32,000 nt of DNA from Fibrobacter succinogenes subsp. succinogenes S85 (GTDB lineage Bacteria; Fibrobacterota; Fibrobacteria; Fibrobacterales; Fibrobacteraceae): positions 900,001 through 932,000 of the forward strand of contig NC_017448.1 in NCBI RefSeq assembly GCF_000146505.1, written 5' to 3'. Made by a program: the position numbers and the translations under genes. Of this stretch, positions 1 to 32,000 are shown one piece after another; position 1 is the stretch's first letter, and every line of letters starts with the position of its first letter. The notes under the pieces are model-generated. The model was given only the letters and a program-made list of their open reading frames with translations, had not been told where the DNA came from and searched no databases.

Positions 1-1
1 C

Positions 2-2356
2 TCACCTTATGTTATTGCGCTAACCGTTGTTGCATTAATCATCGTATGCTATTTTCCCATCATGCTTGGACAAAAGACGTCAGTCAAGCAGCTCCCCAGA
101 TCCATACACCAGCTGGTGATTATCAGCATATTCTGGCAAGCGAGCAACTTGATTGGCGACATCTTTTTTAGCGGTGACAATTTTATTGCAGGCACAAAAG
201 CCTATACGGCAAGGCAGCTCATATTCTGCACATCTGCCCTTGGTTGGATCCAGCTTGGAAACGCGATACAGCACACCGCCGAAATCAGCCTCAAGATAAA
301 GAGGAAGAACGGCTGGAAGCTCATGAATATATTCGGAGCGCTGGCAATTCTGCTTTCGACTTATGCATTCATCAAGGATCCAAGTTACATTCCCGACATG
401 AATTTCTTTGGATACAGACCTTTTGCCGAAAGGCCTGTATTCCACTTTTATACATTGCTGTTCTGCCTTTTTGTAGTCCCCAATATCATCGTGACGGGCT
501 ACATCATGCTCCGCAATATCGTGCATTCTAGCGATACGACACTCCCCCACCAGGTAAGCATATACATGTTGACCTCGTTCGTGTTTTTTGTAACGCTAGC
601 AGCGCTTTTTGACTTTATCATCCCCATTTCAACAAAGTTCAACAATTACGACCAGTTCCTCAAATGGTCGCAGTTCATCTCCGTATTCCTCGCCGTTCTT
701 TCCGGACAATACTTCACGTCCGTTTCATTCAAGAACAAGAGTGCTTCCTGGTTCTTGGACAAGCTAAAGGACAGGATGGTCGACGGAATCATCTATTACA
801 ACTACAAAGGTGAAATCCAGCTGGCAAACCCGGCTGCACTAAGCATTTTGCACACCACCCAAGAGGCGCTCCACAACAAGAAAATCACGTCCATATTTCC
901 GCAGATTCAAGACCCGGCACGCGAATCAACTTACAACAAAATAAGAATCAAGATTGACAACGAAGACCATATTTTCAACGTCTCGATTTTTGAAATTCGC
1001 CAGTCGTTGACAACAAACTACAATGCGGCATTCTTTAGCGATGTTTCAAACACGCTTCATTACCAGCAGATTATCAAAAACCGCGATGAACAGTTCAAGG
1101 AATACCAGCTTGACCAGATCCGTTATCAGGAACGTCTGAACATTTGGAAAAAGAAGGTCGACGAAAGCAAGTACTTCCTGGACACGCTAATCAGTACGCT
1201 CCCCTTCCGTTTCTGGTCCAAGAACGAACAGGGCGTATTCATGACGCAGAACCAGAACGACATCAAGAACCGCGGAAACCTGCTACAGACATCCGAACCG
1301 GACAACAAGATTTTGCCACAGGAACTTCTAGCTCGTAACGAAGGCGAACCGCAGAGTTTCATTTCTTACGAACGAATTAAAAAGACGCTCAACGAAAATA
1401 ACGAAGAAGAAGAAGATATCGAAATTTTGAAACAGGACGACTACAACATGGCCGTCCGCAAAGGGGTTGCCAAGGATATCATGATTTTCAACAACATGTT
1501 CATCCCCATCATGGCCCCGCGCAAGCCGTACAAAATAATCGGTATCAAAATTGACATTACCAAGGAAATGCGTCTTGAGAAAGAACGCGACATGCTGCAA
1601 GAACAGAAGCACATCCACTCGAGGCTCGAAGAACTTGGCACCATCTGCGGTGGCTTCGCCCACGACTACAACAACATTCTCGGTTCACAAATCGGGTTCT
1701 GCGATCTCGCCCTTGAAGTGCTCGACAAGGATAACCAAGCTTACATGTTCATCCAGGAAGCACGCAAGGCGGCCACACGCGGCAAGGAATCGCTCGAGGA
1801 ACTCCTGAACACCATCCGCGGAAAGACTTCCGAGAAGGACAAGCTCACGGAATTTGCACCGTACATGATTATTGACGACGTGGTGAAGAAGCTCTGGATT
1901 ACGCTCCCGCCGAACGTGAAAGTCAAGGCCGAAAAACTAGACAAGAACATCCGCATCGTCGGAAACGTCTCGGCACTTGACCGCATTATCAGCAACCTCG
2001 CAAACAATGCCATCTTCGCCATGAAGGAAAACGGCGGTACGCTCACAATTGCCCTCAAGCGCGAAGTGCTCACGGAACCGCTCATTACGCCGTACGCCCC
2101 GCAAATTGAAGCAGGTACGTATGCCAAGATTACAGTCGAGGATACAGGCACCGGCATGGACACCGCCACCCTCGAACGCATCTTTTCACCGTTCTTTACG
2201 ACCAAGGCACCGGGTGAAGGCCTCGGTTTGGGCCTATCTTCGGCATTAAGACTGCTAAAAGAAGGCAATGCGGGCTATACGGTACAAACAACCTTGGGCG
2301 AAGGAACTATTTTTAATCTATATTGGTCTATAAGAAACGAGAAAATGGAGGCTTAA
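2..2356 (+). CDS. Membrane sensor histidine kinase (multi-TM N-terminus, PAS-like/coiled-coil middle, HisKA + HATPase_c); 5' end probably outside the window
   Basis: The frame is open from nt 2 (SPYVIALTVVALIIVCYFPIM...), so the ATG at 62 lies inside a hydrophobic helix. Several more hydrophobic helices occur in the first ~230 aa. H-box FAHDYNNILGS, N-box NLANNAIFAM, G1 VEDTGTGM, G2 GEGLGLGLS. Stop TAA 2354-2356. Confidence 0.85.
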   Translation, partial: SPYVIALTVVALIIVCYFPIMLGQKTSVKQLPRSIHQLVIISIFWQASNLIGDIFFSGDNFIAGTKAYTARQLIFCTSALGWIQLGNAIQHTAEISLKIKRKNGWKLMNIFGALAILLSTYAFIKDPSYIPDMNFFGYRPFAERPVFHFYTLLFCLFVVPNIIVTGYIMLRNIVHSSDTTLPHQVSIYMLTSFVFFVTLAALFDFIIPISTKFNNYDQFLKWSQFISVFLAVLSGQYFTSVSFKNKSASWFLDKLKDRMVDGIIYYNYKGEIQLANPAALSILHTTQEALHNKKITSIFPQIQDPARESTYNKIRIKIDNEDHIFNVSIFEIRQSLTTNYNAAFFSDVSNTLHYQQIIKNRDEQFKEYQLDQIRYQERLNIWKKKVDESKYFLDTLISTLPFRFWSKNEQGVFMTQNQNDIKNRGNLLQTSEPDNKILPQELLARNEGEPQSFISYERIKKTLNENNEEEEDIEILKQDDYNMAVRKGVAKDIMIFNNMFIPIMAPRKPYKIIGIKIDITKEMRLEKERDMLQEQKHIHSRLEELGTICGGFAHDYNNILGSQIGFCDLALEVLDKDNQAYMFIQEARKAATRGKESLEELLNTIRGKTSEKDKLTEFAPYMIIDDVVKKLWITLPPNVKVKAEKLDKNIRIVGNVSALDRIISNLANNAIFAMKENGGTLTIALKREVLTEPLITPYAPQIEAGTYAKITVEDTGTGMDTATLERIFSPFFTTKAPGEGLGLGLSSALRLLKEGNAGYTVQTTLGEGTIFNLYWSIRNEKMEA

Positions 2357-2730
2357 TGTCTACAATACTCATCATTGACGATGACGCTCAGCTCAACCTC
2401 ATGTTGAAGTCTGCTCTGGAATTAAAAGGTTATACTGTCGATACTGCTAGCAACGGTAAGAAAGCAAAGACTCTTTATCAGAAGAACACGTACGATGTAA
2501 TCATCACCGACATTATCATGCCGGAAGGTGACGGATTTGAAGTTGTCCTTGACCTCCGTCGCATGGGCATGAGCGACCGCACGATCGCGATTAGCGGTGG
2601 TGGCCGTACTTCTGCTGAAGACTATCTTGCAACGGCTCAGCACTTCGATGTAGCCGCAATTTTCAGCAAGCCGCTGGATCTCCAGCAGCTCCGCAACAAA
2701 GTTGACGAGATTATCAAAGCACATTCGTAA
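2356..2730 (+). CDS. Single-domain (CheY-like) response regulator receiver protein
   Basis: TAATG stop/start overlap with the kinase (TAA 2354-2356, ATG 2356-2358), with GGAGG just upstream. Receiver motifs: ILIIDDD, DVIITDIIMPEGDG (phospho-acceptor Asp context), IAISGGG, FSKPL. The ORF-track start at 2323 lies inside the kinase gene and is rejected. Confidence 0.9.
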   Translation: MSTILIIDDDAQLNLMLKSALELKGYTVDTASNGKKAKTLYQKNTYDVIITDIIMPEGDGFEVVLDLRRMGMSDRTIAISGGGRTSAEDYLATAQHFDVAAIFSKPLDLQQLRNKVDEIIKAHS

Positions 2731-2738
2731 TAGCATAA

Positions 2739-4295
2739 ATGATGAATATCCTGATCGCTGATTTTGATCGGAAATTTGTCGAGGAGCTACAGCGCAACTG
2801 GTCCATCGCCGGAACGAACCTCCTGGTCTGCTCCGACGAAAAGACTCTAATGCCGCTAATAAAAAAGACGTCGATAGACCTTGCGTTTATCGAGGTTCCT
2901 TTTTTAATGCTCGACAATATGGATTTGATCAGCTATTTGAAGGAACGCCAGCCTGGTGTAGAAATCTTTGTGCTGTGCGATGACCGCAACTGGCAGGGGG
3001 CCGCTAGCGCCATCACTCGTGGTGCAAGCAGCTTCTTGAAGAAGCCGGTCACGCTATCGCTCCTTGAGAGCACGACAAGCAAGATCCAGGCTCAGCAACA
3101 AAATAAGTCCAACACACAGCTCATGGAATCCCAAGTGTTGGACAGCCTTCTCGGCGACACGCCCGAGATGCGCAAAATCCTCAAGACAGTTTATAAGGTT
3201 GCACCGACTAACAGCACTTTGCTTATAACCGGCGAGTCTGGTTCGGGCAAGGAATTTTTGGCAAACGTCGTCCACCGCTACAGCAAGCGCGCGAACGAAC
3301 CGTTTGTGCCGGTCAACTGCGGCGCCATCCCCGAAAACCTCGTGGAAAGCGAACTCTTCGGTAGCAAGAAGGGATCGTACACAGGCTCTACCGCCGACAA
3401 AAAGGGCTTGTTTGAATCCGCCAATGGCGGTACGCTTTTCCTCGACGAAGTCGGCGAGCTTTCGCTTGCAACGCAAGTGAAGCTTTTACGTTTTCTGCAA
3501 AGCCACGAGATTCGTCGCGTGGGCGAAACGGAAGCCCGCTATTTGGACATCCGCATTATCGCAGCAACCAACCGCGATCTGCAAAAATCCATGCACGAGG
3601 GGCGTTTCCGCGAAGACCTTTACTACCGCTTGAATACGTTCCACTTGCAGCTCCCGCCGCTCCGCGACAGGAAGCCCGTCATCCCGAACTTGATTCGTTA
3701 CTTTATCTTAAAGAACAAGGAAGCGCAGGGCAAGGAAATCCATGACCTTGAACCCGCCGCTCTTTATGCTTTGACAAAGTACCCCTACCCCGGAAACATC
3801 CGCGAGCTCGAAAACATCATGGAGCATGCGATTGTGCTTTCGGAAGGTGGAGTCATCAAGCTCGAAGACTTGCCGGAATATGTGCAGGTGGAAGCCCGTG
3901 AAAAGGCGGTTGCGATTCCGCATATCAAGGAAGCCGGCGGCCTTAAAGAAAGCGCTAGCGAGCCTGTTTTCGACAACGCCGAAGATGCGGAAGAGAATGA
4001 AAAGTCTGTCGAGAATCCTCTCGGAAAGCCGATTCATTTTGAACCGATTTCGGGCAAGACGGATAGAGCAGGGCTTTTGACGCACAACCCGACGAAGTTC
4101 ATCACGCATAATCCTGCGCCCGAAGAAGAAGAAATTCTTTCGCTCGACGAGATGGAACGCAGGCACATTCTGCATGCGCTCAGCATTTGCAAGAACAACA
4201 AAACGGAAGTCTGCAAAAAACTCGGCATTAGCCGCGCTACACTTTGGCGCAAGCTCAAAGAGCTTAAAATTGAAATGGACGGCGGAGAGGAGTGA
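2739..4295 (+). CDS. Sigma-54-dependent enhancer-binding protein (NtrC family) with an atypical N-terminal receiver-like domain and a C-terminal Fis-type HTH
   Basis: Lies 8 nt after the receiver gene. AAA+ motifs: Walker A GESGSGKE, Walker B TLFLDEVGEL, REDLYYRL. GSYTGS sits in the position of the GAFTGA loop. C-terminal HTH NKTEVCKKLGISRATLWRKLKE. The receiver-like N-terminus has Glu (FIEV) where the phospho-Asp is expected. Confidence 0.9.
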   Translation: MMNILIADFDRKFVEELQRNWSIAGTNLLVCSDEKTLMPLIKKTSIDLAFIEVPFLMLDNMDLISYLKERQPGVEIFVLCDDRNWQGAASAITRGASSFLKKPVTLSLLESTTSKIQAQQQNKSNTQLMESQVLDSLLGDTPEMRKILKTVYKVAPTNSTLLITGESGSGKEFLANVVHRYSKRANEPFVPVNCGAIPENLVESELFGSKKGSYTGSTADKKGLFESANGGTLFLDEVGELSLATQVKLLRFLQSHEIRRVGETEARYLDIRIIAATNRDLQKSMHEGRFREDLYYRLNTFHLQLPPLRDRKPVIPNLIRYFILKNKEAQGKEIHDLEPAALYALTKYPYPGNIRELENIMEHAIVLSEGGVIKLEDLPEYVQVEAREKAVAIPHIKEAGGLKESASEPVFDNAEDAEENEKSVENPLGKPIHFEPISGKTDRAGLLTHNPTKFITHNPAPEEEEILSLDEMERRHILHALSICKNNKTEVCKKLGISRATLWRKLKELKIEMDGGEE

Positions 4296-4341
4296 GCGGC
4301 TACGCCGCAGTTGGCAGAACTTAGACAGCTACGCTCTTACC

Positions 4342-5313
4342 TCATACCTCAACGAGTGTTGCGACTAAGCAGGAATCTTTCGTTGAACCGCTACCGACAA
4401 AGTCTACGTCTTGGGATTTTTTCCAAGACGTTTTTGCATTCGGATGCACGGAAGAAACAGCGGCGAGGACATCGCGAGCAAAAGCGGACAGGTTGAATTC
4501 GCTGTAGTTGGAACTCACCATGAAAAATCCGCCGGAATTCAGAATCGTAGCACAGTCGGCAACGAGCGGCATCAAGTGTTCGCGCACGTTAAAGTTAAAG
4601 CCCTTAAAGCGAGCAAAGCTTGGCGGGTCCAGCACGATGCCGTCAAAACGGAGCCCTTTCTTTTGAGCCCAATGCACGTATTCGATAGCGTTACCGCGGA
4701 AGAACTCGCCAGGACGCAAATCAAGGCCGTTTAAGGCATAATTTTCACGGCCCTTGTCGAGAATCTTGCCGCTGATATCGGCGTTTGTAGCAACCGCAGC
4801 ACCGCCTAGACGGGCGTGTACGGAGAAGCTGCACGTATAGCTAAAAAGATTGAGGAAGCGAAGGCTTTCACCGGACATGGCGCGGAATCGTTCTTCGACT
4901 TCGAGGCGCACGTGACGCATATCCAAAAAAAGTCCCGGATTGATTGTATCGAGCAAGTCCACATGGAATTGAGCATTGCCTTCGCGAACGGTTCCAACGG
5001 CATCTTCACGCGTACCAATCACGACATCCATCGGAGCGTTCTCAAGCGATTTTCCAGAGCTCGAAAGGCGTTCCTTAGAGACTACGCAAACGGGATTGAA
5101 AAGAGCGGCCAAGGCCTCGACAATTTCAGTTTTGCTCGTCAAAAGCTCCGGTCCAAAAAACTGCATCTGGTAACGGTCGCCGAACTTGTCTATCGTGAGT
5201 CCCGGGAAACCGTCGGCAGCGCCATTCACAATGCGCAAAGCATCCGTTACATCAAATAACTGGGCGCGCTTGGATAATGCAGACTTTAAAAGATCGGAGT
5301 ATTTATAATTCAT
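4342..5313 (-). CDS. Class I SAM-dependent methyltransferase, RlmI/RlmK-like (rRNA m5C-type), lacking a long N-terminal PUA extension
   Basis: Motif I-like FLNLFSYTCSFSV and motif IV-like IVLDPPSFA are typical of the RlmI/YwbD family. 323-aa ORF with an ATG start. Confidence 0.75.
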   Translation of the reverse strand: MNYKYSDLLKSALSKRAQLFDVTDALRIVNGAADGFPGLTIDKFGDRYQMQFFGPELLTSKTEIVEALAALFNPVCVVSKERLSSSGKSLENAPMDVVIGTREDAVGTVREGNAQFHVDLLDTINPGLFLDMRHVRLEVEERFRAMSGESLRFLNLFSYTCSFSVHARLGGAAVATNADISGKILDKGRENYALNGLDLRPGEFFRGNAIEYVHWAQKKGLRFDGIVLDPPSFARFKGFNFNVREHLMPLVADCATILNSGGFFMVSSNYSEFNLSAFARDVLAAVSSVHPNAKTSWKKSQDVDFVGSGSTKDSCLVATLVEV

Positions 5314-5449
5314 AAGAAACTGCAGCTATGAGGTATGAGCACGGTCGCCTCCGGCTCCCTCTGAGGTATAAGATTTAATTCAAAGATAGCTTTTTATTGC
5401 AGAAATAATATCGCTCATACCCCAAAGCGTAGCGAGCCCAAACCTCAAA

Positions 5450-5462
5450 GGCGCACTGCGCC
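5450..5462 (-). terminator. Possible nrdR terminator hairpin
   Basis: GGCGC-ACT-GCGCC hairpin 4 nt beyond the nrdR stop. On the minus strand it is followed by TTTGAGGTTTGGG, which is only partly U-rich. The stem is short. Confidence 0.3.
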
Positions 5463-5465
5463 GCT

Positions 5466-5909
5466 CTACTTATCAAGAGTCTTGATTTGGTCGACGAACT
5501 CGCCTACTTCCTTGAATTCGCGGTAGATGGAGGCGAAACGCACATAGGCCACAGCGTCAAGCTTTTTGAGTTCCTGCATCACGAGGTTGCCAATCTGATC
5601 GTAGCTCACTTCAAAGCCTTCCGACATCTGCAACGAATTTTCCACGCGCGTCACCAGCTGTTCGATATCGTCCATGGAAACCGGGCGCTTTTTGCAGGAG
5701 TTCATAATGCCACGTTGCAATTTTTCGCGCTGGAAAGGTTCGCGCTCGCCGCTACGCTTAATAACGGTCAACGGCTGGACTTCGATATACTCACGGGTCG
5801 TAAAGCGACGGCCACAAGCACAACATTCACGACGACGACGAATGGACGAGCCACTCACGCGGCTATCGACAACCTTGTCGTTATCATTCTTGCAAAACGG
5901 GCAAATCAT
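5466..5909 (-). CDS. nrdR: Transcriptional repressor NrdR (zinc ribbon + ATP-cone)
   Basis: N-terminus MICPFCKNDNDKVVDSRVS...IRRRRECCACGRRFTTREYIE is the canonical NrdR zinc-ribbon signature. Size is 147 aa and the ATP-cone follows. Confidence 0.95.
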   Translation of the reverse strand: MICPFCKNDNDKVVDSRVSGSSIRRRRECCACGRRFTTREYIEVQPLTVIKRSGEREPFQREKLQRGIMNSCKKRPVSMDDIEQLVTRVENSLQMSEGFEVSYDQIGNLVMQELKKLDAVAYVRFASIYREFKEVGEFVDQIKTLDK

Positions 5910-5972
5910 GCTTTGAATATAGCACTTTTTAATGGGAAAATGCGCAAAATCACAATAAAATTACATTGTTTT

Positions 5973-6007
5973 AGTAGGAAGTAGACAGTAGGCAGTTAGA
6001 AGTAGTG
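5973..6007. repeat. Five tandem degenerate heptamers AGTAGGA AGTAGAC AGTAGGC AGTTAGA AGTAGTG
   Basis: Read directly from the sequence. It has a strict 7-nt register and lies between the tkt terminator and the nrdR start. Confidence 0.8.
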
Positions 6008-6008
6008 C

Positions 6009-6041
6009 AAAAAAACGGCACCGTCATCGGCACCGTTTTTT
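6009..6041 (-). terminator. Rho-independent (potentially bidirectional) terminator downstream of tkt
   Basis: An A7 run, then hairpin CGG-CA-CCG TCAT CGG-CA-CCG, then a T6 run. On the minus strand this reads as hairpin plus a U-tract, 25 nt after the tkt stop. Confidence 0.6.
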
Positions 6042-6065
6042 AAATGTTTCGATTGCGTTAGCTAA

Positions 6066-8141
6066 TTAAGCGTTTGCTTTCTTGAAGTCTTCGACGTTCT
6101 TGGCGTATTCAGCGAGGTATTCCTTAGCGGCTGCGGCAACAGCTTCCGGAACGTAACCGAATTCCTTTTCGAGGACGCCTGCCGGAGCAGAAGCACCGAA
6201 GCGTTCGAGACCGGAGACCTTACCGAAGCCACCCACGACCTGGGCGAACAAGAGCGGAAGACCGCTGGACTTAGCAAACACCGGAGTCCACGGAGCGATG
6301 ATGCTATCGCGGTAAGATTTCGGCTGCTTGAGGAAGAGAGCCGGGCTAATCATGGAAACCACGCGCACAGACTTGCCTTCGTCGCGGAGGAGTTCAGCAG
6401 CCTGGTGTTCGAGGAGAACGTCACTGCCGTTTGCAACCAAAGTAAGATCCGGCTTCTTGCCTGCGGCAGTGTTGTCGCTGACAATGTAAGCGCCCTGGCG
6501 GCAAGCCTTGGCAGCTTCGTAGCGGTTTTCACCCGGAAGCGTGTTCACGACCTGGCGAGTGAGGATGAGAGCCGTCGGGCTGTCGTTGTTTTCGAAAGCC
6601 ATTTCCCATGCGGCAAGAGTTTCATAAGCGTCAGCCGGGCGGAGCACAAGCATTTCAGCCTTGCCGCTAGCCTTCGTGAGGCTTTCGAGCAAACGAATCT
6701 GCGTTTCGTGTTCAATCGGCTGGTGCGTCGGACCATCTTCACCCACGCGGAAGCTGTCGTGCGTAAACACGTACTTGACCGGGAGGCCCATGAGAGCGGC
6801 CATACGGATTGCCGGCTTCATGAAGTCACTGAAGACAAAGAACGTTGCGCAAATCGGATAGAGACCGCCGTGGAGAGCGATACCGTTTGCAATGGCACCC
6901 ATCGTGAGTTCTGCAACGCCGACCTGGACAAATGCACCCTTGAAGTCGTTAGCGCGGAAGATGCCCGTCTTGTCGAGGAATGCCTGCGTGTTGTCGGAGT
7001 TCGAAAGGTCTGCAGAGCTGCAGATGATGTTGTGATAATTTTCAGCGAGGTAGCCAAGAACCGTACCGCTCGTGACGCGAGTTGCAACACCTTCCTTGAT
7101 GTTGAGCTTGGAGAGGTCGATCTTGAGACCCTTGCCCGAGAGCCATTCATTGAGGGTAGCGGACTTTTCGGCGTTAGCCTTGTCCCAAGCGGCCTTAGCC
7201 TTCTTCCATTCGGCGACCTGCTTGCGGAGTTCGTTAGCGCGGGCTTCAAAGCCAGCCTTCACGTCGTCAAAGACCTGGAACGGATCGTCCGGATTGCCAC
7301 CGAGATTCTTGACCGTAGCAGAGGTAGAAGCACCTGCGGCATTGAGCGGCTGACCGTGAGTAGAGACAGCGCCTTCGTAACTCTTGCCGTCTTCGGCGAT
7401 AGCGCCCTTGGCCATCGTGGTGTGACCGTAGACAAGCACCGGCTTTTCGGTTTCGGCCCAAGCGGCCTTGAATGCCTTGCGGAGTTCAGCAATGTTGGAA
7501 CCGTCGCATTCGATAACGCGGAAGCCCCAGGATTCGTACTGCTTCACGAAGTCATGGTCCATCACATCTTCGGTTTTGCAGCTGAGCTGGACCTGGTTTG
7601 CGTCGTAGAAGAAAATGAGGTTCGAAAGCTTGAGGTGACCTGCAATGCGGCCCACGCCGTATGCGATTTCTTCTTCGAGACCGCCGTCAGAAACGAGGCA
7701 GACGGTCTTGTGTTCGAGGATGGAGCCAAAGCGTTCAACCATGAAGCGTTCGGCGATAGCACCACCGAGAGCAATGCCGTGACCGATACCGAGCGGGCCC
7801 GAGGAGTTTTCAATGCCGAGGGCGACATCGACTTCCGGATGGCCCGGAGTGCGGCTGCCAAGCTGGCGGAAGTTCTTCACGTCTTCGAGCGTGAGACGGT
7901 TCGTAAGGACGAGTTCGGAGTAGAGGAGCGGACTCATGTGGCCCGGGTCCATGAAGAAACGGTCACGAGCCATCCAGTTGGCGTCGTCCGGATCGAAACG
8001 CAAGAATTCAGCAAACAAAAGCGTGATGGCGTCTGCGGCGCCCATGGCTCCACCCGGATGTCCGGACTTGGCCTTCTGCACCATCGCGGCAGAAAGGATA
8101 CGGACGTTGTCAGCTGCTTTTGTAACTAATGAATCTTGCAC
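6066..8141 (-). CDS. tkt: Transketolase
   Basis: N-terminus ...NVRILSAAMVQKAKSGHPGGAMGAAD and full-length similarity to the Tkt architecture (TPP-binding, Pyr and C-terminal domains). GTG start at 8139-8141 is preceded by AAGGGG. Confidence 0.95.
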   Translation of the reverse strand: MQDSLVTKAADNVRILSAAMVQKAKSGHPGGAMGAADAITLLFAEFLRFDPDDANWMARDRFFMDPGHMSPLLYSELVLTNRLTLEDVKNFRQLGSRTPGHPEVDVALGIENSSGPLGIGHGIALGGAIAERFMVERFGSILEHKTVCLVSDGGLEEEIAYGVGRIAGHLKLSNLIFFYDANQVQLSCKTEDVMDHDFVKQYESWGFRVIECDGSNIAELRKAFKAAWAETEKPVLVYGHTTMAKGAIAEDGKSYEGAVSTHGQPLNAAGASTSATVKNLGGNPDDPFQVFDDVKAGFEARANELRKQVAEWKKAKAAWDKANAEKSATLNEWLSGKGLKIDLSKLNIKEGVATRVTSGTVLGYLAENYHNIICSSADLSNSDNTQAFLDKTGIFRANDFKGAFVQVGVAELTMGAIANGIALHGGLYPICATFFVFSDFMKPAIRMAALMGLPVKYVFTHDSFRVGEDGPTHQPIEHETQIRLLESLTKASGKAEMLVLRPADAYETLAAWEMAFENNDSPTALILTRQVVNTLPGENRYEAAKACRQGAYIVSDNTAAGKKPDLTLVANGSDVLLEHQAAELLRDEGKSVRVVSMISPALFLKQPKSYRDSIIAPWTPVFAKSSGLPLLFAQVVGGFGKVSGLERFGASAPAGVLEKEFGYVPEAVAAAAKEYLAEYAKNVEDFKKANA

Positions 8142-8335
8142 GGTCTAACCCCTTTAGAGTTTTGTTTTTACGCGGCAAATTTAGTTTTTTCTTGCGAAAC
8201 TCTCAAGGTATATTGTCAAATGAAAAGCCCAAAGCAATAAAAAGTTATATTTTCGCAACAACCTAAAATAATCCAAAAACGCCCCAAAAGAAGCAATTCC
8301 TGGAGCGCTTTTACGTGTTATCGAGAAGGAACCAA

Positions 8336-10897
8336 ATGAATATCAAAGACGCTATCTTGAGACTATTCAAGAACTTAGCTCACCCCACAGGCATTTTCGG
8401 CACCCTCGTTGCCATAGCCATACCCTTCCTTATTTACCTCGCCCCGAACATCAATCACAGGGAAACCATCCGAAAGATGGATTTGAACTGGCCGCTCCCT
8501 CTTTTTGCGATTCAGTTCATCCTCGGGATTATCCTTTTCTGCTTTTTGAGCAAGGATTTTAGGGAATGGTTCAAGGGAATCCTCCCCACAAAGTCCGTAA
8601 GCATCATGACGCTCGTATTTGCGGTCGCTATTTCCATTTTTGCAGGCACGCAAATTGAAGCCCGCCACCGCGTCCAAAGTGACGAAAGCGTGTTCATGTC
8701 AGTTGCCCAGAACATGTACTACAACCACGAATCCGGCACCTGCAACCAGGGCGAATTTGACAACGGCTCCCTCAAATGCAAGGCCACATCAAATAGTTTC
8801 AAGACCAAGGGACTATCCTTTCTTTACCGCCTCGGCATGCCGCTGTTCGGAACCGATCTCCGCTGGATTTTCACGGCCGAATTCGTGATGCTCCCGCTTT
8901 CGTTCCTGCTCATGTTCCTTGCAATCGTCGCCTGGACCCGACAACCCCTCCTTGCCTTCCTGGCCTCGCTACTCATGGCACTCCAACCGACGGTACTTTT
9001 CCAGTTCCGCGCTATGTCCGTTGAACCGCTCTATATTTTTCTCTCTGCTTTAGCTCTGTTTGTGTTTAAGTGGGCATACGACAGGAACACAGTCATGCAC
9101 TGGACACTCCTCGCCCTCATCCTAGCCTTCTTCGCCCAGACCCGCCAAGAAACAATCTTCTGCGTCTTTGCATTTGTCCTCTTTGCGCTTCCGAGACTTC
9201 TCGACAAGAAAGACGAAAAAGCTCCTGTCTTCTTCGTGACGCTCTCACTCTTCTCCGTGCCAGCACTCCTCACGATTAGCTACTTCCAAGGGTTCGGTTT
9301 CCAGGGCGGCGAATTTGAAGCCCACGGACACTTCTTCGAAGACCTCGCCAAGAACTGGGAAGTAATGACAGCAAAGCTTGACAAGAACGGCAATCTCACA
9401 AATCCGTTCCTCAGCTACTTTAACTATTTGTTCGCCATCGGCGGCATATACCTTCTCTTCCGCGCCATCAATGATGCAAGAAAGAGCGATTTCACATACC
9501 TCAAGATTCTCGGGTTCCTGCTCCTGTACCACGTCCAGACGTATGTGATCCTTGAAAACGTCTCCGGCGATTTCAGCATCGAAATCAACCAGCGCTATAG
9601 CCTCGTGATGTTGCCATCCATGGCATTTGTGGCAGCCCTCCCGATTACACACATGATCCAGTATTTCACCACCCCGACGGGCAACAAAGACCTAAACGGC
9701 AAGGGTGCTATTCTCGGCGTATTGATTGTGGCACTCGCCTTTACAGGCTGGACATTCCACTACAAGAAGAATTTCAATGACAATATCATGTACAACCGCA
9801 ACCACCTGACCATCGAAGAACACGAAATTCTCAAATGGCTCAAGGAACAGCCGCAAGCGGACCGATTCTTTATTTACGGTCGTCCTTGGCACTTTGTGGG
9901 TTACGGTATGTCATCCCTCCATTACGACAACGCTCGCAAAATGTCAAACAGCGAAATGAAGGACTTGATAGACAAGTACAAGGGCGAAGTCTATTACATC
10001 CGCGGACTGGACTGCTGGGATAGCCACACTTACCACAAGAAAGCCGTAGAACACCGCATCGCCACGACCTGCGACGTATTTGAACGCGAGATGGATTTGA
10101 CGGGCGTCAAGAACATCTTGATTACGAACAACTACTGGGTCCAGATAGCGAAGTTCAACGGCCGCAAAAACTACAATCCCGAAAAGATTATCGCCATAAA
10201 CGAACTGGAAGTCGCCCCCGCCGATTCTATCGCCACAAAGCCCGCCATGCTCAAAGTTCATTACGAGCTCAAGGAACAGGGACAGGCCGCTGCCAAATGG
10301 AAGTTCGCACTCCTAATCAACGACAAAATAATCGAACAAGGCGATTACAAGTTCGGTTCTTACGATCAGGAAGTGGACCTCGCAAGTTTGCAGCCTGGAT
10401 TCAACCAAGTGAGATTCCTGGTGCAAGATTTGGCAACAAAGAGCAAGCTTGCCGATGTTTCCAAGTTCTACTTTGAAAAGGGAAACGGCGCTATAGCCCT
10501 CACGGACTACCCCATCGAAAGCCACAATCAGGAATGGGGCAACATGCGCAAGAATAAAAGCATTGAAGGGAACAAGCTCAGCGTTAACGGCCAAAGCTTT
10601 ATAAGCGGCATTGGTATGCACGCCTCTTCAACAACAGTTTTCGATGTCGGACAAAAGTTTACTACGGTCAGGTTCTCCGTTGGCCTTGACGACGAATCGC
10701 TTTGCAGCGATGGTGTTGCGGTAGAAGTTATCGGCGACGGCAAATCGCTTGCAAAAACACCGTTCTTTAGGAATGGCGAATTGCACAAAGTCGAGGCTAA
10801 TGTCGCAGGCATCCAGAAGCTCACGATTAGATCGTTCCCCAAAGAAGGCATCAACTGCAGCCACGTAGACATCATCAACCCGGTACTTATACCATAG
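8336..10897 (+). CDS. GT-C fold membrane glycosyltransferase (ArnT/PMT-like) fused to a C-terminal NPCBM carbohydrate-binding module
   Basis: Around 12 hydrophobic helices in the first ~480 aa. The first-loop Asp-Glu motif (SDESVFMSVAQNMYY, GAC GAA at 8681-8686) resembles that of ArnT/PMT enzymes. The last ~130 aa (EWGNMRKNKSIEGNKLSVNGQSFISGIGMHASSTTVFDVGQKFTTVRFSVGLDDES...DGVAVEVIGDGK...IQKLTIRSF...CSHVDIINPVLI) fit the NPCBM/NEW2 pattern. ATG 8336 is preferred over GTG 8315 because AGAAGGAA lies 6-8 nt upstream. Confidence 0.8.
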   Translation: MNIKDAILRLFKNLAHPTGIFGTLVAIAIPFLIYLAPNINHRETIRKMDLNWPLPLFAIQFILGIILFCFLSKDFREWFKGILPTKSVSIMTLVFAVAISIFAGTQIEARHRVQSDESVFMSVAQNMYYNHESGTCNQGEFDNGSLKCKATSNSFKTKGLSFLYRLGMPLFGTDLRWIFTAEFVMLPLSFLLMFLAIVAWTRQPLLAFLASLLMALQPTVLFQFRAMSVEPLYIFLSALALFVFKWAYDRNTVMHWTLLALILAFFAQTRQETIFCVFAFVLFALPRLLDKKDEKAPVFFVTLSLFSVPALLTISYFQGFGFQGGEFEAHGHFFEDLAKNWEVMTAKLDKNGNLTNPFLSYFNYLFAIGGIYLLFRAINDARKSDFTYLKILGFLLLYHVQTYVILENVSGDFSIEINQRYSLVMLPSMAFVAALPITHMIQYFTTPTGNKDLNGKGAILGVLIVALAFTGWTFHYKKNFNDNIMYNRNHLTIEEHEILKWLKEQPQADRFFIYGRPWHFVGYGMSSLHYDNARKMSNSEMKDLIDKYKGEVYYIRGLDCWDSHTYHKKAVEHRIATTCDVFEREMDLTGVKNILITNNYWVQIAKFNGRKNYNPEKIIAINELEVAPADSIATKPAMLKVHYELKEQGQAAAKWKFALLINDKIIEQGDYKFGSYDQEVDLASLQPGFNQVRFLVQDLATKSKLADVSKFYFEKGNGAIALTDYPIESHNQEWGNMRKNKSIEGNKLSVNGQSFISGIGMHASSTTVFDVGQKFTTVRFSVGLDDESLCSDGVAVEVIGDGKSLAKTPFFRNGELHKVEANVAGIQKLTIRSFPKEGINCSHVDIINPVLIP

Positions 10898-10911
10898 CGG
10901 CTTCGCCATTC

Positions 10912-10948
10912 AGACGAAAGAACGCCCGCTACAACGGGCTACAGACGA
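10912..10948 (+). repeat. 37-nt hairpin element, copy A (AGACGAAAGAACGCCCGCTACAACGGGCTACAGACGA)
   Basis: 35/37 identical to 11934-11970. It contains the GCCCG/CGGGC stem and lies 15 nt after the GT-C stop codon. Confidence 0.9.
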
Positions 10949-11006
10949 AAGACGAAAGAAAAAAGCTAGTAACTAGTAACGACAAACTAGTAACTAGCAA
11001 ACCAAA
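10944..11006. repeat. Nine consecutive heptamer units: GACGAAA GACGAAA GAAAAAA GCTAGTA ACTAGTA ACGACAA ACTAGTA ACTAGCA AACCAAA
   Basis: Read directly from the sequence. The 7-nt register is kept over 63 nt, and TAG/TAA stops occur in several frames. Confidence 0.8.
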
Positions 11007-11008
11007 AT

Positions 11009-11017
11009 TGCTATAAT
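11009..11017 (+). promoter_or_regulatory. Putative extended -10 element TGCTATAAT
   Basis: Perfect TGnTATAAT ending 6 nt before the ATG of the GT2 gene (11024). There is no Shine-Dalgarno in between and no good -35. This is a sequence match only. Confidence 0.3.
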
Positions 11018-11023
11018 TGCACT

Positions 11024-11935
11024 ATGCTTTTATCCGTAATTATACCTGTTTTTAATGAAGAAGAGATCGTTGCCGAAACCTACCGCGTCTTGGAGGAAGA
11101 GCTCAAGGATATCGAACACGAACTCATTTTCGTAAATGACGGTTCCAAGGACCGCACCCGAGAAATCGTGGAAGGCCTCCTCCCCGGGAACCCGAACAAC
11201 AAAATCATCAACTTTAGCCGTAACTTCGGCCACCAGGCCGCCTTCAGCGCAGGCCTCGACCACGCCCAGGGCGCAGCCGTCGTCATTATTGACGGCGACT
11301 TGCAGGACCCGCCGAGCCTCATCCACGAGATGCTCAAAAAGTGGCGCGAAGGTTACCAGGTCGTTTACGCCCAGCGCAACAAGCGCAAGGGCGAGACGCT
11401 CTTCAAGCGCTTTACGGCATTCTGCTTCTACCGCATCATCGGCAAGCTCACGAGCATCGATATTCCGCCTGACACTGGCGACTTCAGACTCATGGACCGC
11501 TGCGTGGTGGACCAGCTCAAGAACCTCCCGGAACGCAGCCGCTTCTTACGCGGGCTCGTGTGCTGGGTCGGCTTCAAGAAGATTGGCGTCAAGTATGACC
11601 GCGCCGAACGCACCGCAGGTACTTCGAAGTATCCGCTCAAGAAGATGTTGCGCCTCGCGTTCGACGGCATCACAGGCTTCAGCTCGGCTCCGCTCAAGAT
11701 CAGTTTCTACATGGGCTTCATCGCAACAATCGTTGGTTTTGCACTCCTCGTTTGGTCGATTCTCGAAAAGTTCCTCTCTCCTGCAACAACGGTTCCGGGC
11801 TGGGCATCTCTCATGACCGCTATCGTGTTCTTCGCAGGCGTGCAGCTTTTGACCATCGGCATTCTCGGCGAATACATCGGCCGAATCTACGACGAAGTCA
11901 AGCAGCGCCCGCTGTACATCGAAGACAAAAAGTAG
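11024..11935 (+). CDS. Family-2 polyprenyl-phosphate glycosyltransferase (ArnC/GtrB/DPM1-like)
   Basis: SVIIPVFNEEE, VNDGSKDRT, IIDGDLQDPP and DFRLMDR motifs, plus two C-terminal hydrophobic helices, as is typical of GtrB/ArnC-type enzymes. Confidence 0.9.
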   Translation: MLLSVIIPVFNEEEIVAETYRVLEEELKDIEHELIFVNDGSKDRTREIVEGLLPGNPNNKIINFSRNFGHQAAFSAGLDHAQGAAVVIIDGDLQDPPSLIHEMLKKWREGYQVVYAQRNKRKGETLFKRFTAFCFYRIIGKLTSIDIPPDTGDFRLMDRCVVDQLKNLPERSRFLRGLVCWVGFKKIGVKYDRAERTAGTSKYPLKKMLRLAFDGITGFSSAPLKISFYMGFIATIVGFALLVWSILEKFLSPATTVPGWASLMTAIVFFAGVQLLTIGILGEYIGRIYDEVKQRPLYIEDKK

Positions 11936-11970
11936 ACGAAAGAACGCCCGCTATAGCGGGCTACAGACGA
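11934..11970 (+). repeat. 37-nt hairpin element, copy B (AGACGAAAGAACGCCCGCTATAGCGGGCTACAGACGA)
   Basis: Overlaps the GT2 stop codon (TAG 11933-11935). The two substitutions relative to copy A turn the core into a perfect 16-nt palindrome, GCCCGCTATAGCGGGC. Confidence 0.9.
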
Positions 11971-12044
11971 CAAACGAGAGGATTGTTAGTCTTTGGTTAT
12001 TAGTTATATTTGGCGCATATAGAGCCTAGTTAAAGCTAATGGCT

Positions 12045-12072
12045 ATTGACTAACAACTATTGACCATTGACT
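12045..12072. repeat. Four tandem heptamers ATTGACT AACAACT ATTGACC ATTGACT
   Basis: Read directly from the sequence. The array ends 5 nt (AAAAA) before the gmk ATG at 12078. Confidence 0.8.
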
Positions 12073-12077
12073 AAAAA

Positions 12078-12638
12078 ATGAAAAACAAGCTTTTCGTTAT
12101 GAGTGCCGCCAGTGGCGCAGGCAAGACCACCCTCAAGGATCTTGTCATCAAGGATTTCCCGGACATCAAGTATTCCATTTCGGCTACAACGCGCAAGCCG
12201 CGCGAAGGCGAAATTGACGGAGTCCACTACTTCTTCAAGACCAAGGAAGAATTCGAGCAGATGATCAAGGACGACGCTCTGGTCGAATACAACCTGGTTC
12301 ACGGCAACTACTACGGAACGCCCAAGAGCTTTGTCGAGAAGACTCTCGCCGAAGGAAACCGAGTGCTGTTTGACCTTGACGTTTTCGGCAAGGTGAACTT
12401 TGACAAGGTCTACCCGGACGCCACCGGCATTTTCATTTTGCCGCCAAGCGACGAAGAACTCGAACGCCGCCTCCGTGGCCGTGGCACCGATAGCGAAGAA
12501 GTCATCCAGCTCCGCCTTGCAAACGCGAAGAAAGAAATCGAATTTGCTAAGACCAAGGGCAAGTACGAATACACCATCGTGAACGATGATCTTCAGAAAG
12601 CTGCTGACGAACTCCGCGCTATTTTGAGCCAGAAGTAA
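12078..12638 (+). CDS. gmk: Guanylate kinase
   Basis: P-loop SAASGAGKTTL, ISATTRKPREGEIDGVHYFF and YGT motifs. 186 aa. Confidence 0.95.
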   Translation: MKNKLFVMSAASGAGKTTLKDLVIKDFPDIKYSISATTRKPREGEIDGVHYFFKTKEEFEQMIKDDALVEYNLVHGNYYGTPKSFVEKTLAEGNRVLFDLDVFGKVNFDKVYPDATGIFILPPSDEELERRLRGRGTDSEEVIQLRLANAKKEIEFAKTKGKYEYTIVNDDLQKAADELRAILSQK

Positions 12639-12694
12639 ATCGCACCCCAAGCTACAAGTGCAGAAAGCCGCGAGATTCGCGCGCACAACCTTTG

Positions 12695-12735
12695 AAATTC
12701 CCGCCCCATCGGTTATCGTGAGGTGGGAATTTTTG
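12695..12735 (+). terminator. Rho-independent terminator after gmk
   Basis: AAATTCCCGCC (12695-12705) pairs with GGTGGGAATTT (12722-12732), with one G-U pair. A 16-nt loop is followed by TTTTTGTGT. Confidence 0.6.
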
Positions 12736-12850
12736 TGTAAGGTGTTATAAATTAATAATACACTCTTTTTGCACCGTATTAAATCATTTATTTTGCAAAT
12801 TCAGTAAAACAAAAAACTATTATTTTATCAATAAAAACGCAAAATCAGAA

Positions 12851-14125
12851 ATGAAAAGATACGAGCTTGATACAATCGGTCAAATCTACGGGGCAATCAT
12901 CTCCAAAACGTGGAGTCCCACGTTCAGAATGCAGGCGACGCTGCACGAGACAATTACCCCAGAGTTGCTACAGCAAGCAGCTGATGACCTCAGAATCCGA
13001 TTTCCCTACATATTCGTGGCGTTAAGGAAAGGCTCGTGTTCATACTACCTTGAGGAAAACGACGAGCCACTAAAAATCAAGCATGATAGCGAAGGCATCC
13101 TCGCCTATTACGGAATGGATAAGGCAGCCCATCATTGTTTTCGCATTCTCTACGGTGAAAAGCATATCGCCCTTGAGGTCCTACACACGCTAACTGACGG
13201 ACATGGTGCAAGAATCATCTTGCTCACGCTTGTACACCGCTATCTGGAACTGAAACACGATTTACCAGAAGTTCCTGCAAACATTCAACACGACTTAGTC
13301 TATTCGCTTAAAGACAGGCCCTCGGATGAAGAAACAGGAAACGCCTATGCAAAAAACGCAGGCAAGAATCCCGTTGATTTGAAAGAGCCCAAACCATATA
13401 GATTGCAAGGCACCCTTCTGCCAAGCGATCAAAAGATTATCACGATAGGCACAATCAACTCGGAGCCACTTATTGCCCAAGCGCATCACTATGGCGCAAC
13501 GGTCACTACATTTCTTGCAACCATTATGGCCGAAGTGGTAAATGACTTGCAAAACAAAACACCGAATCAAAAAAAGCAACCGATTGCCATCGGCATTCCC
13601 GTCAACGTCAGGGAAATTCTTGCAAGCAAGACCATGCGTAACTACACCGCACAAAAGAACCTCACTCTTCGCCCCGAGCAGTTGGACTTCAGTCTAGAAC
13701 AAAAATGCAATCTAATGGGGCTGCAACTGAAAGATTTCAGGCAAGACAAGGATTTGGTGCGGAACTTGACCGCCGCCTATGTAGCTCCATTGGAAAATCC
13801 TCTGGCAAAATATACGCCATGCGTTATTAAGAACCGACTTATCAGCTACCTCTACACAAAAGAAGCCGATGCCGTCATGAGTACCCAAATTTCAAATCTT
13901 GGCGACACAGATCTTCCAGAAGAAATGCGCCCCTTCATAGATAGTGTCTATTTTATTTTAGGAAAAGAAAAGGCCCTTCCCAATACGTGCAGCGCTATCA
14001 GCTGTAACGGGAAAACGAACATCAGCTTTACCCGATACATTCAAGAATCCACCTTCGAAGACGAATTTTTCCGCCGACTCCGGAAGCTTGGACTGAACGT
14101 TGAAATACAAGACCCATCTAAATAA
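12851..14125 (+). CDS. Stand-alone condensation-domain-like acyltransferase (HxxxDG; COG4908 / alcohol-acetyltransferase-like)
   Basis: HTLTDG at nt 13184-13201 is the catalytic His motif of the condensation/PapA5/wax-synthase superfamily. The N-terminus MKRYELDTIGQIYGAI resembles COG4908 proteins. No signal peptide. The family assignment is from memory, not from a search. Confidence 0.6.
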   Translation: MKRYELDTIGQIYGAIISKTWSPTFRMQATLHETITPELLQQAADDLRIRFPYIFVALRKGSCSYYLEENDEPLKIKHDSEGILAYYGMDKAAHHCFRILYGEKHIALEVLHTLTDGHGARIILLTLVHRYLELKHDLPEVPANIQHDLVYSLKDRPSDEETGNAYAKNAGKNPVDLKEPKPYRLQGTLLPSDQKIITIGTINSEPLIAQAHHYGATVTTFLATIMAEVVNDLQNKTPNQKKQPIAIGIPVNVREILASKTMRNYTAQKNLTLRPEQLDFSLEQKCNLMGLQLKDFRQDKDLVRNLTAAYVAPLENPLAKYTPCVIKNRLISYLYTKEADAVMSTQISNLGDTDLPEEMRPFIDSVYFILGKEKALPNTCSAISCNGKTNISFTRYIQESTFEDEFFRRLRKLGLNVEIQDPSK

Positions 14126-14157
14126 GCTATATTCAAATGACTATTTAGGGATGAGTT

Positions 14158-17100
14158 ATGTGCTGCAAAGAAACAGTATTCTTTTTTACTGCTTTAGCTT
14201 TATTTTTTTGCTTAGACGCTTGCGAAAACGCAAATTCTAAAAACTTTGTAGCCAAGGAATCTTCTTTCGACGAAGAAAATTCCGCTGAAGTTTTTGATAG
14301 CACGCACACCCAAACATATGACTCGATGATAGAAGTTTATCATCCGGAGCTGTTATTCTTTATCGGCACCGACAAGGCTTCGGCAAAAGCAAGCGAAAAG
14401 CCGCAGATGGGCGCAAAGCTTAACTACAAATTTTACATGGATGTCCATGAATTCACTTGCGGCGACTACAAAAAATTGAACAAGGAATTTGACCGACTAA
14501 AACCAGACTGCGCCAACGACAGCTTGCCACTCACCGACATTACCTATTTTGATGCCGTCCTAATCGCAAACGCCAAGAGCAAGGTTTCGGGGTTGGACAC
14601 AGTTTACACTTACACCAACGCAAGTTTTGATGAAGAAAACCATTGTACCGATATTGAAGGACTCGTAACGCATTTAGAGACTGAAGGTTTCAGACTCCCC
14701 ACCGAAGCGGAATGGATTCTGTCGGCTCAGCTAAGCTGGGATCACAAAAACAGCTGGAATAACAGCAATTCCGATTACAAAGTCCATCCCATTTGCAGCA
14801 AAGGTTTTGATGGTGCCGGTTTCTGCGATTTTTCGGGCAACGTCACTGAATGGACCAACGACTGGCTCGGAATTTTGAAGGACACTACCATCACCAACTT
14901 TACAGGTTCAACGGACGGTGGCGAACTCGGAGAGCGCATTATCAAAGGCGGAAACTACAATTCCGATAAAGCAAACAGCAACCTGTACAGTCGCGGTGAC
15001 GTTTATTCTGTAACATCTTCGACCATGGCCAAGTACGTGGGATTCCGCCTCGCCTTGGGAGTCATTCCCAAACCAGCATGGTTCACAAGCAGCGGGCAGA
15101 TCAGCGAAAGTAAAATTGAGCCCATCGCAAGTACCGCAACGCTCAAGAGCTATACCGGTTCATACAACATGAAGCTCGCCTTCCGCAACGACTTAACCGA
15201 CAACCTAGCCTTCATTGACTACAACAACGGCAACCTAAAAGTTTCAGAAATTCACGACACACTAAACGTCTACCATCCTGAAATTTCGCCCAACGGAAAA
15301 TTTGTCGCATTCTGTACCAAGCCCGAAGGCATTCTGGGAGAGTCTAAATTATACGTCCGGGAACTTTCAGAAGAATCCTCGACACCCATAGAACTCCAAG
15401 TTAAAAGCGCCGCCATCCCTCGTTGGAGAATTCTCGAAAACGGAGACACGACAATCGTCTACGTAACCGACGCAGGCAACAATTCAGACGAAACATCATG
15501 GCTAACGCAAAGTACATGGCAAGTCACTTTTGCAAACGGCAAGTTCGGTACGCCACAAAAACTTTTCGACGGCACCTTCCATGGAGGAATCGCCAAAGAC
15601 AACAGCCTAGCCGTCACGGGAGCAAGGCGCCTCCGCGTACATCATGGGCAAATCAACGACATTTGGTACTCTCAGGAACAAGCATGCAACGTAAGCCTAG
15701 CCCAAGACGGCTCAAAACGCACCGCATTCTTGGACTTTGGTGGAAAAACGGGCCAAGATTTTGTCGGTTCACACTATGCAACCCACGAACGCATTCTCAT
15801 CGCTGATAGTACAGGCAAACTCATCCAATCTATTGCGGCCCCAAACGGCTACACGTTCGACCATACCGAATGGGTTTCAAGTACTTCAAACTTGGTCGCC
15901 ACATTGACTAACGCCAACGGTTCCCACAAGAAAATCGTCCTCGTAAGCACAGCAGACAGCACACTTATTGACTTGGCCGAAGGAGAAGAACTGTGGCACC
16001 CGAGCTTATGGGTTCAACCTAAAAAGATTATTCCGAAGCCAAAATCCAGTTCAAGTTCATTCGCACAAAGCTCTAGTTCCAATGCCCCTGCGCAAAGTTC
16101 TAGCTCCAGCGTTCTCGCAGAAAGCTCCAGTTCTAGCACACCCACGCTAAATTCTAGTTCCAGCATTTATCCGCAAAGTTCCAGTTCTAGCGAAACTCAG
16201 CAAAGCTCAAGCGAGACTGCGCAAAGTTCTAGCGAAATTGCGCAAAGTTCTAGTTCCGAAAAGCAAGCCCCAAGTTCAAACTCCGAACAAATAAATTCTA
16301 GCAGTTCCTCCCTGCTAGCAGAATCATCTTGTTCCAAAGTCACTTCAAGTTCTAGCGAAGTGTCCCTTCAATCTAGTTCCAGCATCGCATCAAGCTCTAG
16401 CGAATCTTCCAGTTCCAGTGTCCCTTATCAAATTGATTTCGAACTAGACACCGATAGCGCAGGCATTTATTACAAGGCCGGGCAAGCCCAGGTCTTCGCC
16501 GAAGCCCGTTACAAAATGGAACTCCTTTGGCAATACAAAGACAAGGCCGACGTCGTCATCATCGGTTCATCTAGAGCACTACATGGCGTAGCCCCGATGG
16601 AACTCAGCGAACAATTTTTTGGAGTCAACCTCGCCTTTATCGGGAACACCCTCAGCGGCTCCGAATTTTTATACGACAATTACATCATTCCACACATGTC
16701 CAAAGTCAAGTACATCGTATCCTCCATAGACATTGACCGCGGATTCAACACATTTAGCAGTAGCTTCTTCAATGGACGCGCCAAAACCTGTCCAGGATTC
16801 GTCTACGACAAAGATCACAATTACTGGAAAGACGGCTACCCCGAAGGACTTGCAGAACTCACATACGATTCACCAGGAATGTCAAGCTACGCAAACAAAT
16901 ACCGCCACACACGTGGTCTAGATTCTATCCCAGAAGCATCAGTCTGGGAAGACATGCCTCAAGTTGATTCGGACAGCAATTTGTATAGAATGTCCCCTGG
17001 TTCATACCGCACAAACTTTAACAGCTTAAAGAAAATGGTCGAAACAGCACACGAAAAAGGCTTTTACTTTATCGGAGTCGTCTTCCCGCAGAACCCGAAT

Positions 17101-17346
17101 TACAAGAAAACGGGCGCATTTGGCCGTTACGGCATCCCCCGCAGCGAAGCACCCATACTGCTCCAAGAAATTGCAGAACTCTCTAAAACATACCCTAATT
17201 TTATATTATTCGACGAAAATAAAATGGGCGATCATGACTATACCGGCGATATGGCATACGACCGTGACCACCTCGCTTATCCGGGTGCCATCCACTTTAC
17301 AGCGCGTCTAGATTCCCTCTTAAAAGAACTACCCGCATTAAAGTAA
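14158..17346 (+). CDS. Large exported (probable lipo)protein: FGE-sulfatase/SUMF1-like domain + PD40/TolB-like beta-propeller + ~125-aa poly-Ser linker + SGNH/DltD-like C-terminal domain
   Basis: Signal peptide with Cys (FFCLDAC). FGE-sulfatase hallmarks: GFRLPTEAEW, GNVTEWTNDW, IKGGNY, VGFRLAL. PD40-like YHPEISPNGKFVAF. Ser-rich linker. C-terminal VVIIGSSRALHG and DRDHLAYPG fit a Ser...DxxH hydrolase/acyltransferase pattern. It resembles what I recall as the Fibrobacter paralogous family TIGR02171, but this is unverified. Confidence 0.7.
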   Translation: MCCKETVFFFTALALFFCLDACENANSKNFVAKESSFDEENSAEVFDSTHTQTYDSMIEVYHPELLFFIGTDKASAKASEKPQMGAKLNYKFYMDVHEFTCGDYKKLNKEFDRLKPDCANDSLPLTDITYFDAVLIANAKSKVSGLDTVYTYTNASFDEENHCTDIEGLVTHLETEGFRLPTEAEWILSAQLSWDHKNSWNNSNSDYKVHPICSKGFDGAGFCDFSGNVTEWTNDWLGILKDTTITNFTGSTDGGELGERIIKGGNYNSDKANSNLYSRGDVYSVTSSTMAKYVGFRLALGVIPKPAWFTSSGQISESKIEPIASTATLKSYTGSYNMKLAFRNDLTDNLAFIDYNNGNLKVSEIHDTLNVYHPEISPNGKFVAFCTKPEGILGESKLYVRELSEESSTPIELQVKSAAIPRWRILENGDTTIVYVTDAGNNSDETSWLTQSTWQVTFANGKFGTPQKLFDGTFHGGIAKDNSLAVTGARRLRVHHGQINDIWYSQEQACNVSLAQDGSKRTAFLDFGGKTGQDFVGSHYATHERILIADSTGKLIQSIAAPNGYTFDHTEWVSSTSNLVATLTNANGSHKKIVLVSTADSTLIDLAEGEELWHPSLWVQPKKIIPKPKSSSSSFAQSSSSNAPAQSSSSSVLAESSSSSTPTLNSSSSIYPQSSSSSETQQSSSETAQSSSEIAQSSSSEKQAPSSNSEQINSSSSSLLAESSCSKVTSSSSEVSLQSSSSIASSSSESSSSSVPYQIDFELDTDSAGIYYKAGQAQVFAEARYKMELLWQYKDKADVVIIGSSRALHGVAPMELSEQFFGVNLAFIGNTLSGSEFLYDNYIIPHMSKVKYIVSSIDIDRGFNTFSSSFFNGRAKTCPGFVYDKDHNYWKDGYPEGLAELTYDSPGMSSYANKYRHTRGLDSIPEASVWEDMPQVDSDSNLYRMSPGSYRTNFNSLKKMVETAHEKGFYFIGVVFPQNPNYKKTGAFGRYGIPRSEAPILLQEIAELSKTYPNFILFDENKMGDHDYTGDMAYDRDHLAYPGAIHFTARLDSLLKELPALK
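16044..16419 (+). repeat. Imperfect tandem coding repeats encoding the poly-Ser linker ([AP]QSSS(S) units)
   Basis: Recurrent GC(G/A)CAAAG(T/C)TCTAG(C/T)TCC-type units encode SSSSSFAQSSSSNAPAQSSSSSVLAESSSSS... Confidence 0.85.
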
Positions 17347-17347
17347 T

Positions 17348-18256
17348 ATGAAAATATTTTACCACCTCCCCGGACTGTTTGAATTTTACGAGCTGTACAA
17401 AGCGTTCTTGCCACTTTGGCGTGAACACCGGGATTGGTTTTACGACTGGTGCGAAATTGGCTCCATTTACGGAGCGCCAAGCGATTGCATTTGGGGCGGT
17501 GGGCGCGTTGGCTTTGGCGAAGCAGAGCCGCGAAAAGTCGCGAATCTTATGCAAGAATATGGAATTTCTGCAAGGCTCACATTTAGCAATTCATTGATTC
17601 GCGAAGAACATCTAGCAGACACTCAATGCAATAAGCTGTGCAAAATGTTTGAACGCTATTGCTCCGGCGAGATGCGCGCGGTTCAAAACGGAATCATCAT
17701 TCATTCCGACCTGTTGCTGAATTACATCAAAACACAATACCCCGGCTTTTATTTCGTATCCTCGACCACGAAAGTCATCACCAATTTCGAGCAGTTCAAA
17801 GCAGAGCTAAATCGCAAAGAATTCCGCTATGTCGTTCCCGATTTCAGGCTCAACAAGCAATTCGACAAATTGACAGCGCTCACAGACGCGCAAAAGCAAA
17901 AAGTCGAATTTTTATGCAATGAATGTTGTTGGTTCGGCTGCTACGACCGCAAAAAATGCTACGAGAACGTAAGCCAAAAAAGCCTTGGTGAAAACAGCGA
18001 AGACCATGTCTGCGTCTCGCCCACAGCCAAAAGGGGTTACCGTTTTTCCGATGCGATGAAGAATCCCGGCTTCATCGGAATCGAGGACATTCAGAACATC
18101 TACGCCCCCGCAGGATTCCGACACTTTAAAATCGAAGGCCGTAGCCTCGGTAGCGCTCTCATTTTGGAATTTTTGCTTTATTACATGACCAAACCCGAGC
18201 ATCAGCTTAAAGTCCGCGAAGAAATTTACCTGGACAGCACATTAGATTTGTTTTAA
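17348..18256 (+). CDS. Divergent peptidase-U32-family-like protein with a Cys cluster
   Basis: The ATG lies 1 nt after the stop of the upstream gene. VEFLCNECCWFGCYDRKKC...HVC (from ~17903) is followed by FKIEGR (KIEGR at 18128-18142). This is the same order as the U32 Cys motif and the conserved KIEGR block. The assignment is by motif memory only. Confidence 0.5.
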   Translation: MKIFYHLPGLFEFYELYKAFLPLWREHRDWFYDWCEIGSIYGAPSDCIWGGGRVGFGEAEPRKVANLMQEYGISARLTFSNSLIREEHLADTQCNKLCKMFERYCSGEMRAVQNGIIIHSDLLLNYIKTQYPGFYFVSSTTKVITNFEQFKAELNRKEFRYVVPDFRLNKQFDKLTALTDAQKQKVEFLCNECCWFGCYDRKKCYENVSQKSLGENSEDHVCVSPTAKRGYRFSDAMKNPGFIGIEDIQNIYAPAGFRHFKIEGRSLGSALILEFLLYYMTKPEHQLKVREEIYLDSTLDLF

Positions 18257-18280
18257 ACAGACAACTAATGGAATGAATTT

Positions 18281-19189
18281 ATGGAACCGACAGACGCATT
18301 ATTCATGATAATTGTAAATATTGTACTTTTTATCATTTTTGCAATAATTCCTTTACTATTAGGCATTTTCGCCAACATTTCGACCAAGCATCCCAGGACA
18401 ATGTTCATTGCAGGGCAAACCGTATCAATTCTACTCACAATTATCACTGTCATCTCACTTTCGATATCCGTAATATACGCAATCAACGAGCAGGATTCTA
18501 CACAGCGACCCTATATTTTTGCATGGTGTATTTGCTGGCTACTCATAGCTATTTTTCCTTTATCCACATTTGACCTCACCACAAGCCAAAAAACAAAAAA
18601 GCAAAAGACCTGTTATCTCACCATTTCATTTATTACGTTTTTCCTAATTCTGTCAGGATCTGAATTTCTATACAATCGAGCGTTTGGATACGTTTTTCAA
18701 ACGGAACGGTTTGAACTATCCATAAACGATTTTTACTCGAACCATCCTGAAGCCGATAAAAATAGCGACATCAATATATTCGCATCTATACAAAACGGAG
18801 AAGATGAGTTCACAGCGAATATATCCGTATATAAAGATTCTATAACTCTAAAAGCAACAGAACTCCGTTATATAAGCAGTGAAATTATAAGCAGCGAAAA
18901 ATCGCAAAAAGATTCTTGTTATCGCAACGACTTGCCGCGTGACTTAGTTCAAGACATTATTGAAGAAATCACCTATTATCAACCGGAAATTGAATACACC
19001 TGGGTAGGAGACCTATGTTTCCATCCATTCGCATTTGTTGAACTTGCCAATAATAAAAACGCAACAACGATAATATTGAAACTTCCAGACATTGATGAAT
19101 ATCATCCCAACGCCCAGCGTTTAGCAAAAAAATTTGCGAGTCTTGTAAACGATTTAAAAATCAACCCGACAAAAGGTTGCTCCAATTAA
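18281..19189 (+). CDS. Hypothetical membrane protein (about 4 TM helices + ~170-aa soluble C-terminal domain)
   Basis: Long ORF in a very AT-rich segment with hydrophobic helices in the first ~130 aa. No family recognised. Confidence 0.6.
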   Translation: MEPTDALFMIIVNIVLFIIFAIIPLLLGIFANISTKHPRTMFIAGQTVSILLTIITVISLSISVIYAINEQDSTQRPYIFAWCICWLLIAIFPLSTFDLTTSQKTKKQKTCYLTISFITFFLILSGSEFLYNRAFGYVFQTERFELSINDFYSNHPEADKNSDINIFASIQNGEDEFTANISVYKDSITLKATELRYISSEIISSEKSQKDSCYRNDLPRDLVQDIIEEITYYQPEIEYTWVGDLCFHPFAFVELANNKNATTIILKLPDIDEYHPNAQRLAKKFASLVNDLKINPTKGCSN

Positions 19190-19218
19190 TTTCAAACATC
19201 AAAAAAAATCATGCAAAA

Positions 19219-20085
19219 ATGAAACCCGCAAAGAGATTTTTCATGACCATCTTGATTATCATAGCCTCCCTCATTTTACTTTTAGTGATTTGGTTCAACA
19301 TTCCCTATTCACCCGTCAAGACGCAGTTCCGCAATGATGTTGAGGCAAGGTTGCAAAGTTCCGCAGCACTCGCCGGAACGCTAGATTCCGCAAGTATCGC
19401 AAGCCTCCCTCCCCTCATTCAAAAATATCTCGAAACAAGCGGTTACATCGGCAAAGAAAGACGCACGCACTTGACCATGGAATACAAAGATGTCGATTTC
19501 GGAATGGGCGTAAACAAGCCGCGACTCAAAATCGATTACACGCATGTTGACTTCGCCGATTCTCCGAACAGGCTCGCCTTTATCGACAGCAAAATGTTCG
19601 GCATCCCGTTCCAAGGCTACGATTACTACAAGAACGGCAAAGGCGGCATGAAGGGCGTCCTTGCGAAGCTCGTTACGCTATTCGACCAAACCGGCCCTGC
19701 AATGGACAAGGCTTGCCTCATCACCTATCTCGCCGAAGCATTTTTTTTGCCAGAAGCACTCCTGAAAGATTTCATCACATTCAAGCAAATTGATGACCAC
19801 ACCGTCGAAGCCTCAATTACAAACAAAGGCGTAACTGCAACCGGTATATTCCACTTCAACGACGCTTACGAAATGACCTCGTTTACAACAAATGACCGTG
19901 GTCAAATTTCACCCGACGGAACCATCGAATACACACCGTGGGAAGCGCAATGCGAAAACTACAAAACCTATTCCGATGGCATCAAGCGCCCCACAATTTT
20001 CCGCGCTGTATGGAAAAACAAAGACGGCGACTTCGTCTATTTTGACGGAAAAATTAGCAAAGTGAACGGAGCTGAGGTAAAGTAG
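19219..20085 (+). CDS. Hypothetical N-terminally anchored protein (possibly DUF6544-like)
   Basis: Start moved to ATG 19219 (MKPAKRFFMTILIIIASLILLLVIW...), which avoids the overlap with the upstream gene. LPPLIQKYLETSGY resembles the motif I associate with DUF6544; this recall is low-confidence. Confidence 0.6.
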   Translation: MKPAKRFFMTILIIIASLILLLVIWFNIPYSPVKTQFRNDVEARLQSSAALAGTLDSASIASLPPLIQKYLETSGYIGKERRTHLTMEYKDVDFGMGVNKPRLKIDYTHVDFADSPNRLAFIDSKMFGIPFQGYDYYKNGKGGMKGVLAKLVTLFDQTGPAMDKACLITYLAEAFFLPEALLKDFITFKQIDDHTVEASITNKGVTATGIFHFNDAYEMTSFTTNDRGQISPDGTIEYTPWEAQCENYKTYSDGIKRPTIFRAVWKNKDGDFVYFDGKISKVNGAEVK

Positions 20086-20086
20086 A

Positions 20087-20353
20087 ATGATCCATAAATT
20101 AGCAACAGTTTTTTCAATATTGTTATTGATTTATAGTGGAGTTAAAACAGCTTCTTATAAAAATGTTTCTGGGATATTTTTTAACTTTTATGGAAGTTCT
20201 GCAGTAGTATATGGTTTCGGGCTTATCATACTATCTAGTGTTTGGCTTATTTGCTGGCATACAAACGCCTTTAAATTTACAAGTGACAAAAATTGGCCTT
20301 ATTTGCTATTTTGCAATTACTTAGTTGCAATTATTGTAAAAATCATTATGTAG
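20087..20353 (+). CDS. Small hydrophobic protein (88 aa, ~3 TM)
   Basis: The ATG lies 1 nt after the upstream stop, and GAGG sits ~10 nt upstream inside the preceding gene. Extremely AT-rich, with no homolog recognised. Confidence 0.5.
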   Translation: MIHKLATVFSILLLIYSGVKTASYKNVSGIFFNFYGSSAVVYGFGLIILSSVWLICWHTNAFKFTSDKNWPYLLFCNYLVAIIVKIIM

Positions 20354-20397
20354 TTTTTTAGCGATTTTTAGGAAATAATATTTCTATTTTATCCTCC

Positions 20398-20580
20398 ATG
20401 ACACTTCTTTTAGGCATTCTTTTCTTAGCACTTTTCATAAGCGCGATTGTCCGCGGTAAGTTCACGTACGGTCAAGCCGATTACGATTTTCATGAACATC
20501 CGATTCAATTCGTGATCGTACTCATCTTTATTCTCGGCGTTTCTGCACTTTGTTTTTACCGATTTATCGTAGAACTATAA
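20398..20580 (+). CDS. Small hydrophobic protein (60 aa, 2 TM)
   Basis: ORF with two clear hydrophobic helices and no obvious Shine-Dalgarno. Coding status is uncertain. Confidence 0.4.
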   Translation: MTLLLGILFLALFISAIVRGKFTYGQADYDFHEHPIQFVIVLIFILGVSALCFYRFIVEL

Positions 20581-20645
20581 ATAAGACTTTTTAAAGAGTT
20601 TGTTATATTAATGACATCTGTAGACAACAGAACAAAAGGGACTTT

Positions 20646-21344
20646 ATGAGCGAAGAAAAAATTACTTCCGGTTGCAATGCTGAAGACGTTAAAGCCATCA
20701 CGAAGAGATGCGCAGAATCATGGATGAAGCGAATCCGCAATTTTGCAGGATTCCTTGGGATGATCCTCCCGTGGATTGCGCTCGCCGGAGCAGCCATCAT
20801 TGCCAAAGTTCAGCCCGCAAAAATTTCCGACGATTTTTGGACAACACTCTCCATCTCGGCTACATATTACTTGACCCCAGCACTTGCAGGCATTTTGACA
20901 ACGGCCGCAGTCGTTCTGATTTGCTACAAGGGCTACGACTGGCGCGATGAACTTGTCGCAACAGCCTCAGGCATCTTCGGCTTGATGATTGTCATTTTCC
21001 CTTGTGACTGTTCCGCTGCAGACGGCAAGATCGTTGGATTTTTCCAATTGCCTATAGCCGTTTCTAACATCATCCACTTAACATCGGCAGTTATCTTCTT
21101 TATACTTTTGGCCATCAACAGCCTATTCCTTTTCACTCTTGGCGAAAGCGACACCAAGCAAAAAAGAATCCGCAACATCATTTACAGAGTCTGCGGCATC
21201 GGCATGTTCTGCACTTTGTTCCTGCTTGTTTTACCGATTCAATTTCCTGCAAAGATTTTTATCGTTGAAGCTATTGCACTCACGTTCTTCGGCGTAAGCT
21301 GGCTTGTGAAAGGTCAAATTTTCGGTCTACTCAAAGACAAATAA
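20646..21344 (+). CDS. Hypothetical six-TM membrane protein
   Basis: AAAGGGA lies 6 nt upstream of the ATG. Six hydrophobic helices. Family not recognised. Confidence 0.65.
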   Translation: MSEEKITSGCNAEDVKAITKRCAESWMKRIRNFAGFLGMILPWIALAGAAIIAKVQPAKISDDFWTTLSISATYYLTPALAGILTTAAVVLICYKGYDWRDELVATASGIFGLMIVIFPCDCSAADGKIVGFFQLPIAVSNIIHLTSAVIFFILLAINSLFLFTLGESDTKQKRIRNIIYRVCGIGMFCTLFLLVLPIQFPAKIFIVEAIALTFFGVSWLVKGQIFGLLKDK

Positions 21345-21347
21345 GAG

Positions 21348-21899
21348 CTAGAACGCAAAAGCTAGAGCTGCTCCGCCCTGAGGGGTCGGAGCAATTTTTA
21401 TTTGCAGGCTAGTATCGTAGCCAATACTCTTGTTATAAATTTCAACAGCTGCAGTGGTATGCGTTCCAGAAATTCCACCAAGCACTATCGCAAAAAGAGC
21501 TACAGCACCACCACCAATCGTAAGTGGCTTACCCCAACTTCCTTCTTTACTCCAATAAGCGATACCAACACCTAAAGCAGCTCCACCAACAGCAGAAAGA
21601 ACCAAGGCTTTTGAATAAAGGCTTTTTCCCACACGCAACTCAGCGGCAGCCTCTGGATTTGTACTCACGATTGCTTCCATTTCGCTCTCACTCAATTTTC
21701 GGTAACCCGCATACCAATGGCCTAAGCTCCATTCAATTTTTTCTTTCACAGGCGCAGAGTTCACAGGCTCTTCTACAGTACGGACCGGTTCTTCCTTAAC
21801 AACAGGCGTAGAACCCTTAGGCGGATACTTATCCCAGACACTTTGAGCAAAAGACATATTGGCAAAAACAAGCAACACAGCAAAAAGGAACAAGCGCAT
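21348..21899 (-). CDS. Hypothetical secreted protein with a Gly-rich hydrophobic C-terminal half
   Basis: Start set at ATG 21897-21899, preceded on the minus strand by GGGAGGAAAT. Signal peptide MRLFLFAVLLVFANMSFAQ. Glycine-zipper-like segments. The ORF-track start at 21911 is a TTG lying inside the Shine-Dalgarno sequence. Confidence 0.65.
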   Translation of the reverse strand: MRLFLFAVLLVFANMSFAQSVWDKYPPKGSTPVVKEEPVRTVEEPVNSAPVKEKIEWSLGHWYAGYRKLSESEMEAIVSTNPEAAAELRVGKSLYSKALVLSAVGGAALGVGIAYWSKEGSWGKPLTIGGGAVALFAIVLGGISGTHTTAAVEIYNKSIGYDTSLQIKIAPTPQGGAALAFAF

Positions 21900-21947
21900 A
21901 TTTCCTCCCAAATTACAAAAGACGTTTATTCAAATATAGAACAAATT

Positions 21948-24002
21948 TTATTCTAGCTCTACTTTAATTTCCACGCCTGCCACCCAAGCCTTGGGCGCAT
22001 TCAGAATCGGAGCAAGCACCTTACGCACAGCCGCAAGGTTTTGCGTTTTAATGTAGAGCTTTACCCAAAACACGTTCTGCACTTTCGGTACAAACGCATC
22101 AACAGGTCCAAGGACTGTCATCGAAGATTCCTTGCGCAAAATACTTTCAAGGCGGTTCACCGTGTCGCGAAGCAAGTTCTCATCGCGCGAGCCACAACTG
22201 ATTTCAACAAGCTTGCAAAACGGCGGATAAAAAGCCATCTGACGATTCGAAGATTCAGTTTCGGCAAAGCCATCAAAGTCATGGCGAATGGCATACTGCA
22301 TCACAGGTTCTGTCGGGTTGAGCGTCTGGATAAACACGCGGCCACCGCTACCTGCGCGCCCCGCACGTCCCGCCGTTTGGCTCAATAGCTGATACAAGCG
22401 TTCCGTTGAACGAAAATCAGGAATGCCAAGTCCCGAATCAGCACCGACAATTCCCACAAGCTTCACGCCTGGGAAATCGTGGCCTTTCGCGACCATCTGC
22501 GTTCCAAGCAAAATATTGTATTCTCGATTCCTGAACGATGTCAAGATTTTTTCGACAGCGCCCACGTTCTGCGTTGTATCGCGATCCATGCGGATTACTT
22601 TCGCATCCGCCACCCATTCATGAATTTCTTCTTCGAGCTTTTCAATGGCGCCTCCGACAAATTCATACGTTTCAGCACCGCATGTCGGGCATGGCGTATC
22701 GACCGGATAAAGCGCAGCACAGTAATGGCACATCAACGCATTGTACTGTTTATGGTACACGAGCGGGATATGGCAATGTTTGCAGTAAAGCGTTTCACCA
22801 CATTTAGTACAAACTCTAATCTTAGAGTAACCGCGACGATTCATGAGGATAATCGCCTGGTCGCCACCCGCAATGCAATCCGAAAGCGCTTCGCGCAATG
22901 CAGGAGACATGAGCACGCCTTTTTGCTGGCGCACCTTGCCCATATCAATCACTTTCACTTCGGGGAGCGGAGCCGCGGTCGCACGGTTCTTGAGCGTCAA
23001 CAGTTTGAGGTTCCCCGCCTTTGCATTGCGGAACGTTTCAAGACAAGGCGTTGCAGAACCAAGCACCACAAGAGCTCCGTACTTTTGCGCCAAGTGGAAA
23101 GCCAAGTCACGCGTATGGTAACGCGGAGCCGGGTCCTGCTGCTTAAACGAAGAATCATGCTCTTCGTCCAAAATAACAACATCAAAATCAAACGGCGAAA
23201 GAATGGCACTGCGCGTCCCAAGCACCACTTTCGCAGAACCATCGAGCACAGCCAAATAGCCTGCACGCTTTTGCGGAGCCGAAAGTGCCGAATGCAATAC
23301 TACAACAGGTACTTTTAAATAATCTTCAAAACGCGATGCCGTCTGCGGAGTAAGCCCAATTTCTGGCACGAGAATGAGCACACGCTTATTGCGCTTAAGC
23401 GCTTCGCGCACCAATTCCTGATAAACTCTCGTTTTGCCACTGCCGGTCACACCATGCAGGAGCGTTCCACGAAAACCATCCTTATCCAAATCTTCAACAA
23501 GACTGGCAAGTGCAGTCTCTTGTTCGCCTGTCAAGGGGGGCAGGTCCGAACAAACCTCCATTTCGGGTCCATTCGAGGGAGCCTCGCCCCGAGGTTCAGA
23601 TTTTTCAGCCAGCAAGGCATCGAGGAACTTGTCAAAATCAGCGGGCCAAAACACGTTCAGAGTGCGCATGGGCGAGCTTATATAATACTTAGACACCCAC
23701 TCTAGCGATTCCATATAACGTTCAGAGAATACATACCCTGACTCATGCGGGCACGCATACCGGACATCGAACGACGGTTTCTCGCTATGGACACGGCTCA
23801 CCAAGGCAAGCGTAGGCTTACGGCGGGCAAGTTGAACCCAGACAACACTTCCCCGCTGAATATCCGCTCCTTCCGGCACCCCGTAAGTAAAAACCGATGG
23901 GGACAACGGGATGTAAACCTCGCAAAAACGCGACAGAAGCGCCGAATTACAGCGTTCCTTGACCATTTCCGGAGCAGACGTTTTGGGAATTCTTTTTGCC
24001 AC
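21948..24002 (-). CDS. priA: Primosomal protein N' (replication restart helicase PriA)
   Basis: Walker A GVTGSGKT, DEEHD box, and Cys-rich zinc-binding insert CTKCGETLYCKHCHIPLVYHKQYNALMCHYCAALYPVDTPCPTCG. Confidence 0.95.
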   Translation of the reverse strand: MAKRIPKTSAPEMVKERCNSALLSRFCEVYIPLSPSVFTYGVPEGADIQRGSVVWVQLARRKPTLALVSRVHSEKPSFDVRYACPHESGYVFSERYMESLEWVSKYYISSPMRTLNVFWPADFDKFLDALLAEKSEPRGEAPSNGPEMEVCSDLPPLTGEQETALASLVEDLDKDGFRGTLLHGVTGSGKTRVYQELVREALKRNKRVLILVPEIGLTPQTASRFEDYLKVPVVVLHSALSAPQKRAGYLAVLDGSAKVVLGTRSAILSPFDFDVVILDEEHDSSFKQQDPAPRYHTRDLAFHLAQKYGALVVLGSATPCLETFRNAKAGNLKLLTLKNRATAAPLPEVKVIDMGKVRQQKGVLMSPALREALSDCIAGGDQAIILMNRRGYSKIRVCTKCGETLYCKHCHIPLVYHKQYNALMCHYCAALYPVDTPCPTCGAETYEFVGGAIEKLEEEIHEWVADAKVIRMDRDTTQNVGAVEKILTSFRNREYNILLGTQMVAKGHDFPGVKLVGIVGADSGLGIPDFRSTERLYQLLSQTAGRAGRAGSGGRVFIQTLNPTEPVMQYAIRHDFDGFAETESSNRQMAFYPPFCKLVEISCGSRDENLLRDTVNRLESILRKESSMTVLGPVDAFVPKVQNVFWVKLYIKTQNLAAVRKVLAPILNAPKAWVAGVEIKVELE

Positions 24003-24132
24003 GCGGCAAAGATAGTATTGTTACAAGCTTAAATGGGCATAAATTCGCACTGTTTTTCCTGACTATAATATTTTTTTAGTTAGATTATGCTATACGGAGC
24101 TGAGGAAGCCCCGCCTACCTATTGGAGATATT

Positions 24133-27042
24133 ATGAGCATTTTTGACGCATTTAAACCGAAATGGCAAAATTCCAACCCCGCAAAGCGTAAGGAAGCAAT
24201 TGCAGACTTGGATGAACTCACTAGTCAAGATATTGTCGAACGAGTGGCCCTTTCTGATGATAATGTCGAAGTGCGAATGGCTGCAGTTAAGAAACTTGCA
24301 ATTATTAAGACACTTCAGGATATTTCGACAAAAGACAGCGATGCCGGCGTACGCCGTTTGGCAGAATCGAGAGCTTTCGAAGAAATCGTCAAAAAGCTGA
24401 AAAACTTTAACGAATCCGCTCTGAATAGCGAAGTCCTCGGTTACATCGAAGCCATCAAGGACACGCGCTATACTGAAGATGTCCTCAAGGCAACAGACAA
24501 CGTAAATCTGAAGAGAGAACTTGTCAAGCAGTGCAGCAAGCAGTCCCTGCTCGCCCAGATCGCTACCCGCGACTCTAGCGAAGAAATTGCACTGCAAGCC
24601 GCAGACCGCGTAACGTCAGAATCGTTACAGGCCGACCTCATCAAGAACTCCAAGCACACGTCCGTCCGCAAGAAGATTTCGGATAAAGTTCGTGCAAAGA
24701 AAGAAGCCGAAGACAACGGCAGAAAGGCAGCCGAACTCTTGCAGAGCAAGCGCGAAGCCCTTATCAAGCAGGCTCACTTCCTCGCCGCCCAGAAGGACGC
24801 TTTCGCCACCAAGCCGCAGTTTGAAGACTTAATGAACGAAGCGAACGCACTTGGCATGGGCGAATCTGCCGCAACGCTCAATGAAATTTACGAAAGCTTC
24901 AACAAGTTCTACGACGAAGCAAACGCCGCAAAGAAGGCCGCAGAAAATGCCGAAGCCGAAAAGCAGGCAAAGATTGCACGCCTCACGGAATCGCTCGCTG
25001 AACTCGAAGGATTGCTCGAAGCAGGCACGACCGAAGAAAACGCTGACCGCGTAAACGCCATCATCCAGGAATGGAACGAAGGCAAGTCCCTTATGGATGC
25101 AGCCTTGATCAAGCGCTTCAACAACGCCTACTTCAAGTCTCAAGAAGCAAAGAAGATTGAAATTCCGACCGCAGAATCTGAAAACGCAAGCGAAGAAGAA
25201 ATTGCCATCCGCAAGAGCCTTCTCGAACGTCTCCAGGCACTCTCCGAAACGGAAATCGATGAAAACACGGGCAAGCATCTGCATGCCATCGTCCGCGAAT
25301 GGGAAAAGCTCGCACTCCTCGAAGGCGACGATCCGATTCTCCAGGCATACAATGCTCTCCGCACCAAGCTGAGCGAACTCATCAGCGCATTCAACGAAAA
25401 GACCCAGAAGGTCATCGAAGAAAATTCCAAGAAGCTCCGCGGTCTCATCGAACGTATCCAGAACATCGACGAGAACCAGGAATTCCGCGAAATCCACAAG
25501 ATTCTCCGCGACACTTATCAGGAATGGAAGGAAATCGTTGGCGATCAGAAGTTCAAGTACCACGATCTCTGGCAGGAATACAAGATTGCCACCTCCCGTT
25601 TCCAGGAAATGCAACAGTGGGAAAACTGGCACAACGAAAAGGACCGCGACACCATCATCGAAGAAATGGACGCGCTCTCCAAGGAAACTCCGAGCCAGGC
25701 CGTGCTTGCCAAGTTCCGCGAACTCTGCGGCAAGTGGCGTGAAATCGGCCCGATTTCTGCAGCCAAGTTCCAGGACTACCGCGACCGCTTCCAGGCTCTC
25801 GTAGACAAGGTCAAGGAAAACTGCGCACCGTTCATCGAAGAACAGAACGCCGAACGCCAAAAGAACCTCGTCGACAAGGAAGCCCTCTGCCAGAAGGTCG
25901 AAGAACTCGTTGCAAACGCTGAAATTTTCTGGAAGGACAAGTTCAAGGCCGTGCAGGAAATCCAGGAAAACTGGAAGAACATTGGCATGGTCCCGAAGGA
26001 AGCTTTTGCAGCCCTCAACAAGCGCTTCAAGGACGCCGTAAACGCCTTCTATGCCCAACATAAGGAAAATGTGAAGCACGAAGACGAAAGCCGCGAAGCT
26101 AACTACGAAAAGAAGGTTGCCCTCTGCATCGAAGCCGAAGCCATCAAGGATTCGACAGACTGGAACGCCACCTCCACCAAGCTCAAGCAGTTGCAGGACG
26201 CATGGAAGGCAACAGGCCCAGTGCCGAAGAGCAAGTCCGACGAAATTTGGACACGCTTCCGCACCGCTTGCGATTCCTTCTTCGAAAAGAAGCGCAACCA
26301 CTTTGAAGAAATGGACGCCGCCAAGCAGAAGAACCTTGAACAGAAGCAGGCCCTCTGCGAAAAGCTCGAAGCTCTCGACATCGCCAATATCACTCCGGAA
26401 GTCATCGAAGCTTACAAGGCCATTGATGCTGAATGGAAGACGATTGGCATGGTCCCGAAGGACGCTGTCGAATCCATCAACGAACGCTTCAACGCAATCG
26501 TCAATAAGATTGTCGCCAAGATGGCTGAATCTGACCCGGAACTCCAGGCCAAGATTGCTGACATCAAGAAGAAAAAGCAAGAAATGATCGAAAAGGTCCG
26601 CCAGTTCGCCGAAAGCGCAGGCTCCAACCAGCTCGCCGATGCCGTTCGCGACATCCAGAAGGAATGGGTCACGCTCGGTTCTTGCGGTAACGACGATGAT
26701 GAACTCCGCAAGGCATTCCGCGATGTCTGCGATGACTTCTTCACCCGCCGCCGCGACCAGCTCGACATTCAGGAACAGGCTCGCCAGAACAACCTCCAAA
26801 AGAAGATTCTCCTCTGCGAACAGGCCGAAGACTTGCTCACTGACTTGAACGAATCTACAGTCGTGGCATCGATGAACAAGGTCAAGCATTTCCGCCGCTT
26901 GTGGAAGGAAGTCGGTGCAGTTCCTCGTGAACACTCCGAAAAGATCTGGAAGCGCTTCAATTCCGCTTGCGACCAGGTGTTTGCCTTCGGCCGCAAGGAC
27001 GAAAAGAAGGAAGAAGCTCCGGCAGCAACAACCGAAGCTTAA
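24133..27042 (+). CDS. DUF349 repeat protein with N-terminal HEAT-like repeats
   Basis: GGAG lies 7-10 nt upstream. There are roughly eight or nine ~75-aa repeats of the type (E/A)WK.IG.VP......(I/L)..RF..A.D.FF, for example AWKATGPVPKSKSDEIWTRFRTACDSFF and LWKEVGAVPREHSEKIWKRFNSACDQVF. Confidence 0.85.
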   Translation: MSIFDAFKPKWQNSNPAKRKEAIADLDELTSQDIVERVALSDDNVEVRMAAVKKLAIIKTLQDISTKDSDAGVRRLAESRAFEEIVKKLKNFNESALNSEVLGYIEAIKDTRYTEDVLKATDNVNLKRELVKQCSKQSLLAQIATRDSSEEIALQAADRVTSESLQADLIKNSKHTSVRKKISDKVRAKKEAEDNGRKAAELLQSKREALIKQAHFLAAQKDAFATKPQFEDLMNEANALGMGESAATLNEIYESFNKFYDEANAAKKAAENAEAEKQAKIARLTESLAELEGLLEAGTTEENADRVNAIIQEWNEGKSLMDAALIKRFNNAYFKSQEAKKIEIPTAESENASEEEIAIRKSLLERLQALSETEIDENTGKHLHAIVREWEKLALLEGDDPILQAYNALRTKLSELISAFNEKTQKVIEENSKKLRGLIERIQNIDENQEFREIHKILRDTYQEWKEIVGDQKFKYHDLWQEYKIATSRFQEMQQWENWHNEKDRDTIIEEMDALSKETPSQAVLAKFRELCGKWREIGPISAAKFQDYRDRFQALVDKVKENCAPFIEEQNAERQKNLVDKEALCQKVEELVANAEIFWKDKFKAVQEIQENWKNIGMVPKEAFAALNKRFKDAVNAFYAQHKENVKHEDESREANYEKKVALCIEAEAIKDSTDWNATSTKLKQLQDAWKATGPVPKSKSDEIWTRFRTACDSFFEKKRNHFEEMDAAKQKNLEQKQALCEKLEALDIANITPEVIEAYKAIDAEWKTIGMVPKDAVESINERFNAIVNKIVAKMAESDPELQAKIADIKKKKQEMIEKVRQFAESAGSNQLADAVRDIQKEWVTLGSCGNDDDELRKAFRDVCDDFFTRRRDQLDIQEQARQNNLQKKILLCEQAEDLLTDLNESTVVASMNKVKHFRRLWKEVGAVPREHSEKIWKRFNSACDQVFAFGRKDEKKEEAPAATTEA

Positions 27043-27066
27043 GCGAAAAACATATAAGCAAAAAAG

Positions 27067-27100
27067 AGGATGGCAGAAAAGCCATCCTTTTTCTATTTTT
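27067..27100 (+). terminator. Rho-independent terminator after the DUF349 gene
   Basis: AGGATGGC - AGAAAA - GCCATCCT hairpin followed by TTTTCTATTTTT. Confidence 0.8.
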
Positions 27101-27105
27101 GGGTC

Positions 27106-28065
27106 ATGAAATTTCCGCCATGGACAAGTGTAAGCGAAGCAGCCCGCCTCCTCAAGGAAGGCGAAGTCGTCGCCATCCCGACAGAAACGGTTTACGGGCT
27201 CGCCGGTAACGCTTTCGAGCCCAAAGCTCTCGCCAAGATTTTCGCAGCTAAAGAACGCCCGACGTTCGACCCGCTGATTGTCCATATCGCAGACATTGCT
27301 CAACTCACCGACATCGCCAAGGACATCCCCGATAGCGCCTACAGACTCGCCGAAGCTTATTGGCCGGGCCCGATGACGATTATCCTTCCCAAGAAGGATT
27401 GCATCCCCGACCTTTGCACAAGCGCCCTCCCCTCCGTGGCCGTGCGCTTCCCGAGCCATCCGATTGCACAGGCAATCATCAAGGAATCCGGACTCCCGCT
27501 TGCCGCTCCAAGTGCAAACCTCTTTAAGCACGTGAGCCCCACGACCGCTGAACACGTTGCCGCCCAGCTCGCCGACCGCATCGCGGGAATCGTCGATGGC
27601 GGGCCGTGCTCCGTTGGCGTCGAAAGTTCCATCATCTCGCTCGTCGGTGAACCGACCGTGATGCGTCCAGGCGCCATCACGCCAGAGATGTTCAAGGCCA
27701 TTCTCGGTGAAGTGAAAATCAAGGAATCTACATCCAAGCCGGGCCAGCCAATGCTCGCCCCCGGCCAATGCGACACGCATTACCGCCCGCAAGTCCCGCT
27801 TTACTACGGTGAAGTTCCAGCAGGCTACGCGCTCCCCGAGCATACCGTTCGCATAGCATTCGGTACACAGCAAGGCCCTGTTCCTGCAACTGTAAATTTG
27901 TCAGCAACAGGCGACATGGTCGAAGCGACCTCCAAGCTTTACGCATTCATGCACGACCTTGACGACCCCAAGTTCGATTTGATTCTCGTGGACCCCATCC
28001 CGAACACAGGCGTTGGCATGGCGCTCAACGACCGCTTGAAACGCGCAAGCATTAAGTCATTATAG
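27106..28065 (+). CDS. tsaC: L-threonylcarbamoyladenylate synthase (TsaC/Sua5, YrdC domain + Sua5 C-terminal domain)
   Basis: GEVVAIPTETVYGLAGNA, SANLF and HYRP motifs. Start moved to ATG 27106 because the ORF-track start at 27070 lies inside the upstream terminator hairpin. Confidence 0.9.
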   Translation: MKFPPWTSVSEAARLLKEGEVVAIPTETVYGLAGNAFEPKALAKIFAAKERPTFDPLIVHIADIAQLTDIAKDIPDSAYRLAEAYWPGPMTIILPKKDCIPDLCTSALPSVAVRFPSHPIAQAIIKESGLPLAAPSANLFKHVSPTTAEHVAAQLADRIAGIVDGGPCSVGVESSIISLVGEPTVMRPGAITPEMFKAILGEVKIKESTSKPGQPMLAPGQCDTHYRPQVPLYYGEVPAGYALPEHTVRIAFGTQQGPVPATVNLSATGDMVEATSKLYAFMHDLDDPKFDLILVDPIPNTGVGMALNDRLKRASIKSL

Positions 28066-28128
28066 CCATGAGGTCGGCACTTCGTGCCTCTGGGCTATGG
28101 GGTATGAGGTTATTGTAATCGGAAAAGC

Positions 28129-28857
28129 TCAAATCGGAAACAGCGGGTAGTGTTCCTTAGTATAGGCACGCGTGAAAGCGTTGAAATGCCACCATTCACT
28201 AGAGAGCATCACCCACCCCGCACGCTTCATAATATTGCGCAACAAATTGCGGTTATCAATTTGCTGTTGAGTAAGGCGCCCGGACTTTAAAGCATCGGCC
28301 TCGCCCACAAATCCCGCACAACGCTCAAACGAATCAAAGTCAGCCCCCATGTCTAGCAAATTGCCAGTGCTATCGGCAATGCCTAAATCAAGCGCAAGCC
28401 CGTAATTGTGGAGCCCGCCCGTCTTGCCCGACGAAACGAAATGACTGTAAGGCGTCCCCGCCACAGATTGTTTCAGAACCGATTGCGCATACATCGGACG
28501 CGCCGCATCAAAGATTACAAGCGAATATCCCGGTAATTCCTTGGCGATAATCGAGAGCGCACGTTTGAGCTTTGGCAAACCGTCTTTATGGATAAATGCA
28601 CGCTGGATACCGCAATACATGTCGTGACCGGTCACGTTGTTAAACGTGGCATAGCGCAGGTCCATGCGGAGCCCGCGCATATACGTAATTTCGACCAAAT
28701 TAGAATCGTGACTGGCGTAATCCACCCATTGCTTTGCCGAAGAGCAATAACGCAAAGGCTTTGCAGGCTTCGGCGGCACAAACAAGCTATCCGTCTCATG
28801 CGCAAACGAAAAAAACGTTGACACTATAAAAATTACAACAAAAAAGAAACGTGCCAA
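28129..28857 (-). CDS. Exported D-alanyl-D-alanine dipeptidase (VanX/DdpX-like, peptidase M15D)
   Basis: LVIFDAARP, GGLHNYGLALDL and SEWWHF motifs with an N-terminal signal peptide. The apparent TTG start (28855-28857) has GAGG 6-7 nt upstream on the minus strand. Confidence 0.8.
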   Translation of the reverse strand: MARFFFVVIFIVSTFFSFAHETDSLFVPPKPAKPLRYCSSAKQWVDYASHDSNLVEITYMRGLRMDLRYATFNNVTGHDMYCGIQRAFIHKDGLPKLKRALSIIAKELPGYSLVIFDAARPMYAQSVLKQSVAGTPYSHFVSSGKTGGLHNYGLALDLGIADSTGNLLDMGADFDSFERCAGFVGEADALKSGRLTQQQIDNRNLLRNIMKRAGWVMLSSEWWHFNAFTRAYTKEHYPLFPI

Positions 28858-28887
28858 AGATGACCTCGTTTCACTAACCTTGACAAT

Positions 28888-28922
28888 TTTTTTCTTTCGT
28901 CTTTCGTCTTTCGTCTCTCGTC
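28888..28922. repeat. Five tandem heptamers TTTTTTC TTTCGTC TTTCGTC TTTCGTC TCTCGTC (minus strand: GACGAGA GACGAAA x3 ...)
   Basis: Read directly from the sequence. The array begins 3 nt after the stop codon of the minus-strand OMP gene. Confidence 0.85.
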
Positions 28923-28925
28923 TAA

Positions 28926-31277
28926 TTAAATTCCCAATTGCACTTCTACGCCAAACTGGAAGTAGAGTCCCATGCCCTTTGCTATAAACGGCACGAGGTC
29001 ATAGCCATTCGCGGTATTCTTGTCGTTATCGCGAGCGACCCAAGAACGTTCTCGTCCGTTTTCCGAACCGAGGAACTTGAGAGCAGCCACATCAAGCTTC
29101 GAGAAGATGTTATCGAGTTCAAGGTAGAATCTTGCATTTCTAAAGAATCCCTTCGTCTTCGTCAAATCGAGATTCACACGAACATCTGTTCTGTACAAAT
29201 CCGTAAATTCATTGTAGTCCTTAAGCTCTCGAGTTCCGCCCTTGCCATTCGATGCAGGCTTAATCGCATAGTAGTAAAGCGGTCTATGCCATGCCGCATG
29301 GTGCGTCAAAATCACCGAGACAATCGAGTCCTTTCGCGGATAATATCTAAAGTGAGAAACGATATCAAAGCGAGAGTTTGCTTCCCACGGCAAAGACTTT
29401 CCATTTTCAAGTTCGTATTCACCGTACACAGAACTTGCATTCATCGCCATCGAGAAGTGGTGCGACGTTTTCCATTCAAGCGAGCCCGAGGCACCAGAAA
29501 CCCAAGCGTAATCAACCGGAGTCACATCATTGTAATTGGCAAAAGCCTTCGGCAACGGGAGGAGCGGATCAAAGTAGAAACGTCCAAAGCCCGAGAACTG
29601 TGCCACCAAGTATTTGGAACGGTAGCCAAAGCCAAGCTTAAGCGATGTTCCCGATTCCAAACGTCCGGTCAAATCGCCATCGTCAAAGTAATGCTTCCAG
29701 TCTGCACGATAGGCAGCATTACCAAAGAGTCTCCAATAAGCCGAGTCCGTTTTGGACAAATTGCGTTCCATATCGAAGGAGGCCGTCGGCAAAGCCTTAT
29801 GGTCCATAGCATCAGCCACAGCACCCACAGAAAGCATGTGCTCCGAATAATTATCCTTCCAGTCAAGCGTTACAGCGCCAGACAAAACGCCCGTCTGGTA
29901 ATCGCTGCTTTCTTCGCCACCAGTAACCGGGAAACTGCGTTCAACCAAATGATGTTCATAAAGAACGGCACCACGCAAACCCGCACCAAAGATATCAGCA
30001 TGGAAATCCTTGTCTGCACCGGCACTGAGCGTCGTATGCGTTTGGCTATAACCGTCAATAAATGTTCTTGCAGATTCATCCGAGAGCTTTCCCGAACGGA
30101 ATCCGGTCGTATCACGCAACGTATCGCTCAAGCTTTCGCGAACAAGTCCTGCATGGAAGCTAGCCCCAAACTTCGAAGCGTACTCAGCGCCAATAACCAA
30201 ATAGCTTTGGCTACCATCAATAATATCAATTGAATTGATAGCACCGTAAGTGGACGAAGTATCTTGGCTAATCGTATATTCGTCGGAACTGTACAAGGCA
30301 CGCAAAGCCCAAGTCTTGTTACCAAGCGAATCAGAGCCGTTCAACTGGGCATAAATATCAAATGCCGAAAGGTCAAACGGGTCCGAAGACTTCACCTTGC
30401 AGTCGCCAGAGCAATCGTCACCTCGCTTGCGGAATTCCGTAAAGAACTTTTCGCCAAGGTTCTTGAGCATATCGCCATCAAGGCGGCGGAACGCAAAGCG
30501 GAAGCTATCCCAGATAAAGAACGGAGCATCAAGCACAACTTCCTGGAGCGTAAGACCGGCAGAGCCTCTCAGCCCCCACTCGCCCTTCGTCTGTTCCGGA
30601 ATGTATTGGATAGATGTCGCCAAGCCCTGACCAACAGGTCCCTGTCCATAATGGTCATGCACTTCAATCCCGCTCAACGTATGCGGATTGATGATAGACA
30701 AGTTGCCCGGGAAACCCACGTCCAGGTGGCGCATGTTCGGGATGCGGAGGCGGCCCAAATGATAGGCAACATCGCTTGCACGAGATCCATCGTAATAAAG
30801 GGCGCTACTAAAATCCTTCTGTCCAGAAACACCAGGCATCTGGCTCAAGTGTTCCGTCAAGTCAAAACGCATGCCCGCTGCATCTTCGAGCTTTTCGAGT
30901 TTCACTGTACGTTCAACTTCCCACTTGATCGGTTCGCCATCGCCAATAATCGTGCTTGCACCGAGATTCGTGACATTCGTGCTGAGCGTAATCACCATGT
31001 CCAGGAGGTCAGCATAATCCTGCAAATCCACAAAGACGCTATCGAAGCCCTCTTTCTTGAACACGAGCGATGCATTCTTGGAATCCACCGTGAGTTCAAA
31101 ACGACCTCGGGAATCCGTCTCCCCGATTCGCTTGCCAGACTGATACGTAATAGCCACATCCTTGACTGGCAAATCCGATTCTGCTTCAAGGACGACACCG
31201 ATAACCGTTGTAGGCGAAGCCGCAAAGACCCCAACCACAATAAACAGGACAAAACTGAAAAATAAGCGGAAATTCAT
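28926..31277 (-). CDS. TonB-dependent-receptor-like outer-membrane protein with an N-terminal carboxypeptidase-regulatory-like domain
   Basis: Signal peptide. CarbopepD_reg-like VIGVVLEAESDLPVKDVAITYQSGKRIGETDSRGRFELTV. A plug-like segment precedes a long beta-strand-patterned region that alternates aromatic and Gly residues. Confidence 0.75.
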   Translation of the reverse strand: MNFRLFFSFVLFIVVGVFAASPTTVIGVVLEAESDLPVKDVAITYQSGKRIGETDSRGRFELTVDSKNASLVFKKEGFDSVFVDLQDYADLLDMVITLSTNVTNLGASTIIGDGEPIKWEVERTVKLEKLEDAAGMRFDLTEHLSQMPGVSGQKDFSSALYYDGSRASDVAYHLGRLRIPNMRHLDVGFPGNLSIINPHTLSGIEVHDHYGQGPVGQGLATSIQYIPEQTKGEWGLRGSAGLTLQEVVLDAPFFIWDSFRFAFRRLDGDMLKNLGEKFFTEFRKRGDDCSGDCKVKSSDPFDLSAFDIYAQLNGSDSLGNKTWALRALYSSDEYTISQDTSSTYGAINSIDIIDGSQSYLVIGAEYASKFGASFHAGLVRESLSDTLRDTTGFRSGKLSDESARTFIDGYSQTHTTLSAGADKDFHADIFGAGLRGAVLYEHHLVERSFPVTGGEESSDYQTGVLSGAVTLDWKDNYSEHMLSVGAVADAMDHKALPTASFDMERNLSKTDSAYWRLFGNAAYRADWKHYFDDGDLTGRLESGTSLKLGFGYRSKYLVAQFSGFGRFYFDPLLPLPKAFANYNDVTPVDYAWVSGASGSLEWKTSHHFSMAMNASSVYGEYELENGKSLPWEANSRFDIVSHFRYYPRKDSIVSVILTHHAAWHRPLYYYAIKPASNGKGGTRELKDYNEFTDLYRTDVRVNLDLTKTKGFFRNARFYLELDNIFSKLDVAALKFLGSENGRERSWVARDNDKNTANGYDLVPFIAKGMGLYFQFGVEVQLGI

Positions 31278-31343
31278 ACTTTCAAAATAGATATTTTATG
31301 CAAGAAAAATTCATGTGGTTCCTCAACATCTTATATTATACGC

Positions 31344-32000
31344 ATGCTTAAAGTTTATTTAGTCCAATTTGACAGCGCCAAAGGCAACAAAACCGAAAAT
31401 CTCGCCCGTGCAAAGAAGATGATTCTCGATGCAAAGCCCAATGCGGGGAGTCTCGTGCTCCTTCCCGAGATGTTCGCCACAGGGTATGTCCCCGCAGACC
31501 TCGACAAAGCCGCTGAAGACTTCAGCTCAAATTGTACTGGTGAAACAGCACGCACCCTCTCCGAAATTGCAGACGAAACGAACTGTACCATCATGGGTGC
31601 AGGCATTACCCGCGCAAGCACCGGATTTTATAACCACGTAAGCATCTACAAGCCCAACGAAGCCCAGGAATTCCGCGGCTACAACAAAATGAACTTGTTC
31701 TTCCCCGAAAAAGAAAGCTTCAAGGCGGGTAGTGAAATTAATTTATTTAAGTTTAACAATTGGTCCATTGCTTCGTTTATCTGCTACGACCTGCGATTCC
31801 CCGAAATTTTCCGCGAAGTAACCAAAAAAGGCGCAAACCTCATCACGATCCAGGCTGCGTGGCCCGCCAAGAGACGAGCCCATTGGGAAACGCTCCTCAG
31901 AGCCCGCGCCATTGAAAACCAGGTCTATATCGCCGCCGTAAACGCCGTCAGCGAAAGCAACGCCCAAAAGCTCCCGCTTGCAGGGACTTCCCTCATTATT
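31344..32000 (+). CDS. Carbon-nitrogen hydrolase (nitrilase superfamily), 3'-truncated by the window end
   Basis: My own translation from ATG 31344 is open to nt 32000: MLKVYLVQFDSAKGNKTENL...LLPEMFATGY (Glu), YNKMNLF (Lys), SFICYDLRFPE (Cys), AAWPAKRRAHWETLLRARAIENQVY. It is absent from the ORF track because no stop lies within the window. Confidence 0.85.
   Translation, partial: MLKVYLVQFDSAKGNKTENLARAKKMILDAKPNAGSLVLLPEMFATGYVPADLDKAAEDFSSNCTGETARTLSEIADETNCTIMGAGITRASTGFYNHVSIYKPNEAQEFRGYNKMNLFFPEKESFKAGSEINLFKFNNWSIASFICYDLRFPEIFREVTKKGANLITIQAAWPAKRRAHWETLLRARAIENQVYIAAVNAVSESNAQKLPLAGTSLII

Follow-up and report, generated by a model that had tools for sequence, protein, structure and literature searches.

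Background

Several described groups of proteins come closest to the genes discussed here. NCBIfam catalogues TIGR02171 as a Fibrobacter succinogenes paralogous lipoprotein family. The DltB-DltD, AlgI-AlgJ/X, and PatA-PatB systems employ an extracytoplasmic SGNH-fold protein with a conserved Ser in GSS and a C-terminal D-x-x-H. The HHxxxDG superfamily of CoA-dependent acyltransferases includes PapA5, WS-DGAT, alcohol acetyltransferases, and NRPS condensation domains. The U32 family includes the Fe-S enzymes UbiU/UbiV, RlhA, and TrhP, and its published cysteine motif is CX6CX15CX3/4C (PMC6747719).

The locus lies in a 32,000-nucleotide stretch of Fibrobacter succinogenes subsp. succinogenes S85 (contig NC_017448.1, positions 900,001 to 932,000), referred to here as the window. 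A sequence-only reading had proposed that three genes in it, g1 to g3, form a tight operon encoding an undescribed envelope-modification system with no characterised counterpart. Having compared the locus with a sample of about 170 related loci (labels up to L171), we consider that the region is probably a variable chromosomal slot and not a dedicated system of this kind; judged from sequence comparison, what S85 shows is that accessory genes have come to lie, in this lineage, upstream of g3-g4-g5, the resident unit. The lack of a characterised counterpart holds only loosely, in that all three families are unstudied, and the g2 family had already been catalogued as TIGR02171.

Structural annotation

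The upstream boundary is set by gmk (12078-12638; Guanylate_kin, E = 8e-44) and its intrinsic terminator (12694..12737, plus strand), a hairpin followed by UUUUUGUG. The hairpin (~12694-12737) has a stability of -23 kcal/mol and z = -4.0, with 0/200 shuffles as stable, and after the U-run an AT-rich spacer can be read in the sequence before g1. Three plus-strand ORFs follow: g1 (ACX74016.1; 12851..14125; 424 aa), g2 (ACX74017.1; 14158..17346; 1062 aa), and g3 (ACX74018.1; 17348..18256; 302 aa). The g1 stop codon (TAA, 14123-14125) and the g2 ATG at 14158 leave a gap of 32 nt, and the g2 stop codon (TAA, 17344-17346) and the g3 ATG at 17348 a gap of 1 nt. The sequence-only reading was exact in what it stated of the sequence, and each motif that it cited (HTLTDG, GSS, DRDH, the Cys cluster, and KIEGR) is located where it had been placed.

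What that reading omitted is that the packing runs on. The multi-pass membrane protein gene g4 (18281..19189, plus strand) starts 24 nt past g3, and g5 (19177..20085, plus strand), which encodes a DUF6544/DUF6920 protein (PF20181, E = 2e-64), overlaps g4 by 13 nt. Because the dense packing extends past g3 through g4 and g5, the transcription unit is likely one of five genes, not three. Given this very tight spacing (32, 1, 24, and -13 nt), and since no terminator-like site was found on the plus strand from g1 to g5, co-expression in S85 is very likely, and g1, g2, and g3 are probably co-transcribed.

Functional annotation

The available evidence supports the proposed placement of g1 among the HxxxDG acyltransferases (condensation/PapA5/AATase superfamily), with a predicted cytoplasmic location. 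The catalytic-type motif HTLTDG (13184..13201, plus strand) occupies residues 112-117; H112, D116, and G119 are invariant in the family (18 homologs, down to 24% identity), and the family profile matches the tyrocidine synthase C domain (E = 8.8e-4) and VibH across the motif. Matches among family members are to PapA_C (8/18), AATase (5/18), and Condensation (1/18), but g1 itself gave no Pfam or NCBIfam match above threshold; its UniRef name is 'Alcohol acetyltransferase'. Its Firmicute relatives (30-40% identity) are adjoined by DUF6320 and esterase genes in four independent contexts, including a fusion, which suggests that the wider family of g1, as seen in Firmicutes, has as its natural partners a zinc-ribbon membrane protein (DUF6320) and an esterase of the alpha/beta-hydrolase type.

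The match of g2 to TIGR02171 is full length (1139.9 bits; cutoff 544) and supports its annotation as a multidomain lipoprotein of that family, in agreement with its NCBI label ('TIGR02171 family protein') and with the earlier prediction of export. Residue 22, the last of the hydrophobic segment at the N-terminus, is a Cys, and paralogs keep a Cys at this position. There follows an FGE-sulfatase/C-type-lectin-like domain (14359..15054, plus strand; residues 68-299; PF03781, 67 bits), for which a PDB sequence search returned the T. denticola variable protein TvpA as best match (E = 2.8e-7), then FGEs, and then weakly PorK/GldK. No Cys occurs past residue 223 within this domain, and it lacks the C-terminal Cys pair of the human FGE motif; it is probably a non-catalytic binding module. 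A Ser-rich linker (16045..16422, plus strand) consists of degenerate 27-nt (9-aa) repeats, of which repeat family D1 has seven copies at 27-nt spacing (an array is also reported by TRF), and in paralogs it differs or is missing (split HSPs).

The C-terminal domain of g2 (16423..17343, plus strand; residues 756-1062) is where the sequence-only reading had recognised an SGNH-type enzyme, and its predicted structure bears this out. The AF2 model is confident (pLDDT 92, pTM 0.92), and Foldseek against the PDB gives a probability of 1.0 to PAF-AH, GDSL lipases, and acetylesterases. GSS occupies residues 803-805 (16564-16572) and DRDH residues 1035-1038 (17260-17271); G803-S804-S805-R806 is invariant, H1038 is conserved in at least 90%, and D1035 is the majority residue. 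Relatives match DltD/DUF1574 below threshold. The model supports an SGNH fold, and in sequence the similarity to DltD is weak.

The g3 protein has KIEGR as well as the Cys cluster (CNECCWFGC), and C194, C198, C222, and FKxxGR are invariant in its family. The proposed U32 assignment is weak: g3 scores only 15.8 bits against Pfam U32 (cutoff 22.4), alignment with four E. coli U32 proteins by hhalign reaches a probability of 39% (E = 3e-4, 121 co-linear columns), and the cysteine spacing is its own (C-Xn-C-X3-C-X23-C). A sequence search of the PDB with g3 gave no match, and the JGI name for two family members is 'collagenase-like PrtC family protease'. We would tentatively call g3 a remote, sub-threshold U32-like protein, which probably binds Fe-S via C194/C198/C222 (plus C94). 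The family has at least 8000 homologs (~1482 clusters at 50% identity). As a side result, and the most intriguing one, g3 proteins of different phyla share ~77% identity.

Comparative genomics

The conserved order in Fibrobacter is NPCBM protein - GT2 - gmk ... g3 - (g4) - g5; gmk and g3 are co-oriented in 23 loci whatever lies between them, and the interval can be as short as 52 nt (empty) or as long as 5.5 kb. Its content differs too, and besides g1, g2, and inverted g2-like genes it may consist of unrelated genes. L014 and L017 have an empty slot, and L016 and L031 one with a 335-aa gene alone. L098 and L100 lack g1, and there the 335-aa gene and a g2 ortholog (91-95% identity) precede g3; in L166 the 335-aa gene is joined by an inverted g2-like gene, again without g1. 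An inverted g2-like gene together with g1 is present in L008/9, L012/13 (where g1 is frameshifted), L015, L018, and L170/171. The trio in order is restricted to the S85 lineage (g1 identity ~99% in L097, 91% in L001/L002), and the 1-nt g2/g3 junction is preserved in S85-type variants with and without g1 (the window, L001, L097-L100). Downstream, g4 lies beside g3 in L016, L018, L021-25, L099, and L100 (tblastn, 62-99%) and is therefore kept in several Fibrobacter species.

Outside the slot the families part company: the trio fails the co-occurrence test that the sequence-only reading had set for it, and each family has a separate and far wider distribution. With homologs in only 27 clusters, g1 is a rare accessory gene; it adjoins g3 in 2/80 g3 loci. 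TIGR02171 genes number 119 copies over 78 loci, where they stand alone or in tandem arrays (2-5 paralogs in 21 loci), and none of their partner families is seen in more than 11 loci; g1 is found in 4/78 and g3 in 7/78 of these loci, in every case in the gmk-g3 slot. Fibrobacter g1 homologs with visible flanks all lie beside a TIGR02171 gene, in tandem (the window, L001/2, L097) or divergently (L008/9, L012/13, L015, L018, L167, L170/171). A resident, conserved gene at this locus, g3 also turns up without either g1 or g2 in 70+ further contexts, some of them in Firmicutes; it has no conserved neighbour except DUF6544 (g5), its commonest one, which follows it in 12/74 loci with at least three different upstream contexts.

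Interpretation

We propose that the gmk-g3 interval gains and loses cargo, and that its cargo in the S85 lineage is two unrelated accessory genes, probably read through into g3-g4-g5 as one five-gene transcript. The product of g1 may act in the cytoplasm as an acyltransferase (PapA5/WS-DGAT/AATase type) that forms esters or amides. As one paralog of a family expanded in Fibrobacter, g2 would be lipid-anchored and extracytoplasmic, with its FGE/C-type-lectin-like module and central domain binding a ligand. The SGNH domain, carried by the flexible linker rich in Ser, would work as a Ser-His(-Asp) esterase or transesterase and could remove or move acyl groups on a glycan, which might belong to plant cell walls or to the envelope of the cell itself. 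The very strongly conserved g3 would act separately, with DUF6544 as its only recurrent partner.

Some observations count against the slot. Very likely co-expression makes a shared function possible, the 1-nt junction is conserved in both S85-type variants, and g1 homologs with visible flanks are always beside a TIGR02171 gene. This last point, and the acyltransferase-esterase pairing that recurs in Firmicute g1 relatives (consistently paired or fused), make a g1-g2 link possible, in which cytoplasmic acyl transfer by g1 feeds the extracytoplasmic SGNH/DltD-like g2 and g3 is an unrelated gene downstream; DltD, the nearest Pfam similarity of the SGNH domain, is itself an acyl-transfer enzyme. 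We nevertheless regard such a module as unlikely. Since the adjacencies all lie in one syntenic slot, they count as one or two independent events; intact g2 orthologs or g2-like genes occur without g1 (L098, L100, L166) or next to a frameshifted one (L012/13); and more than 70 other TIGR02171 loci have no g1. No transporter, MBOAT/AT3, or carrier is at hand for passage of an acyl group across the membrane, and the esterase paired with g1 relatives in Firmicutes is a cytoplasmic one (a fusion) without homology to SGNH.

The junction could also be explained if an Fe-S U32-like g3 matured or cooperated with the TIGR02171 protein. Fe-S enzymes can take part in sulfatase maturation, and the FGE-like domain of g2 invites that comparison, as an analogy only. 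Such coupling is quite improbable when g3 is near only seven of the 78 TIGR02171 loci, all in the same slot, when a TIGR02171 gene is missing from most g3 loci, when the inverted-g2 slot variants (C, D) put the g2-like gene on the strand opposite g3, and when the Cys pair is missing from the FGE-like domain. Least probable of all is the single pathway originally envisaged, in which the acyltransferase, the exported SGNH protein, and a U32-type Fe-S enzyme would jointly carry out acyl modification of the envelope. The tight packing with its 1-nt junction, the confirmed g1 and g2 domain calls, and the retention of the trio in L097 and L001/L002 speak for it, but the co-occurrence data largely refute it: the trio is confined to one lineage, g3 occupies the same site when the slot is empty and persists in its many contexts lacking both other genes, the families differ in size by orders of magnitude (27 clusters versus at least 8000 homologs), and U32 membership of g3 is not established. 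We retain the variable slot as the probable reading.

Comparison with known systems

With the U32 Fe-S enzymes, g3 shares a KIEGR-type motif and conserved cysteines, three or four in number, two of which form a C-X3-C pair like that of UbiV; it differs from them in its cysteine spacing and has neither a UbiT-like partner nor the U32 C-terminal domain. As for g1, it has the HxxxDG motif with invariant His and Asp, and at ~420 aa it has a length suited to a two-lobed enzyme of the C-domain kind, though it carries a single His (LHTLTDG) in place of HH and stands alone, outside any carrier-protein or PKS/NRPS context.

The resemblance of g2 to DltD and its like extends to location, fold, and both motifs. 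Relatives of g2 show weak co-linear matches to DltD over the DxxH region (15.2, 13.1, and 13.0 bits for the three with scores shown; Pfam cutoff 22.7), but g2 itself has no match, and the top structural matches are hydrolases, not DltD. Neither an MBOAT/AT3 partner nor a ligase nor a carrier protein was found in the neighbourhood of g2, and the sequence-only reading had correctly noted this for MBOAT, carrier protein, and ligase; DltD lacks the FGE-like and central domains to which the SGNH domain of g2 is fused. The closest relationship is to TIGR02171, from which nothing sets g2 apart: it shares the lipoprotein signal and domain order of its paralogs. To the description of that family, the analysis adds that the C-terminal domain takes an SGNH fold, nearest to DltD, and that the members tend to lie in tandem paralog arrays.

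Gene layout

Downstream of gmk lie three plus-strand genes, here called g1 (12851–14125, 424 aa), g2 (14158–17346, 1062 aa), and g3 (17348–18256, 302 aa), which an exact look-up identifies as ACX74016 to ACX74018. A sequence-only reading had proposed them as an undescribed envelope-modification system. On re-reading the window, its coordinates and intergenic gaps (32 nt between g1 and g2, 1 nt between g2 and g3) proved exact, and the HTLTDG, GSS, DRDH, and KIEGR motifs all lie where it had placed them. The tight spacing stands, but its extension into the next two genes had been overlooked: g4, encoding a membrane protein, starts 24 nt past the end of g3, and the last 13 nt of g4 are shared by g5 (19177–20085), which encodes a DUF6544 protein (E = 2e-64). 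A hairpin terminator of high stability (−23 kcal/mol, z = −4.0) follows gmk; no plus-strand terminator-like site was found from g1 through g5, and no terminator is evident downstream of g5. Given this continuous packing and the lack of such a site within it, a single five-gene transcript would be the simplest reading of the spacing alone.

Further upstream one finds a 47-nt direct repeat (10912–10958 and 11934–11980, copies 89% identical), placed directly 3' of the stop codons of an NPCBM-domain gene and a GT2 gene; it holds the palindrome GCCCGC-N-GCGGGC and resembles a shared terminator or REP-like element. On the minus strand, a 209-aa antisense "shadow" ORF (12057–12686) covers all of gmk and is longer than gmk itself, and such ORFs of 209–222 aa occur in the related loci L014 and L017.

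Co-occurrence and the gmk–g3 interval

Genes lying close together in one genome, with domains that suggest a plausible story, should not be taken as sufficient for a new system. The proposal that the trio forms one system depended, in its own terms, on the genes co-occurring in other genomes, and here it fails. Among 80 g3 loci, scanned with one genome per species, g1 adjoins g3 in two, both with a g2-like gene on the opposite strand, and the S85 gene order (gmk, g1, g2, g3) is found in none. An SGNH-domain scan of metagenomes gave 78 loci of TIGR02171, the family of g2, with 119 family copies; 4 of these loci contain g1 and 7 contain g3, in every case at a single chromosomal site (gmk–g3), and no neighbor family occurs in more than 11 of the 78.

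This site, the interval between gmk and g3 (window 12639–17347), is an insertion hotspot with at least seven different contents over the 23 loci in which the two genes are co-oriented, their separation ranging from 52 nt to 5.5 kb. It is empty in L014, the closest species-level relative (gap of 52 nt), and in L017 (125 nt), a state exposed by locating gmk in these two loci by direct tblastn. Elsewhere it holds a 335-aa minus-strand gene only (L016 and L031), that gene with a 158-aa gene (L019 and L023), that gene with a g2 ortholog (91–95% identical) followed by g3 and without g1 (L098 and L100), that gene with an inverted g2-like gene, again without g1 (L166), or an inverted g2-like gene together with g1 (L008/9, L012/13, L015, L018, and L170/171); the S85 arrangement is seen in L097 and L001/2. 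The g1 ortholog of L012/L013 (10001–11037) is frameshifted into pieces of 284 aa and 65 aa, and the g2-like gene beside it (943 or 905 aa) and g3 are intact. From these states, g3 belongs to the site as its resident gene, and the cargo genes g1 and g2 are gained and lost independently of each other. Both empty and filled alleles can be compared, from which the insertion boundaries could be defined.

The 335-aa protein is the commonest occupant, always in reverse orientation relative to gmk and g3 (L012 5912–6919, minus strand; also L016, L019, L021, L023, L031, L098, L100, and L166), and it has no match in Pfam, PADLOC, or PHROG. The interval was considered as a defense island and as a prophage, and both were rejected: PADLOC gave only a 15-bit match, to g1, and PHROGs only an FGE-domain "kinase" match and one 18-bit match.

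The TIGR02171 lipoprotein g2

g2 is a plain member of TIGR02171, a family that is already catalogued though unstudied; it scores 1139.9 bits against a cutoff of 544.35, with residues 39–1058 on profile positions 21–911 of 912, and a literature search on TIGR02171 and on the protein accessions returned nothing. The protein begins with a lipoprotein signal, an FGE-sulfatase domain, and an unassigned central region, in that order; a Ser-rich linker then leads to the C-terminal domain. Its N-terminus, MCCKETVFFFTALALFFCLDAC, ends at Cys 22 in what we judged by eye to be a lipobox, and paralogs carry LVAC, FVAC, or CSC at this site. Residues 68–299 match FGE-sulfatase PF03781 (67 bits, cutoff 23.3), the central region has no Pfam match to PD40, and the linker is made up of degenerate 27-nt repeats.

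The catalytic Cys pair of FGE lies just after the KGGS motif, as in human SUMF1. Unlike a catalytic FGE, g2 has no Cys at this position: the segment past its IKGGNY is free of Cys, as is the whole stretch between residues 224 and 385. The best PDB match to this FGE-like domain is TvpA, a variable protein of T. denticola (E = 2.8e-7), with FGEs at about 1e-3. The TvpA match gave the idea of a DGR target (PMC4159848), which was rejected: there is no TR/VR repeat, and the only direct repeat touching the domain in the 32-kb window is a 40-nt match at chance level.

The C-terminal domain (residues 756–1062) was modeled by AF2 from a 30-sequence alignment (pLDDT 92, pTM 0.92), and Foldseek of this model against the PDB gave 23 matches at E ≤ 1e-3, which include PAF-acetylhydrolase, GDSL lipases, and acetylxylan, sialate, and rhamnogalacturonan acetylesterases; the Foldseek probability was 1.0 for 1wab, 4iyj, 3p94, 7tog, 6xpg, and 1deo. 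G803-S804-S805-R806, which holds the block I nucleophile Ser, is invariant in the 30 sequences, and within the block V D-x-x-H, H1038 is at least 90% conserved and D1035 is the majority residue only (N in the relative P0183). g2 itself has no Pfam match to DltD (PF04914) or DUF1574 (PF07611). Sub-threshold DltD is the sole recurring Pfam similarity of the domain, seen over the DxxH end in 4 of 30 relatives (best E = 6e-4; the three scores shown are 15.2, 13.1, and 13.0 bits against a gathering threshold of 22.7), and DUF1574 is matched by one of the 30 (15 bits against 29.1). Because the model matches SGNH proteins, the Ser and His are conserved, and the DltD similarity recurs, the earlier assignment to a Ser...DxxH SGNH/DltD type is right at the level of the predicted fold; the evidence fits esterase or transferase activity alike.

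Tandem TIGR02171 paralogs, in two to five copies, are found in 21 of the 78 loci, with head-to-tail arrays in L111, L112, L124, L125, L129, L138, L143, L144, L147, L150, L153, L154, L160–162, and L165. The SGNH domains of the arrays are 30–50% identical to that of g2 and the paralogs have diverged, a pattern typical of diversifying surface proteins.

The predicted acyltransferase g1

When searched alone, g1 has no match in Pfam or NCBIfam and only chance matches to PDB sequences, and its homologs form only 27 clusters in 5.8 billion proteins. Across 18 homologs (24–91% identity), H112, D116, and G119 never vary, and at least 90% of the sequences keep G117. Family members match PapA_C (8/18, best E = 5e-7), AATase (5/18), and Condensation (1/18), and the family profile finds in the PDB the condensation domain of tyrocidine synthase (9bfd, E = 8.8e-4) and VibH (E = 0.03), with both matches spanning the HxxxDG motif. 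Database labels are "Alcohol acetyltransferase" in UniRef and "NRPS condensation-like" at JGI. The earlier placement of g1 in the HxxxDG condensation/acyl-CoA-type superfamily therefore holds, and by these comparisons the protein would be a divergent member of the CoA-dependent acyltransferase (condensation/PapA5/AATase) superfamily.

In four independent Firmicute contexts, the gene right after a g1 relative (30–40% identity) encodes a zinc-ribbon membrane protein of DUF6320, and an alpha/beta-hydrolase esterase (Abhydrolase_3/BD-FAE) is adjacent, divergent, or fused (L003 3453–6328; L007 10001–11959; L182 8001–10867; L184 6937–10050); the acyltransferase–esterase fusion is P0020, of 718 aa. 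These surroundings are the real conserved neighborhood of the g1 family, and both TIGR02171 and g3 are absent from it.

The g3 family and U32

g3 had been taken for a member of the U32 family, the least secure of the three assignments. It scores 15.8 bits against Pfam U32 (PF01136), for which the cutoff is 22.4; among ten relatives (33–48% identity), one passes (27.1 bits, with a match covering only 36 residues around KIEGR), three reach about 14 bits, and the other six give nothing. Using hhalign, the diverse family alignment A5 matched E. coli UbiU, UbiV, RlhA, and TrhP taken together with a probability of 39% (E = 3.1e-4) over 121 co-linear columns, pairing the invariant E187 and the following cysteines of g3 with the U32 "EVFxHGALC" segment. 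UbiU alone gave a probability of 3% over 41 columns around KIEGR only, and UbiV alone gave no alignment. The g3 sequence had only chance matches in the PDB, family profiles had none among PDB sequences, and an NCBIfam search of the family returned no matches. The retrieved rumen loci were also searched for U32 homologs that could broaden the U32 profile, and none were found. An AF2 model from a shallow alignment (24 sequences, all homologs at least 89% identical to g3) reached a pLDDT of 37, too low to be of use.

The four-cysteine Fe-S motif of U32 is CX6CX15CX3/4C, with CX6CX16CX38C in UbiU and CXnCX12CX3C in UbiV (PMC6747719). Throughout the g3 family the pattern C194-X3-C198-X23-C222 is invariant, and most members also keep C94 upstream of it; the C-X3-C pair is common to g3 and UbiV, whereas the overall spacing differs. 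We take g3 for a probable remote U32 relative, short of established membership. Its family, of about 1,500 clusters at 50% identity, is uncharacterised and at the edge of U32.

A single low-complexity insertion at residues ~102–112 (window ~17650–17680) varies from 0 to ~45 residues among orthologs in the g3-family alignment A3; apart from this one point, g3 is a near-invariant protein.

In 12 of 74 loci the gene after g3 belongs to DUF6544, the family of g5, and what lies upstream in these loci is of at least three unrelated kinds (DUF6544/DUF6920 in L014, L015, L018, L021–25, L032, L035, L038, and L041). The DUF6544 gene is the only recurrent neighbor of g3, and the two are a candidate functional pair.

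Orthologs of g3 from cultured rumen Firmicutes are 74–79% identical to it, and the mean Fibrobacter–Firmicute identity of 77–78% equals that between Firmicutes. The strains are Lachnospiraceae MC2017, NK4A144, and MA2020, Butyrivibrio XPD2002, and Oribacterium WCC10 and NK2B42 (loci L061, at 6532–7422, and L063, L070, L083, L091, and L092, each at ~10001–10891), and g3 has no conserved neighbors in these Firmicutes. Such cross-phylum identity indicates that the gene has either spread horizontally throughout the rumen or come under exceptional purifying selection.

More distant relatives are found near radical-SAM genes. L175 (526–4643) encodes, in order, a 40-aa ORF, an rSAM-SPASM enzyme with PqqD, a 157-aa gene, P0209, and an Amidohydro_2 gene; P0209 is a 48%-identical g3 relative with a PqqD-like N-terminus, that is, a PqqD-like::g3-like fusion. 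In L181 (2048–10441), a 58-aa ORF and three rSAM genes are followed by P0313, a 36%-identical relative, and a B12-rSAM gene, which places P0313 amid four radical-SAM genes. A 306-aa gene adjoining P0313 was considered as a g3 paralog and rejected, since it is not detectable as one. The gene context suggests that the g3 family can act in peptide or natural-product tailoring.

Interpretation

We consider it reasonably likely that g1, g2, and g3 have three independent functions and share a transcript by accident of insertion. g2 would then be lipid-anchored and extracytoplasmic, with lectin-like FGE and central domains that bind a polymer and a tethered SGNH domain that acts on O-acyl groups by hydrolysis or transfer; in a fiber degrader, glycans of the plant wall or the envelope would be the obvious candidate targets, and the arrays of paralogs suggest that specificities have diversified. 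g1 would be a cytoplasmic acyltransferase forming an ester or amide, and g3 would be a conserved enzyme that works together with DUF6544 and probably binds Fe-S.

That g1 and g2 work as a pair is unlikely: g2 thrives without g1, and nothing nearby is a candidate for moving an acyl group across the membrane, although the acyltransferase-plus-esterase pairing does recur in the Firmicute relatives of g1 (where the esterase, however, is cytoplasmic) and the g2 SGNH domain is the only esterase-type neighbor of g1 in Fibrobacter. Quite doubtful is a fuller version in which g1 and the SGNH/DltD-like lipoprotein form an MBOAT-independent acylation/deacylation pair, the Firmicute g1–esterase–DUF6320 triad is its cytoplasm-facing analogue, and g3, unrelated to the pair, is separately a horizontally exchanged anaerobic U32-like modifying enzyme; if true, the pair would give Fibrobacter a novel way to acylate a glycan or lipid at its surface. 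Coupling of g2 with g3, adjacent as they are in S85, is very improbable, and with so little co-occurrence the original three-gene pathway is scarcely credible.

Three modest positive results emerge, on two protein families and on the gmk–g3 interval as a natural insertion hotspot. TIGR02171 is abundant and Fibrobacter-specific, with many paralogs and a previously unassigned function in a key rumen fiber degrader; its lectin-like FGE domain is followed, across a Ser-rich tether, by a conserved, DltD-like SGNH catalytic domain, which gives the family a testable function as a surface esterase or transesterase. The region's most interesting lead, though separate from the envelope-system question, is g3: a large uncharacterised family, ~77% identical between Fibrobacter and rumen Firmicutes and with distant members in radical-SAM clusters, merits its own study.

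As to known systems, the sequence-only reading had remarked that MBOAT, carrier protein, and ligase are all missing here, and Pfam scans of the window ORFs between positions 62 and 21908 agree, with no MBOAT, AT3, ligase, or carrier protein among them; the annotated neighbors in L001 and L012 include no acyl translocase, ligase, or carrier either. The S85 neighborhood therefore departs from the logic of the Dlt, Alg, and Pat pathways, as it lacks the membrane translocase, ligase, and carrier.
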